A program made the position numbers and the translations under genes. Of a stretch of DNA of 64,000 bases, positions 1 through 64,000 are shown piece after piece. Origin of the DNA: Candidatus Iainarchaeum sp. (GTDB taxonomy: Archaea; B1Sed10-29; WALL01; JAGHAM01); NCBI GenBank assembly GCA_021161465.1, contig JAGHAM010000012.1, positions 180 through 64,179 of the forward strand, written 5' to 3'. Within the stretch, counting starts at the first letter, position 1, and every line of letters starts with the position of its first letter. A model generated the notes under the pieces. The model saw only the letters and a list, made by a program, of their open reading frames with translations. It had not been told where the DNA came from and ran no database searches.

Positions 1-112
1 GGTTGCTTCAAAGAGACTCCAGAGGTGAAAATACCCTAACTCGCGTGAGCTTAAAGCTGGTAAATCTTTAAATATTCAAACGCGCAAAACTTAAACTTCT
101 GGGGGTACTTTA

Positions 113-2173
113 ATGATTGAATACTTCGGTCTTGTTTGCGGTTTAATTGCATTAGCGTTTGCTAGCTTCCTTGCCTGGAAGATAGTTAAAATCAAAGTGA
201 AAGACAAGAAGGTCATTCAGGTTTCTGGAGCCATACACGAAGGGGCGACAGCCTTTCTTAGGAGAGAGTACACGACACTTTCAGTTTTCGTCCTTTTCAT
301 GTTTCTAACCTTCTTTTTCCTGGTTGATGCCCTGACAGCTGTGGCTTTCCTGGCAGGCGCGCTGCTATCTGCGTTTGCCGGGTTTGTTGGCATGAGCATT
401 GCAACCACCGCAAATGGAAAAACCGCTGAGGCTGCTAAAGAGAGCCTAAACAAAGCTCTGAGGCTGGCTTTCTCCTCTGGCACGGTAATGGGGATGACAG
501 TAGTTGGTCTTGGGCTGGTTGGGGTTAGTGTGTTGTTACTAATCTTTAGTTCCTACCTGAGCCTGGATAAGGCTGTTACTTATCTAGTTGGTTTTGGATT
601 TGGTGCTTCTTCCATAGCGCTATTTGCCAGGGTAGGTGGCGGGATTTACACAAAAGCCGCTGATGCTGGAGCTGATATGGTGGGCAAGGTTGAAGCAGGC
701 ATACCTGAGGATGACCCAAGGAATCCAGCTGTAATTGCTGACCTGGTTGGAGACAATGTTGGAGATGTTGCTGGAATGGGTGCGGATTTGTTTGAGTCTT
801 ACGTTGGTTCAATTATAGCTGCCATGAGCCTTGGTGTCTTTGCTTTTGCCAGCATGGGGATGACTGCTGCAGTGTACCCCCTTGTTGTAGCTGGAACAGG
901 TTTGATTGCATCCGTCATTGGAACTTTTCTGGTGCGTTCTGGTGAAAGTGTTGAGATGGGCGAATTGCTTAATGCATTGAGGAGAGGAACCATAGGCGCT
1001 GCGGTTTTGTTTCTGATAGCCATAATTCCAGTGACATACTATATGTTCCCAGAAAATTGGATCCCTATGTCTATTGCTGTAGCCTCCGGGCTTGCTGCTG
1101 GTGTCATCATAGGGTTAAGTACGGAGTACTATACCTCAGATAAATATTGGAGAACAAGAAGCATTGCAGAGTCAGCTGAGAAGGGTGCAGCCAGTGTGAT
1201 AATCACGGGGTACTCTATTGGCCTCAGAAGCACAACAATACCAGTGGTTGTAATCTCTGCAGCTATCTTGGTCGCCTTTTACTCTGTTGGGCTTTATGGT
1301 GTGGCAATAGCAGCTGTTGGTATGCTCTCAACCTTAGGCATAACTTTGGCGACAGATGCTTACGGACCTGTAGCAGACAATGCTGGTGGTATTGCTGAAA
1401 TGGCCAAGATGCCTAAGAAAGCCAGGGAAAGGACGGATGCACTGGATGCTTTGGGCAATACAACAGCAGCCACTGGCAAGGGCTTTGCCATAGGCAGTGC
1501 AGCTTTAACTGCTTTGGCGTTAATTGCAGCTTATGCAATTGCTGCAGGGCTGACAGAATCAGAAATGGCTATAACCAATCCTTTGGTTTTGGTAGGCTTG
1601 TTCATTGGTGGTATGTTGCCCTTCCTGTTTGCATCCACGACCATGATTGGAGTCGGGAATGCTGCAGGCAAGATGATAGATGAGGTCAGGAGGCAATTCA
1701 AGGATAAGGCAGTGATGAGTGGAAAGAAATCGCCTGATTATGCAAAATGCGTTGATATAAGCGCTATGGGTGCGCTCAAGGAGATGATAGCTCCTGGACT
1801 TATGGCGGTTTTGGTTCCTCTGGCTTTTGGATTTGTCTTCGGGCCAGCAGCTCTTGGCGGTTTGTTAGTCGGAGCACTGGTTTCCGGATTTTTGCTTGCT
1901 GTAAAGATGGCCAACGCGGGAGGTGCCTGGGATAACGCGAAGAAATACATAGAAAAAGGCATGTTTGGGGGTAAGGGTTCATCAGCGCATGCGGCTGCAG
2001 TGATAGGGGACCTGATTGGAGACCCTTTCAAGGATACATCCGGCCCTTCACTGAATATACTCATCAAGCTCATGAGCATGATTTCACTGATATTCGCGCC
2101 ATTGATAACAAAGTACTACCTGTTATCACCACAGGTTCTGCAGAGGCTTTTGATTCTGCTTGGCCTGGATTAA
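113..2173 (+). CDS. hppA: membrane-bound H+/Na+-translocating inorganic pyrophosphatase
   Basis: 686-aa polytopic membrane ORF with diagnostic motifs GGIYTKAADAGADMVGKVE, DDPRNPAVIADLVGDNVGDVAGMGADLFESY and DAYGPVADNAGGIAEM. Confidence 0.95.
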   Translation: MIEYFGLVCGLIALAFASFLAWKIVKIKVKDKKVIQVSGAIHEGATAFLRREYTTLSVFVLFMFLTFFFLVDALTAVAFLAGALLSAFAGFVGMSIATTANGKTAEAAKESLNKALRLAFSSGTVMGMTVVGLGLVGVSVLLLIFSSYLSLDKAVTYLVGFGFGASSIALFARVGGGIYTKAADAGADMVGKVEAGIPEDDPRNPAVIADLVGDNVGDVAGMGADLFESYVGSIIAAMSLGVFAFASMGMTAAVYPLVVAGTGLIASVIGTFLVRSGESVEMGELLNALRRGTIGAAVLFLIAIIPVTYYMFPENWIPMSIAVASGLAAGVIIGLSTEYYTSDKYWRTRSIAESAEKGAASVIITGYSIGLRSTTIPVVVISAAILVAFYSVGLYGVAIAAVGMLSTLGITLATDAYGPVADNAGGIAEMAKMPKKARERTDALDALGNTTAATGKGFAIGSAALTALALIAAYAIAAGLTESEMAITNPLVLVGLFIGGMLPFLFASTTMIGVGNAAGKMIDEVRRQFKDKAVMSGKKSPDYAKCVDISAMGALKEMIAPGLMAVLVPLAFGFVFGPAALGGLLVGALVSGFLLAVKMANAGGAWDNAKKYIEKGMFGGKGSSAHAAAVIGDLIGDPFKDTSGPSLNILIKLMSMISLIFAPLITKYYLLSPQVLQRLLILLGLD

Positions 2174-2739
2174 GGCTTTAATGAAAGAAGGTATTCACGA
2201 GTCTTTAGGATGGAGAGCTTGGTTCCCGGATGCCTTTTTTCTATACTATCCAGGTGCTTCCTTAAGACAGTTATGGCATTGTCCTGTTCTTTTTCTATAT
2301 GCCCCTTTATCCCATTAATCCTTGCGTAAACCAATACCTCTTCCTCCGTGCATTTTGCCAGGGGCTTCACAGATTTGGTTTTGCTGAGGCTTTTCCTAAA
2401 CCCCATCAGATATGCAAGGGTGTCCACCACCATGTCATCCATGGTTTCCCCACTGACAACCAGGTCATATGGAGCCGCTGAAGTTTTCGCGCCAGTTTCA
2501 AAACATTTATCTCTCGCCTTCAAAGCGAATGGTTTTATCACATGCATTGCAACCTTCCCGCCTAGTGTGCTTGCATCAAATCCAACTGTGCCATGGCTTG
2601 GTAAATTTCCCCTCAGAGTGGCAAGCACCTTTTCCTCAAAAAAACTACAGAAGCAGCTTTTACAGTAACTCTTAGAGGTATATCCAATAGTGATAATCGC
2701 GGGCTTCCCACATATACTGCATTTATCCATTGCTTTCAA
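2170..2739 (-). CDS. short TtuA/NcsA-like PP-loop-family protein with a degenerate PP-loop
   Basis: N-terminal CxxC...CxxC zinc ribbon (CSICG, CKSCF). Family-like blocks DLVVSGETMDDMVVDTL and VKPLAKCTEEEVLVYARINGI. The SGGxDS position reads DASTLGGK. Only 189 aa. Confidence 0.4.
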   Translation of the reverse strand: MKAMDKCSICGKPAIITIGYTSKSYCKSCFCSFFEEKVLATLRGNLPSHGTVGFDASTLGGKVAMHVIKPFALKARDKCFETGAKTSAAPYDLVVSGETMDDMVVDTLAYLMGFRKSLSKTKSVKPLAKCTEEEVLVYARINGIKGHIEKEQDNAITVLRKHLDSIEKRHPGTKLSILKTREYLLSLKP

Positions 2740-2784
2740 TTTTTAGGGGTTAGGTTTAAAATAACACACGATTTAAACTAAATT

Positions 2785-5373
2785 ATGCAGAAAGGAATTT
2801 CGCCAGTTGTGGCTGCAGTGCTGTTGATAACCATTTCAGTCATCGCTGGTGCTAGCCTCTACTTCTGGAGCACTTCCAAGATTACACCAAAGAAGGAGCC
2901 TGCCAAGCCTGTGCCGATAACCATAAGGCCAATCTCAACAGCTAAGGGGACCTTTCTTGTAACCAATGCGGGGACAGAGAGCATCACACTGGCTTCTCTA
3001 GCTACTGATGAACCCGAGGTTACCTGTGACTTTAGAGGCAACGTTACAATACTTCCTCAGGGCTCAGCAAGGTGCTATATGCCACCAAAGAGGGGCGCTA
3101 TAACTGTCTATGGAACTGCAACTAATGGCCCATCAATCCCACCAGTTAGCCTGTCTCTCGGTGAGGGAGACGTGCCAGAAGCTTGCTTCTTCAGTAAGGC
3201 AATCTCAGGCTGGGCTGATTCCAGTTGCAATTACAGAATGAAAATAACTATGAATAACTCTGAGAGCACGGAGAATCTTGTGGATTTTCCCCTCCTGGTG
3301 AAGCTCACTTCATCAAGGATAGACTATTCTCGTACCAGCGCGACTGATATCCGTTTCTACGATGCAGATGGCTCAACGCTTCTACCAAAAGAAACCGAGG
3401 AATGGAATGCCAGTGGAGACTCTTTCATCTGGGTTAAAGTCCCGCAAATTGATGCTGGGAGCACTTCCGACTACATCTGGGCTTACTACAACTGTTCGAA
3501 CACCAACAGCGATAACCCTGCCAGTGTCTGGGACAGCAGTTTCATTACAGTTTTTCACCTAAACGAAGATTCCGGGGGCGTTGTTGATTCTACTTCAAAC
3601 AATTATAATGGGACCGTATATCCCATTCCAGAGACTCTCAGTTCTTGCGAGAGCACCTCAGACTGGACTGGAACGGATCTCTCTCTTGATAGTTCAGAGC
3701 CAAGAGAGGGAAACTATACCATAAAGGATGTGGTCGCCTCTCCAGTTGCTGGAGATGAATACAAAATAACCTACAATCCTTCTGGAGTCTGGGATTTGAA
3801 AAATAAAATGAAGACAACCTTTTGGTTCAAGAGTGATCGCGCTAGTACTGCCTTTACTCATGCAAGGGTCTACGTATATGATTCCGATAGTCATTACCGA
3901 TATTGGAATTTGGAATTTGATGCAAACGAATGGAAAAAGTTCTGGTTATCTATACCTTACTTATATAACCTTGGCAGAGGCGGAAAAGACAATTCCGATG
4001 GTGGTAGTAGAACAACAGTTACAAATTGCGAGTCTACAACAGATTGGTCAACTAATAACCCCTACGGGAGCATATCAATACAAAAATCGAATAAAGAAGG
4101 AGATAACTATGTTCAATTGTACATCAAAGCTACAGATATGACGACCAATACGGATTACCATTTAAGATACAATCCTCCTGGAAGTTGGGACTGGTCCGGC
4201 AATTCATACCTTTACTTCCTCTTTGCTCATTGTGTTCCGTGTGGGGAATATAATTACCTGCGTTTCTATATATACGATACAGACGGAGACTGGGCTTACT
4301 GGGATTTATATTGCCAATATGCCAATTGGAGACCATTCGTCATTAATTTGTCAGCTCCAACAGCGGAAGCTCCTGGAGGGTTAAACCTTTCTAAGGCAGA
4401 TTATATCCAATGGGTTGTTAACCGTTCTGCATTTACTAGAGCCTATCAAAACATATTGATTGACTGGGTTAGGCTTGACGACCTTAATACGGAAAAAGTG
4501 GATAGGATAGAGTGGAATTTTAAGGCTGCTGATACAACAGCCTTCACGAGAAAGATAGATATTGTAGAGCTAGATAGTGAACCAAGAAGAATCGAGGGCA
4601 AGTCTGGCAATGCCATAGAATTTGACAGAAAAAATAACTTAAGGACTGACACCGTAGAACCGAAAGTGGATGGAAGCAACATTACTGTTTCCTTATGGTT
4701 CAAGCCGGATGTATCAGATTTAAGCTGGTATAGTTGGCTTTTTTATAAACGGTGGGGTTTGGCTTTCTATCCTAACAGGATTTCTGGGGCTTGTTGGGAC
4801 CAAGCTGGAGGAAAAGGTATAGCGATAACTGGAGTAACCTGGGAAGATAAGTGGTACTTTGCCGTTTTCCGGGTCAAACAAGAAAGTACCACCGATAATT
4901 ATGATGGCGAATTTAAGATTTGGCTTTATGACGATAACGGACTAGTCGGAAGTAACAGTAGAAATGACTTTGGGAGGGTATCACAATCAGATGGTTACTA
5001 TTGGTATTTTAGCAATCCTTATTGGGCTTGCTTCTGCAATGATTATTTTGATGGCATCATTGACGAAGTCCGAATTTCTGACACTGCGCGCTCTGCGAGC
5101 TGGATTGAGGCATCCTACCTGTCTGGCAGAGACCAGATGAACACCTTTAGCGATGGAGGGCATCAGGCCAACCTGACATATACTGTGAACTACGCTGAAG
5201 GTCTTGAGTGGGTCGCGCTTAAGGAGAGTGGTGCAACGGTGGTGAATGAAACCATCAGTGGCTGTGAGACATTCTATACCAACACGTATTCCAACTACTC
5301 TTCGGGAGACACATATACAGTCTACTACAAAGGGTGCGATGGAAATTCAGACTCAAGGACATACTCACCTTAG
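2785..5373 (+). CDS. large secreted/surface protein with archaeal type IV pilin-like (class III) signal, a DUF2341-like region, tandem CBM-like repeats and a LamG/concanavalin-like C-terminus
   Basis: N-terminus MQKGISPVVAAVLLITISVIAGA. DUF2341-like block CNYRMKITMNN..FPLLVKL..IRFYDADG..FIWVKVP..YIWAYY. Two ~110-aa repeats start CEST(S/T)DW. LamG-like block FDGIIDEVRISDTARSASWIEASY. Confidence 0.6.
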   Translation: MQKGISPVVAAVLLITISVIAGASLYFWSTSKITPKKEPAKPVPITIRPISTAKGTFLVTNAGTESITLASLATDEPEVTCDFRGNVTILPQGSARCYMPPKRGAITVYGTATNGPSIPPVSLSLGEGDVPEACFFSKAISGWADSSCNYRMKITMNNSESTENLVDFPLLVKLTSSRIDYSRTSATDIRFYDADGSTLLPKETEEWNASGDSFIWVKVPQIDAGSTSDYIWAYYNCSNTNSDNPASVWDSSFITVFHLNEDSGGVVDSTSNNYNGTVYPIPETLSSCESTSDWTGTDLSLDSSEPREGNYTIKDVVASPVAGDEYKITYNPSGVWDLKNKMKTTFWFKSDRASTAFTHARVYVYDSDSHYRYWNLEFDANEWKKFWLSIPYLYNLGRGGKDNSDGGSRTTVTNCESTTDWSTNNPYGSISIQKSNKEGDNYVQLYIKATDMTTNTDYHLRYNPPGSWDWSGNSYLYFLFAHCVPCGEYNYLRFYIYDTDGDWAYWDLYCQYANWRPFVINLSAPTAEAPGGLNLSKADYIQWVVNRSAFTRAYQNILIDWVRLDDLNTEKVDRIEWNFKAADTTAFTRKIDIVELDSEPRRIEGKSGNAIEFDRKNNLRTDTVEPKVDGSNITVSLWFKPDVSDLSWYSWLFYKRWGLAFYPNRISGACWDQAGGKGIAITGVTWEDKWYFAVFRVKQESTTDNYDGEFKIWLYDDNGLVGSNSRNDFGRVSQSDGYYWYFSNPYWACFCNDYFDGIIDEVRISDTARSASWIEASYLSGRDQMNTFSDGGHQANLTYTVNYAEGLEWVALKESGATVVNETISGCETFYTNTYSNYSSGDTYTVYYKGCDGNSDSRTYSP

Positions 5374-5473
5374 CGCTTTTATTAACTACTATATGGTTAA
5401 TCTCTTAGTTAATTATTTAAACCAGCTTGTACACAATAGAAGGGCGTTAAACCACTTTTAAAGGTGATTCTTC

Positions 5474-6583
5474 TTGAAAAAATTAGTTAAAAAGGCCGCC
5501 AAAAGAGCAGTTAAAACTACTTCAAAGAAAGCATCTGTTGGGAAGTATACTGATAAAGAGATTGAGGATATCCTCCTTCAAACAAGAGCCAATATAAGAG
5601 TCATTGGAACAGGAGGCTCTGGAAATAATACTTTAGTTAGACTTAGTGAAGTTGGCATTCAAGGCGCGGAAGTAGTTGCGATGAATACAGACGCTCAGCA
5701 TTTGCTTATAACACCTTCTGACAAGAAGCTGTTGCTTGGGAGGAATGTGACAAAGGGACTTGGTGCTGGTAGCGACCCAGATTTGGGGGAAGCGGCAACC
5801 AAGGAAAGCGTGAATGAGGTATCTGAATTACTTGGTGGCAGTGATTTGGTTTTCATCACATGCGGGCTTGGCGGTGGCACTGGAACAGGCTCAGCACCCA
5901 TCATTGCCCAGGCAGCGAAAGATATTGGTGCTTTAACTGTGGCGGTTGTTACATTGCCATTCAGTGTTGAGGGCAGAAGGAGAATGGAGAATGCTTTAGG
6001 TGGCTTAAAGAAACTTAGGAAAGAAGCGGATACAGTTATAGTCATACCAAATGATAAGCTTTTGGAGATAGTTCCAGATTTACCGATAAACGCTGCTTTC
6101 AAGGTGGCGGATGAGATACTAGTTAATGCTGTAAAGGGAATCACAGAGCTGATAACGAAGCCAGGTCTGGTTAATCTTGACTTTGCTGACGTTAGGGCGA
6201 TACTATCCAATGGCGGAGCAGCTATGATAGGGCTTGGTGAATCTGAGCTTGAAGGTGACCCCGAAGGCAGGGCACTGGAGGCAGTTGAGGATGCACTTAA
6301 CTCACCACTTTTGGATATAGATGTAAGTGAGTCGACCAGAGCGCTAGTTAATGTGAGTGGCGGGAGTGATATGACTCTGCGTGAAGCTGAGATGATAGTT
6401 GAGGCAGTGACGAGCAAGATACACTCCAATGCAAATGTTATCTGGGGTGCAGTGGTAGATGATGAGATGAAGAGGAATAAAATCCAGGCTATGATAGTTA
6501 TAGCAGGCGGGAGGTTCCCCTACTTAGAAGCCGCTCCTGAGGACTCCTCAGAGGTTGACCTAGGCGTAGATTACGTTGAATAA
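5474..6583 (+). CDS. ftsZ: cell division GTPase FtsZ
   Basis: Tubulin-signature motifs GTGGSGNNTL and GLGGGTGTGSAPIIAQ. TTG start just downstream of a GGTGA ribosome-binding site. Lys-rich N-terminal extension. Confidence 0.95.
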   Translation: MKKLVKKAAKRAVKTTSKKASVGKYTDKEIEDILLQTRANIRVIGTGGSGNNTLVRLSEVGIQGAEVVAMNTDAQHLLITPSDKKLLLGRNVTKGLGAGSDPDLGEAATKESVNEVSELLGGSDLVFITCGLGGGTGTGSAPIIAQAAKDIGALTVAVVTLPFSVEGRRRMENALGGLKKLRKEADTVIVIPNDKLLEIVPDLPINAAFKVADEILVNAVKGITELITKPGLVNLDFADVRAILSNGGAAMIGLGESELEGDPEGRALEAVEDALNSPLLDIDVSESTRALVNVSGGSDMTLREAEMIVEAVTSKIHSNANVIWGAVVDDEMKRNKIQAMIVIAGGRFPYLEAAPEDSSEVDLGVDYVE

Positions 6584-6606
6584 AATCAAGAAGTTGAGGT
6601 GGTCTT

Positions 6607-6768
6607 ATGTCGTTTATTGATGAATATATACGTGTAATCAAACTTACAAGGAAACCTAAGAAGGATGAGTTTCTGATGATAGCGAAGGTAACTGGCGTTG
6701 GGCTAGTCCTAATTGGATTGCTTGGGACAGCTATCTCTTTGCTTGGATCCCTGTTGAAAGGTTTTTAG
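6607..6768 (+). CDS. secE: preprotein translocase subunit SecE (Sec61 gamma)
   Basis: 53-aa ORF below the ORF-track cutoff, read directly: MSFIDEYIRVIKLTRKPKKDEFLMIAKVTGVGLVLIGLLGTAISLLGSLLKGF. Basic N-terminus plus one TM helix. Conserved position between ftsZ and spt5. Confidence 0.8.
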   Translation: MSFIDEYIRVIKLTRKPKKDEFLMIAKVTGVGLVLIGLLGTAISLLGSLLKGF

Positions 6769-6777
6769 GTGTTGTTT

Positions 6778-7227
6778 ATGTTATTCAGTGTGAGAACAAC
6801 TGTTGGTCAGGAGAGGATAGTCGCAGACCTATTGGGAGCGAGGATAAGAAAGGACAATGCACCTGTGTACTCCATTTCTGTTATAGATACGCTAAGGGGG
6901 TATATCGTGGTAGAGTCTCCAAGTGAGGTGGAGCTGAAGAAGGCAGTGTATGGTGTGCCGCACATAAAAGGCGTTGTGAAAGGAGAGCTTATGTTGCCTG
7001 AAGTGGAACATTTCTTTGAAGAGAAGCCACTTACTGTTGATATACACAAGGGAGACTTGGTTGAGCTGACGTCCGGGCCGTTCAAAGGTGAGAGAGCTAA
7101 AGTCATCAGGGTTGATGACGCCAAGGACAAGATAACTGTAGAGCTGGTTGAGGCTACAGTGCCAATACCAATAACCCTGGATGCAGCAAGCATTCGTGTG
7201 ATAACACAAAAGTTGAAAAAGGAGTGA
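6778..7227 (+). CDS. spt5: transcription elongation factor Spt5 (archaeal NusG)
   Basis: MLFSVRTTVGQE.. NGN-type N-terminus and a KOW block GDLVELTSGPFKGERAKVIRVD. Synteny secE-spt5-rpl11. ATG at 6778 follows AGGTG. Confidence 0.9.
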   Translation: MLFSVRTTVGQERIVADLLGARIRKDNAPVYSISVIDTLRGYIVVESPSEVELKKAVYGVPHIKGVVKGELMLPEVEHFFEEKPLTVDIHKGDLVELTSGPFKGERAKVIRVDDAKDKITVELVEATVPIPITLDAASIRVITQKLKKE

Positions 7228-7232
7228 TTTTA

Positions 7233-7826
7233 GTGCCAGAGAGTATAATTTCTGTTTTAGTGGATGGCGGCAAGGCATCTGCAGGGCCACCTTTGGGACC
7301 TGCACTTGGACCCACAGGTATAAATGTGGGGGAAGTCGTCAAGGAGATAAATGAGAAGACGAAAGACTATGCTGGGATACAGGTTCCAGTTGAAGTTATA
7401 ATTGATTCCACATCAAAGAGCTTTAAGATTAAAGTGGGTAGTCCGCCAGTTTCTGCATTGATTAAAAAAGAAACAGGGCTTGACAAACTCGAGGGAGTGG
7501 ATTTACCAATAGGTTATGTTATAAAAGTTGCAGAGATGAAGCGCGACTACATGCTCGCCAAGGATAAGAAAAAAGCCATCAAGGAAGTTTTAGGAACCTG
7601 CCAGTCCATGGGGCTTAAGGTTGATGGCAAACCACCAAAAGATGTTCAGAAAGAAGTTGATGAGGGCAAATATGATGCTAAGATAGAGGGTAAAGAAGAA
7701 CTCACATTCCTCTCACCAGAAGAGATTGCGAAAATCAAGGAGAAGATAGCAAGGGAAGCCAAGCAGAGAGAGGAGAAAAAGGAAGAGGCTAAGGAAGAAG
7801 CTGCAGAAGAAACCCCAAAGAAGTGA
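7233..7826 (+). CDS. rpl11: 50S ribosomal protein L11 (uL11) with a K/E-rich C-terminal extension
   Basis: GGKASAGPPLGPALGPTGINVGEVVKEINEKT motif. GTG at 7233 lies 6 nt after GGAGTGA (alternative GTG at 7224). About 40 extra C-terminal residues. Confidence 0.9.
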   Translation: MPESIISVLVDGGKASAGPPLGPALGPTGINVGEVVKEINEKTKDYAGIQVPVEVIIDSTSKSFKIKVGSPPVSALIKKETGLDKLEGVDLPIGYVIKVAEMKRDYMLAKDKKKAIKEVLGTCQSMGLKVDGKPPKDVQKEVDEGKYDAKIEGKEELTFLSPEEIAKIKEKIAREAKQREEKKEEAKEEAAEETPKK

Positions 7827-7833
7827 CTTTCTG

Positions 7834-8916
7834 ATGAAGGTTAGGGGAAAAAACTACCGCTCAGTTTGGATGGAGGGTAAGCTAGTTAAGCTTATCAACC
7901 AACCTGAGCTTCCCCACACTTTTTCTATAAAGACCTGCAGGAACTATCGTGAGACAGGCTTGGCTATAAAGCATATGCTTGTTAGGGGTGCCCCTGCCAT
8001 AGGGGCTACTGCAGGGTATGCGCTTGCACAGGCAGTTCTTGCTTCAAAAGCCAGGACCATGCACCAGCTGCTTTCCGATGTGGGAAAGGCAAAGAGATTC
8101 ATTGAGTCTACGAGACCTACTGCATTTGACTTGTTTTATGCCACCAGACGGATTGAGCAAGCAGTCTCTGGCTGTGGGGATATACAGCAAGCCAAGAAGG
8201 TGGCAGTCAGTGAGGCGCAGGCAATAGCAGATGAAAATGTTTCTGCATGCAAGAAGATTGGCGATTATGGAAATGCTTTGATTCCAGAAAAAGCAGGGAT
8301 ACTAACACACTGCAACGCTGGGGCGTTAGCTACTGTTGACTGGGGAACTGCACTGGCCCCCATAAGGGCAGCCAGTTATTCAGGGAAGTCTATTTTTGTT
8401 TTTGTTGATGAGACTCGACCAAGGCTCCAGGGAGCACGTCTGACAGCCTGGGAGCTGATGCAAGAGGGCATAAATCATGCTATACTCGCTGATAACGCTG
8501 CTGGGCATTACATAAATAGGGGAGAGATAGACCTTTGTATAGTTGGTGCAGATAGGGTGGTAAGCAATGGTGACTTTGCAAACAAAATAGGCACATATGA
8601 GAAGGCAGTGCTTGCAAAAGAGAATGGCATACCTTTCTACGTGGCTGCACCATTATCTACTTTTGACTTCAGCAGGAAGACCGGCGCGCAGATACCAATA
8701 GAGGAGCGTGATGAGCGTGAGGTGCTTTACGTAACTGGAATGTCCGGCAGGAATCTTGTAAAGGCAAGAATTGCCCCAGCGCGCTCTAAAGCCTTGAACC
8801 CCGCCTTTGATGTCACACCAGCGAATTACGTTAGTGCTTTTATTACTGAGGAAGGTGTTTTCAAGCCTAGCCAGATAAGGAAACTAATCTTCAGGAAAAG
8901 GAGGGTTAAGCAGTGA
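7834..8916 (+). CDS. mtnA: methylthioribose-1-phosphate isomerase family protein (eIF-2B alpha/beta/delta-like, MtnA type)
   Basis: N-terminal domain (YRSVWMEGKLVKLINQPELP) followed by VRGAPAIGATAGYALAQ and GADRV..NGDFANKIGTY blocks typical of M1P isomerases. Confidence 0.8.
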   Translation: MKVRGKNYRSVWMEGKLVKLINQPELPHTFSIKTCRNYRETGLAIKHMLVRGAPAIGATAGYALAQAVLASKARTMHQLLSDVGKAKRFIESTRPTAFDLFYATRRIEQAVSGCGDIQQAKKVAVSEAQAIADENVSACKKIGDYGNALIPEKAGILTHCNAGALATVDWGTALAPIRAASYSGKSIFVFVDETRPRLQGARLTAWELMQEGINHAILADNAAGHYINRGEIDLCIVGADRVVSNGDFANKIGTYEKAVLAKENGIPFYVAAPLSTFDFSRKTGAQIPIEERDEREVLYVTGMSGRNLVKARIAPARSKALNPAFDVTPANYVSAFITEEGVFKPSQIRKLIFRKRRVKQ

Positions 8917-9512
8917 TTGAGGAATATACTGGAATCAAGTTCAAGCCAGTATGTGAAAAGAAGGAGTTGTTAAGAAACCCCAGCATAAAAGAGCTAATCA
9001 GCTGGGGAAAGCGTATTTCAGATGAGGGTATGGCCCCCACATATATAACCCCTCTTGGCTCTGGTTCTGGGGGAAATCTTAGCTTCAGGACAGATAGAGG
9101 CATGATAACCACAGCCAGCTATTCGCATTTAGGGCACCTGCATGAAATGGATTTTACTGAGGTGCTTTCCTGTGATGTTGAGAAGAAAGAAGTGCATTTC
9201 ATTGGATTGAGAAACCCATCATCAGAAGCCATCCTGCACTGGCTGGTTTACCAAGGTAGGCCAGAGGTAAATGCAGTGTTCCACTTTCATGATGATGCTA
9301 TACTGAAGAGCGCGCAAAGGCTTGATTTGGCAGTGACTAAAAAGTTCTATCCTTATGGCTCCCTGGAACTTGCTAAGGAAACCATGAACGCGCTGGGTGA
9401 TAGCTGGTTTTTAGTGCTCAGGGACCACGGCTGTCTCTCACTGGGTAGGACAATAGATGATGCAGGTGAGAGAGCCCTTGAAGTGCATGGAAAGGCGATT
9501 GGCGATGTTTAA
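8913..9512 (+). CDS. class II aldolase/adducin-family protein (MtnB- or Ald2-like)
   Basis: GNLSFRTDRGMITTASYSHLG and EAILHWLVYQGRPEVNAVFHFHD blocks. GTG start overlaps the mtnA stop, which suggests co-translation. Confidence 0.65.
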   Translation: MIEEYTGIKFKPVCEKKELLRNPSIKELISWGKRISDEGMAPTYITPLGSGSGGNLSFRTDRGMITTASYSHLGHLHEMDFTEVLSCDVEKKEVHFIGLRNPSSEAILHWLVYQGRPEVNAVFHFHDDAILKSAQRLDLAVTKKFYPYGSLELAKETMNALGDSWFLVLRDHGCLSLGRTIDDAGERALEVHGKAIGDV

Positions 9513-9592
9513 AAACAAAAACTTTATAAATAAACAAAGCCAAAAAACAAGGCACCCGTTTACTGCTGCAGGGCAGCAGGAGGGAGATTTTT

Positions 9593-10225
9593 TTGAGTCT
9601 GGTTGAAGCTATAAAAAAAGCAAAAGAGGAAGCTCCAGAGAGGAAGTTTTCCGAAAGTGTAGACTTATTCATAAATTTTAGGGGGATTGACTTTTCTAAG
9701 CCAGAGAACAAGATAAATCTGGAAGTCGCGCTCCCAAAAGGGAGAGGCAGACCAAGAAAGGTATGTTTCATCTGTGAGGAAGAGTTTGCAGGCAAGGCAA
9801 AAGGCATTGCTGATAAAGTCATAGTGAAGGATGAGCTAGCCACAATATCAAAGAAAGATATGAAGAAGCTTGCTGAGGAATATGATTCTTTTGTCGCCCA
9901 GGCCAACTTAATGCCAATAGTGGGTAAGAGCTTTGGTCCAATCCTTGCTCCACGTGGTAAGATGCCAAAGCCAGTACCACCAACTACAAACCTGGAGCCA
10001 ATTTTAAATGCTCTAAAAAGGACAGTGGTTCTAAAAACAAAGGGCAAGAACATGCCAGTCCTCCACGTGCCCATAGGAACCAGGGATATGAGCGATGAGG
10101 ATTTGGCGGATAATGTCAAGGCTGTCTTGAATGCCCTAACAGCAAAGCTTCCCCAGAAGCAGCACAATATAAAATCCGTCTTGATTAAGACTACGATGGG
10201 CCCAACTGTGAAAATTGAGGTATGA
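9593..10225 (+). CDS. rpl1: 50S ribosomal protein L1 (uL1)
   Basis: SVDLFINFRGIDF..., VIVKDEL, PIVGKSFGPILAPRGKMPKP blocks. TTG start after GGAGG. Synteny with P0/P1. Confidence 0.9.
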   Translation: MSLVEAIKKAKEEAPERKFSESVDLFINFRGIDFSKPENKINLEVALPKGRGRPRKVCFICEEEFAGKAKGIADKVIVKDELATISKKDMKKLAEEYDSFVAQANLMPIVGKSFGPILAPRGKMPKPVPPTTNLEPILNALKRTVVLKTKGKNMPVLHVPIGTRDMSDEDLADNVKAVLNALTAKLPQKQHNIKSVLIKTTMGPTVKIEV

Positions 10226-11184
10226 ATATGGCAGGGAAAACAGCTCATGTTGCAAAGTGGAAGAAGAAGGAAATAGAAGAGCTTGAAGGCTTCCTAAAAA
10301 AATACCCAGTAGTTGGTGTAGCGAGCATCCAAAACTTCCCCACGAAGCATTTCCAGGAAGTGAGAAAGGCGTTGGAAGGGAAAGCAGTAATACGTGTAAC
10401 TAAACTAAAACTGTTTAACATAGCCTTGGATAAGGTGCCTGAGTTAAAGGTAATAAAGGATTACGTAAACGGGCCGTCTGCTTTTATATTCACTGATATG
10501 GACCCATTCAAACTCTTTAAAGCATTAAGAGAAAACTCATCAAAAACTTTCGCTAAGCCCGGGCAGGTAGCACCGGAGGATATAGTCGTGCCCGCTGGCG
10601 ATACAGGAATACCTCCTGGACCAGCACTGGGCGACCTAAGGAGTGCAGGTATCGAGGCAAGGATAGACGGCAGCTCAATAAAAGTCACCAAGGATTCTGT
10701 CGTCGTCAAAAAGGGCGATGTGATAACACCAGAGGCTGCTGCTGCTTTAAGCAAGCTTGGATTGAAACCCTTTGAAGTTAAGTTATCCTTAGAGGCTGCT
10801 TACCAGAATGGGATTGTATTTACTGCAGATGTGCTTGGAATAAAAACCGAGGAAATAGTTGCTTCCATGCAAAGGGCTTACCAAAGTGCATTCAACTTAA
10901 CGTTTAACGTGAAATATTTCACAAAAGCTAATGTGGAGTTGTTCCTGTCAAAAGCATTCAATAATGCCAAGGCTCTTGGTGTTGAGGCAATGATACTGGA
11001 TAGGGGGATAGTTGAGGATATAATCGCAAGAGCGTCTGGTCAGGCGAAGGTGCTGTCCTCATATGTGAAAGAATCAAAAGTAGAGTCCAACCCTAGCGAA
11101 GCAAAGGCAGATGAGAAGGCGGACCAGGCAGAGGCTAGCGAGGAAGCAAGTGAGGGATCCAAGGACTCTAATGATGCTCAATAA
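10222..11184 (+). CDS. rplP0: ribosomal stalk protein P0 (uL10)
   Basis: AHVAKWKKKEIEELEGFLKKYPVVGVASIQNFP N-terminus typical of archaeal P0. Acidic tail, but no terminal LF(G) peptide. Confidence 0.9.
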   Translation: MNMAGKTAHVAKWKKKEIEELEGFLKKYPVVGVASIQNFPTKHFQEVRKALEGKAVIRVTKLKLFNIALDKVPELKVIKDYVNGPSAFIFTDMDPFKLFKALRENSSKTFAKPGQVAPEDIVVPAGDTGIPPGPALGDLRSAGIEARIDGSSIKVTKDSVVVKKGDVITPEAAAALSKLGLKPFEVKLSLEAAYQNGIVFTADVLGIKTEEIVASMQRAYQSAFNLTFNVKYFTKANVELFLSKAFNNAKALGVEAMILDRGIVEDIIARASGQAKVLSSYVKESKVESNPSEAKADEKADQAEASEEASEGSKDSNDAQ

Positions 11185-11209
11185 TTGATTATGTTGAGAG
11201 GTGTGAAAG

Positions 11210-11512
11210 ATGGAATATGTGTATGCGGCACTCCTGTTGCACGAAGCAAAGCAGGAGATTAATGAAGAAAATCTGAAAAAAGTCTTGACAGCTGCAGGCG
11301 TCAAGGCTGATGAGGCTAGAGTAAAGGCCTTGGTTGCAAGCTTAGATGGTGTTAACATAGATGAAGCCATTTCCAAGGCAGCAGTTGCTGCAACTCCTGT
11401 TACAACAGCAGCTCCGGAAGAAGCCAAGTCTGAGGAGAAAGAAGAAAAACCAAAGGAAGAGGAAAAGACTGAAGAGGAAGCCGCTGAGGGATTGAGTTCT
11501 CTTTTCGGCTAG
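11210..11512 (+). CDS. rpl12: ribosomal stalk protein P1 (archaeal L12)
   Basis: [27 protein letters not shown]-terminus, acidic linker, conserved C-terminal GLSSLFG. Confidence 0.95.
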
Positions 11513-11573
11513 AGTGATGCGTTTGGGGGGCTTTTGCCCCCCTTTGAGCATTTGTGTATAAAGAGGTGTTACC

Positions 11574-12902
11574 ATGACAGGAAAGAAGGTTATAATATTA
11601 GGTGCGGCGGGTATGGACTACCATGTGTTCAATACATACTTTAGGGATAACCCTGAGTATGAAGTGGTTGGCTTCACTGCAGCAGCCGAGCAGAATTTAG
11701 GGACTGTTGAAGGAGGCTTAAGGAGATATCCTCCTGAGCTTGCTGGGAAACTTTATCCAGAAGGGATACCTACCTTTCCTGAGGACAAGCTTGAGGAAGT
11801 AATACAAGAGACTGGAGCTGAGGAAGCCGTTCTTGCATACTCTGATGTTTCTCACGAATATGTTATGCATCTGGCTTCGAGGGCTCTCGCTTCTGGGGCT
11901 AACTTTAGGCTGTTGGCTCCAAAGTATGTTATGCTAAAATCAAAAAAGCCTGTAATCTCAGTTTGTGCTGTCCGAACTGGTTGTGGAAAGAGCCAAACTT
12001 CAAGGTGGATTGCACTTAAGCTGAAAGAGAAGGGGCTAAAGGTAGTTGTTGTCCGTGAACCAATGCCTTATGGGGATTTAACAGAACAGGTGTGGCAGAG
12101 GTTTGCTACTCTTGAGGACTTAAAAAAGTACAAGTGCACTGTGGAAGAGATGGAGGAGTATGAGCCACATATAACCCACGGGCTTGTGGTTTATGCTGGA
12201 GTGGACTATTCCCAGATACTGAAGCATGCCGAGGAAGAAGCGGATGTTGTTCTCTGGGATGGAGGAAACAATGAGATTTCATTCTTCGTTCCGGATGTGC
12301 TGGTAACTGTCGTTGACCCTCTAAGGCCGGGGCATGAAACCAAGTACCATCCAGGGGAAGTCAACCTAAGAATGGCAGATGTTGTCGTTGTGAACAAGGA
12401 AGACAGTGCCAAGCAGGAGGACATAGATGCAGTTATCAGGAACGTTAAGAGAGTTAACCCCAATGCAAAGATAGTCCATGCGAACTCAGTGATAAAAGTC
12501 AATGGCGACATAAAGGGGAAGAAAGTTCTGGTTGTTGAAGATGGTCCAACAGTGACACATGGTGGCATGTCTTATGGTGCAGGGTTCGTAGCAGCAAAGG
12601 AGAATGGCTGCGATGTAATAGACCCACGACCTTATGCTGCCGATGAAATACAAAAGACCTTTGAGGAGTTCCCTCACCTGAAGAATGTTTTGCCAGCTAT
12701 GGGATACTCCGAGAAACAGCTAAAGGAGCTTGAGGAGACCGTCAACGCTGCTGAGTGTGATTTGGTTGTTTCCGGAACACCAATAGACCTTGGCCGTATC
12801 CTGAAAGTGAATAAGCCTATTGTTCGGGTGACCTACGAGCTGGAGCCAAAGGATGACTCATTGGATAAAATCGTTGATGAGTTTGCAGCCAAGGCAAGAT
12901 AA
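11574..12902 (+). CDS. COG2403-family P-loop NTPase (cyclic 2,3-diphosphoglycerate synthetase-like)
   Basis: N-terminus KKVIILGAAGMDYHVFNTYFRDNPEYEVVGFTAA and P-loop CAVRTGCGKSQTS. Assignment is from remembered family consensus. Confidence 0.55.
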   Translation: MTGKKVIILGAAGMDYHVFNTYFRDNPEYEVVGFTAAAEQNLGTVEGGLRRYPPELAGKLYPEGIPTFPEDKLEEVIQETGAEEAVLAYSDVSHEYVMHLASRALASGANFRLLAPKYVMLKSKKPVISVCAVRTGCGKSQTSRWIALKLKEKGLKVVVVREPMPYGDLTEQVWQRFATLEDLKKYKCTVEEMEEYEPHITHGLVVYAGVDYSQILKHAEEEADVVLWDGGNNEISFFVPDVLVTVVDPLRPGHETKYHPGEVNLRMADVVVVNKEDSAKQEDIDAVIRNVKRVNPNAKIVHANSVIKVNGDIKGKKVLVVEDGPTVTHGGMSYGAGFVAAKENGCDVIDPRPYAADEIQKTFEEFPHLKNVLPAMGYSEKQLKELEETVNAAECDLVVSGTPIDLGRILKVNKPIVRVTYELEPKDDSLDKIVDEFAAKAR

Positions 12903-13022
12903 CACATTTCAGAACTGGTGGGAGCGAGTTGAGTTGTGCCAAATCGCGCTCCTGCTATAACTATTTTTGCGGATTTATGGTTCGTGGATAGCTATTAATA
13001 GGTTATCTTTTTATATAACATT

Positions 13023-13496
13023 TTGCAAAATTGTTATATGCAGGATAAGTGGTATTATTTTGTGGCAGGGGTTCTGGTTACAGCTGGGTTTCTTGCTGTG
13101 GTAGAAAACTTGAACCCAAGTGAGGGAATATTTACCAATCTGCCAACATCTGGTTTTGTGGTTAAAAGGTCGCTGATGGAAGACCTTTCTAATGCCAGAG
13201 AGGTAAACATGAGCCTCTTAGGGTATGACTCTCCATTTGATGGTGTTCATAACCTCCCAGAAGCTGTTGTATACAATGGTGTGAGTTACAGGCCGGTCAT
13301 TGTTAGTTATAATGAGTTGAAGGACCGTTCCAGCGAGCTTAAAATACATTATCTGTTGTCTATAGGAGAAGCGCCTGATGGTAAGTTTCCCGTTTATTGG
13401 GTGGAGTTTGATGGGGTTTCGGAGAAAATGCCCATTCTGGATGGAATAGTTGTTTTGAACCAATCTTTTAGTTCTGGGTCTGAGCCGTTTGATTAG
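13023..13496 (+). CDS. hypothetical membrane-anchored protein
   Basis: ORF with one N-terminal TM helix (WYYFVAGVLVTAGFLAVV). No recognisable motif. The 3' end overlaps the smc 3' end. Confidence 0.3.
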   Translation: MQNCYMQDKWYYFVAGVLVTAGFLAVVENLNPSEGIFTNLPTSGFVVKRSLMEDLSNAREVNMSLLGYDSPFDGVHNLPEAVVYNGVSYRPVIVSYNELKDRSSELKIHYLLSIGEAPDGKFPVYWVEFDGVSEKMPILDGIVVLNQSFSSGSEPFD

Positions 13497-16400
13497 TTTC
13501 TTTCTCCACCAGACCCTTTAAGTCTACCTCAACTATACTGCTGCTTTTTTCTTTATCCATACTTACACCAACGATTTGGTCGCTGGCATGAATCAGGGAG
13601 TTGTTGTGTGTTGCCACTATAAACTGGACTTCCTTAGACTTCTTCTTTATCATCTCAGCCAGCCTCTCAGAGTTTGCCTTATCAAGTGCAGCGTCTGATT
13701 CATCCAGGATATAGAACGGTGCAGGTTTGAATGCTTGTAAAGCAAATAGGAATGCTATGGCAGCAAGCGTCTTTTCCCCGGTGCTCATCTCATCTATGTT
13801 CTTTATTTCCTTGCCAGCAGGCTGGGCTTCCAATAGAAGCCCACCCTGGAATGGGTCTTCAAGGTTTTCAAGTTTTATAGCTGCCCTTGCGTCATTATGG
13901 CCAAGATAAAACTCTTTGTAAACTTCATTGAATTTTTCGTTTATCTTCTCGAATGCCTCAAGGAAGGTTTCCTTGCGTTTGTTTTCAATTTCTTCCATCA
14001 AGTTTATAACAGCTTCTTTCTCCTTTCCAAGCCTTATACTTTTTTCTTTTATCTCATCAACTTCTTTGATGAACTCATCGTAATCCTGGATTGCTTTCAA
14101 GTTTACTGGTTCCATCCTGGTCATCTTTTGGATAAGGTCTTCTGCCTCTCTCATCAACGACTCGATATCTCCAGGTTCTTCTTTCATTTGCTTTAGCTCT
14201 TCAGCTGCAACATCACCCAGCCTCTGCTTGAGCGAGGAATACTCCGTTTCAAGCTTTGCTTTCTCTATATTCATCCGGTTGAGCTCTTCTACTTTTGAAT
14301 CGAGCCTCCTCCTGAGTTCGCCCCTTTGCTCAGCAAGTTCCCGCAACCTTGCTTCAAGGTTTTCTCTCTTTTCAACAAGCTCCCCGGTTGCTATCGATAT
14401 GCTTTTTTCTTCCTCATATGCCTTCTCAAGTTTGGCAGATATGGCTTGAATCTCTTCGTCATACTTTTTGATTTCCTTTTCTATGTCTTCAAGGTTGGTT
14501 GAACCACGTTGCCCCTCTAACTCTTTTTTTCTCTTTTCCAAGTTTTCTGTTTCGATTGTGGCTTGATTGATTTGAAGCTGTATCTCTGAGAGCTGTTCTC
14601 TTATGACTTTGATTATCTTCTGTTGCTTGTTTAGCCTTTCGGACACCCTTTTAGCTTCTGGGGTATCTTCCCGCTTCTGAAGCAGCTCTTTTTGTTTCTC
14701 GAGAGTGCTGAGTTCTGTCTTCTCCTCATGCAGTTGTTTTTCCTTCTCTATGAGAGCTGCTTTGAGGCTCGATAACTCCTTGCGTATCTCAGAGAGCTTC
14801 GTTGTTTTGCCCCTTTCCATGGATTCCAGTTCGTCAAGCCTTAGCTTTAGCTCTCTGACAATTATCTCATCTTCTCTGACTTCAAGTTCTATACCTACAA
14901 TCTCTTTGCTAATCTTCTCCATCTCTTCGTCAAGGCCCATATTTTTGACCTTAGATAGTTCGTGGTTTAGTCTTGAAATCCGTTCTTCCAATTCTTTCAT
15001 CCTTGCTGTCTCGCCTGCAATATCTATCCCATGCTCATAGCCGCCTGTGAGGACTCCAGAGTCATCTATGAAGTCACCATCTAGGCTTACGAGCCCCCTT
15101 TCGAGTATATTATCGCTGTTTAACTCTCGCGTTACCAGATTATTACCAAATACATAATAAGCTACTGGCTTGAATCTTTCATCAAATTCAACAATATCCA
15201 GTACGTTTTCCAGCTTGCCATCGGGTCTTCTGTCTTTCTTTGTTTCAATCCTTATAGTGTCCAAGGGTATGAAGCTGGTTCTGCCTAGTTTCTTGCTTTT
15301 CAACCATCTTACTGCCTTTAGTGCTGATGCCATGTCCTCAGTCACTATAAACCCTAACTTCTCTCCAGCGACAGCACTGATTATACCAGCATTCTCAGGA
15401 GCAAAGCTGAATATGTCTCTAACTTGGCCTATTATGCCCTTAAGCTCACCTGCCTTTCCAGCACTTACCACAGCATTTGAAGCTTTGTTGCCACTAAGCT
15501 GTTCAAGGGTTGATAACCTTGTTTCAAGGGCGTTGAACTCTTTTGTTGCCTTCTCCAGCTGTTCTTCAAGTTCTTTTTTTCTCTTCTCGGTTGCAGACTC
15601 TAGTTCCTTAAGCTCTTTTAACCTTTCCTCAAGTTGCTTTTTCCTGTGGTGTTTCTTCGCGAGCCCCTGCTTCAGTTTTTCAAGTTTTGTTTTTTCGTCC
15701 TTAACCCTTTCAGCATTCGTCCGCTTTTCTTTCTCTTCCTCTGAGATTGACAGCTCTCTCTGGCTTATTTTATCCCTGAGCTGGTCAACCAGGTTCTTAA
15801 GCTCATAAAAACGCTTCCGCTTTTCTTCCAGTTTCTTTGAGATATCTTCAAGCTCCTCTGTGGATTCCTGAACTTTTATCCCTTTTACGAATTCATCAAA
15901 GCTAGCTTCTTCTTTTTTCAGCCTTTCCTCATATGCTTTTTTCTCTTTCTCGAGCTTTTTAGCGGAAATTTTAGATTTTGAGAGCTCCTCCTCAATTTCA
16001 CCAAGTTCTTCGGATACATTTTTTAGTTTGTCCTTTATGCCTTCCAACTCTTGCTCTTTCAAGCTTTTTTTCTCTTCAGCCAGGCTTATTTGGTTCTTCA
16101 TGCGTTCAATCTTCTTGCTTATCTCCAACTGTTGCTCGCCACCTTTCTCCTGGATTTCCTTTGCCAGAGTTTTAAGCTGGTTCTCCCAGTTTGCTATCTG
16201 CGCGCTTACTTTTTTGATTTCCTGTTCCAGTTCGTCTTTAGCTTTGCTTATGTCCATGAGTTCCTTCACAGTTGTATCTAACCTACCCTCTACCTGCTCA
16301 AGCTGCTTAGCTATTACTGCATGCTCAAGAAACTCTCTCCTCTTGGCGTATTCTTTATACCTCATTGCTTGGTTCCTTTCCTTTTTCAGCTCATTCAGGT

Positions 16401-16968
16401 AGCCACTCCGTTCGTAAAGGATGATGTTGGCTTCTTTTATCCTTTCCTCAACGCGCTCCAGCTCGCGGAGGGCCTTGTCCTTCTTCTCGTTATACTCTGC
16501 TATCCCCGATACACCATCTATGATTTCTCTCCTTTGTGATGGTGTCATGCTTATTACTTCACTTACCTCTCCCTGCAGTATTATATTCCGTGAGTCTTGG
16601 GAAATGTTCATGGAGGCTAGGAACTCGAGGATTTCAGAGAGTGTGGTCCTTTTCTTGTTGAGCTTGAAGACTGATATGCCTTCCTTGTCTATCATTCTCA
16701 CTATCTCATGCTTCTCATCGCCATGTGCCAGCTCTATGGATACCTCTGCCATACCACTGGAAGATTTGTGGTGCACTAAGTCTGTCAGGCGGCCCGCCCT
16801 AAGCGATTTCATTGATGATGTTCCAAGGACAAAAGTAATAGCGTCCAATATGTTGCTTTTTCCAGAGCCGTTTGGACCAACTACTGTTGTGAACCCACCA
16901 ACAAAGGGTATGATTGCATTTCTGAAAGACTTGAAGTCTTTAAGCTTTAGCTTGGTTATCTTTCCCAT
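13468..16968 (-). CDS. smc: chromosome segregation ATPase SMC
   Basis: 1166 aa. Walker A VVGPNGSGKSNILDAITFVLG. Long K/E-rich coiled coils with a central hinge. Signature MSTGEKTLAAIAFLFAL and Walker B FYILDESDAALD. Confidence 0.95.
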   Translation of the reverse strand: MGKITKLKLKDFKSFRNAIIPFVGGFTTVVGPNGSGKSNILDAITFVLGTSSMKSLRAGRLTDLVHHKSSSGMAEVSIELAHGDEKHEIVRMIDKEGISVFKLNKKRTTLSEILEFLASMNISQDSRNIILQGEVSEVISMTPSQRREIIDGVSGIAEYNEKKDKALRELERVEERIKEANIILYERSGYLNELKKERNQAMRYKEYAKRREFLEHAVIAKQLEQVEGRLDTTVKELMDISKAKDELEQEIKKVSAQIANWENQLKTLAKEIQEKGGEQQLEISKKIERMKNQISLAEEKKSLKEQELEGIKDKLKNVSEELGEIEEELSKSKISAKKLEKEKKAYEERLKKEEASFDEFVKGIKVQESTEELEDISKKLEEKRKRFYELKNLVDQLRDKISQRELSISEEEKEKRTNAERVKDEKTKLEKLKQGLAKKHHRKKQLEERLKELKELESATEKRKKELEEQLEKATKEFNALETRLSTLEQLSGNKASNAVVSAGKAGELKGIIGQVRDIFSFAPENAGIISAVAGEKLGFIVTEDMASALKAVRWLKSKKLGRTSFIPLDTIRIETKKDRRPDGKLENVLDIVEFDERFKPVAYYVFGNNLVTRELNSDNILERGLVSLDGDFIDDSGVLTGGYEHGIDIAGETARMKELEERISRLNHELSKVKNMGLDEEMEKISKEIVGIELEVREDEIIVRELKLRLDELESMERGKTTKLSEIRKELSSLKAALIEKEKQLHEEKTELSTLEKQKELLQKREDTPEAKRVSERLNKQQKIIKVIREQLSEIQLQINQATIETENLEKRKKELEGQRGSTNLEDIEKEIKKYDEEIQAISAKLEKAYEEEKSISIATGELVEKRENLEARLRELAEQRGELRRRLDSKVEELNRMNIEKAKLETEYSSLKQRLGDVAAEELKQMKEEPGDIESLMREAEDLIQKMTRMEPVNLKAIQDYDEFIKEVDEIKEKSIRLGKEKEAVINLMEEIENKRKETFLEAFEKINEKFNEVYKEFYLGHNDARAAIKLENLEDPFQGGLLLEAQPAGKEIKNIDEMSTGEKTLAAIAFLFALQAFKPAPFYILDESDAALDKANSERLAEMIKKKSKEVQFIVATHNNSLIHASDQIVGVSMDKEKSSSIVEVDLKGLVEKETNQTAQTQN

Positions 16969-17317
16969 GGAATGCCATTTACGAAAAACACGGTTATATA
17001 CTTTTTGTTATGGAGCAAGAATTCAGTGGCACATTCTGCCAGTGCAATTTGCGTATTTTACTACTATTGTAATATGATATTGTGTACTTTATGATTTTTG
17101 GGTAGGAGAAATAGTCACCCTACGGCAGTGTTGGGGAGAGGAAAGGTGGATAAGCCCACCCAGCCGAGAGAAATCGAGGCACACCTTTCCTCGAAGAAAT
17201 CGAGGTTTTGCGCTTTGCCTCAGCAAAGCGTGGGAAAATTATGACAAGAACCTATATTTAAGTTTTTTGGTTATCATGACTTTGTGCTATATCACTCGGA
17301 AAGGTTTATACGAAAAT

Positions 17318-17347
17318 CTTAAATATAATGTAAACAAAAACGTTTAC
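17318..17347 (+). promoter_or_regulatory. putative relBE promoter (TATA-like TTAAATATAA) plus palindromic operator GTAAAC-N6-GTTTAC
   Basis: A/T box at about 17319-17328, roughly 30 nt upstream of the relB ATG. Perfect 6-bp inverted repeat at 17330-17335 / 17342-17347. Confidence 0.35.
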
Positions 17348-17357
17348 AGTGGTTGTT

Positions 17358-17579
17358 ATGGTTCAGGTTCAGGTAAGACTGCCCCCAAAAACAGTGGAGG
17401 AGCTTGATGAGTGGGTAAAGGAAGGAAGGTTCAAGAGCAGGAGCGATGCAGTGAAAACCATACTGTCATTCTATGGAGAAAAAGAGAAAACTCGTGAGTT
17501 CTACAAGATGCTTGTTAAACGAAGTGAAGAAGCTAAAAGACATCCTGAACAGCTTGTTCCTTTGGAAGAGATTGAATGA
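17358..17579 (+). CDS. relB: ribbon-helix-helix (CopG/RelB-like) antitoxin
   Basis: Small ORF whose N-terminus VQVRLPPKTVEELDEWVKEGRFKSRSDAV is typical of RHH proteins. Its stop overlaps the relE start (ATGA). Confidence 0.7.
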   Translation: MVQVQVRLPPKTVEELDEWVKEGRFKSRSDAVKTILSFYGEKEKTREFYKMLVKRSEEAKRHPEQLVPLEEIE

Positions 17580-17842
17580 GTTTTAACGTTCTTTTTCATC
17601 CTAAGGCAGCGGCTGTCTTGAAAAAGTCTGAAGGAAACCCGAAGAATAGGATAAAGAAAAAACTTCAACTATTAACAGATTGGCCAGAAGCAGGGAAGCG
17701 GCTTAAACACTCAGAATTTTGGAGTCTACGGATAGGTGACTACCGGGCAATATACGAGATAAACAAAGAAAACAAGAGAGTAATAGTATTGTTCATAGGT
17801 CACAGAAAAAAGGTCTATGATGACTTTTCAAAACTCTTATGA
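17576..17842 (+). CDS. relE: RelE/ParE-family type II toxin (mRNA interferase)
   Basis: 88 aa. FWSLRIGDYRAIYEINKENKRVIVLFIGHRKKVYD matches the RelE-family core. Confidence 0.8.
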   Translation: MSFNVLFHPKAAAVLKKSEGNPKNRIKKKLQLLTDWPEAGKRLKHSEFWSLRIGDYRAIYEINKENKRVIVLFIGHRKKVYDDFSKLL

Positions 17843-17961
17843 AAATATGCTGTTACTTCTTATTTTTCGTATCAAATCTACTTTTATGTGCAAAGTTGAT
17901 CACACGTTGTCCACTAATTCCAAAAGCAATTTATTTTCAAGCATGTAAAACATAACCAAGT

Positions 17962-18211
17962 GGGCGCGTAGCCTAGTCAGGATAGGGCACTGGCCTCCTA
18001 ATTGGTCCCAATGACTGAAACGCTTTCGGAGCTTTATGCTATGACGATGTGAACAACCAAGGAGGGAGCCAGCGGTCGAGGGTTCAAAATAAGGGGCACC
18101 TACGGTTCCCCCTTATAAGCCCCCTCCCTTGATGGGATGGAAAGCAGTAAGGGGCGTTAGGCGTTCCTTATCAGCCCTTCTCCTTTGCGAGTGGAATTCC
18201 CTCCGCGTCCG
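17962..18211 (+). tRNA. tRNA-Arg (anticodon CCU) with two introns: about 66 nt at 37/38 and about 109 nt in the T-loop near 59/60
   Basis: Hand-folded. Acceptor GGGCGCG/CGCGTCC (G3:U70). D arm GCCT..GGGC. Anticodon stem CTGGC (17990-17994) / GCCAG (18068-18072), loop CTCCTAA. T stem GAGGG (18078-18082) / CCCTC (18199-18203), loop TTCAAA..T. Mature length 75 nt. No encoded CCA. Confidence 0.8.
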
Positions 18212-18264
18212 CTAGAAATATTTTTATTGTTTTATGCACAAAAAATCAGCCTAGTGGTGGTATC

Positions 18265-19212
18265 ATGAAGAGGGTCTTTCTTCCTTTGGTCATGCTTGCA
18301 ATAGTTCTTAGCATTGGATGCTTAGAGCAGGGTGGCAATGTCCCTTCAATACCTAGCATCAGTGCTGACAATGCTTCCAACACTTCTGATTTGAAGAGCC
18401 TGCAGGAGCAGGTTCAGATATTGTCAAAAGAGAACCTCGGACTAAAACAGAAGCTTTATGAGATGAACATGTCTTTGGAGCACTATAAGACTGAGCTAAT
18501 TGCTTATCAGGAAAAGCTGCGTTCGGTGACCATGGAAGGCAACGTTTCCTGGGTTAGTGGTTACGCACAGCTAGACGCGCCTGCAGTCAGGCAAAGGATA
18601 GAGCAGGAGGGAGACTTCCCATTTTCCTACCCAAAGACAATTACAGAAGGGGCAATGTTGACCATAAGCGCCGAAGTGAAGGAAGGTAGGGGAAGGATAA
18701 TGGTGGTTACTAATCCTTTAATGGGGCCAATATTCCAGGATGCTGCCAACACGGCTGTCCTGGTGACAGAGAATAAAACAGGAGTTAAGCTGGACAGCAG
18801 TGATGTTATTTTCAGTGTAAATGGGACTAATGTTTCTGAAGTTGATGGGCCAAGTGCTGGTGCTGTAATGACAACGCTTTTGATAGCTGCCGTTGAGGGA
18901 AAAGAGCTGAACCAAACTATTGCCATGACAGGAACTATTTCTCAAAATGGCAGCATAGGGGCGATAGGCGGCGTTTTTGAAAAGGCCCAGGCAGCGAAGA
19001 AAGCCGGCAAAAAGCTGTTCCTCCTGCCGCGCGGAAACAAAGTTCTGGCCAAGTGGGTTGAAACGCGCGAGGAGCGTGGGATGATGACCATAATAAGCAG
19101 GAAGGCAGTTCCAGTTGATGCGAAGGAGTATATAGAAGAAAAGGTTGGCATCAAGGTTGAGTATGTGGATAACATAGATGATGCACTAAAACATTTTTTC
19201 ATAAATCAGTAG
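18265..19212 (+). CDS. membrane/lipid-anchored S16 (Lon C-terminal proteolytic domain) peptidase without an ATPase module
   Basis: Signal peptide ending in lipobox-like LSIGC. Coiled-coil segment. Lon protease core DGPSAGAVMTTLLIAA..IAMTGTISQNGSIGAIGGVFEKAQAAKKAG. Confidence 0.75.
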   Translation: MKRVFLPLVMLAIVLSIGCLEQGGNVPSIPSISADNASNTSDLKSLQEQVQILSKENLGLKQKLYEMNMSLEHYKTELIAYQEKLRSVTMEGNVSWVSGYAQLDAPAVRQRIEQEGDFPFSYPKTITEGAMLTISAEVKEGRGRIMVVTNPLMGPIFQDAANTAVLVTENKTGVKLDSSDVIFSVNGTNVSEVDGPSAGAVMTTLLIAAVEGKELNQTIAMTGTISQNGSIGAIGGVFEKAQAAKKAGKKLFLLPRGNKVLAKWVETREERGMMTIISRKAVPVDAKEYIEEKVGIKVEYVDNIDDALKHFFINQ

Positions 19213-19327
19213 CGTCTGGGTGCAATACTAGAGCATATGAAATTTACCAACATATGACCTTCCAGTATTACATAACACGAATCAACGAAACGATTATAAT
19301 AGATAAATCCTAAATTCTTCCATATGT

Positions 19328-19486
19328 GGGGTCGTGAGGTAACCTGGCTATCCTAAGTGGCTCCAGGGTTTCCTAGTGGTATGCTGAGGCGAAAGCCGAT
19401 GATTGCACATTTGGAGCGAGGATACCACTTTATCTGGGTTCAAATACGTTTCCTCCTGGAAGCGAAGGAAATTCCCGGCGACCCCA
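19328..19486 (+). tRNA. tRNA-Trp (anticodon CCA) with two introns: 57 nt at 37/38 and about 28 nt in the T-loop near 59/60
   Basis: Hand-folded. Acceptor GGGGTCG/CGACCCC. Anticodon stem AGTGG (19356-19360) / CCACT (19425-19429), loop CTCCAG|A. T stem CTGGG / CCCGG (19474-19478), loop TTCAAA..T. Mature length 74 nt. No encoded CCA. Confidence 0.8.
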
Positions 19487-19550
19487 CTTCACTTAAAATC
19501 AGGGTTAAATTTAAAAACTTATGGGCGTTAATTACCTCAGGTGATTTAAC

Positions 19551-19922
19551 ATGGCAGAAATACAGACAGGCCCAACACCTACTGGCTCATCAAACGATGG
19601 TAGGATATTGGCAGCATTGGGATACATACTTTGGATTGTGGCTTTGGTAGCTTACTTTATTAAGCCAGAGGACAAGTATTTAAGATTCCACTCACTGCAG
19701 GCGATTTTACTAAGTGTAGCAGAATTTGTGGTGGGCATAGGCGTGGGAATCTTCTGCATCTTATTGGTGTTCACAGGGATAGGTGCGTTGCTGGTTCCAA
19801 TCGTTTGGCTTGGTTTCTTGACAGCAATCTTTGTTATAGCAGTAGTATTCGCAGTGTGGGCGTATCAAGGCAAGAGAACAAAAATACCAATCATAGGTGG
19901 AATTGCAGAAAGTCATGCATAA
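19551..19922 (+). CDS. small integral membrane protein (DUF4870-like)
   Basis: 123 aa with 3 TM helices. ILAALGYILWIVALVAYFIKPEDKYLRFHSLQAILL resembles DUF4870-type proteins. Confidence 0.5.
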   Translation: MAEIQTGPTPTGSSNDGRILAALGYILWIVALVAYFIKPEDKYLRFHSLQAILLSVAEFVVGIGVGIFCILLVFTGIGALLVPIVWLGFLTAIFVIAVVFAVWAYQGKRTKIPIIGGIAESHA

Positions 19923-19987
19923 CTTAGTAGGGCCGTAACCCCCGTTCTACTAACCTTATAGTCTTGTTGGGGGGTAAAACCCCCTCA

Positions 19988-21748
19988 TTAACTATTTGAA
20001 CGTTTTCTTAGAAGCAGGAAGCCAACGAGCGCAACTATGAGTACCAGAGCAATGATTATAACTAATCCCACGACGATAATCACAATTAAACTCAAATTGA
20101 ACCCGCTCTCCTGATTGGTTTCATCGATAAGGGTTTCTGCATTTTTCAGCTTGGTTATCGCATCTTCCCAGTCTCTTGAGGAAACCAAATGCTTAGCTTC
20201 AGTGATGTACTCATTAATTTCGTTCAGCTTTTGCCGGAGCTGAGTTACGTTTTCCCCCTTATTTTCTTTCTCAGTGATTTTCTCTCTTAATTTATTTGCC
20301 CCCTTCTCAGCATTATCAATTTTTTCTGTGAACAACTCAGACAATTCATCATTCATAGTCTCCTGTGCTTTACTGTACTCCTCTTTTGCCTTCAAGGCTA
20401 CTGTTAGAGCCTTGACATATTCTTTAGAATTTAAGTAACCTACAGCTGAATCGTAATCATTTTTAGCTTTTGACATCAAAGAGTGAGTTTTTGGTAAGGA
20501 CATACCGTGTTTTGTGATTATAGTGAACATATTTTCTAAGTCGTCCTTAGTCCCCTTAACTTCATCTATTACCTTTGAGGCTTGTGCTGATGGTTTTTCT
20601 AAGAATACTTCTGCTTTTGTTTCTTGTCCTTCTATGATGACATACCCTGCACCTAAATTTGTGAAATTTTGTGGAGGATACCCATCACCACTAAGTTCAA
20701 GCATGACAGTCCCTTCTGGAAGCCTTATGCTAGCTTCTCCATTTTCATCTGTTGTAATTTTACCTAATTGCACGTGGGTAAGCATATCAAATATTTTCAC
20801 AGTTAATCCCTTTAGGACCCCTTTATCATCTTTATCCCTGGTTGTGACCTTCAACACACTATCTGTTCCAGAGTCAATCCGCGGATCAACGACGACAACA
20901 GGCTCATTCGATGTTTCTAGCTCTGATTCAGATGATCCTACTAGCGAGTATGTTGCTTCAGCTGCAGAAAAGTCATAGCTCATTGGCTCGCTTTTGTTGG
21001 GTGCCTGCAGAAGGTATGTTAATGTAAGTGTATTGTCAGGTTCTAAGGTCGTTATACCTTTGTCCTTAAGCGTGTTGTAGCTTATATCTATCCTGCCTGC
21101 AGTCTCTGTAGTGTAAGGTATCTTCTCATTTATGTCATTAACAAAAATCAAAGGATATAAGGTGAACTCAGGATTGTATTCATCTTTTATCTCAAAACCA
21201 GTTAAATCTTTGTCAACTAGATTTTTCAAAATTAACTTAACTTTGAGATATCTTCCACTTGAAACGGCTGATGGTTGGACAATCTTTGAAAGTGGTCTTA
21301 CGTATGTTACATTCAAGTCTAAGTTAAAACTCTCGCACCTAAATCTATTATAGTAATTGCTGTCTATTAACGTGAAGGAATTTACCCCTGGTTTGAAGTT
21401 GCTGATACACCTTGTGTATATCTCCTTGGTTTGCTTATTAGAATCCAAATCATTAAGATAGGCACATCTCCCATCACTCACTTTCAATTCGATATCCCTG
21501 TTCCTCCAATCTCCACTACCACTTTCACACCAGTATACAGCATCTACTTTTTTTATCTTACTCCTTTGCGGTATGTTTAGTTCAAAGTTAAACTTTCCGT
21601 ATACTGGGTTTCCAGTTTCCTCGTGATCCAAAATCAAGTTCCTTACGACAGGTATGTTTACAGTTAGGGTTTCCTCTTGGGCTAACACCTGTGGACTTAA
21701 AAGCGAGAACAGGATAACCATACAAAGTAGCTTCCAAAGTGGTGGCAT
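19988..21748 (-). CDS. secreted surface protein with a C-terminal TM anchor and a carboxypeptidase-regulatory-like beta-sandwich
   Basis: N-terminal signal peptide (LFSLLSPQVLAQE). Block LKGLTVKIFDMLTHVQLGKITTDENGEASIRLPEG. Coiled-coil stalk. C-terminal TM helix followed by LLRKRSNS. Confidence 0.5.
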   Translation of the reverse strand: MPPLWKLLCMVILFSLLSPQVLAQEETLTVNIPVVRNLILDHEETGNPVYGKFNFELNIPQRSKIKKVDAVYWCESGSGDWRNRDIELKVSDGRCAYLNDLDSNKQTKEIYTRCISNFKPGVNSFTLIDSNYYNRFRCESFNLDLNVTYVRPLSKIVQPSAVSSGRYLKVKLILKNLVDKDLTGFEIKDEYNPEFTLYPLIFVNDINEKIPYTTETAGRIDISYNTLKDKGITTLEPDNTLTLTYLLQAPNKSEPMSYDFSAAEATYSLVGSSESELETSNEPVVVVDPRIDSGTDSVLKVTTRDKDDKGVLKGLTVKIFDMLTHVQLGKITTDENGEASIRLPEGTVMLELSGDGYPPQNFTNLGAGYVIIEGQETKAEVFLEKPSAQASKVIDEVKGTKDDLENMFTIITKHGMSLPKTHSLMSKAKNDYDSAVGYLNSKEYVKALTVALKAKEEYSKAQETMNDELSELFTEKIDNAEKGANKLREKITEKENKGENVTQLRQKLNEINEYITEAKHLVSSRDWEDAITKLKNAETLIDETNQESGFNLSLIVIIVVGLVIIIALVLIVALVGFLLLRKRSNS

Positions 21749-21867
21749 GCTTATTCACCCAATGTGTATAAGGATATCCTTTATAAAAACATTTACGTTC
21801 CACAAAAGCTTTTTAAATGAAATAGCTCATAATTACAGCCACTCATTTCTAGTGTCAGGTGTGATAA

Positions 21868-22398
21868 ATGGGAAAAAGACCAGCTAGATGTTATAGAAGG
21901 GTAGCAGGACCCGCATATACTCGTACTGCCAGGAGGGTTGTCAGAAAGGCATTCATTCGTGGAGTACCAAACCCAGTCTTGACCCATATGGACATGGGCA
22001 ATTCGGGTTTGAAATACAAATACCAGGTTTTGCTGGTTTCAGATGACTGGGTCCAGGTTAGGCATAATGCCCTTGAGGCTTGCAGGATAGTTGTGAACAA
22101 GGTACTATCAAAGGAAGTTGGCGTTGATAATTTCCACTTCCAGGTGAGGGCTTACCCACACCATGTGCTTAGGGAAAATGCGATAATAACTGGTGCTGGT
22201 GCAGATAGGCTTCAGACTGGTATGAGGCATGCTTTTGGAAGGCCCAAGTCAAGGGCGGCGAGAATCAAGCCAGGCCAGGCAGTTTTTAGTGTGAAGGTGA
22301 ACACGAAGAAGGCTGTTGAAACAGCTAGAGCGGCTTTTAAGAAAATAAAGCCAAAGTTGCCTATGGCTACTTCGATAGAGCTAGTTGAGTTAAATTAG
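21868..22398 (+). CDS. rpl10e: 50S ribosomal protein L10e (uL16)
   Basis: MGKRPARCYRRVAGPAYTR N-terminus and RLQTGMRHAFGRP block. Confidence 0.95.
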   Translation: MGKRPARCYRRVAGPAYTRTARRVVRKAFIRGVPNPVLTHMDMGNSGLKYKYQVLLVSDDWVQVRHNALEACRIVVNKVLSKEVGVDNFHFQVRAYPHHVLRENAIITGAGADRLQTGMRHAFGRPKSRAARIKPGQAVFSVKVNTKKAVETARAAFKKIKPKLPMATSIELVELN

Positions 22399-22412
22399 GC
22401 TTTGGTGTAAGA

Positions 22413-23297
22413 ATGGGGAAAATTTTGCTGCAACTACCTGAGGGTTTGAAAACGAGAGCAATCAAGCTGGCAAAGGAGCTAAAGTCGAAAGGCAATGAGG
22501 TTGTAATCTGGGGCGAGCGGTGCTACGGTGCGTGTGATGTTAAAACTTTGCCAGGCTATAGGACTTTACACTATGGCCATTCTAAGATGCTGGATATACC
22601 AAATGTTGAGTATGAACCATGGAGGATAAACAAAGATTTGGTGCCAGTTGTAACCAAGGCACTACCGATGCTCCCTAAAAAAGTTGGTCTTGCCTCTACT
22701 ATACAACATTCGCATAAGCTGGGTGAGGTGAAGGATTTCCTTGAAAGCCATGGGAAGACAGCAATTATCATACCAAAAGGGGCGCGATGCTCTGAGGAAG
22801 GGCAGGTTCTTGGCTGTGATGTGTCCGGAGCCGTTGCTATAAAGGATGATGTTGACGTGTTTTTGTTCATAGGCACAGGGCTTTTTCACCCAATGGGCAT
22901 TGCCTATTATACTGGTAAAGAGGTGGTTAGGGCTGACCCCATAACCCAAGAGGTTGAGGATGTAGATGCAACAAAATGGATTAAGGCAAGAGCTTTGAGA
23001 CAAAGCAAAGCTATGGGTGCAAAGAGCTTTGGTGTTGTGGTCAGCCTGAAGCCAGGGCAAAATCAAATGGAAAGTGCAGGGAAAATATGCGAAAAGCTTG
23101 AGAGTTCAGGTTATCCAGCTTATATCATTGCTGTGGACGAGCTAAGCCCGGACAAGTTGCTCGGGTTTGATGTAGATGCATTTATAATTACGGCTTGTCC
23201 CCGCATAGTCATCGATGACTGGAAGAATTACGACAAGCCAGTGTTGTTGCCGGAGGAAGTAGAAGAGGTTTTAAATACCTATGTACATAAAATGTAA
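22413..23297 (+). CDS. dph2: diphthamide synthesis enzyme Dph2 (2-(3-amino-3-carboxypropyl)histidine synthase)
   Basis: LQLPEGLK start, GERCYGACD, LHYGHS and ACPRIVIDD blocks typical of archaeal Dph2. Confidence 0.8.
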   Translation: MGKILLQLPEGLKTRAIKLAKELKSKGNEVVIWGERCYGACDVKTLPGYRTLHYGHSKMLDIPNVEYEPWRINKDLVPVVTKALPMLPKKVGLASTIQHSHKLGEVKDFLESHGKTAIIIPKGARCSEEGQVLGCDVSGAVAIKDDVDVFLFIGTGLFHPMGIAYYTGKEVVRADPITQEVEDVDATKWIKARALRQSKAMGAKSFGVVVSLKPGQNQMESAGKICEKLESSGYPAYIIAVDELSPDKLLGFDVDAFIITACPRIVIDDWKNYDKPVLLPEEVEEVLNTYVHKM

Positions 23298-23322
23298 CAA
23301 CTCTTTCTTAGAGGGGATATCA

Positions 23323-23847
23323 ATGGGTGCATATCAAAAGATAACAGAAAATATCCAGAAACAAGTGAAGGGGAAAACCAAGTTTCACAAGGAAGCTCTC
23401 CTAACTGCAAGGACTCAGCCAGTGGTAATGCGAGTTGAAAGGCCTGCTAATCTCTCCAGGGCAAGAAGCCTTGGTTACAAAGCCAAGCAGGGCTTTGTGG
23501 TAGTTAGAGTTAGGGTTAAGAGAGGGTCTGGGATGCATACCCGACCAAGCAGAGGCAGAAGACCAAAACGTATGGGTGTAAACAAGCTTACCCGTGCCAA
23601 GTCCAAGCAGCTTATAGCGGAGGAGCGGGCACAGAGGAAATATCCTAACCTAGAAGTGCTTAATTCCTACTGGGTTATAGAGGATGGCACTTACAAGTGG
23701 TATGAAGTGATTATGCTTGACCCAAACAACCCGGCTATAAAGGGAGACAAAGATTTCTCATGGATTTTGTCGAGTAAGCATGTTGGCAGGGTCCACAGGG
23801 GAAAAACTAAAGCCGGGAGGAAGGCAGCAGGGAAGCTCTCAAGGTGA
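23323..23847 (+). CDS. rpl15e: 50S ribosomal protein L15e (eL15)
   Basis: MGAYQKI..., RARSLGYKAKQGFVVVRVRVKRG, RPKRMG blocks. Start moved to the internal ATG that matches the family N-terminus. Confidence 0.9.
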   Translation: MGAYQKITENIQKQVKGKTKFHKEALLTARTQPVVMRVERPANLSRARSLGYKAKQGFVVVRVRVKRGSGMHTRPSRGRRPKRMGVNKLTRAKSKQLIAEERAQRKYPNLEVLNSYWVIEDGTYKWYEVIMLDPNNPAIKGDKDFSWILSSKHVGRVHRGKTKAGRKAAGKLSR

Positions 23848-23851
23848 GCTG

Positions 23852-24184
23852 ATGCATGTGGGCACTCTGTGCATAGAGGCTTTTGTTTATCCAACAGAGG
23901 ATGAAGAAAAAGTTTTGAAGGCACTGGAATATCTAATCGATGCTAAACCCAGCAGAACAGAGGCAAGTTTGGGGTTTGGCGGAAAGATAACAATATTGCG
24001 GGTGTGCACTAATGATGCTGAGCAGATAGATAGCATCCTCAAGCGCCTTGGTGGGATTGTCAATCTTGAGGGGTGTGTTGACAGGGATGGAAACCTTGAT
24101 TTTTCACTGGACAAGCAAAGAGCCTTCCTTGGGCAGCTTGCGCTTGGGAAGGGGATAAAAGTTAAGTCGCGCAAAAGCCGTTAG
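23852..24184 (+). CDS. UPF0201/COG1931-type predicted RNA-binding protein of the exosome superoperon
   Basis: 110 aa from the internal ATG. Has an EAFVYPTEDEEKVLKAL block. Conserved position between rpl15e and the RNase P subunits. Confidence 0.6.
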   Translation: MHVGTLCIEAFVYPTEDEEKVLKALEYLIDAKPSRTEASLGFGGKITILRVCTNDAEQIDSILKRLGGIVNLEGCVDRDGNLDFSLDKQRAFLGQLALGKGIKVKSRKSR

Positions 24185-24193
24185 GTGGTGTAT

Positions 24194-24718
24194 ATGGTAT
24201 ACTATGACCTGCTTGCTAAGACCATGAAGGCAAGGGAAGTTGCTGAGGAGTTGGGTTTTAAGACCTACCCTTTCGTTGAGCTGCAGCCAGAGGAACTTGA
24301 CAGGGCCTATGACTCAACTAAGGTGGTTTTTGTCAGGGGAGGGACACTGGAACAAAACAAAAAGATAGTGAGGTCTCCCTGTGATGTCATCCTGGATGCG
24401 ACCAGTGTGGATTCCGCTGTTGTACAGGTTGCCATTGACAACAATGTTACATTTGGCATTTCGCTGCACCAGTTCCTTTACTCAAAAAAGCTTAGAAGGG
24501 CTAAGCTAATTGGCTTTTACACTCGCTTGGTTAAGCTTTACAACAATATGGGCGCTAACATTGTCCTAGTTTCTGGTGCAACAAACAATTTTGAGGCAAG
24601 GCCACCAGAGCAGCTAGCCTCACTTGGCATGTTGCTTGGCCAGACGAAGCGGCAGGCAAAGTGGAGCATATCAAAAGTACCAGAGAGCATAATATCAAGG
24701 AAGAAGGGGGATGATTAG
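24194..24718 (+). CDS. rnp3: RNase P protein subunit Rpp30 (Rnp3)
   Basis: MVYYDL.. start, TIM-barrel-like pattern, and superoperon position immediately upstream of pop5. Confidence 0.7.
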   Translation: MVYYDLLAKTMKAREVAEELGFKTYPFVELQPEELDRAYDSTKVVFVRGGTLEQNKKIVRSPCDVILDATSVDSAVVQVAIDNNVTFGISLHQFLYSKKLRRAKLIGFYTRLVKLYNNMGANIVLVSGATNNFEARPPEQLASLGMLLGQTKRQAKWSISKVPESIISRKKGDD

Positions 24719-25133
24719 CTTGAAACCATATCCATCAGCGCTTAAAGAGAAGCATAGATACATATCCTTCAAGGCTCATGCCAAGATGCAGTTTACAGAA
24801 AACCAGGTTAAACATTCTTTGAACGATTCCATGTATTGTTTGTTTGGTGAGACCGGGATGGCTCTGTCCGACTTTAAAGTGGTTGAATACGAGCCAGAAA
24901 CCATGAGTGGAATAATTAGATGCACAGCTGAATTACTTGATTACGTCATTGTTGCACTTACCCTTATCAAAGATATCCAAGGAAAGGTTGCATGGTTTCA
25001 GACACTTGGGACAAGTGGGACTATAAAGGCCTGCAGGGAGAAGTACGGGTACAAGCCACCAAAGGCCCAAGCAAAACCCAGAAAGGAAAGATTGTCTTTA
25101 AAACCGTCGGAAATAATGAAATATTCAAAGTAG
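24711..25133 (+). CDS. rnp2: RNase P protein subunit Pop5 (Rnp2)
   Basis: LKEKHRYISFKAHA N-terminal block characteristic of Pop5/Rpp14. Start overlaps rnp3. Synteny. Confidence 0.75.
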   Translation: MISLKPYPSALKEKHRYISFKAHAKMQFTENQVKHSLNDSMYCLFGETGMALSDFKVVEYEPETMSGIIRCTAELLDYVIVALTLIKDIQGKVAWFQTLGTSGTIKACREKYGYKPPKAQAKPRKERLSLKPSEIMKYSK

Positions 25134-25196
25134 CTATGTTAATTATTTATACCATGAGTGGCGTAAAATATAGAAACGTAAAGAGAGGTGTTTTTA

Positions 25197-25916
25197 ATGT
25201 ATCCTCATTCTTCAGCAGCATATGATAGAGCAATCACAGTATTTTCACCTGATGGGCGATTATTCCAGGTCGAATATGCCCGAGAGGCCGTTAAGCGCGG
25301 CACAACGGCACTTGGGATAGTTTTTGATGGAGGCGGTCTCCTTGCAACGGATAAGGGAGCAAGATCAAAGCTTATTCGGTCAGAATCCATAGAAAAGATA
25401 TTCAAGATAGATGAGCATATTGGTGCTGCCACCTCCGGGCTAGTGGCTGATGCTAGAAGGATTATTCATCATGCTAGGATAGAAGCCCAGAGGGAAAGAG
25501 TAGCTTACAATAACCCAATATCTGTGGAGGAGCTAACCAAACAGGTTTGTGACTTGAAGCAGATGTACACTCAATATGGTGGCACACGTCCTTTTGGAAC
25601 AGCTTTGCTTATACTTGGTGCCGATAACTCCGGGGTGAAACTCTTTGAGACTGACCCAAGTGGAGCATTTTCTGGTGTGTATGCAGCTGCAATTGGCTCT
25701 GGGAGAAAAGATGTTGAAGCTATGTTTGAGAAGTCATATAATGAAAAGGCAGGACTTGAAGATTCGATAAGGCTGGCATATAAGGCACTGAAAAGTGTTG
25801 GCGGAAAAGGCACTAGCATAGATACACTCGAATTTTACTATGTCATGGCAGAGGAAGCTAAATTCAAGAAGCTGCCAGTGGATGAGTTGAGAAAAATCCT
25901 GAAGTTGAAAGGGTGA
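25197..25916 (+). CDS. psmA: proteasome alpha subunit
   Basis: [27 protein letters not shown] signature. ATG follows GAGGTG. Confidence 0.95.
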
Positions 25917-25920
25917 AGGC

Positions 25921-26619
25921 ATGATTCCCCTCGATAAGGCAGTTGTTGCAAGGCTTGAGAAGCAAGGGCACCACTTTGACATATATGTGGACCCTGAAAA
26001 ATCCTGGGAGATAAAGGAAGGCAAGGACATACCTGTAGATGATGTCATTGCATCTGATGAGATTTACAAGGATGCGGGCAAAGCTGAGAAAGCGTCTGAG
26101 GAAGTCCTAGAGGATGTTTTTGGGACAACAGATTACAGGGAAATATGTAAGACAATAATGAGAGAAGGCGAAATACAGGTAACGACTGAACAGAGGAGAA
26201 AGATGCAGGAAAACAGAAAGAAGCAGGTGATAAACCTGATTGCGATGGAAGCAATTGACCCACGAACCAATTCACCACACCCTCCTGCTAGAATAGAGAT
26301 GGCAATGGAGGAGGCTAAAGTGCATATAGACCCATTTAAGAGCCCGCAGCGCCAGATGGAGAAAGTGGTTGAGGCGATACAGGATAAAATACCCATTAAG
26401 TTGGCGAGGGCTAGAATTGCCATAAGGATACCATCAGAATACGCTGGCAAGGCTTATGGCTATATGCATGGCTTTAAGAGGGTTAAGGAAGAATGGGGTA
26501 ATGATGGCTCTTTTATGGCTGTTATTGACATACCTGCTGGTCTGCAATCTCAACTTTTCGAGAGGCTCAATGAGATAACCCATGGCTCGACAGAAACAAA
26601 ACTGCTGGAAACATATTGA
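25921..26619 (+). CDS. sdo1: SBDS-family ribosome maturation protein Sdo1
   Basis: [31 protein letters not shown]-domain start. Superoperon position. Confidence 0.85.
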
Positions 26620-26643
26620 CTTCTTCTTTGATTGGTGAAACGA

Positions 26644-27267
26644 ATGAGAGAGATTGTAATTCCGGGTGAAGAGATTTCAGATAAGAATCTTAAAGTTGGG
26701 GAGGGTTCTTACATAAAGGAGGGTAAGGTGTACTCCTCAGTTTATGGTATGGTTTCTGTGACAGGGAACACTGTTAGGGTAGTGCCATTACATGGGAAGT
26801 ATATACCTAAAAGGGGAGACCAGGTAATAGGCATAGCAAAGACTTTGACCTTTAAGGGTATTTTTGTTGATATAAACTCACCTTATGATGGGTTCTTGCC
26901 TTTAGAGCGGATTAGATATCATGTTGGCGATGTGATGCTGGCAGATGTTGCACGTGTCTCCAACGTTAATGAAGTAACGCTTGATAGGCCAAAACGGCTT
27001 TCAGAAGGCAGGGTGGTTGAGATACAGCCAACTAAAATACCAAGAGTGATAGGTAGGAAGGGTTCTATGCTTAGGGTGATACGGGAAGTTACTGGTTCTT
27101 ACCTGACTGTTGGCAGGAATGGCAGGATTTTTGTCAAGGCCGATGATGATATTGCTAGGGTTGTTGAGGAAGCTCTTAAGATGATTGAGAAAGAGGCTTT
27201 GTCGTATGGCTTGACGGCAAGAGTAAAGGAGTTCCTTGAATCCAGAATGAAGGAGGAAGGAAAATGA
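26644..27267 (+). CDS. rrp4: exosome RNA-binding subunit Rrp4 (S1 + KH)
   Basis: [11 protein letters not shown] start, S1 block [12 protein letters not shown] block [17 protein letters not shown]. Confidence 0.9.
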
Positions 27268-28046
27268 AGGGAAATATAAAGTTGATAAAAAACGGAAAAA
27301 GATTGGATGGGAGAGGTTTTGATGAGTTAAGGCCAATAAAGATAGAAGCAGGTGTGCTTGAGAGAGCAGATGGCTCCGCATACCTTGAATGGGGTGGCAA
27401 TAAGATACTGGTGGCTGTGTATGGGCCACAGGAGTGCCTGCCGAGGCATCTTTCAGACCCTCACAAGGCGGTTTTAACATACAGATATAACATGGCTCCG
27501 TTTTGAGTTGACGACAGGAAGAGGCCCGGCCCAGATAGGCGCTCAACCGAAATTTCAAAGATATCCATGGAAGCACTCAGCAGGGTGGTCTTGCTAGAGC
27601 AGTTTCCAAATTCGATGATAAAGGTGTTCTGCGAAGTTTTACAGGCGGAAGCTGGTACAAGGTGTGCTAGTTTAACGGCAGCAAGTGTTGCTCTCGCTGA
27701 CGCAGGGATACCAATGAAAGATATGGTGGCTGCCTGTGCTGCTGGGAAAATTGATGGGCAAGTCGTGCTTGACCTCGGAAAGAAAGAGGACAACTTTGGT
27801 GAGGCGGATGTGCCTCTGGCGATAACTGCCCACGATGAAGAAATAGTACTTCTTCAGATGGATGGGGCGTTATCTAAGTCAGAGTTTGAGAAGGCAGTTG
27901 CACTTGCAAAGAAAGGCAGTAAAGAGGTGTACAAGCTACAGAAAGAAGCATTAAAGAGGAGGTACCAGGCGCTTAAACCAGAGTTGAAGGTCGTCAGAAA
28001 GGAGATAAAAATTGAGGATGGGCACCCAATGGAGGTGAGCAAATGA
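27264..28046 (+). CDS. rrp41: exosome RNase PH subunit Rrp41, interrupted by a single in-frame TGA at 27504-27506
   Basis: ORFs 27264-27506 and 27567-28046 are in the same frame. The read-through translation ..[25 protein letters not shown].. is colinear with Rrp41 family sequence. Start overlaps the rrp4 stop. Confidence 0.8.
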
Positions 28047-28825
28047 GTTCAGAGGATATAAAATGGGAAGTGAAAAGCGATTACATACATAATCTTGCTG
28101 CGAAAGGCCTGAGACATGATGGTAGAAAACTTGACGAATACAGGGAGATAGTAGTCAAACCAAACTATATAGAAAACGCTCTAGGTTCATCTCTGGTCAA
28201 GATAGGCGGGACTCAGGTCCTTGCTGGAGTGAGTATGGGGGTTGGTTCGCCATACCCAGATACGCCAAATGAGGGCGCTTTGATGACCGGGTGTGAGCTT
28301 GTCCCATTGGCGTCGCCAACATTTGAGTCTGGTCCACCTAGGCCTGAAGCCATAGAAGTTGCCAGAGTTGTTGATAGGGGTATACGAGAGTCCCATGCTA
28401 TCGATATGAGCTCTTTGTGCATAGAGGAAGGAGAGACTGTATGGCTTGTGATGTTGGATTTGCACGTGCTTGACTATGCTGGGAATTTATTTGACGCTAG
28501 CACGCTTGCTGCGACATCTGCCTTGTTGAACACAAGGATGCCAAAATACGAGGATGGGAAAATAATAAGAGAAAGCAATAAAAAGTTACCAGTCAATAAG
28601 AAGCCAGTGGAGTGTACTTTTGCTAAGATAGGCGATACAATAATGTTGGACCCAATCCTGGAGGAAGAAAAAACAATGGATGCCAGGATAACCTTTGCAA
28701 CTTTAGAAAAGAATACGCTTTGTGCGGCTCAGAAAGGCGGGTTCGGTTCCTTCAAGGAGAAAGAAGTGATGGATGCCCTTGATATAGCATTTAAGAAAGG
28801 GAAGGAATTGAGGAAATATTTGTAA
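28043..28825 (+). CDS. rrp42: exosome subunit Rrp42 (inactive RNase PH-like)
   Basis: RNase PH-like fold pattern ([21 protein letters not shown]). ATGA overlap with rrp41. Synteny. Confidence 0.9.
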
Positions 28826-28834
28826 GGTGAGGAT

Positions 28835-29104
28835 ATGAAAACTAAGAAGGCTGGGAGTACTGCAAGGTTCGGTGCTAGGTATGGTAAGCGAATCAAGGAT
28901 ACTGTTAAGAAATTCGAGACACAAAAGAGGTTCAAGTGCCCAAGGTGTGGCAGGATGAGCGTTAAAAGAGAAAGTTATGGCATATGGAAGTGCACCAAGT
29001 GTGGCGCCAGGTTTGCTGGTGGCGCTTATTCACCCCAGACTGGTGCCGGGAAAGCTGCTATTAGGGCGATTAAGGAACCGCAAGCTGTCAAGGGGGAAAA
29101 GTAA
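28835..29104 (+). CDS. rpl37ae: 50S ribosomal protein L37Ae (eL43)
   Basis: GSTARFGARYGKRIK start and zinc ribbon CPRCG..CTKCG. Confidence 0.95.
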   Translation: MKTKKAGSTARFGARYGKRIKDTVKKFETQKRFKCPRCGRMSVKRESYGIWKCTKCGARFAGGAYSPQTGAGKAAIRAIKEPQAVKGEK

Positions 29105-29233
29105 ATGTACGTATGCCAGAAATGTAAGAGGAAAATTGAGGATAATACTGACACACTGACCTGCCCTTACTGTGGATACAAGATATTCAGGAAGGACAGA
29201 CCACCAATAGCTAAGAAAGTCAAGGCTGAGTAA
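29105..29233 (+). CDS. rpoP: DNA-directed RNA polymerase subunit P (Rpo12/RPABC4)
   Basis: 42-aa ORF below the track cutoff, read directly: MYVCQKCKRKIEDNTDTLTCPYCGYKIFRKDRPPIAKKVKAE. CxxC..CxxC zinc ribbon. Canonical position after rpl37ae. Confidence 0.8.
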   Translation: MYVCQKCKRKIEDNTDTLTCPYCGYKIFRKDRPPIAKKVKAE

Positions 29234-29686
29234 ATGGCTTTGATGACTACATCAAGAAAGTCCTCGAGAGAGGCAATTGAGATTGCAAAGGTTTTGTCCT
29301 CTCTTATCCCAGATTCACATTTTGAGAGGAGAGGCACCAAGAGCATTGATGATGTCGTCAAAATCGCAAGGAAAAAGGGTCACCAGCGCGTAGTGGTGGT
29401 AGCTGATGATAAGAGCACCATCAGTTTGCATTTCATATCTTTGGATGGCATGAAGTGGGACTGGATGCCTGTTACAGTTGAGGTATCTGGCTTTGGGTGT
29501 CCTGCGGATGTCCCCAGGGTTCGGTTTTTGGATGGGGATTTGTGGGAGCTGTTTGGGTTTGAACCTGAAGATGGTGGTGCCGTGCTTAAAAAAACTCAGA
29601 ATAAACTTGTGTTTAAGCAGGGTAGGGCAAAACTGCTTGAGATGAAGGTGAAATTCGTTGAAGCTGGTGCTGGAGGTAAACCTTGA
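29234..29686 (+). CDS. Brix-domain (Imp4-like) ribosome biogenesis protein
   Basis: MALMTTSRKSSREAIEIAKVL..ERRGTKSIDDVVKIARKKGHQRVVVV matches the archaeal Brix family start. Confidence 0.8.
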   Translation: MALMTTSRKSSREAIEIAKVLSSLIPDSHFERRGTKSIDDVVKIARKKGHQRVVVVADDKSTISLHFISLDGMKWDWMPVTVEVSGFGCPADVPRVRFLDGDLWELFGFEPEDGGAVLKKTQNKLVFKQGRAKLLEMKVKFVEAGAGGKP

Positions 29687-29882
29687 AGATGCGCGCAAGG
29701 CGTCTAGCATAGTTGAGGCATTGTCCACGGATGCAAAGCCAAAGCGGGCTAAAGTCGCGCTAAGTTCCAACGGGCCAATATTAAACCTTTCGGCAGTTGC
29801 AGAGGATGATGTTGCCATGAGAAGTGTGATAAACAGTTATATACGGCTGATTGATGTTTGTCTTAAAGTTTTAGGAGGATGA
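29658..29882 (+). CDS. pcc1: KEOPS complex subunit Pcc1-like
   Basis: 74-aa ORF (TTG start). Pattern LEVNLEDARKASSIVEALSTD..MRSVINSYIRLIDV. Canonical superoperon slot between brix and pfdB. Confidence 0.55.
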   Translation: MKLVLEVNLEDARKASSIVEALSTDAKPKRAKVALSSNGPILNLSAVAEDDVAMRSVINSYIRLIDVCLKVLGG

Positions 29883-30208
29883 AATATATGGTGGAATTAA
29901 GTGAGAAGGAACTACAGGAAGCTAAGGGTTTAAACCAGCAATACCAGCTGATAATGGCACAGAAACAGGCGTTTTCATCAAAGCTGAAAGAACTGGAAAA
30001 TGCTCTTGCTGAAATTAAGACAGCAAAGGGTAGGATTTACTACAACGCTGGAAGTGTTTTAGTTGAATTCGACAAAAAAGAACTTGAAGAGAAGCTTGAA
30101 AAGCAAAAAAAGGAAATCCAGGAAAGCCTTGACACAATTACAGCAAGGGAGAAGACCATTAGAGAGAAAGTCCAAAAGTTACAGGGAAAAGCTGGAAAGA
30201 GTGGCTAA
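29879..30208 (+). CDS. pfdB: prefoldin beta subunit
   Basis: 109-aa coiled-coil protein with QQYQLIMAQKQAFSSKLKELENALAEI. Superoperon position. Confidence 0.85.
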   Translation: MKYMVELSEKELQEAKGLNQQYQLIMAQKQAFSSKLKELENALAEIKTAKGRIYYNAGSVLVEFDKKELEEKLEKQKKEIQESLDTITAREKTIREKVQKLQGKAGKSG

Positions 30209-31166
30209 GGTTCTTGATAGCTGCAAGTCTTTTCTTCTGATAGTCCACAAGTGCCCGGATCCTGATGCTGCTGGAGCAGCTGTTGCTTTAGCTAGTGCGT
30301 TGAAGGCAAGGAAGAAAAAGGTATCCATTGGTGTTGATAAAAATACCATATCAAAGCAAACCAAGTTGCTGCTTAAGAAGTTACATCATAAGATATCCTT
30401 CAAACCAGACTATGATGTGGATTGCATTGTGGTCCTTGATACTAATTCTCCAATGCTTTTCAGCTTGGATAAAGTTCTCAATTCAAAGGCAAAAAAGGTT
30501 TTGATAGACCACCATCATCCCAAACAGGAAGTGGTGGAGTGCTTTGATGAAGCATTCATAGATGAGGAGGCTGTTTCTGCTACACAAATAATCTACTATC
30601 TTCTAAGTGAGATGAATGTTAGCTTTACAAGAAACATTTGCCTCGCCATAGCCGCTGGGATACTGACGGATTCTGCAAACTTCGTTGCAGCTACTGTGGA
30701 GAGTTTCTTAGTGCTTGGGGAGGTACTTGAGAAGGGTAATCTATCCTTCCAGGAAGTTCTTGAGTCTGTAAGCGTACCGATGGAGATGAGCGAGAAGATA
30801 GCTAGGCTTAAGGCATCACAGCGCCTCAAGTTTTACAGGAATGGTAAACACTTGATAGCGGTCAGTAAGGTTAGTTCCTTTGAGGGTGGCGTAGCCAAGG
30901 CCCTGCTTTACCTTGGTGCAGATGTTTCATTTGTCGGCGCGGCCAGAGGTAATGATGTCAGGATAAGCGCAAGAGCCGCAAATACCGTCGTGAGCAAAGG
31001 TTTTCATCTGGGAAAGGATGTAATGCCTCTAATATCAGATGTCATAGGCGGGGATGCTGGCGGCCATGCTGGTGCGGCTGGTGCCAATGGAACCAAACCA
31101 GAGAATCTGGACAGGGCATTACGGCTTTGTGTTGAGAGAACCCGGGAACTTCTTAGAGCTATCTAG
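30201..31166 (+). CDS. DHH/DHHA1-family phosphoesterase (NrnA-like)
   Basis: Motifs HKCPDPDAAGAA, DTNS, LIDHHHP and DHHA1 GGHAGAAGA. Start set at the in-frame GTG that overlaps the pfdB stop. The upstream part of the 367-aa ORF overlaps pfdB and is not credible. Confidence 0.75.
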   Translation: MAKVLDSCKSFLLIVHKCPDPDAAGAAVALASALKARKKKVSIGVDKNTISKQTKLLLKKLHHKISFKPDYDVDCIVVLDTNSPMLFSLDKVLNSKAKKVLIDHHHPKQEVVECFDEAFIDEEAVSATQIIYYLLSEMNVSFTRNICLAIAAGILTDSANFVAATVESFLVLGEVLEKGNLSFQEVLESVSVPMEMSEKIARLKASQRLKFYRNGKHLIAVSKVSSFEGGVAKALLYLGADVSFVGAARGNDVRISARAANTVVSKGFHLGKDVMPLISDVIGGDAGGHAGAAGANGTKPENLDRALRLCVERTRELLRAI

Positions 31167-32102
31167 CTTTTTCTTTATCTCATCAGTTGCGGTTATAATG
31201 GAGTCGTATAAACTCTTTTTCCTTTCCTTGCTAATCTTAATGGCTCTTTTCATGATTTCCTCTGATAGTTTCAGGCTTTTGGTTTCAACTTCCATTTTCT
31301 CCAGTATCCCTGCAATTGTTAGGAGCTTCCATTTGGTCCTTATCCCCCCAAGCCTGGCTGCAATCTCTGTTATATTTTTTCCATACCTATTGTAAGCTTT
31401 AGTGGTTTCAAACAGATTGGTTCGATATTTACTCCCTATCTTAGCAGCTGCGACTACATCATTCTCATCATAAAAGCCAAGTGCCCTCACTAAATCCCGT
31501 GGTCTATTTTTGATATAAGACTTCACCTTTTCATCAAGCTCTCTCTTGTCTTTGATGAACTTCGATGCTCTCCTGACAGCAGCAATGACTTTTTCCTCAT
31601 CAAGCTTGTTCTTTAAGTATCCCGCGCCCATTATGAAGGAAGTTGGGTAGTCCTTAGGCCCTGTGTGTTTTTCTCCCTCAGTTATGCAGACTTCAGCTAT
31701 TTCTGGCCCATGGCCTGAGCACCAGCTTATAACCTTGTCTTTGTCTATGCCTTTTTCCGCAGCCTTCCCCACCAGTTCCACAGTTTTCTTAACGCCATCC
31801 ATGGACCTTTCCCTGGCAATTTTTACTAACTTTTCAGGCGGTATCTTGCTTTCCCTGGCTATTTTAAGAACTTTCTCCAGCTCAGCGAGCTTTCCCTGTT
31901 CTATGAAGTGCCTAACATGGGGAACACTTCGGTTTTCAAGTTTTAGCATCCCATCAGCAGCAGTTATCCTATGCTCATTGAAAAGTCTTGCAGCTTTCTG
32001 GATTTCACTATCACCAAGTTTTTTCGCAAGCCAGTTGGCTGTCTTAATATCTACATGCTTCTGGGCGAGCTTGCTTCTCCTTTCTTTTTTTTTATCAAGC
32101 AT
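31119..32102 (-). CDS. hypothetical alpha-helical protein
   Basis: 327-aa K/E-rich ORF with no motif I recognise. Divergent from mre11 with only a 40-bp spacer. Its 3' end overlaps the DHH gene by 48 nt. Confidence 0.45.
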   Translation of the reverse strand: MLDKKKERRSKLAQKHVDIKTANWLAKKLGDSEIQKAARLFNEHRITAADGMLKLENRSVPHVRHFIEQGKLAELEKVLKIARESKIPPEKLVKIARERSMDGVKKTVELVGKAAEKGIDKDKVISWCSGHGPEIAEVCITEGEKHTGPKDYPTSFIMGAGYLKNKLDEEKVIAAVRRASKFIKDKRELDEKVKSYIKNRPRDLVRALGFYDENDVVAAAKIGSKYRTNLFETTKAYNRYGKNITEIAARLGGIRTKWKLLTIAGILEKMEVETKSLKLSEEIMKRAIKISKERKKSLYDSIITATDEIKKKLDSSKKFPGSLNTKP

Positions 32103-32142
32103 TCCAATATAATTTTATTGTCCCTCTCTTATATATTACTCA

Positions 32143-33351
32143 ATGAAGATTGCGATTATTTCTGATAACCACTTTGGCTACGCTACAGGGACGGAGCGGC
32201 AGGAGGATTCTTTTGTCCAGGCCAGGGAGGCATTCGAAGAGGCTCTAAAGGAAGCCGATGTGATAGTAAATCCAGGCGACATCTTTGATTCCAGGGTACC
32301 AAAGCAGGAGGTTATGGAAAAGGCAGCTAAGATATTCTCCCTTGCTTTGCAGGCTAAAAATACTGGTGTAAGGGTTGTTGATAGCTACAACGTTGAGAAG
32401 ATACCCAACTACACCGTGGCCGGGGTCCCAATAATAGCGATACATGGCACTCACGAGAGAAGGGGCAGCAACATGGTGAATCCTGTGGAAACTTTAGAGG
32501 CTGCTGGGTTGCTGGTTCACATACACCTTGGCTACATCGTTCTGGAGAAAGATGGTGAGCAGGTTGCAATCCATGGAATGAGCGGGGTACCAGAGCCTCA
32601 GGCAAGAGATGCGCTGATGGCATGGAGCCCTAAGCCAGTGAAAGGCGCGCACAATATAATCATGTTTCACCAATCCTTCAAGGAAATGGTTAATGATCCA
32701 TCAGCAACCCTTATTTTTGATGACTTACCACCTGGGTTTGATTTATACATAAATGGCCATATCCATTGGCACTCAGTTAATAAAAAAGACGGAAAGTTGA
32801 TACTTCATCCAGGGAGTACGATAACCACGCAGATGAGGAAGAACGAGGCTGAGAACCCTAAGGGTTTCTGCTTCTATGACACTCTCACGTCCAACATAGA
32901 TTTTGTTCCGCTCAAGAGCCAGAGGAAACTTTACTACAAAGAGATAAAAGCTAGTGGCTCACCTGGAAGTGTTGTTGACGAGGCAATGGCTTTCCTGAAG
33001 TCAATCCCGCAAACAGAGTTAAAACCAATGGTGAAGCTAAAGATTACAGGGTCTCTAACACCAGGCGCGACCATAGACCTGAGGGAAATAACCCATACCT
33101 TCGATGACAAGCTTATAATGTCGGTAGATGACCAGACAGAAACGGAGGATTTCAAGAAGAAGATTGCTTCACTTAGGGACCTTCACAAGCAAAAAGCATC
33201 TGTCCTTGAGAGAAGTCTGGACATACTGACAGAGAACTTAAAGCAGGCAGGTTATGAGGGCATCCCCCCGGATAAGCTCTTGGGTGTGTTGGAGGACGGC
33301 GATGTCGACAAGGCTTTAGAAATCTTGATGAAGGAAAAAGAGGGTGCATGA
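32143..33351 (+). CDS. mre11: Mre11/SbcD-family DNA repair nuclease (calcineurin-like phosphoesterase)
   Basis: Phosphoesterase motifs I-V: SDNHFG, GDIFD, IHGTHER, MFHQ, NGHIHWH. Confidence 0.8.
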   Translation: MKIAIISDNHFGYATGTERQEDSFVQAREAFEEALKEADVIVNPGDIFDSRVPKQEVMEKAAKIFSLALQAKNTGVRVVDSYNVEKIPNYTVAGVPIIAIHGTHERRGSNMVNPVETLEAAGLLVHIHLGYIVLEKDGEQVAIHGMSGVPEPQARDALMAWSPKPVKGAHNIIMFHQSFKEMVNDPSATLIFDDLPPGFDLYINGHIHWHSVNKKDGKLILHPGSTITTQMRKNEAENPKGFCFYDTLTSNIDFVPLKSQRKLYYKEIKASGSPGSVVDEAMAFLKSIPQTELKPMVKLKITGSLTPGATIDLREITHTFDDKLIMSVDDQTETEDFKKKIASLRDLHKQKASVLERSLDILTENLKQAGYEGIPPDKLLGVLEDGDVDKALEILMKEKEGA

Positions 33352-33414
33352 AGCGTTGGTGGTTATGACCGTTTTCCCATTTAGCCCTCTATCATCTCTA
33401 TCCTATCTTATTTA

Positions 33415-33456
33415 TATACCTTCTCGGAAATGAGGAGAACCTTTTTAAATGAAACA
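33415..33456 (+). repeat. left copy of the 42-bp direct repeat flanking the COG1373 ATPase
   Basis: TATACCTTCTCGGAAATGAGGAGAACCTTTTTAAATGAAACA. Matches 34685-34726 at 40 of 42 positions. Confidence 0.9.
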
Positions 33457-33474
33457 TGTGCAAACTATATCATG

Positions 33475-34722
33475 GTTTTGGAAAAACTGAAAGATTGGAA
33501 TCCCTGGTGGGCTGAAGGTGAAGTACCTGAAAAATTGCATGGGAAACCACGCCGCATAACAGGAGAACTGTTCAACTTAGCTAAAGCTAGGGATTTATCC
33601 AAGGTGATAATAGGTCCACGGAGGTCAGGGAAGACAACAGTGATGTACCAAATTATACAAAAACTCATTAACTCTGGAGTTAACCCAAACCACATACTTT
33701 ACGTAAATCTGGAGGATCCTGCTCTGTCGGATGCTGAGTTTGATGAGATTTATTCAGATTTTGTACAGTTTAGCAAGTCAAAAGAGAACTATCTCTTCTT
33801 TGATGAAATACAAGTTAAGAAAGATTGGGACAAATGGATTAGAGCACATCTTGAGAAGAGACAGAATGATTCTATATATGTGTCAGGTTCAACGATGAGC
33901 CTTATGAAACACGAGGCAGGAAGACGTCTTGCTGGAAGAGTCTTGATGAAAACAATTTATCCATTGTCTTTCAATGAACTCTTATCCTTGAACAACATTA
34001 CCTTTAGAAATTCTCAGGAAAAAGATATAGCGTTGGGTTTGCTGAAAGAGTGCTTGCTGTTGGGATGCTATCCTAGAGTGGTGTTCGAGCAGGATGTAAA
34101 TTTGAAGAGAGAAATTCTTGTTTCCTACTTTGATACGATAGTTGCTAGAGACGTAGCTGCTTCTCATAAACTTGATTTCAAGAAAGCCCAGGACATATTC
34201 TCCTACATACTTAGAAATACTAGCAGTTTGTTCTCAGTAAATAAGATAAAGAATATGTTTCATCTTTCCTACGAGACCGCAGAAAGATATGTAGATGCCA
34301 TGAAAGATTCTATGGTGTTGATAGAATCTAGACGTTACTCGTTTTCACTTAGAGAACAGATGGCGTTTCCAAGAAAATTTTACACAATCGATCTTGGTTT
34401 AAGGTGGGTTTCATCAAGAGGCCCCACTGAAGATATGGGGAAATTGTTGGAGAGCTTCATAGCTGAGGAGTTAGTAAAGCATGGATATGAGTTTTACTAT
34501 TGGTCTGACGAAAGACAATGTGATTTCGTTATTGTAGGTGATGGAAAACCAAAATTCGCACTACAAGTGTCTTATGAGTTGACTAAAGAGAACAAAAAGA
34601 GAGAGCATGAAGGATTAAACGAGGCCATGGATGAGTTTGGCATACCTGGTAGGGTTCTAACGTTTGAGGATGCACCCGAGTTTGTATACCTTCTCGGAAA
34701 CGAGGAGAACCCTTTTAAATGA
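33475..34722 (+). CDS. COG1373-type AAA+ ATPase (AAA_14 + DUF4143)
   Basis: P-loop GPRRSGKTT, Walker B YLFFDEIQ, C-terminal QCDFVIV...ALQVSYEL block. Start placed at MVLEKLKDWNPWW. AT-rich relative to its neighbours. Confidence 0.75.
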   Translation, partial: VLEKLKDWNPWWAEGEVPEKLHGKPRRITGELFNLAKARDLSKVIIGPRRSGKTTVMYQIIQKLINSGVNPNHILYVNLEDPALSDAEFDEIYSDFVQFSKSKENYLFFDEIQVKKDWDKWIRAHLEKRQNDSIYVSGSTMSLMKHEAGRRLAGRVLMKTIYPLSFNELLSLNNITFRNSQEKDIALGLLKECLLLGCYPRVVFEQDVNLKREILVSYFDTIVARDVAASHKLDFKKAQDIFSYILRNTSSLFSVNKIKNMFHLSYETAERYVDAMKDSMVLIESRRYSFSLREQMAFPRKFYTIDLGLRWVSSRGPTEDMGKLLESFIAEELVKHGYEFYYWSDERQCDFVIVGDGKPKFALQVSYELTKENKKREHEGLNEAMDEFGIPGRVLTFEDAPEFVYLLGNEENPFK

Positions 34723-34726
34723 AACA
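34685..34726 (+). repeat. right copy of the 42-bp direct repeat (covers the last codons and stop of the ATPase)
   Basis: TATACCTTCTCGGAAACGAGGAGAACCCTTTTAAATGAAACA. Contains the mini-hairpin CTCG-GAAA-CGAG; the left copy keeps it as CTCG-GAAA-TGAG. Confidence 0.9.
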
Positions 34727-34947
34727 ACATGAAGAGTATCGTGAACTATTCCTCCACCCTGTCTTCTATCCTAGTTATTGTTAGTTGGATTCATTTTCAT
34801 TCCAATGCGTCCTGTGAGGACCATCAAACTTAAAATTATCGATGTGGGGATTAACACATTTTTCAGTGCTCACCACTGTCTAGTAATCAGTCATTTTATA
34901 TTCCCCATTTTCATTAGAAGTTCACTAGGAAGCGCAGAATAATTCAC

Positions 34948-36882
34948 TTATCTAAATCCTCCACCACCGCCTCCGAATCCTCCACCAAAGCCGCCACCAC
35001 CAGACCAGCCCCCACCACGGCTCCCAGTCAGTGATGAGTACCTAGTGGAGGCAGAATGGTAGATTATCACCGGTCTGGTGTAGTGGTAGGTATCATAATC
35101 TATATTTGGGATTTCTATGTTAAACTCTTTCATGGCCTTTATCACGTTTCCTGCCCTTCCAAGTGCGGTTGCGTAAACTAGCCACTCACCCCACATCAAA
35201 ACATCCTGTGGGGCATATTTCTTTATCAGTGAGTAATCCTCAAGTAGCCTGCCAAATGCTCTCCAAAGTGCAACTTCCTTGTAAATCTCTGGCTTGTATT
35301 TACCAAAGCAGTATGCATCGATGAGGAGTAGGCTCATGATCCCAACCCACAAGCCACTTTGTAAACCAAATGATAACCATCTTGGCATCAGTGAGCCAAG
35401 CAAAAACGCTAGGAAGGATAAGAAAAGCAACCAAAGGAGTGCAGCCACCTTACCGCGAATGGAGAATACCTCCCCGTTTTTACCTTTCTTCAGGTCTTCT
35501 AACTTCTTCTTTATATCCTTCAACCATGAAGTATCTCCTGATTTTCTAATTTTCTCTTTCAATTTTGGTACGTCCAAGTCTCCACCAGTGAAGCTACCTA
35601 ACCATTTGTAAGTCTCATAAACCTTTTTCTCGTATGGGTCTAGTTCGTCTTTACCCTCTTTAAACTTTATTACCCCGTCTTTTATCTCAAGCCACTTTCG
35701 TCTTGCTAAATCAAGCAAGGTTGCTTGAACACCTTCAAATTCAATTTTGTTTGGGTCTCCAAAGACAATTTTGGTTACATCATAGGGTTTTCTTTTGGTT
35801 GGTGGGTAGTGTAAAACTTCAGGGACTCCTGGTACGTAGTGTTCCTTTCCAAAAGCATTGTAAATCAAATACAATCCAGCAATCACGATTCCAAGAACTA
35901 CTAAGAGGAATATTAGTCCATATTTGTAGAAGAATCTAGCAATATACACAGATGTCTCCTTGGCGAAGATTTCTGAGTCTGGTTTGTTTTCCTGCTTCCA
36001 GTAGGATGTGACTTCACTTCTTGGTTTTGTTGCTTTTACCTCTAGAAGCGTTTTCGCAGGGATGTCGAATGAAGAATCCAATGGAGGATAACCCCACACT
36101 TGCTTTGCTCCACTCACCTGCACCCTTGCATTTTTTATATCTAGGGAGAAGTCAGTCAGTGCGTTCCAATCAAAGAAACAAAGTTTGTCATAGCAAACAT
36201 ATGGCTTCGGAATCGCATACATGAACGTGATGTTGTATGCTCCTGGTTTTATACTCTCAGCCTTACTAACTTCGTATGTAAGTTTCGCCCATCCTTTTTC
36301 ATCCTCTGGTACCCTTAGTTCTACGTACTGTTGTTTTTTCCTACATACAAGCTCTATTTTGTTATCCCAATCATTAATTTGGTTCTCAAATCCTTCTGGA
36401 CAAAAAATCCCAAGAACTTGCATCTCAGCTTGCGGACCCTTTTTATAATAACTCCTGTAAAACTCGTGACCATTAACTCCAAGAGGTACGTGGTAAACCA
36501 AAGATTCAATAACTACTGCCTTATCTGGCTGGAGGTCTACGTATAAACTGTATGGTTCCACATAAACTCTACTACCTAACAAGTATCCATTTCCAATAAG
36601 TGCGCCTAACACAACACCTAAAGACATCAGGCCAAAAATCAAAATAAGCGTTTGTTTTTCTGATAACTCAAGCTCGTACTGGTATTTCCAAAGACCTTTT
36701 ATGAACATCAACAAGAGAATTGGTACAAAGATCAATGCGACTGGAGATATTATTTCCATGGTCTGAATGACCCTTAGCAAGCTTATAGGATTCTTAACAG
36801 AGTACCCAAATGCTAGCCCTAAGGCCACAGAAAGTGTTGAGAGAAGGGCTGTTTTTAGTACGCTTTTCATGCTAATTAGCAT
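34948..36882 (-). CDS. DUF2207-family membrane protein with a Gly-rich C-terminal tail
   Basis: 644 aa. N-terminal TM region, an extracytoplasmic domain, several further TM helices, and the tail GSRGGGWSGGGGFGGGFGGGGGGFR. Paired with lemA, as is common. Confidence 0.7.
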   Translation of the reverse strand: MLISMKSVLKTALLSTLSVALGLAFGYSVKNPISLLRVIQTMEIISPVALIFVPILLLMFIKGLWKYQYELELSEKQTLILIFGLMSLGVVLGALIGNGYLLGSRVYVEPYSLYVDLQPDKAVVIESLVYHVPLGVNGHEFYRSYYKKGPQAEMQVLGIFCPEGFENQINDWDNKIELVCRKKQQYVELRVPEDEKGWAKLTYEVSKAESIKPGAYNITFMYAIPKPYVCYDKLCFFDWNALTDFSLDIKNARVQVSGAKQVWGYPPLDSSFDIPAKTLLEVKATKPRSEVTSYWKQENKPDSEIFAKETSVYIARFFYKYGLIFLLVVLGIVIAGLYLIYNAFGKEHYVPGVPEVLHYPPTKRKPYDVTKIVFGDPNKIEFEGVQATLLDLARRKWLEIKDGVIKFKEGKDELDPYEKKVYETYKWLGSFTGGDLDVPKLKEKIRKSGDTSWLKDIKKKLEDLKKGKNGEVFSIRGKVAALLWLLFLSFLAFLLGSLMPRWLSFGLQSGLWVGIMSLLLIDAYCFGKYKPEIYKEVALWRAFGRLLEDYSLIKKYAPQDVLMWGEWLVYATALGRAGNVIKAMKEFNIEIPNIDYDTYHYTRPVIIYHSASTRYSSLTGSRGGGWSGGGGFGGGFGGGGGGFR

Positions 36883-36911
36883 AACGAGGAAGGGGTATAA
36901 AAATTATCTAG

Positions 36912-37469
36912 TTATGCTACCTTGGTATCAGGCCTCTTCTCAACTTCTTCTCCGAATTCCAGATATAGTTTCTTGACAAACCCCAGCATTCCAGCTATCA
37001 TATTATTTGGGAACACCTGTATCAACACGTTAAAAGTCTGAACCTGGTCGTTGTAGAGATACCTTTGCCTTGCTATCTCTGATTCAACGTCCTTTATGCT
37101 CTCCTGCAATTCTTTAACAGCCTCTATCCCCTGCACCTTTGGATAATTCTCCATGACCGCAAATATCCTTCCCAAAACAGAAGTAGCCATATTGTTGGCC
37201 TTCTTTATGTCCTCTGCAGTCGCAAGTGGGGCTTGTCTAAGCTTTGTAACCTCAGTGAAAACACTCTTCTCATACTTCAGATAACTCTTCGTTGTATCAA
37301 CCAACTGCCCAATCATATCGAGCCTTTTCTTCATCGCCACCTGTATCTGATGGAAAGTGTTCTCTATTGCATTGTTCAGTGAGACTAGTCTGTTGTACAC
37401 GCTAATTATCCAGCCAATAAACCCAAGAATCACCAGAACAATGAGACCTAAAATTATCCAAACCAACAT
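36912..37469 (-). CDS. lemA: LemA-family protein
   Basis: N-terminal TM helix then YNRLVSLNNAIENTFHQIQVAMKKRLDMI..MENYPKVQG..QRYLYNDQVQTFN. Confidence 0.9.
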   Translation of the reverse strand: MLVWIILGLIVLVILGFIGWIISVYNRLVSLNNAIENTFHQIQVAMKKRLDMIGQLVDTTKSYLKYEKSVFTEVTKLRQAPLATAEDIKKANNMATSVLGRIFAVMENYPKVQGIEAVKELQESIKDVESEIARQRYLYNDQVQTFNVLIQVFPNNMIAGMLGFVKKLYLEFGEEVEKRPDTKVA

Positions 37470-37534
37470 CGTACCACCAAGCGTAATAACAACGGTTTCT
37501 TATATAAATTTAATTGTACAAACGTGGTCTTCCT

Positions 37535-39007
37535 TTAATCTTTTGATTTTTTCTTCAGCTCATGTGGAATGCTAACAGGCGCGCTCAAGAACTCCTCATA
37601 GAAGGTAAGGCCTGCAAGTGAACGCGCGGCATCTGACATGGTGTCATAAGTTGGGATTCCAGACTTCTCAAGCAGCCGCATGTGCAGTTGAGCGTATTCG
37701 CCACCTGAGGATACAACCAGAAGTGGTTTTTTGTATTTGTCATTGATTTCAGAGACCACTTCCACGGCTTCAGAGCCTAAGTCGGTGGTCTGGAATAATA
37801 GTATACACATTACCGAATCCACGTTTTTGTCATTCATTACAGCCTCAAGCGCGAGCCGATAGCGTTCTGCATCTGCATCACCTACCAAATCAAGTGGGTT
37901 TCTGAAAACAGCATAAGGAGGTAGCTTTTTCCTCAGGTCATCAAGCGTTTTCTTCTCAAACTTTGCTAGTTTAAGCCCATAATAAATGCAGGCATCAGTT
38001 GCCATCACACCAAATCCACCACCATTGGTGACTATTGCAACTTTATCACCCTTTGGCAACGGCTGGTTTGCGAATAGCCTGGCATAGTCAAACATAGCGT
38101 CAACCCTTTTGGCTTGAATCATTCCACTTTGCTTGAATGCGGTGTTCCAGACTGCGGATGAGCCAGCTAGAGACCCAGTATGTGATGCAACCGCCTTTGC
38201 CCCTTCGCTTGTTCTTCCAGACTTTATGGCGATTATTGGTTTCTTCCTGCTAACTTTCTTGGCGGTTTGTATAAGCTCCTTGCCTCTGCGCGTTCCCTCG
38301 AGATATGCGCAGATTACTTTAGTCTTTGGGTCCCTGCCAAGGTACTCAAGCAGGTCAACTTCGTCCACATTCAGTGCATTACCATATGAGATGAACTTGC
38401 TTACACCAAAGCCCTTGCTACCTGCCCAATCCATCACGACAGCGCCAACTGCTCCAGACTGAGTTATGAACGAGATTTTGCCCTGTCTTGGCCTGTTCAT
38501 CTTATACCTTGGGTTGAAAATCGTATCCACACCAGAGTAGGTATCCACAACACCAAGACAGTTTGGCCCTATGACTGGAATGTTGTTTTCATCTGCTATT
38601 TTTTTAATTTCCTCCTCAAGCTCGACGTTTCCAACTTCCTTGAAGCCACCCGAGATTATTATTACAGACTTAACATCTTTCTTTGCGCATTCATTCATGA
38701 CAGATGGGACTATATGGGCAGGAACGACTATTACTACCAAATCTAACTTTCCTGGTATGCTGGTGACTCTTGGGTAACATTTTAGGTCGAGTATCTCGTC
38801 ATACTTTGGGTTTACAGGGTATATCTTCCCAGGAAAACTTTTAACAAAGTCCCTCAGCACAACGTGTCCTATCTTAGTGGTATTTGGAGTTGCGCCAACC
38901 ACTGCAACACTGCTGGGATTGAATGCATATTTAAGTTTGACCATGAACTCTTTCATCCGGTCTTTATCCTTTGTCAGGGTTTTCCTGACTTTCCTTTTGG
39001 TACCCAT
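37535..39007 (-). CDS. acdA: ADP-forming acetyl-CoA synthetase, alpha subunit
   Basis: CoA-binding start FNPSSVAVVGATPNTTKIGH. Phosphohistidine loop VASHTGSLAGS. Confidence 0.8.
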   Translation of the reverse strand: MGTKRKVRKTLTKDKDRMKEFMVKLKYAFNPSSVAVVGATPNTTKIGHVVLRDFVKSFPGKIYPVNPKYDEILDLKCYPRVTSIPGKLDLVVIVVPAHIVPSVMNECAKKDVKSVIIISGGFKEVGNVELEEEIKKIADENNIPVIGPNCLGVVDTYSGVDTIFNPRYKMNRPRQGKISFITQSGAVGAVVMDWAGSKGFGVSKFISYGNALNVDEVDLLEYLGRDPKTKVICAYLEGTRRGKELIQTAKKVSRKKPIIAIKSGRTSEGAKAVASHTGSLAGSSAVWNTAFKQSGMIQAKRVDAMFDYARLFANQPLPKGDKVAIVTNGGGFGVMATDACIYYGLKLAKFEKKTLDDLRKKLPPYAVFRNPLDLVGDADAERYRLALEAVMNDKNVDSVMCILLFQTTDLGSEAVEVVSEINDKYKKPLLVVSSGGEYAQLHMRLLEKSGIPTYDTMSDAARSLAGLTFYEEFLSAPVSIPHELKKKSKD

Positions 39008-39015
39008 TGATACAC

Positions 39016-39960
39016 CTAATACTCATCTGTTTTCCAGTACTGGCCAGCACGGTAAAGTTCCCACTCCTTATCAACTGCTTTCTGTATCTCCTTAATTTCT
39101 TTCTTCGTCAGGTGTTTGAACCTATCCTGACTTTTCAGGAATTCTTCTACTGGGAGGAACTTTCCGGGGCCTGGGTCATAGTTTATCTTCAGCCGGCCAC
39201 CCTCAACTTCATATAATGGCCATATGCCAGTTAAAACAGCCTTCTTAACAATTTCAATGCCATTTCTGGCTTCAAATCCCCAGTTGGTTGGACAGTTTAC
39301 GAGCAGGTCTATGAAACCCAATCCTTTGAATTTTTTAGCCTTCTCTACCTTTCGCATGTAATCCAGAGGAAACGCCGTGCAGGCGGTAGCGCTGTATACT
39401 CCATGCGCGCCCATTATCTTTGCCATGTCCTTACGGGATAGTGGGTTCCCCCTGTGTTTCTTTCCTATTGGTGTTGTTGTGGTTCTTGCATACAGTGGAG
39501 TTGCTGTACTCCACTGGTTTCCTGTGTTGCCGTAGCAGGAGTTGTTGTAGCATACGTATACAAAATCATCTCCCCTGGCTGCTGCCCCGCTTAGGCTTTG
39601 GAAACCAATGTCATAGGTGGCCCCATCTCCGCCATAGCACAACACATTCATCTTTCTGTTTAACGCTTTTAATGCATGGACTATGCCAGTTGCGGTTGAT
39701 GATGCGTTTTCTATAGCATTGTGTATGAGAGATACCTTCATTGGCGTTGTTGGCCAGTTAGTTAGTAAAGTCATACACCCAGAGGCGTTCACGACTACAG
39801 TATCCTTGCCCATAACCTTCAAGGCTAATTTCAATCCTAGCTCTCCTCCACACCCTGGGCAGGTTGGTGTCCCTCCCTCTATTAGGTTCTTGTTTGGGAC
39901 ATCCTTAAATGTGTTAAACTTCCTTTTACTCAAGCCAGTACACCCCCCCATGTGCATCAT
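39016..39960 (-). CDS. porB: pyruvate/2-oxoacid:ferredoxin oxidoreductase beta subunit
   Basis: TPP-binding subunit pattern TPTCPGCGGELGLKLALKV and GGDGATYDIGFQSL. Confidence 0.85.
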   Translation of the reverse strand: MMHMGGCTGLSKRKFNTFKDVPNKNLIEGGTPTCPGCGGELGLKLALKVMGKDTVVVNASGCMTLLTNWPTTPMKVSLIHNAIENASSTATGIVHALKALNRKMNVLCYGGDGATYDIGFQSLSGAAARGDDFVYVCYNNSCYGNTGNQWSTATPLYARTTTTPIGKKHRGNPLSRKDMAKIMGAHGVYSATACTAFPLDYMRKVEKAKKFKGLGFIDLLVNCPTNWGFEARNGIEIVKKAVLTGIWPLYEVEGGRLKINYDPGPGKFLPVEEFLKSQDRFKHLTKKEIKEIQKAVDKEWELYRAGQYWKTDEY

Positions 39961-41083
39961 GCTCTGCTAACCTAACGGCATGTTCAAACATCTTTATGCT
40001 CTCAGGGTTTCCTCCAAGACCAACTATGAATTCTGTAACTACAGGTTCGACTCTCGCGTTGTACAGGGAAGCTTTTATCTCAGGAGTTGCCATACCTCCT
40101 CTTCCAGGGGCCAGGTTCTTGTCAAACACGAGCACATGTCTTGCTCCCTCCAAAGCTTCTCTCACCTGCCTCTCTGGCCAGGGCGTGATTGTTCTGAGTC
40201 TTAAAAGCCCGACCTTCTTTTTCTTCTTCCTCATCTCGTTTACCGAGGCTTTTGCAGTTGTTGAGATGCTCCCCTGTGTCACCAGAATAATGTCTGCATC
40301 TTCTGTCATGTATTCCTCGACTAAACCATTGCCATAATCCCTACCAAATTTCTTTTTGAATTCTTTGCAAACCTCTCGCATAACTATAAGCGCGTTCATA
40401 GAGGCTTGGTGGTGCTGGTTCCTGAAGTAGGTGTAAGGCTCAGGCCTGAGTACAGCTGGTCCCTGCACCAATGGTTTATCTGGCTTGAAGTACGCATGTT
40501 TTGGGTGGTATTTCCCCAGGAAGGTGTCAACATCCTTCTGTTTTGGAACAGTTAGTGGTTCTTTGGTGTAGGAAAGCACGTACCCATCCATGTTAACCAT
40601 TGAGGGCAACAGTACCCTCCTATCTTCACTTATCTTAAATGCCATCAGTACAGAGTCGAGAACTTCCTGGTTATTCTGTGCGTGCACCTGCAGCCAGCCA
40701 GCGCCTCTTTGGTTAAGGAAGTCATCGTGGTCGCTCCATAGTGTTATCGGAGCGGATAGGCCTCTGGAGACATTAACCATCACTATTGGCAATCGCATAC
40801 CAGAAGCTATGTAAAGTACTTCATTCATCAGCAGCAGACCCTGGCTGCTCGTGGCAGTAAATACACGCGCGCCTGTAGCGGAAGCACCGACAGCAGCGCT
40901 CATAACAGAGTGTTCGGAGTCCACAGTGAAAAATTCTGTGTCAAAATCCCCATTTGCAACCCATTTGGCTATAGTTTCGATGAGCTCTGTTTGAGGCGTG
41001 ATTGGATAAACGGGGATGCATTGGGCTCTTGCGAGTCTTGCTGCAAGTGCTGCTGACTCGTTACCAGTTGCTAAGTGTTCCAA
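39926..41083 (-). CDS. porA: pyruvate/2-oxoacid:ferredoxin oxidoreductase alpha subunit
   Basis: GNESAALAARLARAQCIPVYPITPQTE start. Operon context. Confidence 0.85.
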   Translation of the reverse strand: MEHLATGNESAALAARLARAQCIPVYPITPQTELIETIAKWVANGDFDTEFFTVDSEHSVMSAAVGASATGARVFTATSSQGLLLMNEVLYIASGMRLPIVMVNVSRGLSAPITLWSDHDDFLNQRGAGWLQVHAQNNQEVLDSVLMAFKISEDRRVLLPSMVNMDGYVLSYTKEPLTVPKQKDVDTFLGKYHPKHAYFKPDKPLVQGPAVLRPEPYTYFRNQHHQASMNALIVMREVCKEFKKKFGRDYGNGLVEEYMTEDADIILVTQGSISTTAKASVNEMRKKKKKVGLLRLRTITPWPERQVREALEGARHVLVFDKNLAPGRGGMATPEIKASLYNARVEPVVTEFIVGLGGNPESIKMFEHAVRLAEHDAHGGVYWLE

Positions 41084-41368
41084 TTATTTCACCTCCCTCT
41101 CGAAATTTATAGCCTTCACAGGGCAGTTGTCCGCGCATATCAGGCAACCCTTGCAGAAAGTGTAGTCAATTACTGGCTTGCCCTTCCATGATATCGCGCC
41201 ATGGGGGCAAAGGGTAAAGCATATCTTGCACTTGACGCACTTATCGTAGTTAATCTCGGGCTTCCATATTCTCCATGTGCCTGTCTTGTTCTTGCGTGCT
41301 GAGGCGTTTGCTGGCATGACAGGGACCCCTTTCTCGAAGTCGTAGCTGTATTTTAAGACCTTGCTCAT
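41084..41368 (-). CDS. porD: pyruvate:ferredoxin oxidoreductase delta subunit (2x[4Fe-4S])
   Basis: Two CxxCxxCxxxCP motifs (CVKCKICFTLCP, CKGCLICADNCP). Confidence 0.85.
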   Translation of the reverse strand: MSKVLKYSYDFEKGVPVMPANASARKNKTGTWRIWKPEINYDKCVKCKICFTLCPHGAISWKGKPVIDYTFCKGCLICADNCPVKAINFEREVK

Positions 41369-41922
41369 TTCTTTCCCTCCACTGTCTTGAAGGCCTCGTG
41401 CACAACATCCATGTTCTTCCTTATGAATTCCATGCCGACTTTCTTTCCTATTTCGTGCTCCAGGGCTTTTTCTATGTGCTCAGAGTCAACAAGCTTTGTA
41501 AGTCCTGCAAAAGCTCCAATCATAGCTGTATTATATATGGGCTTGCCAAGGTGTTTGATGGCTATTTCAGTTGCATCTACAGTTACGACCTTGAAGCCCT
41601 TTTTCTCAAGCTTTGGGATTCTCTTCTTCTTTGAGTTTATTATCAGCAGGCCACCCTTTTTCAGCCCAGCTGTTACATCAACTATGTCAAGCAGGCTTTC
41701 ATCCAGAACTATCACGCAATCGGGGTCCGAAATGTATCCTCTCTCAAGTATCTCCTTGTCATCTATTCTGACAAAGGACTCCACAGGCGCGCCCCTTCTC
41801 TCAGCTCCATACCTGGCAAAATCCTGCACTTCATGACCTCCTAAAAATGCTGCACTACCGATTATCTTGGAGGCTAGCTTGCCTCCCTGTCCTCCCCTAC
41901 CATGAATTCTTATTTTGTACAT
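41365..41922 (-). CDS. porG: pyruvate:ferredoxin oxidoreductase gamma subunit
   Basis: IRIHGRGGQGGKLASKIIGSAAF start typical of POR gamma. Confidence 0.85.
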   Translation of the reverse strand: MYKIRIHGRGGQGGKLASKIIGSAAFLGGHEVQDFARYGAERRGAPVESFVRIDDKEILERGYISDPDCVIVLDESLLDIVDVTAGLKKGGLLIINSKKKRIPKLEKKGFKVVTVDATEIAIKHLGKPIYNTAMIGAFAGLTKLVDSEHIEKALEHEIGKKVGMEFIRKNMDVVHEAFKTVEGKK

Positions 41923-42543
41923 CTAGTTTATCACCCTGACATCAACTGCTTTAATCCCGTGCTCGTCTACAAACAATGGATTTATATCAAGCTCTTTTAT
42001 TGGATTCTCAACCATGAGCTTCTGAGTCTTCATTATTGCATCTAGAACCGCGCTCATCTTAACTGGTTTCTCGCCACGCGCCCCCATTAAAAGAGGATAT
42101 CCCTTTAGCTCTTTCACCATATCAAGCGCTTCCTTTCTGGAGAAGGGAGTTATCCTCATGGATACATCTTTGAAGATTTCAACGAAGATTCCACCAAGGC
42201 CAAACAATACAATCTCACCAAACTGGGGGTCGAGCTTTCCGCCTATAATTACCTCCCTACCAGTTATGTGCTCCTGGACTATCACCCCATTGATTCTAGC
42301 TTTGCCTGCGTTTTTCATAATTCTAGCCCAAGCTTCTATTAGCTCGCTCCCGTTCTTCAAACCATAGGCTACTACACCCTTATCAGTTTTGTGAAGAATG
42401 TCCGGGGAATCTACTTTTAGGGCTATAGGATACCCATGCTCTGCAGCGAACTCAAGGGCTTTTTCTTTGTCTTTTACCAGCTTGTAGTTTGCTATTGGTA
42501 TGCCATACTTCTCCAGAAGCTGAAACCCGGCGCGCATGTTCAT
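41923..42543 (-). CDS. acdB: ADP-forming acetyl-CoA synthetase, beta (ATP-grasp) subunit
   Basis: LLEKYGIPIANYKLV..YPIALKVDSPDILHKTDKGVV..INPLF ATP-grasp pattern. First gene of the por operon. Confidence 0.75.
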   Translation of the reverse strand: MNMRAGFQLLEKYGIPIANYKLVKDKEKALEFAAEHGYPIALKVDSPDILHKTDKGVVAYGLKNGSELIEAWARIMKNAGKARINGVIVQEHITGREVIIGGKLDPQFGEIVLFGLGGIFVEIFKDVSMRITPFSRKEALDMVKELKGYPLLMGARGEKPVKMSAVLDAIMKTQKLMVENPIKELDINPLFVDEHGIKAVDVRVIN

Positions 42544-42647
42544 GTTGAAAAAGAACTCGTTAGAGATTTATAAGTCTTTTCTTTGGTTGTTTCTCGGAAA
42601 ACCGTAGCAAAAAGCTATTTATATATAGTGTGCAGTAAAATTACATA

Positions 42648-42762
42648 GGCTGGAACCAAACTTTCCCTACCAAGTCGCGCCCCGCAGGCGGTAAAGTTGT
42701 AGGAGCAACGGCCCCGCCAATGCGATTAGCGTCCCACTGGTTCCAGTCGCTTAGTTTTTATT
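42648..42762 (+). ncRNA. candidate small structured RNA (unclassified)
   Basis: TATA-like TTTATATATA (42618-42627) is centred about 26 nt upstream. A 10-bp terminal helix GGCTGGAACC (42648-42657) / GGTTCCAGTC (42739-42748) encloses internal hairpins and is followed by a T5 run (42755-42759). No ORF. Confidence 0.25.
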
Positions 42763-42767
42763 ACGAT
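42736..42767 (+). repeat. intergenic repeat copy 1 (ACTGG-TTCCAGTCGCTTAGTTTTTATTACGAT)
   Basis: Repeated nearly exactly at 42868-42901. The CTTAGTTTTTATT core recurs a third time at 42942-42954. Confidence 0.85.
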
Positions 42768-42867
42768 ATTCCAGCAGCCTGTTACTTCTTTTATCCCGGC
42801 TGCTTCCTTTGCTTCCCACTTTATGCATGGGTTTTTACCGGCAACATGTTACCTGTTTATCCCGGCT

Positions 42868-42901
42868 ACTGGCGTTCCAGTCGCTTAGTTTTTATTACGA
42901 T
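42868..42901 (+). repeat. intergenic repeat copy 2 (ACTGGCGTTCCAGTCGCTTAGTTTTTATTACGAT)
   Basis: Identical to copy 1 except for a CG insertion. Preceded by TTATCCCGGCT, which also occurs at 42791-42801. Confidence 0.85.
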
Positions 42902-43132
42902 GTTTTCTCTTTGAAGACCTGTGCCTCAAAGATAACATACACTTAGTTTTTATTTGCGAAGAGAAGAACTCATTAGATGTTTATTAACCTAACGTTGAAG
43001 TGGTTTTTTCTACCTGAGTAGCCGATTAGCGCGCGTTCCGACACTCCCAGCGTTGGGCAGCGAAACTCTCGGAAAGTTTTACTGGAAATTAATTAAACCT
43101 TGTGGTTCGTTTTGATGTTGAGTGTGTAGAAG

Positions 43133-43378
43133 ATGCCAGCGAAAACAGGAGTCATTGACTTGCCTTTACATCCGGGCCACGCGCCCAGATGGCTTTTTAA
43201 GAGGATGGTTAAGCTAAGCGGAGCTATAAGCGGGGCTATTATCGATGAATATGGAACTACAGAGCTTTTAAGGCGTTTAGCCGACCTATGTTCACTCAGT
43301 CTTTATTCAATCAAACAATTACCCAACTTTCGGAAAATTATAGTAAAAACCAACTTAAGTATAGCAAATGAAGGTTAA
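43133..43378 (+). pseudogene. displaced 5' fragment of a DUF763 gene (about the first 50 codons, then unrelated tail)
   Basis: [50 protein letters not shown] aligns at about 60% identity with residues 2-51 of the full gene at 44364. Homology stops at about 43285. Confidence 0.7.
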
Positions 43379-43381
43379 AGC

Positions 43382-44386
43382 ATGAAACTAGTTGAGAAAA
43401 TACCGGAAGAACCTTCTGTCCCGCTATACAACTATTTATTGGATTTGGTGGGTGAAGAAGATGGAAAAGAATGTTCATTATATCTTAATAATGCGAACAG
43501 TTTCATAGAGGATCTCTGGGGTGAAATAGTAAGAAAAAACTACAGAAAATTAAAGGTTCAACAATTAATTCCCCAAGAGTTTGGGATTACTACCCCAGTT
43601 TTCTATGAGTACAAAAATGGAAGAAAGAGAGTACCAATCCAAACAGTGAGACACCTTATTGAGATATGGGCGCGTTACTGCAATAAAACCAACAAGGAAC
43701 TTCAAATAAAATGGCTCGAAGTGTTTGAAGGAGATTTTAGATTATCCACACATTCAAAACATCAAAAGACAAAACTCCCACAAGATGTTACTCCTAAATT
43801 GGCTTATTTGATGGGGTGGATGATTGGAGATGGGCACCTCAAGAAAATGCATAATTATCTAGTGAAAATAAGTGAGAAGTCGGTTGATCAACTAACTCTC
43901 GTGCTCAAACCTTTGTTTGAAGAGATATTTGGAGTAGATGCACCCATTTTTAGGAGATACATGGGTGGATATGCATTACAAATAGGATCAAAACCTATCT
44001 ATAGGTTCATGAAAAATGTTTTACATATTCGAGTGGGTGAGATACCTACTATGGTATGGAAGTGGGGTCCAGAATTAAAAAGGTATCTCTTGGTAGGCAT
44101 ATTTGATTCAGAAGGCTATGTTGGTTCAGGGAGTAACAGGCAAGTTTCGATCTCTCAGGCGGATAAGACTTTTCTGGTGAAACTCATATACTTGTTTGGA
44201 GAGCTTGATATAACCTTCACTGGACCATATCTGCATAAAACAGTTCTTGGCAAATGGTATTCGATTAGAATCAAAAGGAAATCTGAATTGGTGAAATTTG
44301 CGAAGAGTGTCGGTTCGTTTCATATAGAAAAATCCAAGAAATTAGCTAAGGTGGTGAGAGAACTTGAAAAAGGCAGGAAGTATTGA
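43382..44386 (+). CDS. free-standing double-motif LAGLIDADG homing endonuclease
   Basis: Two LAGLIDADG motifs (LAYLMGWMIGDGHL and YLLVGIFDSEGYVG). AT-rich. Its 3' end overlaps the start of the DUF763 gene by 23 nt. Confidence 0.8.
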   Translation: MKLVEKIPEEPSVPLYNYLLDLVGEEDGKECSLYLNNANSFIEDLWGEIVRKNYRKLKVQQLIPQEFGITTPVFYEYKNGRKRVPIQTVRHLIEIWARYCNKTNKELQIKWLEVFEGDFRLSTHSKHQKTKLPQDVTPKLAYLMGWMIGDGHLKKMHNYLVKISEKSVDQLTLVLKPLFEEIFGVDAPIFRRYMGGYALQIGSKPIYRFMKNVLHIRVGEIPTMVWKWGPELKRYLLVGIFDSEGYVGSGSNRQVSISQADKTFLVKLIYLFGELDITFTGPYLHKTVLGKWYSIRIKRKSELVKFAKSVGSFHIEKSKKLAKVVRELEKGRKY

Positions 44387-45455
44387 ACTACCTCTCCATT
44401 ATGGTGAGTGTCCTCCTTGGTTATTTAAAAGAATGCGAGCTTTGACGGGAGCTATCTCAAGGGCTATAATAGAAGATTATGGAGTGACTGAGTTGCTGAA
44501 GAGGTTATCTGATCCTTTATTCTTTCAGTCTCTTGGATGTCTCGTTGGGTTTGATTATCATTCAAGTGGTCTTACTACTACACTTACAGGAGCACTTAAA
44601 GAGAGTCTTGTTCCGGAAATTGATGGAATTGCGGTTGTTGGTGGGAAAGGCAAAAAGTCTCATGAGATCCTACAAGAGATTGATTCTATCGCTGACATTT
44701 TCTCACTTTCTTCAAATGAGATAGCCCACCTGAAGTACTCAAGTAGGATGGCAGCAAAGGTAGATTCTAGTCTTGTGCAGGATGACTATACACTTTATCA
44801 CCGTTGTTTTGTTTTTGATGAAGGGGGTAATTGGGTAGTTATCCAACAAGGTATGAATCCTCAAGAAAAAAGTGCCCGTAGATATCACTGGCTTTCCACA
44901 TCATTATACTCATTTGTGGAGGAGCCCCACATGGCTATCTGTAGTGATAAAACCAATAAAACCTTAGATTTGACTGCCAAAGAAAGTGAGCAAACGAGGA
45001 GTGTGAGCGTAGACCTAGTTAAGGATAACCCAGTCCATCTCTCTGGCCAGCTTACCCTCTCAGACTTCAGTCCTTCGCGCGTTCCAAGGTACTCTATGCC
45101 ACGCGCTCACGAGGTTAAAATAACGCCAGCTATTATGAAAGCCCTGCAACGTGCTTATGAGATTCAACCATCAAACTATGAAGAGTTGGTGGCCATTAGG
45201 GGAGTAGGCCCTGGCAGTCTGCGCGCCTTGGCTTTGACTGCGGAACTGGTTTATGGAACCAGGCCGAGCTGGAAGGACCCAGTGAAATACAGCTTCGCGC
45301 ATGGGGGCAAAGATGGAACTCCATTTCCAGTTCAAAGGCAGATTTACGACAAAACCATCAGGTTTATGCAAGATGCTGTTGACCAGGCTAAACTTGGAAA
45401 CAGTGAAAAGGAGAGGGCCTTGAAAAGACTCGCGCAGTTAACTCTTACTTGGTGA
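44364..45455 (+). CDS. DUF763-family protein (contains a helix-hairpin-helix-like motif)
   Basis: N-terminus IELPLHYGECPPWLFKRMRALTGAISRAIIEDYG typical of DUF763 as I remember it. C-terminal LVAIRGVGPGSLRALAL HhH-like motif. TTG start after GGTGGTGA. Confidence 0.65.
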   Translation: MKKAGSIELPLHYGECPPWLFKRMRALTGAISRAIIEDYGVTELLKRLSDPLFFQSLGCLVGFDYHSSGLTTTLTGALKESLVPEIDGIAVVGGKGKKSHEILQEIDSIADIFSLSSNEIAHLKYSSRMAAKVDSSLVQDDYTLYHRCFVFDEGGNWVVIQQGMNPQEKSARRYHWLSTSLYSFVEEPHMAICSDKTNKTLDLTAKESEQTRSVSVDLVKDNPVHLSGQLTLSDFSPSRVPRYSMPRAHEVKITPAIMKALQRAYEIQPSNYEELVAIRGVGPGSLRALALTAELVYGTRPSWKDPVKYSFAHGGKDGTPFPVQRQIYDKTIRFMQDAVDQAKLGNSEKERALKRLAQLTLTW

Positions 45456-45516
45456 TAAAACCAAAAGGCATATAAAAGAGATTATTCATGAATTTCCCCT
45501 TGTTTCTGGTGATATC

Positions 45517-48138
45517 ATGGTAACTAAGGATATTTATCTGTTCGAAGAGGGCAAAAAGGATATGGGAATGCTCCTTGGGAATAAAGGAGCGCAACTTTGC
45601 GAAATGACTAGAGTAGGTATTCCTGTCCCCCCCGGATTTGTGATAACGACTAAGGTATGCAACGAGTATGCAAAGACAGGGAAATTACCAAAAAGAGTTA
45701 AAGACAATGTGCTGAAACATGTGAAGAAAATTGAGAGAAAGACTGGAAAGAAATTTGGCGATGCACGCAATCCTCTCCTATTTTCTGTTCGTTCAGGCGC
45801 GCCCATCTCAATGCCTGGTATGATGGATACTATCCTAAATCTTGGACTAAACGATAAGACAGTCCTTGGCCTTGCCAAACAAACTAACAATGAGTGGTTT
45901 GCTTATGACTCTTACAGGAGATTCCTTCAGATGTTTGGTAACATCGTCCTAGACATATCCAAAGAGAGTTTTGAGGACGCAATCAACAAGCAAAAGAAGA
46001 AAGAGGGAGTCCACCTCGATCAGGAGATATCCCTTGATGGTATGAAAGAACTGGTTAAGAAGTTCAAGAAGATAGCAGATGTTCCGCAAGACCCAAGCAA
46101 ACAGCTTTTCATGGCGATAGGCGCTGTTTTCAGCTCATGGAACAGCGACAGGGCTAAAAGCTACCGAGAGTTCAACAGGCTACCAAACGACTTGGGTACA
46201 GGCGTTAACGTCCAAACTATGGTATTTGGGAACCTGGGCAACGATTCTGGAACTGGTGTAGTGTTCACCAGAAACCCGGCAACCGGCGAGAAAAAGCTTT
46301 ATGGAGAGTTCCTGCTTAATGCACAGGGTGAGGATATAGTGGCTGGAACTAGAACACCAAAGCCAGTCAACACTCTGAAGAAAGTCCTACCTAAGGCTTA
46401 CAAAAAGCTCGTTCAGACTACAAAGAGGCTTGAAAAGCACTATAAGGATGTTCAGGACATAGAATTCACGATTGAGAAGGGAAAACTTTACATATTACAA
46501 ACAAGGACTGCGAAGAGGACAGCTTCTGCAGCAGTAAAAATTGCAGTTGACATGGTTAAAGAAGGCGTGATAAGCAAGAAGATGGCTATCATGAGGATAG
46601 ACCCATCCACCATAGAGAAGCTTCTCCACAGGCAGATTTCAGATGAGGTTAGCTATAATGTAATTGCAACTGGTCTGCCAGCATCACCTGGAGCAGCTAC
46701 CGGAAAGTTATCCTTTGATGCAGATGATGCTGAAAAGCGCGCAGATGCAGGCGAGAAGGTAATCCTAGTTAGGAGCGAAACATCCCCGGATGATGTTCAT
46801 GGGATAGTCCGTTCACAGGGAGTTTTGACGCTTCGTGGTGGCGTAACTTCTCATGCTGCTGTTGTCAGCAGAGGGCTTGGGATACCTTGTGTGTCCGGTT
46901 GCAATGAGCTTGATATTGACTACAAGAACAAGCTGCTTATTGGAAAAGGAATTAAGCTTGGAGAGGAGGATACGCTTACCATAGATGGAACTACCGGTAG
47001 AGTTATACCTGGTGGAGTCCCTCTGGTTGACCCAAAGATTTCTAAGGAATTCGCGCAATTGCTTAAGTGGGCAGATAGCTTCAAAAAACTTAAAGTCATG
47101 GCTAATGCGGATACGCCTAAAGACGCTAAAAAAGCTGTTGAGTTCGGTGCAGAAGGCATTGGGCTTTGCAGGACAGAGCATATGTTTATGAGCCAGAACA
47201 GGTTGCCTATCGTGCAGGAAATGATATTGTCGAAGAGCAAAGAGGAGCGCGAGAGGGCTCTTGCAAGGCTCCTGCCAGAGCAGCGTAAGGACTTCACAGA
47301 ACTGTTCAAGATAATGAAGGGAAGAAAAATCACGATAAGACTCCTTGATCCGCCTCTTCACGAGTTCCTTCCAGATGTTGATGAGATACAGGAGGATATA
47401 CGGTCCATTAAGAAGTCAGGCAACAAGAAGGCTCTGGCGGAGAAGGAGGAGCTGTTGAAGAAGACAATCCACCTGCATGAGGTAAATCCAATGCTTGGCC
47501 ACAGGGGAATAAGGCTTGGCCTGGTTTATCCGGAGATATATAATATGCAGGTAAGGGCAATAATGGAAGCGGCGTGCAATGTAAAGAAGAGAGGGACCAG
47601 AGTCTCCGTTGTAATTGAGCTGCCGCTGGTTGCAGAGGAGCGCGAGCTTGCGACAATGAAGGATGAGATAGACAAGACAGCTATGGAAGTTCAGAAAAAG
47701 AAAGGAGTTAAAATACCTTACCATATCGGGACTATGATTGAGCTTCCACGCGCATGTCTGATTGCAGATAAAATATCGAAATATGTGGACTTCATATCCT
47801 TCGGTACAAACGACCTGACACAGACTACCTTTGGCTTCTCGAGGGATGATGCAGAGGATAAGTTCCTGCACTATTACTTTACAAACAAGATACTTGAGGA
47901 GGACCCGTTTGTCGTTCTGGATGAGGTTGGTGTTGGGGAGCTTATGAAGATGGCTGTTAAAAGAGCTCATGCCCAGAAGCCGGGGATTGAGATGATAATC
48001 TGTGGAGAGCATGGCGGCGAGCCAAAGTCAGTGCACTTTTGCCATCACATCAATTTAGATGGCGTTAGCTGCTCACCTTATAGAGTACCAATAGCTCGTC
48101 TTGCAGCTGCCCAGGCTGCAATAGGAAGGAAGAAATAA
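45517..48138 (+). CDS. ppdK: pyruvate, phosphate dikinase
   Basis: 873 aa. LGNKGAQLCEMTRVGIPVPPGFVIT start. Phosphohistidine loop GGVTSHAAVVSRGLGIPCV. PEP-utiliser C-terminal block FISFGTNDLTQ. Confidence 0.95.
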   Translation: MVTKDIYLFEEGKKDMGMLLGNKGAQLCEMTRVGIPVPPGFVITTKVCNEYAKTGKLPKRVKDNVLKHVKKIERKTGKKFGDARNPLLFSVRSGAPISMPGMMDTILNLGLNDKTVLGLAKQTNNEWFAYDSYRRFLQMFGNIVLDISKESFEDAINKQKKKEGVHLDQEISLDGMKELVKKFKKIADVPQDPSKQLFMAIGAVFSSWNSDRAKSYREFNRLPNDLGTGVNVQTMVFGNLGNDSGTGVVFTRNPATGEKKLYGEFLLNAQGEDIVAGTRTPKPVNTLKKVLPKAYKKLVQTTKRLEKHYKDVQDIEFTIEKGKLYILQTRTAKRTASAAVKIAVDMVKEGVISKKMAIMRIDPSTIEKLLHRQISDEVSYNVIATGLPASPGAATGKLSFDADDAEKRADAGEKVILVRSETSPDDVHGIVRSQGVLTLRGGVTSHAAVVSRGLGIPCVSGCNELDIDYKNKLLIGKGIKLGEEDTLTIDGTTGRVIPGGVPLVDPKISKEFAQLLKWADSFKKLKVMANADTPKDAKKAVEFGAEGIGLCRTEHMFMSQNRLPIVQEMILSKSKEERERALARLLPEQRKDFTELFKIMKGRKITIRLLDPPLHEFLPDVDEIQEDIRSIKKSGNKKALAEKEELLKKTIHLHEVNPMLGHRGIRLGLVYPEIYNMQVRAIMEAACNVKKRGTRVSVVIELPLVAEERELATMKDEIDKTAMEVQKKKGVKIPYHIGTMIELPRACLIADKISKYVDFISFGTNDLTQTTFGFSRDDAEDKFLHYYFTNKILEEDPFVVLDEVGVGELMKMAVKRAHAQKPGIEMIICGEHGGEPKSVHFCHHINLDGVSCSPYRVPIARLAAAQAAIGRKK

Positions 48139-48165
48139 ATACACAGTGGCCTATAGTTAACTGAG

Positions 48166-49068
48166 GTGTTTTGTTTGAAAGTTAGCGTTGAGCATGGAAC
48201 TACTCGCCTCAAGAGAGGCTTTGCATCCATGGTGAAGCATGGTGTGGTTATGGATGTGGTTAATGCAAAACAGGCACGCATCGCTGAGAAATCAGGGGCA
48301 GTGGCCGTTATGGCTTTAGAGAGGGTGCCGGCTGATATCCGGGCTGCTGGCGGAGTGGCTCGTATGGCAGACCCTAAGAAAATTAAAGAGATAATGAAGG
48401 TTGTTACCATACCTGTCATGGCAAAGTGCAGGATTGGCCACTTTGCAGAGGCGCAGGTGCTGGAGTTCCTTGGGGTTGACATGATTGATGAGAGTGAGGT
48501 GCTTACACCTGCTGATGTTGGCGGGCACATTGATAAGAGCAAGTTTAAAACACCCTTCGTTTGTGGAGCAAGGAATCTTGGAGAAGCCCTAAGGAGAATA
48601 AATGAGGGTGCAGCCATGATAAGGACCAAGGGCGAACCTGGAACCGGGGATGTAGCTGAAGCTGTAAGGCATATGAAGCTTATGAACAAGCAGATAGAAG
48701 CCTTGAGGAAGATGACCATCGAGGAACTGGCTGACAAGGCAAACGAGTATGGAGTACCTTTGAAGCTCGTTGAAGAAACTCGCAATTTGGGAAGATTGCC
48801 TGTGGTGAACTTTGCTGCTGGCGGAATAGCAACTCCTGCAGATGCTAGCTTGATGATGCAGATGGGTGCGGATGGCATCTTCGTTGGTTCTGGCATATTC
48901 AAGTCTTCGAATCCTCTAAAACGCGCGAAGGCCATAGTTGAGGCTACAACATATTATGATAAGCCTGAAGTTGTTGCGAAGGTATCCGAGGGGTTGGGAG
49001 AGGCTATGAAAGGTATTGAAGCAAAGGCCCTGCCAGTTGAAAAGCGCATGCAGGAAAGAGGCATTTAG
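48166..49068 (+). CDS. pdxS: pyridoxal 5'-phosphate synthase lyase subunit PdxS
   Basis: [34 protein letters not shown], and so on. Exact start uncertain (GTG 48166 or TTG 48175). Confidence 0.95.
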
Positions 49069-49076
49069 GCGTTTTC

Positions 49077-49664
49077 ATGAGAATAGGTGTTTTAGGAGTC
49101 CAGGGTGCTATTGAGGAGCATGTGAGCGTGCTTTCCCGGCTTGTCGGAGCGGAAAACGTTCTGGTAGTTAGGGATAGGAATGAGTTGGAGAAAGTGGGTG
49201 CTTTGATAATTCCTGGTGGGGAAAGCACAACTATCTCACGACTTCTGGTGAAAAACAAGCTCTTTGCACGAGTGAAAGCACTTGGAAGAGAGGGGTTCCC
49301 TATACTCGGCACCTGTGCAGGGCTTATATCCCTGGCCAAGCAGGGCGATGAGCAGGTTGGGAGAACCGGCCAGAAGCTGCTTGGCCTTCTTGATGTGAAG
49401 GTAAAGCGCAATGCCTTTGGCAGGCAGAAGGACTCATTTGAGGCACCTATCAATATCTCTGTACTGGGGGAAAAGCCCTTCACCGGGGTTTTCATTCGCG
49501 CCCCTATGGTTGAGCGCGTTCTGGATAAAGGCAAGGTTAAAATACTCGCGAAATTCAACAACAAAACCATTGCAGTGCAGCAGGGCAACATCCTGGCAAC
49601 TGCCTTCCACCCAGAGCTTTCAGGCGACGCGCGATTCCACAACTATTTTCTTTCAATGGTTTGA
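49077..49664 (+). CDS. pdxT: pyridoxal 5'-phosphate synthase glutaminase subunit PdxT
   Basis: RIGVLGVQGAIEEH, GGESTT, GTCAG, FHPEL motifs. Confidence 0.9.
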   Translation: MRIGVLGVQGAIEEHVSVLSRLVGAENVLVVRDRNELEKVGALIIPGGESTTISRLLVKNKLFARVKALGREGFPILGTCAGLISLAKQGDEQVGRTGQKLLGLLDVKVKRNAFGRQKDSFEAPINISVLGEKPFTGVFIRAPMVERVLDKGKVKILAKFNNKTIAVQQGNILATAFHPELSGDARFHNYFLSMV

Positions 49665-49741
49665 TAAGAGCTCCATGTGCTCAGAAGTGTTTGACAGGAA
49701 TATTTATATTCCTTCAGTTGGTTAGAATGTTGGTGAGTGCC

Positions 49742-50152
49742 ATGTTTGGCCTTGGCAAGGGAAAACTTGAAATAAGGATACCAAAAAAGGATTATCTTAG
49801 AGGAGAATCTATAGAAGGAACCATTGTGTTACACCTAAATCAACCTGTCCAAGCCAGAGAGTTGCGTGTAGTCCTTAGTGCTATTAAGAATACTGGAAGC
49901 GGTCGCAACAGTTCATTTGTGACCGTGTATGAACGAAAACTTGTGCTTGATGGTGAACATGTGTATAGGGGAGGGGATTACCGATTTAAGTTTGATATCC
50001 CAGAAGGCGTTCCGGTTAGCAGTAAACCTAAGCTTCAAATCGGGCCTGTGAAAGTATTCCCTGGTTCTAGAGGGATATGGCTTCTAAATGCATCGCTGGA
50101 TATACCTAACAGTTTTGATGTTTCGAAAAACATCAGAATAAACATAAGTTAA
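49742..50152 (+). CDS. hypothetical protein, Spo0M/arrestin-N-like
   Basis: The pattern GKLEIRIPKKDYLRGESIEGTIVLHLNQPVQARELRVVL resembles Spo0M-type beta-sandwich proteins. ATG 49742 lies about 35 nt downstream of AATATTTATATT. Confidence 0.4.
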   Translation: MFGLGKGKLEIRIPKKDYLRGESIEGTIVLHLNQPVQARELRVVLSAIKNTGSGRNSSFVTVYERKLVLDGEHVYRGGDYRFKFDIPEGVPVSSKPKLQIGPVKVFPGSRGIWLLNASLDIPNSFDVSKNIRINIS

Positions 50153-50309
50153 CCCCTTTATTGCTGGCGCGACTATTGCCTTGAAGACCTGCTGGCACCA
50201 AACCAAACCCTTTTAAACACGAATTTCCTCTTTATTAGAGCTTTGTGATTGTCGGATGTTGCAGTGGTTATCGGCGGTTGCTGGCTATTATACGCTTGTT
50301 GGTGTTTTT

Positions 50310-51596
50310 ATGAAAATACAGTTTCTTGGGGCCGCGCGTGAAGTTGGCAGAAGCGCGGTGCTGGTGGATACGGGAGAAAGCAAAGTTTTGCTCGACTATG
50401 GGCTTAAAATAAGCAGTGAGGATGTTGTAGCCCCACTCAGGCCATTGCCAGTACATGGCTACCTAGATGCAGTTATCCTATCACACGCCCACTTGGACCA
50501 CTGTGGTGCAATACCTTACCTTTTCAAGGCAGCAGAGCCTGATGTCTTCACCCACCCAGCTACAGTGCCTATCATGGAGATGTTAATAAAAGATTCCGTA
50601 AACATAGCCAGGAGCCGGAAGCAGGATAGCTACCAGCTCTCAAGCCTTAAGAGAGTGCTAAGGAAAGTGAAACCATCTGATTATGGCCATGAATACGAAG
50701 TGACAAGTGATATCTCATTTGAGTTCCAGGATGCAGGGCACATACTTGGGGCATCCATGACCAAAATGCACGTAGGGGACTATAAAGTTGTCTACACAGG
50801 AGATTTCAAGGATGAGGACACGCGCCTGCATAAGGGAGCCAAGCCACCAGGCAAGGCAGACGTGATAATAGTGGAGGCTACCTATGGGAACAAGGAGCAT
50901 CCAGATAGGAAAGAGCTTGAGAATGAGTTCATTGAGGATGTTAAAGCAGTGGTTGACTCTGGTGGTTCGGTGCTGCTACCGTGTTTCGCTGTTGGGCGGG
51001 CACAGGAGATAGTCCAGCTGCTTTATGCAAACAAGTTGCATGTTCCTGTTTATATGGATGGCATGGCAAGGGCTATATCTGAGATTTACCTGGAGCACCC
51101 TGAGCTTATTCGGGATTACAATGAATTTTACAATGCCATGAGATGGGTTAACTGGATTACAAACCCAAGGCAAAGGCAAGAGGTCTTCAATGAGCCATCT
51201 ATCATAGTTACCACAGCAGGGATGCTTTCAGGAGGGCCAGCCATGGAATATCTACCAGAGCTAAAGACCTTGAAGAATTCTGCTTTGTTTTTCACAGGAT
51301 TCCAGGTCCCTGGGACGCCAGGCAGGCAGATGCTTGAGGAGAAAAAAATGAACCTTGGTGGAATTTTAACTAATTTCTCCAATGTGAACATAAAATACTT
51401 CGACTTCAGCGCGCATTGTGACAGCAAGGGCATACATAAGTTCATAAAGGCAGCAGACCCAAAGCTGGTTTTGGTTAATCATGGCGAGGAGGAGCAATGC
51501 AACTCAGTTGTTGAGTGGGTCAAGGATGAAATTGGATGCTATGCTTTTGCACCAGAGCTCAGGGACAAGTTTGAGCTAAAAGATTTTGTTGGGTGA
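50310..51596 (+). CDS. beta-CASP metallo-beta-lactamase-fold ribonuclease (aCPSF2-like, no KH domains)
   Basis: MKIQFLGAAREVGRS start, HAHLDHCGAIPYL motif, beta-CASP region, terminal H motif VNHGE. Confidence 0.8.
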   Translation: MKIQFLGAAREVGRSAVLVDTGESKVLLDYGLKISSEDVVAPLRPLPVHGYLDAVILSHAHLDHCGAIPYLFKAAEPDVFTHPATVPIMEMLIKDSVNIARSRKQDSYQLSSLKRVLRKVKPSDYGHEYEVTSDISFEFQDAGHILGASMTKMHVGDYKVVYTGDFKDEDTRLHKGAKPPGKADVIIVEATYGNKEHPDRKELENEFIEDVKAVVDSGGSVLLPCFAVGRAQEIVQLLYANKLHVPVYMDGMARAISEIYLEHPELIRDYNEFYNAMRWVNWITNPRQRQEVFNEPSIIVTTAGMLSGGPAMEYLPELKTLKNSALFFTGFQVPGTPGRQMLEEKKMNLGGILTNFSNVNIKYFDFSAHCDSKGIHKFIKAADPKLVLVNHGEEEQCNSVVEWVKDEIGCYAFAPELRDKFELKDFVG

Positions 51597-52309
51597 TTTG
51601 GTTGGTGAGTAAATTCTGCCCAAAATGCGGTGCTACGGATAAGCCGTTCTTTAAGGGTTTTTGTGTTGACTGCTACATGAAGGACCACAAGCTCATAAAG
51701 ATACCTGAGGAGATTACAGTTGATGAGTGCCCATCATGCCTTAGGTTGCGGCTCAGGGGTGAGTGGGTTACCCCAACCCCTAGCAACCTGGCCAGATTCA
51801 TAAAGGGCAAGGTTAAGGTGAAAGAGCTTGAGGACTATAGTATCTCTGTTAGGGAAACAAGAGTTCAGGGCCACAGGTCTATAATTGGGGTTAAGATTGA
51901 GGGGAAGCTTGGTGGGACACCCGTTGAGATATTCAAGGAGATAACGTTCATTCGGAATGTCAAGCAGTGTGATATCTGCGCTAAGAAGAAGACGAAATAC
52001 TACAAGGCCTTGATACAGCTGAGGCCAAAGAGTGGGAGCATTTCCCATGACACAATACAAAAGGCGTTCCGCTTGGTGAGGAACAGGAACAGGGCGTACG
52101 CGATTAAGGACAGGGAGGCTGAGATTTTCAGATTCAAGGCAGACAGCCATGGCATAGATGTCTATTTGGGTTCCTCTAAGGCAGCTGGTGATATTGTAAA
52201 TGCCCTCAGGGGTAAGTTTGACGCGCAGGTTAAGAAATCCAGCACCTTGGTTGGGATGGACAGGGATGGCAGGAAGAAATACAGGGTAACTTACTCTGTT
52301 AGGGTTTAG
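51593..52309 (+). CDS. NMD3-family protein
   Basis: Zinc-binding pairs FCPKCG..CVDCY..CPSC..C.IC with NMD3-like spacing. Alternative GTG start at 51605. Confidence 0.65.
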   Translation: MIWLVSKFCPKCGATDKPFFKGFCVDCYMKDHKLIKIPEEITVDECPSCLRLRLRGEWVTPTPSNLARFIKGKVKVKELEDYSISVRETRVQGHRSIIGVKIEGKLGGTPVEIFKEITFIRNVKQCDICAKKKTKYYKALIQLRPKSGSISHDTIQKAFRLVRNRNRAYAIKDREAEIFRFKADSHGIDVYLGSSKAAGDIVNALRGKFDAQVKKSSTLVGMDRDGRKKYRVTYSVRV

Positions 52310-52421
52310 GCATTTACATAGAAAGGCCTACTAGATATTTATGGCAACTCAGCGTTTGCCTAGTCAAAGTTTAAGCATTCACATAGAAAAGCTTAAATAA
52401 GCCGTGCACTTTTTATAAATT

Positions 52422-52781
52422 ATGAGAAAAGGGTTTTCAACAGAACTTGGTGCAGTGGTAGCTGGTATACTAGCTTTGATAGCTGTAGTTGCTGTGGTTA
52501 TTCTTCTAACTGGCTATAAGCCTCCAGAGCCTATCTCACAGCAGGTTGGGGAATGTGCCATGCGTGGGATAGATGTTAGCGGCTATGACAGGATGGCAAA
52601 AAACGCATCCGATGCAGCATCCATGATAACAGTTAATTACCGCAGCAATAAAGTTTCGCCTTGTTCAGTTAATGGCAATCTACCTGTAGTGTACGACTCT
52701 TGCTTCCTGGGCGTGAATGGCAGTATAACACTTCAGGTTGATGAAACAAACTGTAATTTGGTGGATGCCACCAAAAGGTAG
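52422..52781 (+). CDS. small secreted protein with a possible type IV pilin-like signal
   Basis: MRKGFSTELGAVVAGILALIAVVAVVILL: a basic residue and Gly followed by a hydrophobic helix, as in prepilin/class III signals. Confidence 0.35.
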   Translation: MRKGFSTELGAVVAGILALIAVVAVVILLTGYKPPEPISQQVGECAMRGIDVSGYDRMAKNASDAASMITVNYRSNKVSPCSVNGNLPVVYDSCFLGVNGSITLQVDETNCNLVDATKR

Positions 52782-52809
52782 CCAGAAGCGGATAAGACTA
52801 GAATATGTT

Positions 52810-53214
52810 TCAGGCCTTTTCAAACTTGTAGCCATAGTTTATAATACCGCTGTCACCATCTTCTGAAATTCTCCTGAATACCATCTTCACAGGCATGCCA
52901 ATGCTAACTTCATCAGGCTTCACACTAATTATCTGCGCGGTCAGCTTTGGCCCCTCATCCAGCTCTACCACAGCGAGCACGTAAGGCACTTCCATCTCAA
53001 AGCCCTCTTGCGGAACCCGAACTACTGTGAATGAGTGGATTTTCCCTGTACCTTTCATCTTTTGCTCGACTATCTCTCCCTTCCTCCTACACTTTGGGCA
53101 GAAATCCCTTGGTGGGAAGAAGTGAGTTCCACAGGTTAAGCATTTGCTACCTATCAGCTGGTACCTCTGGGGATACCTTCTCCATACAAGGCTCAGACTT
53201 TTTCTGTGTGGCAT
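52810..53214 (-). CDS. DUF35 OB-fold/zinc-ribbon protein (scaffold of the thiolase/HMG-CoA synthase complex)
   Basis: Zinc ribbon CLTCGTHFFPPRDFCPKC plus OB-fold. Immediately downstream of thiolase and HMGCS. Confidence 0.85.
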   Translation of the reverse strand: MPHRKSLSLVWRRYPQRYQLIGSKCLTCGTHFFPPRDFCPKCRRKGEIVEQKMKGTGKIHSFTVVRVPQEGFEMEVPYVLAVVELDEGPKLTAQIISVKPDEVSIGMPVKMVFRRISEDGDSGIINYGYKFEKA

Positions 53215-54381
53215 TTAGTTCCCCTCCTTTGAAAATATGTGTACTACGGCTGTCGCCCCTGTTCCACCAACATTATGGGTCAATGCGGTTTCTGCACCAT
53301 CTACCTGTCGCTTTCCTGCTTCGCCGCGCAGCTGCTCCACTGCTTCAATTACTTGCTTTATACCAGTTGCTCCAACTGGATGTCCACAGGCTTTCAGGCC
53401 TCCAGAAGGGTTCACAGAGATGTTGGAGTTGAGGTCAAACATGCCATCCTCCTCAGCCTTGCCCCCTTTCCCCTTTTCCACGAAGCCTAAATCCTCCACG
53501 GCACATATTTCCGCTATGGTAAAGCAATCGTGGACTTCTGCTATGTTGATGTCAGTGGGCTTTACGCCTGCCTGCTTCATGGCTTCACGCCCAGCAATCA
53601 CACTTGACTTGAGAGTTGTTAAACTCTCTCTATCATGCAGGGCGAGTGTATCACTTGCCTGCGCGCTTCCTAAAACCCATATCGGGTCGTCACAATATTT
53701 TCTTGCGATTTTCTCACTTGCTAATACCACAGCTGCTGCGCCATCAGTTATGGGTGAACAGTCCAGCAATTTCAATGGGTCAGCAACTTTCGAGGAGCTC
53801 ATCACCTGCTCCAGTGTTACGTCTCTCCTGTACTGGGCATTTGGGTTTAGCGAGCCATTGTGATGGTTTTTAACAGCTACTCTCGCCATCTGTTCCTCTG
53901 TGGTTCCATACTCATGCATGTGCCTTCTTGCTATAAGTGCATACAGTGCGGGGAAAGTTGCCCCAAAGAAAACTTCCCATTCCTGGTCAGCAGCCCCTCC
54001 TAATGCCAGGGAAGCCTGGGATGTAAAAACATCAGTCATCTTCTCCACTCCACCAGCAACGACTATGTCATAATGGCCTCCAGCAATAGCCATGTAAGCT
54101 TCCCTGAATGCAGTGCCACCCGAAGCGCAGGCGTTCTCAACTCTTGTGCTTGGTATCGGGTTTAAACCCATGGAGTCAGCTATAAGCGCGCCTATGTGCT
54201 CCTGCCCAATCATCCTCCCAGCACTCATAGTTCCACCATAAACGGCTTGGATGTCGTTTCCGCTTATGTTTGCATCCTCAATGGCCTTTTTTCCAGCCTC
54301 AGCCATTAGGTCTCTGAAGCTTTTCTCCCAGTGCTCCCCAAACTTTGTCTGGCCGGCTCCTATAACAGCAACTTTTTGCAT
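53215..54381 (-). CDS. acetyl-CoA C-acetyltransferase (archaeal thiolase)
   Basis: VAVIGAGQTKFGE start, ACASGGTAFREA active-site Cys block, GHPVGATG and HNVGGTG blocks. Confidence 0.9.
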   Translation of the reverse strand: MQKVAVIGAGQTKFGEHWEKSFRDLMAEAGKKAIEDANISGNDIQAVYGGTMSAGRMIGQEHIGALIADSMGLNPIPSTRVENACASGGTAFREAYMAIAGGHYDIVVAGGVEKMTDVFTSQASLALGGAADQEWEVFFGATFPALYALIARRHMHEYGTTEEQMARVAVKNHHNGSLNPNAQYRRDVTLEQVMSSSKVADPLKLLDCSPITDGAAAVVLASEKIARKYCDDPIWVLGSAQASDTLALHDRESLTTLKSSVIAGREAMKQAGVKPTDINIAEVHDCFTIAEICAVEDLGFVEKGKGGKAEEDGMFDLNSNISVNPSGGLKACGHPVGATGIKQVIEAVEQLRGEAGKRQVDGAETALTHNVGGTGATAVVHIFSKEGN

Positions 54382-54389
54382 ATTATCAC

Positions 54390-55421
54390 CTACATCCTTA
54401 TTTTTCTCCTGTGCTTCGCATATTGACCGTAATTCAGGTATTCTCTCTTTTCAACATAACTTTTTACCGGGTGTTTGTTTTCCTTTTTCTTTATGACACG
54501 TATGGAGAATGAGTCACTTCCAGCCCCAGAGCCAAATGAGGTCATAAGAATCCTGTCACCTTCCTTTGCCTCATCCAGGACAGCAGCAAGGCCAAGGATA
54601 CTGGCTCCAGAGTATGTGTTACCTATCTCTGGGACGAGCAAACCGGGTGTTATTTTCTCCTTTGGAACTCCTAAAGTCTTAGCGGCCCTAAGCGGGAATT
54701 TTCCATTTGGCTGGTGAAGCACGACGTAATCGTAATCATCTATGGTGGTCCCTGTTTTTTCAAGTAGCATTCTGGTTGCGCTTAAGACATGCTTAAAGTA
54801 TGCAGGCTCACCTGTGAACCTTGCCCCATGTCTTGGGTATTCCTGCCCTGCTCTCCTCCAGAAGTCAGGGGTATCAGTGGTGAACGAGCAGGTTTCCTCT
54901 ATCTCTGCCATCACATTCTCACTGCCGATTATGTAAGCTGCCCCACCGGCCGCAGCTGTGTATTCCAGGGCATCACCTGGCCTACCTTGTGAGGTGTCAG
55001 CCCCTATTGCAAGACCGTATTTAATCATTCCACCCTTAACCATTCCAAGGCACGTTTGCATTGCGGCGGTTCCTGCCTTGCAGGCAAATTCATAATCTGC
55101 ACTTGTCAGGTTTGGTGTCGCGCCTATGGCTTCTGCAACGACAGTCCCCGTTGGTTTTACAGCGTATGGATGTGACTCAGAGCCAACGTAGATTGCATCT
55201 AACTCCTGTGGGTTTATCCCCGCCATCTCGATTGCATTCAAGGAAGCGCTTACTGCTATGGTTGCAGCATCCTCATCAACATCAGGAACACTCTTCTCCC
55301 GTATCAGCAGGCCTTTCTTGTAGTCCTCAGGATTTTTCCCCCAGATTTTAGCTATTTCCTCAACTTTTATTCTGTATCTTGGGACGTAAGCGCCATAACC
55401 AACTATACCAAAGTGCTTCAT
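54390..55421 (-). CDS. hydroxymethylglutaryl-CoA synthase (archaeal type)
   Basis: [13 protein letters not shown] start, [11 protein letters not shown] catalytic Cys block, [18 protein letters not shown]. Confidence 0.9.
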
Positions 55422-55504
55422 TTTATCAACCCTTTCACTCTAGTGCTTGAAGGAATGAGGTTTAATAAATCTTCTCACGACAATCGACTTAAAAACAACG
55501 CAGC

Positions 55505-56197
55505 TCACAGGTAGGTGTATCTCTTCAGCGCGTTTTTTATCTCTTCAATTGGCATGGTTGTTAATACTATTGGTACTTTCTCAACTTCCGAAATCTTCCT
55601 TGCAACCAGGTCATCCATCCTGTCCAGGCCCTGATACACTACGAGAGTTGGTTTAAATTTTGTAACACGTATTGCAACCATTGGGGACCTGCCCACACTG
55701 ACTCTTGTAAATATTACAGCCCTGTTGGGTGTCGGGCCGTAAATCTTCGAGAACTCATCCACAGGGAGCTCAAGTATTGCCTTAAGTGAGTCGACTATGG
55801 AGTAACCAAGCAGGTTTGTTTCCTTTAGCCTCCTTTTATTTGTTATAACTTTGCCCTTTATTCTCTCAACAAACTTAGTTGACGACAGTGGCTCTGGAAA
55901 CTCGTATGCCTCAAATATGTCTGCTGGTGGCTTCTCGCCCTCAATCCTCTTGGCTACTGTTCCTCCTCTCCTTTTGTCTATGTCCACTATTGCGTCTATA
56001 AATCTTCTTATTATGTTTATGCCCGGGCTTTTCCTTCTGTTGCCTTCGTAATCACTTATGGTTGAGGGAGTAATCTTCAGGTAGTCAGCCAGCTCTGTCT
56101 GGGTTATCCCAAATATTTCCCTCCATTTCTTCATGGCTGCTCCCGGGTTTTTTGCCAGTGTTATTTCCCCAGCAATTTTTTGCTTTATGAGTCGCAT
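55505..56197 (-). CDS. XRE-type HTH transcriptional regulator with a C-terminal domain (COG1395-like)
   Basis: HTH block MKKWREIFGITQTELADYLKITPSTISDYEGNRRKSPG. Confidence 0.7.
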   Translation of the reverse strand: MRLIKQKIAGEITLAKNPGAAMKKWREIFGITQTELADYLKITPSTISDYEGNRRKSPGINIIRRFIDAIVDIDKRRGGTVAKRIEGEKPPADIFEAYEFPEPLSSTKFVERIKGKVITNKRRLKETNLLGYSIVDSLKAILELPVDEFSKIYGPTPNRAVIFTRVSVGRSPMVAIRVTKFKPTLVVYQGLDRMDDLVARKISEVEKVPIVLTTMPIEEIKNALKRYTYL

Positions 56198-56256
56198 ATG
56201 CTTTTAATGGCCCGGGTTCTTTAAATATCTATCGAAATGACATTCGTCAATTGACT

Positions 56257-56709
56257 TTATTTAACTATTTTAACCATGAATGGCTCCATGGTTGAGTAGT
56301 TCCCGGTGCTGAAAATAAACGCGCCAGTTGCATCTCCAAGGGAGGCATTCCCACTGATTGTTATGTTGATAGATGTCTCCTTTGTCTTTCTTGGAAGGAT
56401 TTCCTTTACCAGTTGCCCAGAGCTCTTAAAGACCTCTGACTTTGCAAGTTCCATCCTTATGTTTTCTACTGGTTCATCACCAAGGTTGGTTATCAATATG
56501 TTTGATATTATCACCTGCCCGGGTGTCGCCTCTGACGGCACTGATACCTCTATATCAACTGGCTTTTGCTGGATAGGAGGCGGTGTTATTGGCTCCTGTA
56601 TAAACAGTGGAAGTAAACCTATGAAGAAGATTATAGCAACAAAGGCCATGACTATTATGCAGCTTATAGTTATGATATCAACAGCCATTTTCTTCGGTAT
56701 TTGAAGCAT
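56257..56709 (-). CDS. hypothetical membrane-anchored protein with a CARDB-like beta-sandwich
   Basis: N-terminal TM helix, then PGQVIISNILITNLGDEPVENIRMEL-type pattern. Confidence 0.35.
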   Translation of the reverse strand: MLQIPKKMAVDIITISCIIVMAFVAIIFFIGLLPLFIQEPITPPPIQQKPVDIEVSVPSEATPGQVIISNILITNLGDEPVENIRMELAKSEVFKSSGQLVKEILPRKTKETSINITISGNASLGDATGAFIFSTGNYSTMEPFMVKIVK

Positions 56710-56776
56710 TCCTTACCACCGATTAATTTAAATACCTAAGTCCCATTACAATAGTTTAGTATAAAAAGGTGCTGGG

Positions 56777-57433
56777 ATGCCTGAGAAGCCAAAGATACTT
56801 GAAGCGGTTTCCGAGATGATAGCCCAGGGGTTATCAGACGAGGAAATAATAGAAAACCTGAGGTCTGTTGGCCTTAGCGATGACCAGATAAAGAAAATAA
56901 TGGAAGCTGCCAACAAGGATGTTTATGCCAGGTTTAAAAGGGATATGGGCAAGTTCCTGGAAGAGCGGCTAAAGAAGAATGCTCCCATGATTGAGAAGAT
57001 AGTTGATGATTATCTTGAGAGGAAGAGGGACGATATCAAGAAGGACCTAAGCAGGGAGTCCCAGGAGATAGTTGGTGAGTTAGCTAAAGAAGTGAATGAA
57101 AAGACGCGGGACATGGAGCTAACTGTTAAGAAAATTAGGGAAGAGAACCTGCAGATGAGGAAGAGCCAGCAGCTTAACCGGTCAGATATAGACTTATTGC
57201 TTAAAGGACCGTTCAAGCTCAGGATGGCAATTTCTGTGACGTCTTTGCTTATTGCAATTATTGTTGTTGGCTTTGACATATTCTATATGCTCCCGGGCGT
57301 CTCAAGCAGGTTAGCGGCTTCGGATCTTACAGGTGCTGCAGTTGAGGCGATAATCGCCACAGCACTCATTGGCTTCTCCATATCTGCACTGGCTGTATGT
57401 GTTTATTTCAGCGGAAGACCAGGGAGAGGATGA
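56777..57433 (+). CDS. hypothetical coiled-coil protein with two C-terminal TM helices
   Basis: ORF with a K/E-rich helical N-terminal two-thirds and a hydrophobic C-terminus. No recognisable family. Confidence 0.35.
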   Translation: MPEKPKILEAVSEMIAQGLSDEEIIENLRSVGLSDDQIKKIMEAANKDVYARFKRDMGKFLEERLKKNAPMIEKIVDDYLERKRDDIKKDLSRESQEIVGELAKEVNEKTRDMELTVKKIREENLQMRKSQQLNRSDIDLLLKGPFKLRMAISVTSLLIAIIVVGFDIFYMLPGVSSRLAASDLTGAAVEAIIATALIGFSISALAVCVYFSGRPGRG

Positions 57434-58047
57434 TGGAGCTTGTAAGCGTTGCTGTTGATGGCGAAGACGACATACTCAAAAAGGCAGTGGAAACCTTAAA
57501 CATAGGCAAAGTTATAGTTTACCCAACTGATACTGTTTATGGTGTTGGAGCGGATGCAACCAGTGAGAAAGCCGTTGGACAGGTTTTTGAACTTAAGGGC
57601 AAGCCCAGTGGCGAGCCAATAAGCGTATTGGTCTCCGATTTCGCTATGCTTGAGGAATATGCGCGCCTGGACACCAAACAGCTGGATTTGGCACGTGAGT
57701 TGCTACCAGGCAGGGTTACTGTGGTTCTTGATGCCAAAGGCCTTGCTAAGAACCTTTCCATGGATGGCTCAATAGGATTCCGGATTCCAGTGAGCCCCTT
57801 TTGCATAAGTTTGGTTGAGGAGTTTGGAAAGCCAATCACAACCACAAGCGCGAACCCTTCAGGCAAGAGCCCCGCCTCTTCTATTGAGGTAGCAGTAAGG
57901 TACTTCGGCGACAGGGTAGCACTCTACATAGACTATGGAGAGCAGCTTTTCTCGCCCTCGACCGTGGTTGACCTGCGTGAAAAACCAAAAATACTGCGCG
58001 AAGGCTCTGATATCGGCAGGGTAAAACAGGTCTTAGGTTCACTCTAG
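57430..58047 (+). CDS. tsaC: L-threonylcarbamoyladenylate synthase (YrdC/Sua5 domain only)
   Basis: VIVYPTDTVYGVGADATSEKAV, GKPSGEPISVLV, TTTSANPSGK blocks. ATG overlaps the upstream stop (ATGATG). Confidence 0.85.
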   Translation: MMELVSVAVDGEDDILKKAVETLNIGKVIVYPTDTVYGVGADATSEKAVGQVFELKGKPSGEPISVLVSDFAMLEEYARLDTKQLDLARELLPGRVTVVLDAKGLAKNLSMDGSIGFRIPVSPFCISLVEEFGKPITTTSANPSGKSPASSIEVAVRYFGDRVALYIDYGEQLFSPSTVVDLREKPKILREGSDIGRVKQVLGSL

Positions 58048-59259
58048 AAACCACTCGTGTGCTGGTTTAATTGTTATACCTTCTATTTCTGCTCTCGCGG
58101 ACCTAGAGAGAAGCACTCCAGAGCCAGCCCCAAACTTTTTCATAAATACTCTCAACGGTTTTAGGTCTTTCTTTGAGATTTCCTTCTTAAACTTGACTTC
58201 CACAGGTAGGGGTTTTTCTTCTTTTATCACAAAGTCAACCTCCTTGCCTGTTGATGTTCTCCAAAAAAATTTAATTCTAGGGTCAAGTGCAACTGAGTTT
58301 TCAACATTTTTTGGAATACTCTGCGTGGTCCCAAGTAATGAGAAACAGGGGGCCGCAGGATATGCTTTTTTCAACTTCCTTTCAGATGCTATGAAACTCC
58401 CTGAGTAATTGTATACCTTCTTTATCATATTGGAGTAAGACAGATACCGTACATATCTTTCAACAGTTCGTTCGTTTAGAGAGAAGCTTTTAGCTATGCT
58501 CTTGTATTCCAGAAGCATTCCCGGGTTCTCTACTATTGCCATAAATATCGTTCTGAGCTTTTCGGGGTTGTCTATTGCAAATAATGTTGGTATATCTCCA
58601 AGAATCACCTTATTAACTATACTTTCTAGGTACAGGCGGCTGAATTCATCATCTTCATTGACTATCTCTATGAAATTTCTCTTAAGGTAGTAAAGGAATT
58701 CAGATTCCAATTCTGAAGGGAACATTTTTGGATTTTTGGTCAAGTGCTCTTTATCTCTAAACTCAAGGAATTCCTTGAAAGATAATATTGGAAGCTCAAG
58801 TGTTATTATCCTACCAGCTAGTGATTCCTTTGATTCCCTTATAAACAGTGATTGGGAACCAGAAACCACAAATTTTAGGTTAGGGTATGTATCATAGTAT
58901 ATCTTTATCTGGGTTGCCCATTCTCTGAGTTTTTGGATTTCGTCAAGGAATAGATAAACTCTATCCTTTCCCAGGTCTACACCTGTTGTTCCTAAGTATT
59001 CTGTGATTACTTCTTCAAGACTATTCACGGATTCGTCGAATGTGAAGTACAGTACGTTCCTCCTTGGGACTCCTTTGTCAATTAGGTGGTCCATGAGTTG
59101 CTGCATGAGGACTGTTTTTCCAGTTCTCCTCAAACCAACAATCCCAACTATAGGCCGTTTTTCAAGAAATTTGACAAGTCTCTGGAATAATACTCTTTTC
59201 TTTTCATATCCATATTTGAATCCTGGTTTCCAGTGCTTATTTATGATGTCAAGTTTCAT
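58039..59259 (-). CDS. COG1373-type AAA+ ATPase (second copy in the window)
   Basis: P-loop GLRRTGKTV, Walker B YLFLDEIQ, C-terminal EVDFVIKEEKPLPVEVKF block. AT-rich. Its 3' end overlaps tsaC by 9 nt. Confidence 0.75.
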   Translation of the reverse strand: MKLDIINKHWKPGFKYGYEKKRVLFQRLVKFLEKRPIVGIVGLRRTGKTVLMQQLMDHLIDKGVPRRNVLYFTFDESVNSLEEVITEYLGTTGVDLGKDRVYLFLDEIQKLREWATQIKIYYDTYPNLKFVVSGSQSLFIRESKESLAGRIITLELPILSFKEFLEFRDKEHLTKNPKMFPSELESEFLYYLKRNFIEIVNEDDEFSRLYLESIVNKVILGDIPTLFAIDNPEKLRTIFMAIVENPGMLLEYKSIAKSFSLNERTVERYVRYLSYSNMIKKVYNYSGSFIASERKLKKAYPAAPCFSLLGTTQSIPKNVENSVALDPRIKFFWRTSTGKEVDFVIKEEKPLPVEVKFKKEISKKDLKPLRVFMKKFGAGSGVLLSRSARAEIEGITIKPAHEWFLE

Positions 59260-59458
59260 GAATCTTATGTGTTCTTTCTTATTTTTAAATTTAACTACAC
59301 TACAATGTCATTATTACCATAAAATAATGATATTATGTTATCATTAGTACAGAATTCAACCCCCCATATTCGTTATGAGGGTTCCCAACTTTTAGTTTAG
59401 GCACGAAAACTCAAAAATTTTCCTTCGGAACCTTGCACTAAATTTTTGCCCTTCGGGA

Positions 59459-59549
59459 ATATAACAGCGATTAAGAGGTTTCGCTCGGTTGCACCTTGCT
59501 CCACCCCAATCCTGCTATGCAGGACTTCGTTAAATCGCAAACGTTAAAT
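59459..59549 (+). repeat. attC-like folded repeat 1
   Basis: 5' ATATAAC ... 3' GTTAAAT. Inner arms GCGATT-AA-GA / TC-TT-AATCGC with single-nt bulges. Central hairpin TCCTGC-TAT-GCAGGA. Confidence 0.5.
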
Positions 59550-59608
59550 GAAATAAATTTTCAAAAATTAATGATACTTTTATTAACCTTCACTGCTAAT
59601 TTGTGATT

Positions 59609-59965
59609 ATGAAACCACAAATTAAAGCAATTTATATTGCAGTTCAGGATATGGATAGAGCGGTAAAATTCTATGAAGACATTTTTGATGTCAAAGTTTC
59701 TTCAAAAGATGAAAGAATGAGTTCATTTGAGTTTGAGAACATTACCTTCCTTCTTTATAATCCTAAAATTGATAATGAGACAATTTCCAGTGGCAATAAT
59801 GTTGTTCCAAATATCCAAGTTCAAGATATTAATAAAATGTTGGAATTAATTAAAAGTAAAAATTGTGAAATTGTCTTGCCATTGGAAAAGATTGGGAAAT
59901 ATCATCTTTTTCAAGCAAAAGATACGGAAGGTAATGTTATAGAATTTTACCAGATTCTAGAATAA
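59609..59965 (+). CDS. VOC (glyoxalase/bleomycin-resistance/dioxygenase) family protein
   Basis: IKAIYIAVQDMDRAVKFYEDIFDVKV start and ..FQAKDTEGNVIEFYQ end typical of VOC proteins. Very AT-rich. Confidence 0.6.
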   Translation: MKPQIKAIYIAVQDMDRAVKFYEDIFDVKVSSKDERMSSFEFENITFLLYNPKIDNETISSGNNVVPNIQVQDINKMLELIKSKNCEIVLPLEKIGKYHLFQAKDTEGNVIEFYQILE

Positions 59966-60130
59966 TTTTTGAAAATTTACTCTGTGACTATAAGGTTAAA
60001 TGGTTTCCTTTCGGAAGAATTGTTGGAAGTTGTGAAGGGATGTACTTTGTAACATTTTGGGGTCAAATACTTCCATGAATTATTGGCGGCGGAACTCTTC
60101 GCCTGCTCTCGCAGACTTGCCCTTCGGGTC

Positions 60131-60215
60131 TGCTAACAGGCGGATATGTAGCTCGCTTACGCTCGCCCAAATTTACCCTAATGGGCAAACTTCACATATC
60201 CCCAAAACGTTAAGC
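60131..60215 (+). repeat. attC-like folded repeat 2
   Basis: 5' TGCTAAC ... 3' GTTAAGC. Inner arms GG(C)GGATATGT / ACATATCCCC with a bulged C. Shares the TCGCT.ACGCTC.GCCCAAATT core with repeat 3. Confidence 0.55.
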
Positions 60216-60269
60216 AACATACTACTCTGCGATTTTGCTGAGAAATAGATTTAAAGGATGGGATAGAAT

Positions 60270-60647
60270 ATGAATATGATGAATAAAGCAGCGATTAAAG
60301 AATTTTTGAAACCAGATTGGAAAAAGATCGTTTTAACTGTATTTCTATTATGGCTTCCTTTTTGTGAGGAGCAAATACCTTTTGGAGGTCATCCAACTTT
60401 AGTCTGGTATCGTGTCGTTGATAGACTCTTCGGGTTTTTAGCAAAACCTTTATGTTCTATGTTTTATCCCACTGATACTTATTGTTATTTATACTCCGCA
60501 GGACCTATTCAAATTTTCCAATCACAAATCCCACAATATCACTTATTATTACTCCTAACCTTAATTGTAGTTGAAATTATTAGTGTTTATTTATTCACCT
60601 GCTTAATAATCTTCACTTATGACAAATTCAGAGCTAAAAAACAATAA
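60270..60647 (+). CDS. hypothetical integral membrane protein
   Basis: 125-aa AT-rich ORF with 3 predicted TM segments. No recognisable family. Confidence 0.4.
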   Translation: MNMMNKAAIKEFLKPDWKKIVLTVFLLWLPFCEEQIPFGGHPTLVWYRVVDRLFGFLAKPLCSMFYPTDTYCYLYSAGPIQIFQSQIPQYHLLLLLTLIVVEIISVYLFTCLIIFTYDKFRAKKQ

Positions 60648-60674
60648 TCGCAAAATCGCCTGCGTCATACGATC

Positions 60675-60787
60675 GTCTAACAGCGGATAAAAGGCTTCGC
60701 TACGCTCCGCCCAAATTGCCTTCCTGTCTGCCGTGCTGGGCACGGCACAGGCAGGCGGCAACTTCTTTTATCCCCAAAACGTTATAC
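60675..60787 (+). repeat. attC-like folded repeat 3
   Basis: 5' GTCTAAC (fits RYYYAAC) ... 3' GTTATAC. Inner arms G(C)GGATAAAAG / CTTTTATCCC with the same bulged C. Long GC-rich central hairpin. Confidence 0.55.
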
Positions 60788-61016
60788 CAACTATAAGTTA
60801 ACAGAACCAAGATACCATAGATTTTTATATCTTAAGGGTCAAAGATAAAAAATGGGATTTGTTCTTATGGGTAATGACGTAGGCTTCGATGTGTTTCCTA
60901 CTTCTTGTTGTTAGAGTTTTTTATGCACATTTAAACGAGTTTTTGAGGTCTTAGTATGAAAGAGGTGAAATTTATGGATAAAAACTTAAGGGGCGATTAT
61001 CGGTGCCCTTGGCGTA

Positions 61017-61877
61017 TTGGATACAATTGGTAATACGCCACTTGTTAGGATAGGAAAAATCTATGCAAAGCTTGAAACAGTCAATCCAACAGGAAGTATA
61101 AAAGACAGGATAGCCCTGTACATGACGAGAAAGGCTGAGGAAAGGAACGAGCTGAAACCTGGAGGTAAAATAATAGAGGCGACGAGCGGGAACACAGGTA
61201 TTTCGTTTGCTATGGTTTCAGCTATGACAGGTTACAAATTCACAGCAGTGATGCCAGAGTCTATGAGTGTGGAGAGAATTAAGATAATGAAAGCTTTTGG
61301 GGCTAGTGTTTTCTTAACACCAGCCAGTGAGAATATGGGAGGAGCAGTTAAAAAATATGAAGAAATAGCTAAAAGTAATCCAGATGCATGGCTACCAAGA
61401 CAATTTGAGAATCCGGATAACATAATGGCTCACAAAGAGGGTCTTGGGAGTGAGATTTTAGAACAGATGCAAGGTAACGCAGGTGTCTTTGTTGCTGGAA
61501 TTGGAACTGGTGGAACCCTCATAGGAGTTGCGAAAGCTTTGGAGGAAGCTGGCGTGAACGCTAAAATAGTTGGCATTGAACCTGCCGAGTCACCCATACT
61601 TTCAAAAGGATACAGTGGCTTTCACGGGATACAAGGAATTGGTGAAGGCTTCATACCAAAGCTGGTTGAAGACAACTTAGATTTGATAGATGAAGTCATA
61701 ACAGTAAGAACAAAGGATGCTATCAGGATGACCAGAAGACTTATTAGGACTTATGGACTATTGGTTGGAATAAGCTCTGGGGCTAATGTGTTAGTATCAA
61801 TGGAGATGGCAAGGCGATTTAAGAATGTTGTTACGGTACTGCCAGATAGGGGAGAAAGATACCTTAGTTTGTGGTGA
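61017..61877 (+). CDS. cysK: cysteine synthase / O-acetylserine sulfhydrylase family PLP enzyme
   Basis: IGNTPLVRI, PLP-lysine block NPTGSIKDR, SGNTGISFA, GIGTGGT motifs. Only a TTG start is available in frame. Confidence 0.85.
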   Translation: MDTIGNTPLVRIGKIYAKLETVNPTGSIKDRIALYMTRKAEERNELKPGGKIIEATSGNTGISFAMVSAMTGYKFTAVMPESMSVERIKIMKAFGASVFLTPASENMGGAVKKYEEIAKSNPDAWLPRQFENPDNIMAHKEGLGSEILEQMQGNAGVFVAGIGTGGTLIGVAKALEEAGVNAKIVGIEPAESPILSKGYSGFHGIQGIGEGFIPKLVEDNLDLIDEVITVRTKDAIRMTRRLIRTYGLLVGISSGANVLVSMEMARRFKNVVTVLPDRGERYLSLW

Positions 61878-61919
61878 ATTCTAAAACCCTTTTATTTTTC
61901 AACTGTTATAATCTAACCA

Positions 61920-62450
61920 ATGGTTTACGAGCCGAGAGAAGATTCATATCTGCTTGCAGAAGAGGTTAAAAGGCGCGCCTGGGGTAAAGTCCTTGATATG
62001 GGTACGGGTAGTGGTGTCCAGGCACTTGCAGCAGAGAAAAGCCCGCGAGTGACTGATATCCTGGCAGCAGACGTTGATGAGGAGGCCGTTAACTTTGTCA
62101 GTTCAATGCGGATTAACGCCGTGCAAAGCAACTTATTTGAGAATATAGAAGGCAGATTTGATTTTATAATATTCAACCCACCATATCTGCCAAACCACCC
62201 AATGGATGATGTGGTGGCAATAGATGGGGGCCCAACTGGTAGGGAAGTTCTTGATAAGTTTCTGGATGAGTGCAAGGAATACCTTTCAGAGCAGGGGGAG
62301 ATAATCTTTGTCCAGAGTACCATAACTGGTATAGAACAAACCAAGAAAAAGCTGGATGAACTTGGCTTTGATTATGAGATAGCAGCAAAGCAGAAAATCC
62401 CTTGGGAGGAGCTTGTTGTTTTCCACTGTCGCCTAAAGCCAGAGTTATAG
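61920..62450 (+). CDS. HemK/Mtq2-like N5-glutamine (release factor) methyltransferase
   Basis: VYEPREDSYLL start, SAM motif VLDMGTGSG, catalytic IFNPPYLP. Confidence 0.65.
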   Translation: MVYEPREDSYLLAEEVKRRAWGKVLDMGTGSGVQALAAEKSPRVTDILAADVDEEAVNFVSSMRINAVQSNLFENIEGRFDFIIFNPPYLPNHPMDDVVAIDGGPTGREVLDKFLDECKEYLSEQGEIIFVQSTITGIEQTKKKLDELGFDYEIAAKQKIPWEELVVFHCRLKPEL

Positions 62451-62484
62451 GAAGGCATATATTAGCCCCCTTTCAATATATTCT

Positions 62485-62718
62485 ATGGGTGTCTTTATGA
62501 AAAAAGATGTTATTGAGAAAGTTGCTTCATTGTTGACAGCTGCCTTTGGACTTATTGCAGCACTTGCCTGGAACGATGCGATAAAGTCTTTGTTTGCAGA
62601 GGGTGGGCCATTGTACTCCATGGCAGGCTATGGTCCATGGGTGTATGCAATTTTAGTCACGATAATAGCAGTTGCTGTCGCAGTGTGGATTGGCAGAGTT
62701 GCTGCTAACACCAAATGA
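62485..62718 (+). CDS. small two-TM membrane protein (DUF5654-like)
   Basis: LLTAAFGLIAALAWNDAIKSLF block and a second TM helix. Assignment is from memory of the family consensus. Confidence 0.35.
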   Translation: MGVFMKKDVIEKVASLLTAAFGLIAALAWNDAIKSLFAEGGPLYSMAGYGPWVYAILVTIIAVAVAVWIGRVAANTK

Positions 62719-62841
62719 ATAACATTATTTTTTGCTTGTCTAGTAGATGAGTTAATAGCAACACAATGAAGTTCCTAATGCCTATGACCCAGGGCGATTT
62801 ATCTATGGTGGTAGGTTAATAGTGGTGCAAGCGGTGTTTGC

Positions 62842-63906
62842 GTGGTAACTGAGGATAAGATACGTCAGCTGGAGGAGGAAATAAAGAAAACCCAGTACAA
62901 TAAGGCTACTGAGAAACACATAGGCTTGCTAAAAGCCAGGATTGCAAGGCTTAAAGAGCGGCTGGAGAAGAAACAAGGCGGTGGTGGGGGAAAGCAGTTT
63001 GCAGTTAAGAAGGCAGGAGATGCAACTGTTGTCATGCTTGGCTTCCCATCTGTTGGCAAGAGTACACTCCTGAACCAGCTTACAAGTGCCGAGTCTGATG
63101 TTGGTGAATATGAGTTTACAACGATAGGTGTTATTCCCGGCATGATGAAGTATAAGGGCGCAAGAATACAGCTACTGGATGTTCCTGGTATAATAGAGGG
63201 TGCATCCAGGGGGAAGGGCCATGGGAAGCAGGTTCTCAGTGTTGTTAGGAATGCTGATTTGCTTTTGGTTCTGATAGATGGACCCGGACAGTTTGACAAG
63301 ATTATCAGTGAGCTTCACAAGGCAGGTGTTAGGGTTAACCAAAGGCCACCGGATGTTAAGCTATCTAGGAAACGCCAGGGCGGTATAAAACTTAGTTTTA
63401 CCTACCCTGTTGATGAGGAAACTCACAACTTCTACAAGAAGCTCGTGCTTGAGTATGGCATATGCAATGCAGAGCTGACCATACGTGAGAGGATAACGCC
63501 AGACCAGCTTATAGATGTCCTTACCAAGAACCGAAGGTATCTGCCAGCGCTGGTGGTTTTAAACAAGTCTGACGTGAGCAGCTATAATGGAAAAGAGATT
63601 GAGCTGAAAATATCAGCTAAAGAGGGCAGAAACCTGGATGAGCTTAAGGAGCGCATTTTCATGAAGCTTGGGCTAACCCGCATATTTATGAAAAAAGTTG
63701 GGGCAGAGCCTGATATGGAGGAGCCCATGATACTCAGGGGGAATCCAACAGTCCGTGACTTATGCAAGAAGCTCCACAAGGATTTTCTGCGAAATTTTAT
63801 GTTCGCTAAAGTTTGGGGTCCAAGTGCGAGGTTTGAAAGCCAGCGTGTTGGGCTGGAGCACAAGCTAAAAGATAAGGACATAGTTGAAATCCACGTCAAG
63901 CGTTGA
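62842..63906 (+). CDS. developmentally regulated GTP-binding protein (DRG/Rbg-type OBG GTPase with TGS domain)
   Basis: G1 GFPSVGKSTLLN, G3 DVPGIIEGAS, G4 NKSD, C-terminal TGS-like block. GTG start. Confidence 0.9.
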   Translation: MVTEDKIRQLEEEIKKTQYNKATEKHIGLLKARIARLKERLEKKQGGGGGKQFAVKKAGDATVVMLGFPSVGKSTLLNQLTSAESDVGEYEFTTIGVIPGMMKYKGARIQLLDVPGIIEGASRGKGHGKQVLSVVRNADLLLVLIDGPGQFDKIISELHKAGVRVNQRPPDVKLSRKRQGGIKLSFTYPVDEETHNFYKKLVLEYGICNAELTIRERITPDQLIDVLTKNRRYLPALVVLNKSDVSSYNGKEIELKISAKEGRNLDELKERIFMKLGLTRIFMKKVGAEPDMEEPMILRGNPTVRDLCKKLHKDFLRNFMFAKVWGPSARFESQRVGLEHKLKDKDIVEIHVKR

Positions 63907-64000
63907 ATCCGGTTTCATATGAAAACCATAGGAATTCTAATGGAAACCCCTATATTTTTATATGCCTCTGGTAAAATACTAATCAGGTGAAATTATGAAG

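Follow-up and report, generated by a model that had tools for sequence, protein, structure and literature searches.

Integrons are defined by two components, the integrase IntI with its extra domain and the canonical attC site, and surveys of Bacteria and Archaea seek these two. The canonical attC combines an unpaired spacer of about 5 versus 6 nt with extrahelical bases that are conserved in the L box, and the I2 helix of IntI is credited as the innovation that enabled single-strand recombination. IntegronFinder uses the term CALIN for two or more attC sites that are spaced by less than 4 kb and have no intI in their vicinity. Archaeal integrons and CALINs, including those of Thermoplasmatota, have been in print since 2022 (Ghaly et al., 2022; PMC9668308), which corrects the preliminary description of the locus studied here, where integrons of Archaea were taken to be only recently reported.

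In the 64 kb of DNA that we analyzed (the window), three elements of about 90–118 nt delimit two units with one ORF of interest each, situated between tsaC and cysK on an archaeal contig (Table 1). With a probability of roughly 0.8, we consider this locus to be a recombinase-less array of two cassettes, whose sites are used like attC but built differently and belong to an extensive family of folded sites. This is apparently a distinct and undescribed variant of an integron-like system, and searches of open-access papers and preprints yielded no description of the site family or of cassette arrays with an I2-less recombinase. The preliminary description had already located the three elements, and R1, a covariance model trained on members of the element family, recovered them at these places, with a best score of only 14.6 bits elsewhere in the 64 kb. 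The R'' and R' heptamers quoted at that time are present in all three elements, as are the inner stems and an unpaired spacer that is short on the 5' side and longer on the 3' side. Counted from G to G between the GTTA positions 59543, 60209, and 60781, the units comprise 666 and 572 bp, so that the first of the two originally proposed sizes stands and the second (573 bp) does not. The archaeal chromosome and the tsaC–cysK setting were correctly recognized; all named relatives of the DRG GTPase on the contig are archaeal.

Table 1. Coordinates of the recombination-type elements, cassettes, and ORFs of the array (positions in the window).
Feature	Position	Strand	Details
Element 1	59457–59552	+	R1 57.6 bits, E = 3e-12; copy differing most from the others
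Element 1, parts	TAAC 59462–59465; GTTA (R') 59543–59546		R'' = ..ATATAAC; L stem GCGATT/AATCGC
Cassette 1	59544–60209	+	666 bp; from TT of element 1 GTTA to G of element 2 GTTA
VOC/glyoxalase ORF, cassette 1	59603/59609–59965	+	Glyoxalase/VOC PF00903, E = 3e-10
Inverted half-site TTTGACCCCAAAATGTTACA	60047–60070	-	Inverted repeat; resembles the L'-spacer-R' end of element 3
Element 2	60129–60218	+	R1 64.5 bits
Element 2, parts	TAAC 60134–60137; GTTA 60209–60212		L stem GGATATGT/ACATATCC
Cassette 2	60210–60781	+	572 bp
ORF, cassette 2	60270–60647	+	125 aa, predicted membrane protein
Element 3	60673–60790	+	R1 74.5 bits; outside the R1 training set
Element 3, parts	TAAC 60678–60681; GTTA 60781–60784		L stem GGATAAAAG/CTTTTATCC; long second hairpin

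Both ORFs are on the + strand, as had been noted, and the identity of the first as a VOC protein is backed by its Pfam match. The predicted membrane protein matched no Pfam or NCBIfam family, and in an exact lookup its sole other record was a 932-bp metagenome contig that is identical to the window. Describing the ORFs as promoterless is doubtful, given a TATA-like TTTTATTAA about 25–30 nt upstream of the VOC start, which is conserved in two other archaea. A flanking AAA_14/DUF4143 ATPase, for which an exact-sequence lookup gave no match, was considered as an inverted cassette and rejected, because its stop and the tsaC end overlap and there is no site to its left.

The elements of the window belong to a family with members in metagenome loci, in one Thermoplasmata MAG, and in bacteria of WOR-3 and Thermodesulfobacteriota, with the caveat that short MAG contigs may carry incorrect taxonomic labels. 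A first pattern for genome collections gave one real match, the Thermoplasmata locus L005, whose elements are nearly identical in type to element 2, together with three bacterial chance matches (L002–L004). A pattern scan of metagenomes then yielded at least 120 loci, and R1 identified 215 elements over the 120 listed loci, with TAAC in 181 and GTTA in 197 of them. Two to five copies occur in 64 loci, all on one strand in 63 of these. The median unit is 991 bp long, 58 of 94 units contain a single ORF, and 123 of 126 ORFs run in the same direction as the elements; the cargo comprises defence, toxin–antitoxin, and miscellaneous genes. The site sequence is strongly conserved across phyla and in both domains. 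Cultured plasmids and phages gave no BLAST match to the consensus element, and a scan of viral contigs detected the element in one contig only.

The family frame consists of an invariant TAAC...GTTA, an 11-bp covarying stem, and two hairpins on top. Its consensus reads TAAC-A-GCGGATAAAAG ... CTTTTATCCGC-AAAAC-GTTA, with a loop of 1 nt versus 5 nt and an L stem in which all 11 bp are paired. In the R stem, TC-xxx-TAAC pairs with GTTA-xxx-GA. On the bottom strand, the asymmetric loop is a pure TTTT bulge beside a G.T pair. The apex is a junction of two small hairpins with conserved unpaired CCCAAAT and ACTTC. The inner stems had been said to differ between the copies while staying complementary, and this covariation is borne out family-wide: 93% of the L stem is paired, double-sided changes are found in 6 of its 11 pairs, and the covariation score of 0.304 compares with 0.112 in shuffled data (0 of 500 reach it) and with at most 0.121 for slid partners. 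Both hairpins covary as well. The consensus folds at −25.3 kcal/mol (z = −9.4) on the bottom strand and at −20.8 kcal/mol (z = −6.5) on the top strand. In the window, the bottom strand likewise folds better in all three elements, with z values of −1.5, −2.7, and −4.5 for elements 1, 2, and 3 (−26.9 kcal/mol for the last) versus −1.4, −1.4, and −2.8 for the top strand. A wobble test, whose counts are not independent, gave 129 A:C versus 84 G:T and thus a mild lean toward the bottom strand. Window elements 2 and 3 each have one mismatched or bulged base in the L stem because their L' reads CCCC. What had been taken for the same bulged C in both copies is therefore a mismatch or bulge of a CCCC subtype relative to the family consensus GCGG.../...CCGC, and not a conserved extrahelical base.

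Where the cassettes begin and end can be read from the relation between neighboring elements. Among 94 adjacent pairs, the 4-nt flank of R'' of an element is perfectly complementary to the R' flank of the preceding element in 52%, compared with 8% for its own R', 6% for the R' of the next element, and 7% for random pairs, and the contiguous complementarity peaks at 9–10 nt for the preceding element, compared with 4 nt for the own R'. This complementarity of R'' to the previous R' is the signature of integron cassettes, with the crossover inside GTT. As GTTG variants find a pairing CAAC in the element that follows, the crossover is placed 5' of the fourth base; first-base variants (ATTA for GTTA, AAT for AAC) are too few and uncompensated, so that the position is defined no finer than this. 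The comparison of strains that had been proposed for the locus gave a result for family relatives of the window: the WOR-3 loci L131 and L132 are 99.4–99.9% identical except for a stretch of 808 versus 924 bp, and this difference is one cassette that lies exactly between the GTTA of an attI-like site and the GTTA of the first element. In both loci, the start of each cassette matches its own R''. The proposed G|TT junction was thus found in the family, and also at the left end of cassette 1, as the homology of the VOC cassette with an Aenigmarchaeota MAG locus (L138) begins at 59544, the first of the two Ts in the element 1 GTTA. In the window itself, only 1/4 and 1/4 of the flank positions match between R'' and the preceding R', and therefore the window array shows no signature of exchange; each of its elements pairs at 6/7 positions with its own R'.

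A single family of tyrosine recombinases is encoded in 9 of the 120 listed loci. Elements are also located downstream of homologs of this recombinase in L126, L127, L131, L132, and L133. Judged by its sequence, this enzyme is XerA/IntI-like and without the IntI-specific additional domain (I2). With the archaeal XerA model NF040815 (cut-off 220), three of the four array-linked enzymes reach 238–248 bits and the fourth 209, whereas the integrase model TIGR02249 gives 196–224 bits, below its cut-off of 265, with the match split in two stretches. A segment of 67 residues in VchIntIA corresponds to 25 residues in the enzyme, and the predicted structure contains only a loop between helices 234–247 and 265–278 (pLDDT 72.5, moderate). 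It further differs from IntI by about 70 additional N-terminal residues, for which neither Pfam nor NCBIfam gave a family, and by its usual co-orientation with the cassettes. In nine related loci, the recombinase stop codon is followed by an attI-like arrangement of a hairpin, (G/A)AAC(A/G)A, and GTTA, and it is this GTTA that forms the left junction of the L131/L132 cassette swap. The window contains neither an attI-like site nor a tyrosine recombinase, as judged by phmmer on ORFs of at least 90 aa and by tblastn, and the earlier view of an array without such an enzyme now extends to the whole 64 kb.

We propose that the recombinase at the array head would catalyze the exchange, probably on a single-stranded substrate and with the bottom strand being used. 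Strand exchange inside GTT would free the cassette as a circle in which its own TTA-xxx-GA start comes to lie beside its own TC-xxx-TAAC end, and the circle could reinsert at another site, possibly at the attI-like site that follows the recombinase gene at the head of related arrays. A functional excised cassette would need this complementarity of its ends, which is absent in the window array. As there is no recombinase in the 64 kb and the end complementarity is lost, the window array is probably stranded.

It has to be considered whether the sites could instead be double-stranded targets of a Xer-type enzyme, akin to pdif modules of Acinetobacter or to IMEX, with incidental hairpins. The linked recombinase speaks for this, as it passes the XerA cut-off, is devoid of the helix to which single-strand specificity is attributed, and finds its best structural matches in XerA; it aligns end to end with 4A8E and 5HXY and has a Xer-like length and domain order, although with a model of moderate quality XerA and IntI4 are not separable as the nearest structure. 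However, the outer R arms differ between cassettes and are nevertheless complementary within a cassette over 9–10 nt, and covariation is seen in the L stem and in both hairpins, which argues for selection on intrastrand pairing and not on a fixed protein-binding sequence. The GTTA flanks are not inverted repeats of each other, unlike the arms of a double-stranded core site. The family sites of about 85 nt are folded and in direct repeat, whereas dif-like sites are double-stranded and 28 bp long, and the sites of pdif modules alternate in inverted orientation. The enzyme, too, deviates from what is expected of a housekeeping Xer protein: its homologs share 60–74% identity between unrelated phyla of Bacteria and Archaea, far above expectation, its gene adjoins cassette arrays, and its C-terminal ...SPLD tail resembles that of IntI. 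We thus regard a Xer-type double-stranded system as very unlikely.

Turning to ordinary integrons, the preliminary description had assigned the sites to the attC type, and the likeness is considerable. The family sites are imperfect palindromes of about 60–120 nt bounded by 5' ...TAAC and 3' GTTA..., with variable yet complementary inner stems, a variable apex, and a better fold on the bottom strand, and they form same-strand arrays of mostly single, co-oriented ORFs with a similar spectrum of cargo. As in integrons, the junction is inside GTT, the bases after it being part of the next cassette, and a recombinase gene with an attI-like site heads family arrays. The window array could therefore be a common CALIN with true attCs that are used by a canonical, I2-bearing IntI encoded elsewhere in the genome or acting in trans. 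Its geometry, with three sites spaced by 572–666 bp and a recombinase lacking throughout the 64 kb, would fit, as would the TAAC...GTTA frame, the G|TT junction, the co-oriented single-ORF cassettes, the bottom-strand fold, and the published occurrence of canonical attC arrays in Archaea, Thermoplasmatota among them (PMC9668308). Against this stands R2, a surrogate attC covariance model that we built from eight experimentally validated attCs in place of the IntegronFinder model. Its top five matches were the five independent class-1 attCs (5/5; 16.7–48.9 bits), but the three window elements gave nothing at E ≤ 10, and no family element was matched in L005, L131, or L126. Our comparison with the archaeal attCs of PMC9668308 covered the 9 tested sites, the paper reporting 539 attC sequences. 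The part of the earlier assignment that survives is hence the presence of folded recombination-type sites at cassette ends, and the part that is lost is their identity as canonical attCs with the R box, spacer, and L box layout recognized by IntI. Instead of a spacer of about 5 versus 6 nt, the family has 1 versus 5 nt, its R stem extends to 9–10 bp, its L stem is a perfect 11-bp helix without the two conserved extrahelical bases, and its apex is a two-hairpin junction with unpaired CCCAAAT and ACTTC; moreover, in contrast to integron attCs, its site sequence shows high conservation among phyla and between both domains. As the IntI insertion is also missing from every recombinase found beside family arrays, a CALIN of the known kind is very unlikely.

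We consider it most improbable that the elements are REP- or MITE-like repeats, terminators, or structured RNA motifs after genes that have no relation to mobility: while they are GC-richer hairpins with strong secondary structure, positioned 20–170 nt past stop codons in AT-rich DNA, the window has three copies at one locus and none elsewhere in 64 kb, the arrays are strictly single-strand oriented, the complementarity to the previous element and the junction-exact cassette swap are unexpected of terminators or MITEs, the top strand has no enrichment in G:U (84 G:T versus 129 A:C), and Rfam gave no match in the whole window at gathering thresholds and a single chance snoRNA match at permissive E-values in the locus alone. 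The search for further copies, named in the preliminary description together with the possibility of intergenic scatter, thus returned same-strand arrays in the family and, in the window, no such scatter. As in the ends of IS200/IS605 elements and in REP/REPtron systems, recognition apparently occurs via folded DNA and not via a fixed duplex sequence, but no HUH/Y1 transposase is linked to the family, the enzyme being a tyrosine recombinase, and the elements are ordered in arrays with unrelated genes between them and exchange in a fixed GTT core.

The recombinase-less array of attC-like but differently built sites hence belongs to a family that is integron-like in four respects, namely the arrays, the G|TT junction, the strain-level replacement of cassettes, and the head with recombinase and attI-like site, and that has neither of the two components by which integrons are defined, the extra domain of IntI and the canonical attC. 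Whether the elements and the linked recombinase represent a second lineage of integron-type gene-capture platforms, recombining folded sites without I2, with an own architecture of bulged R/L hairpin and two-hairpin junction and common at high identity to Archaea and Bacteria, is in our view evenly balanced. If so, the platform would span Archaea (DPANN lineages, Thermoplasmata, and the archaeon of the window) and Bacteria (WOR-3, Thermodesulfobacteriota, Nitrospirota, and others), and the high-identity sharing across both domains would imply that cassettes cross the domain boundary via a system that standard integron finders miss. Should this be confirmed, hairpin-based capture of cassettes would be independent of the I2 helix, integron counts would have overlooked a large pool of mobile cassettes in uncultivated Archaea and Bacteria, and substrates and enzymes would be at hand for probing how single-strand recombination evolved from Xer-type recombination.

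Inter-domain gene flow would then be documented as well. The VOC cassette is common to several lineages beyond this archaeon: positions 59544–59982 share 83% DNA identity with the Aenigmarchaeota locus L138 and positions 59558–59981 share 89% with a Woesearchaeota locus (L135), a CPR bacterium (Magasanikbacteria, L137) has the ORF at 77% identity, and the protein is about 90% identical to Woesearchaeota homologs. The cassette is thus close across phyla, while the housekeeping DRG protein of the same contig has no relative of more than 61% identity. Positions 59983–60130 have no counterpart in L135 or L138, and scans with R1 and R2 around the VOC homologs in L135, L137, and L138 detected no flanking elements; as these homologs have no R1-type flanks, the comparison supports the 5' and not the 3' boundary of cassette 1. 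In L138, the VOC cassette is adjoined by an integrase fragment of the family type that ends with ...SPLDDL. The non-homologous 3' part of cassette 1 in the window harbors the inverted half-site of Table 1, at which CCAAAATGTTA is found with one mismatch.

The three folded repeats that the preliminary description had taken for attC-like sites bounding integron-type cassettes are real, as a covariance model of the element family (R1) scores them at 57.6 to 74.5 bits, against 14.6 bits for the best match elsewhere in the 64-kb window. Each starts with ..TAAC (R'') and ends with GTTA.. (R'), and they delimit units of 666 and 572 bp, counted from G to G; the first contains a Glyoxalase/VOC ORF (PF00903, E = 3e-10), the second a membrane-type ORF of 125 aa without a family match in Pfam or NCBIfam. 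When the elements were folded as DNA, the bottom strands were more stable than the top strands. Rfam found no tRNA, rRNA, or other family at gathering score over the whole 64 kb. The contig is archaeal; the named relatives of its DRG-type GTPase are exclusively archaeal (nearest at 61% identity), and further genes encode a pyrophosphatase, an ADP-forming acetyl-CoA synthetase alpha subunit, PPDK, an aCPSF1-like nuclease, TsaC, and CysK. The ATPase gene (AAA_14 and DUF4143) next to tsaC, whose stop overlaps the tsaC end by 9 nt, has a G+C content of about 35% versus 44-45% for the contig and looks foreign, yet outside the array: it was rejected as a cassette, as its left side has no bounding site. 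An AT-rich palindrome elsewhere in the window, GCATATAACA..AAAATGTTATAT, is weak in both covariance models used here, and these matches are probably due to chance.

Coordinates of elements and associated features in the window and in related contigs
Feature	Contig	Position	Strand	Remark
Element 1	window	59457-59552	+	R1 57.6 bits
Element 2	window	60129-60218	+	R1 64.5 bits
Element 3	window	60673-60790	+	R1 74.5 bits; absent from R1 training set
Hairpin before R'' (examples)	window	59447-59458, 60118-60129		10-30 nt upstream of TAAC
Inverted half-site	window	60047-60070	-	resembles L'-spacer-R' end of element 3
AAA_14 + DUF4143 ATPase gene	window	58039-59259	-	between tsaC and element 1
Near-perfect palindrome	window	13010-13042		14.6 and 15.7 bits
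TATA-like region	window	59570-59610		TTT(T)ATTAA
TATA-like region	L138 (Aenigmarchaeota)	230-270		TTT(T)ATTAA
TATA-like region	L135 (Woesearchaeota)	6395-6435		TTT(T)ATTAA
Site ahead of VOC cassette	L138	196-216		ACTTAAC-AGGC-ATTAAGT
Plain palindromic member	L126 (hot-spring contig)	12953-13008		23 bits on either strand
Element on viral contig	L134	10595-10685		73.8 bits
Recombinase homolog divergent from array, then tRNA-like sequences	L009	6955-7215

The window elements are members of a very large family. Further copies, which the preliminary description had suggested looking for, were found in one-strand arrays, by a strict pattern among species-representative genomes in the Thermoplasmata MAG L005, where three elements on one strand keep kinase-like, radical-SAM, and membrane-protein genes apart, and by a looser pattern in at least 120 metagenome loci, among which R1 found 215 elements. 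In the 120 listed loci, 64 have two to five copies, placement is on a single strand in all but one locus, the units have a median length of 991 bp (94 units, 58 with a single ORF), and ORF and element orientation agree for 123 of 126 ORFs. The cargo is extremely diverse, with few clusters among 664 ORFs. A search of cultured phage and plasmid collections found no element, and one strong element lies on the sole IMG/VR viral contig found (53.6 kb).

On the top strand, the family consensus reads TC-xxx-TAAC-A-GCGGATAAAAG-[hairpin 1]-CCCAAAT-[hairpin 2]-ACTT-CTTTTATCCGC-AAAAC-GTTA-xxx-GAAAT. When 45 diverse copies were aligned with MAFFT, pairing in the inner (L) stem of 11 bp amounted to 93%, 6 of the 11 pairs showed double-sided changes, and covariation extended to both hairpins; the score for covariation was 0.304 versus 0.112 after shuffling (reached in 0 of 500 shuffles), and at most 0.121 with slid partners. 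The consensus fold energy is -25.3 kcal/mol (z = -9.4) for the bottom strand and -20.8 kcal/mol (z = -6.5) for the top strand. In the predicted bottom-strand fold, a G.T pair takes the place of the invariant A/C juxtaposition, and a pure TTTT bulge remains between the R and L stems. Non-Watson-Crick cells contain more A:C (129) than G:T (84), an excess that argues against a sense-strand RNA structure and that leans mildly toward bottom-strand DNA folding. Neither the bulge nor the hairpin pair is universal, since the member in L126 is a simple, nearly perfect palindrome, TCCGCTAAC-AGCGGCTATACGCC...GGCGCATAGCCGCT-GTTAGCGGA, without asymmetric spacer or junction hairpins. Many copies, window elements 1 and 2 included, have an extra small conserved hairpin, TTGCCCTTCGGG(TC), directly ahead of R''.

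Judged from these sequences, the elements are not canonical attC sites. Eight attCs that are recombined by IntI1 (PMC9668308, Data S9 and S10) were used to build R2, a surrogate covariance model that stands in for the attC model of IntegronFinder. Two plasmids provided five independent class-1 attCs, and these took the top five ranks of R2 (48.9 to 16.7 bits); the model found none of the three window elements at E <= 10, and no family element in L005, in the WOR-3 MAG L131, or in L126. Canonical attCs have the layout TAAC-AAxTC-GxTxCAxCxGAC with spacers of about 5-6 nt and two extrahelical bases, whereas the family has TAAC-A-GCGG..., spacers of 1 nt on one side and 5 nt on the other, and an L stem that is paired throughout. 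Archaeal integrons and CALINs, some in Thermoplasmatota, have already been published, with canonical site and integrase (PMC9668308); in open-access papers and preprints, we found no account of the present element family or its arrays.

The junction behaves like an integron cassette junction. For 94 adjacent pairs (loci not de-replicated), we checked the 4-nt flank preceding TAAC for complementarity to the 4-nt flank that follows GTTA in other elements, and the match to the previous element was a perfect complement in 52% (mean 3.09 of 4), compared with 8% for the own R' (1.97), 6% for the next element (1.94), and 7% for random pairs (1.91). The length of uninterrupted complementarity peaks at 9-10 nt with the previous element, but at 4 nt, no more than the invariant core, with the own R'. 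Each cassette thus has variable, mutually complementary ends, and in a circular cassette the two joined ends would form one R stem. After GTTG variants, the next element has CAAC, which places the exchange point 5' of the fourth base. The variable sequence together with the conserved pairing indicates that recognition would be structure-specific rather than by a fixed duplex binding site. The strain comparison at the GTT junctions, proposed earlier for the window, succeeded in relatives: two WOR-3 bacterial MAGs, L131 and L132, have flanks with 99.4-99.9% identity and differ only from the GTTA after the recombinase gene to the GTTA of the first element. The swapped segment measures 808 bp in one MAG and 924 bp in its counterpart, the encoded ORFs differ, and the cassette starts, GTTAGGCGA.. 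versus GTTAGGCGTA.., each match their own R'' (TCGCCTAAC versus TACGCCTAAC).

One recombinase cluster is present in 9 of the 120 listed loci, usually with gene and array on one strand and the gene on the 5' side. It matches IntI1 with E = 1e-48 in the local ORF set, the query being 100% identical to real IntI1. The NCBIfam model XerA_Arch ('site-specific tyrosine recombinase/integron integrase') gives 238-248 bits (cut-off 220), and TIGR02249 (integron integrase) matches in two stretches with 196-224 bits, short of its cut-off of 265. The recombinase aligns end to end with XerA, and against VchIntIA (2A3V) has 25 residues opposite 67 of IntI4, and thus lacks the IntI-specific domain; in the predicted structure (pLDDT 72.5), this position is occupied by no more than a loop, and the nearest folds are XerA and IntI4. 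The tail ...SPLD is IntI-like, and an additional N-terminal extension of about 70 aa has no Pfam or NCBIfam match. The insertion is 'not fully conserved' in an integron-like recombinase subgroup (Smyshlyaev et al., PMC8138268), and the passage from double-strand to single-strand recombination has been ascribed to the I2 helix (Escudero et al., PMC7790495). Homologs with 60-74% identity are named from Stahlbacteria, Nitrospirota, Acidobacteriota, WOR-3, Thermodesulfobacteriota, and Micrarchaeota. Elements follow 3' of the gene on the same strand in five sampled contexts (a 2.4-Mb hot-spring contig, a Micrarchaeota MAG, two WOR-3 MAGs, and a Thermodesulfobacteriota MAG), and a sixth contig ends too early. 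Past the stop codon, an attI-like site is conserved, with a hairpin, (G/A)AAC(A/G)A, and GTTA-xxx-GAAAT. We infer that this recombinase would catalyze array recombination on a single-stranded substrate, with the bottom strand in use. A homolog in L009, divergent from the array, may be a separate tRNA-targeting paralog and not the array enzyme.

The VOC cassette is shared with other lineages. DNA identity is 83% with the Aenigmarchaeota contig L138 (window 59544-59982) and 89% with the Woesearchaeota contig L135 (59558-59981), and the ORF is 77% identical to one on a Magasanikbacteria contig. The left junction of cassette 1 is independently supported, since the L138 homology begins at 59544, the first T past the G of the element 1 GTTA, and the L138 cassette adjoins a divergent recombinase fragment with the end ...YTHAADSKLKNIQSPLDDL. 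The site ahead of it in L138 is a minimal site, with an R''/R' pair, a 4-nt loop, and no L stem. That the VOC protein shares about 90% identity with Woesearchaeota proteins, whereas the housekeeping DRG protein of the host reaches at most 61% with any relative, indicates acquisition of the cassette by horizontal transfer. The cassettes had been described as promoterless; this is doubtful, as a predicted TATA-like motif lies about 25-30 nt 5' of the VOC start in three archaeal copies, and the cassette may have its own archaeal promoter and a leaderless mRNA.

We read the window locus as a stranded, partly scrambled array, with four features that speak against its activity. Complementarity between R'' and the preceding R' is lost (1/4 and 1/4), neither a tyrosine recombinase nor an attI-like site is detectable in the window, and the 148 nt from the VOC stop codon to element 2 are unmatched in the other VOC cassettes compared. 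The part of cassette 1 without a homolog in other archaeal VOC cassettes also contains the inverted half-site TTTGACCCCAAAATGTTACA, which may have been left behind by an inverted site or by a rearrangement.
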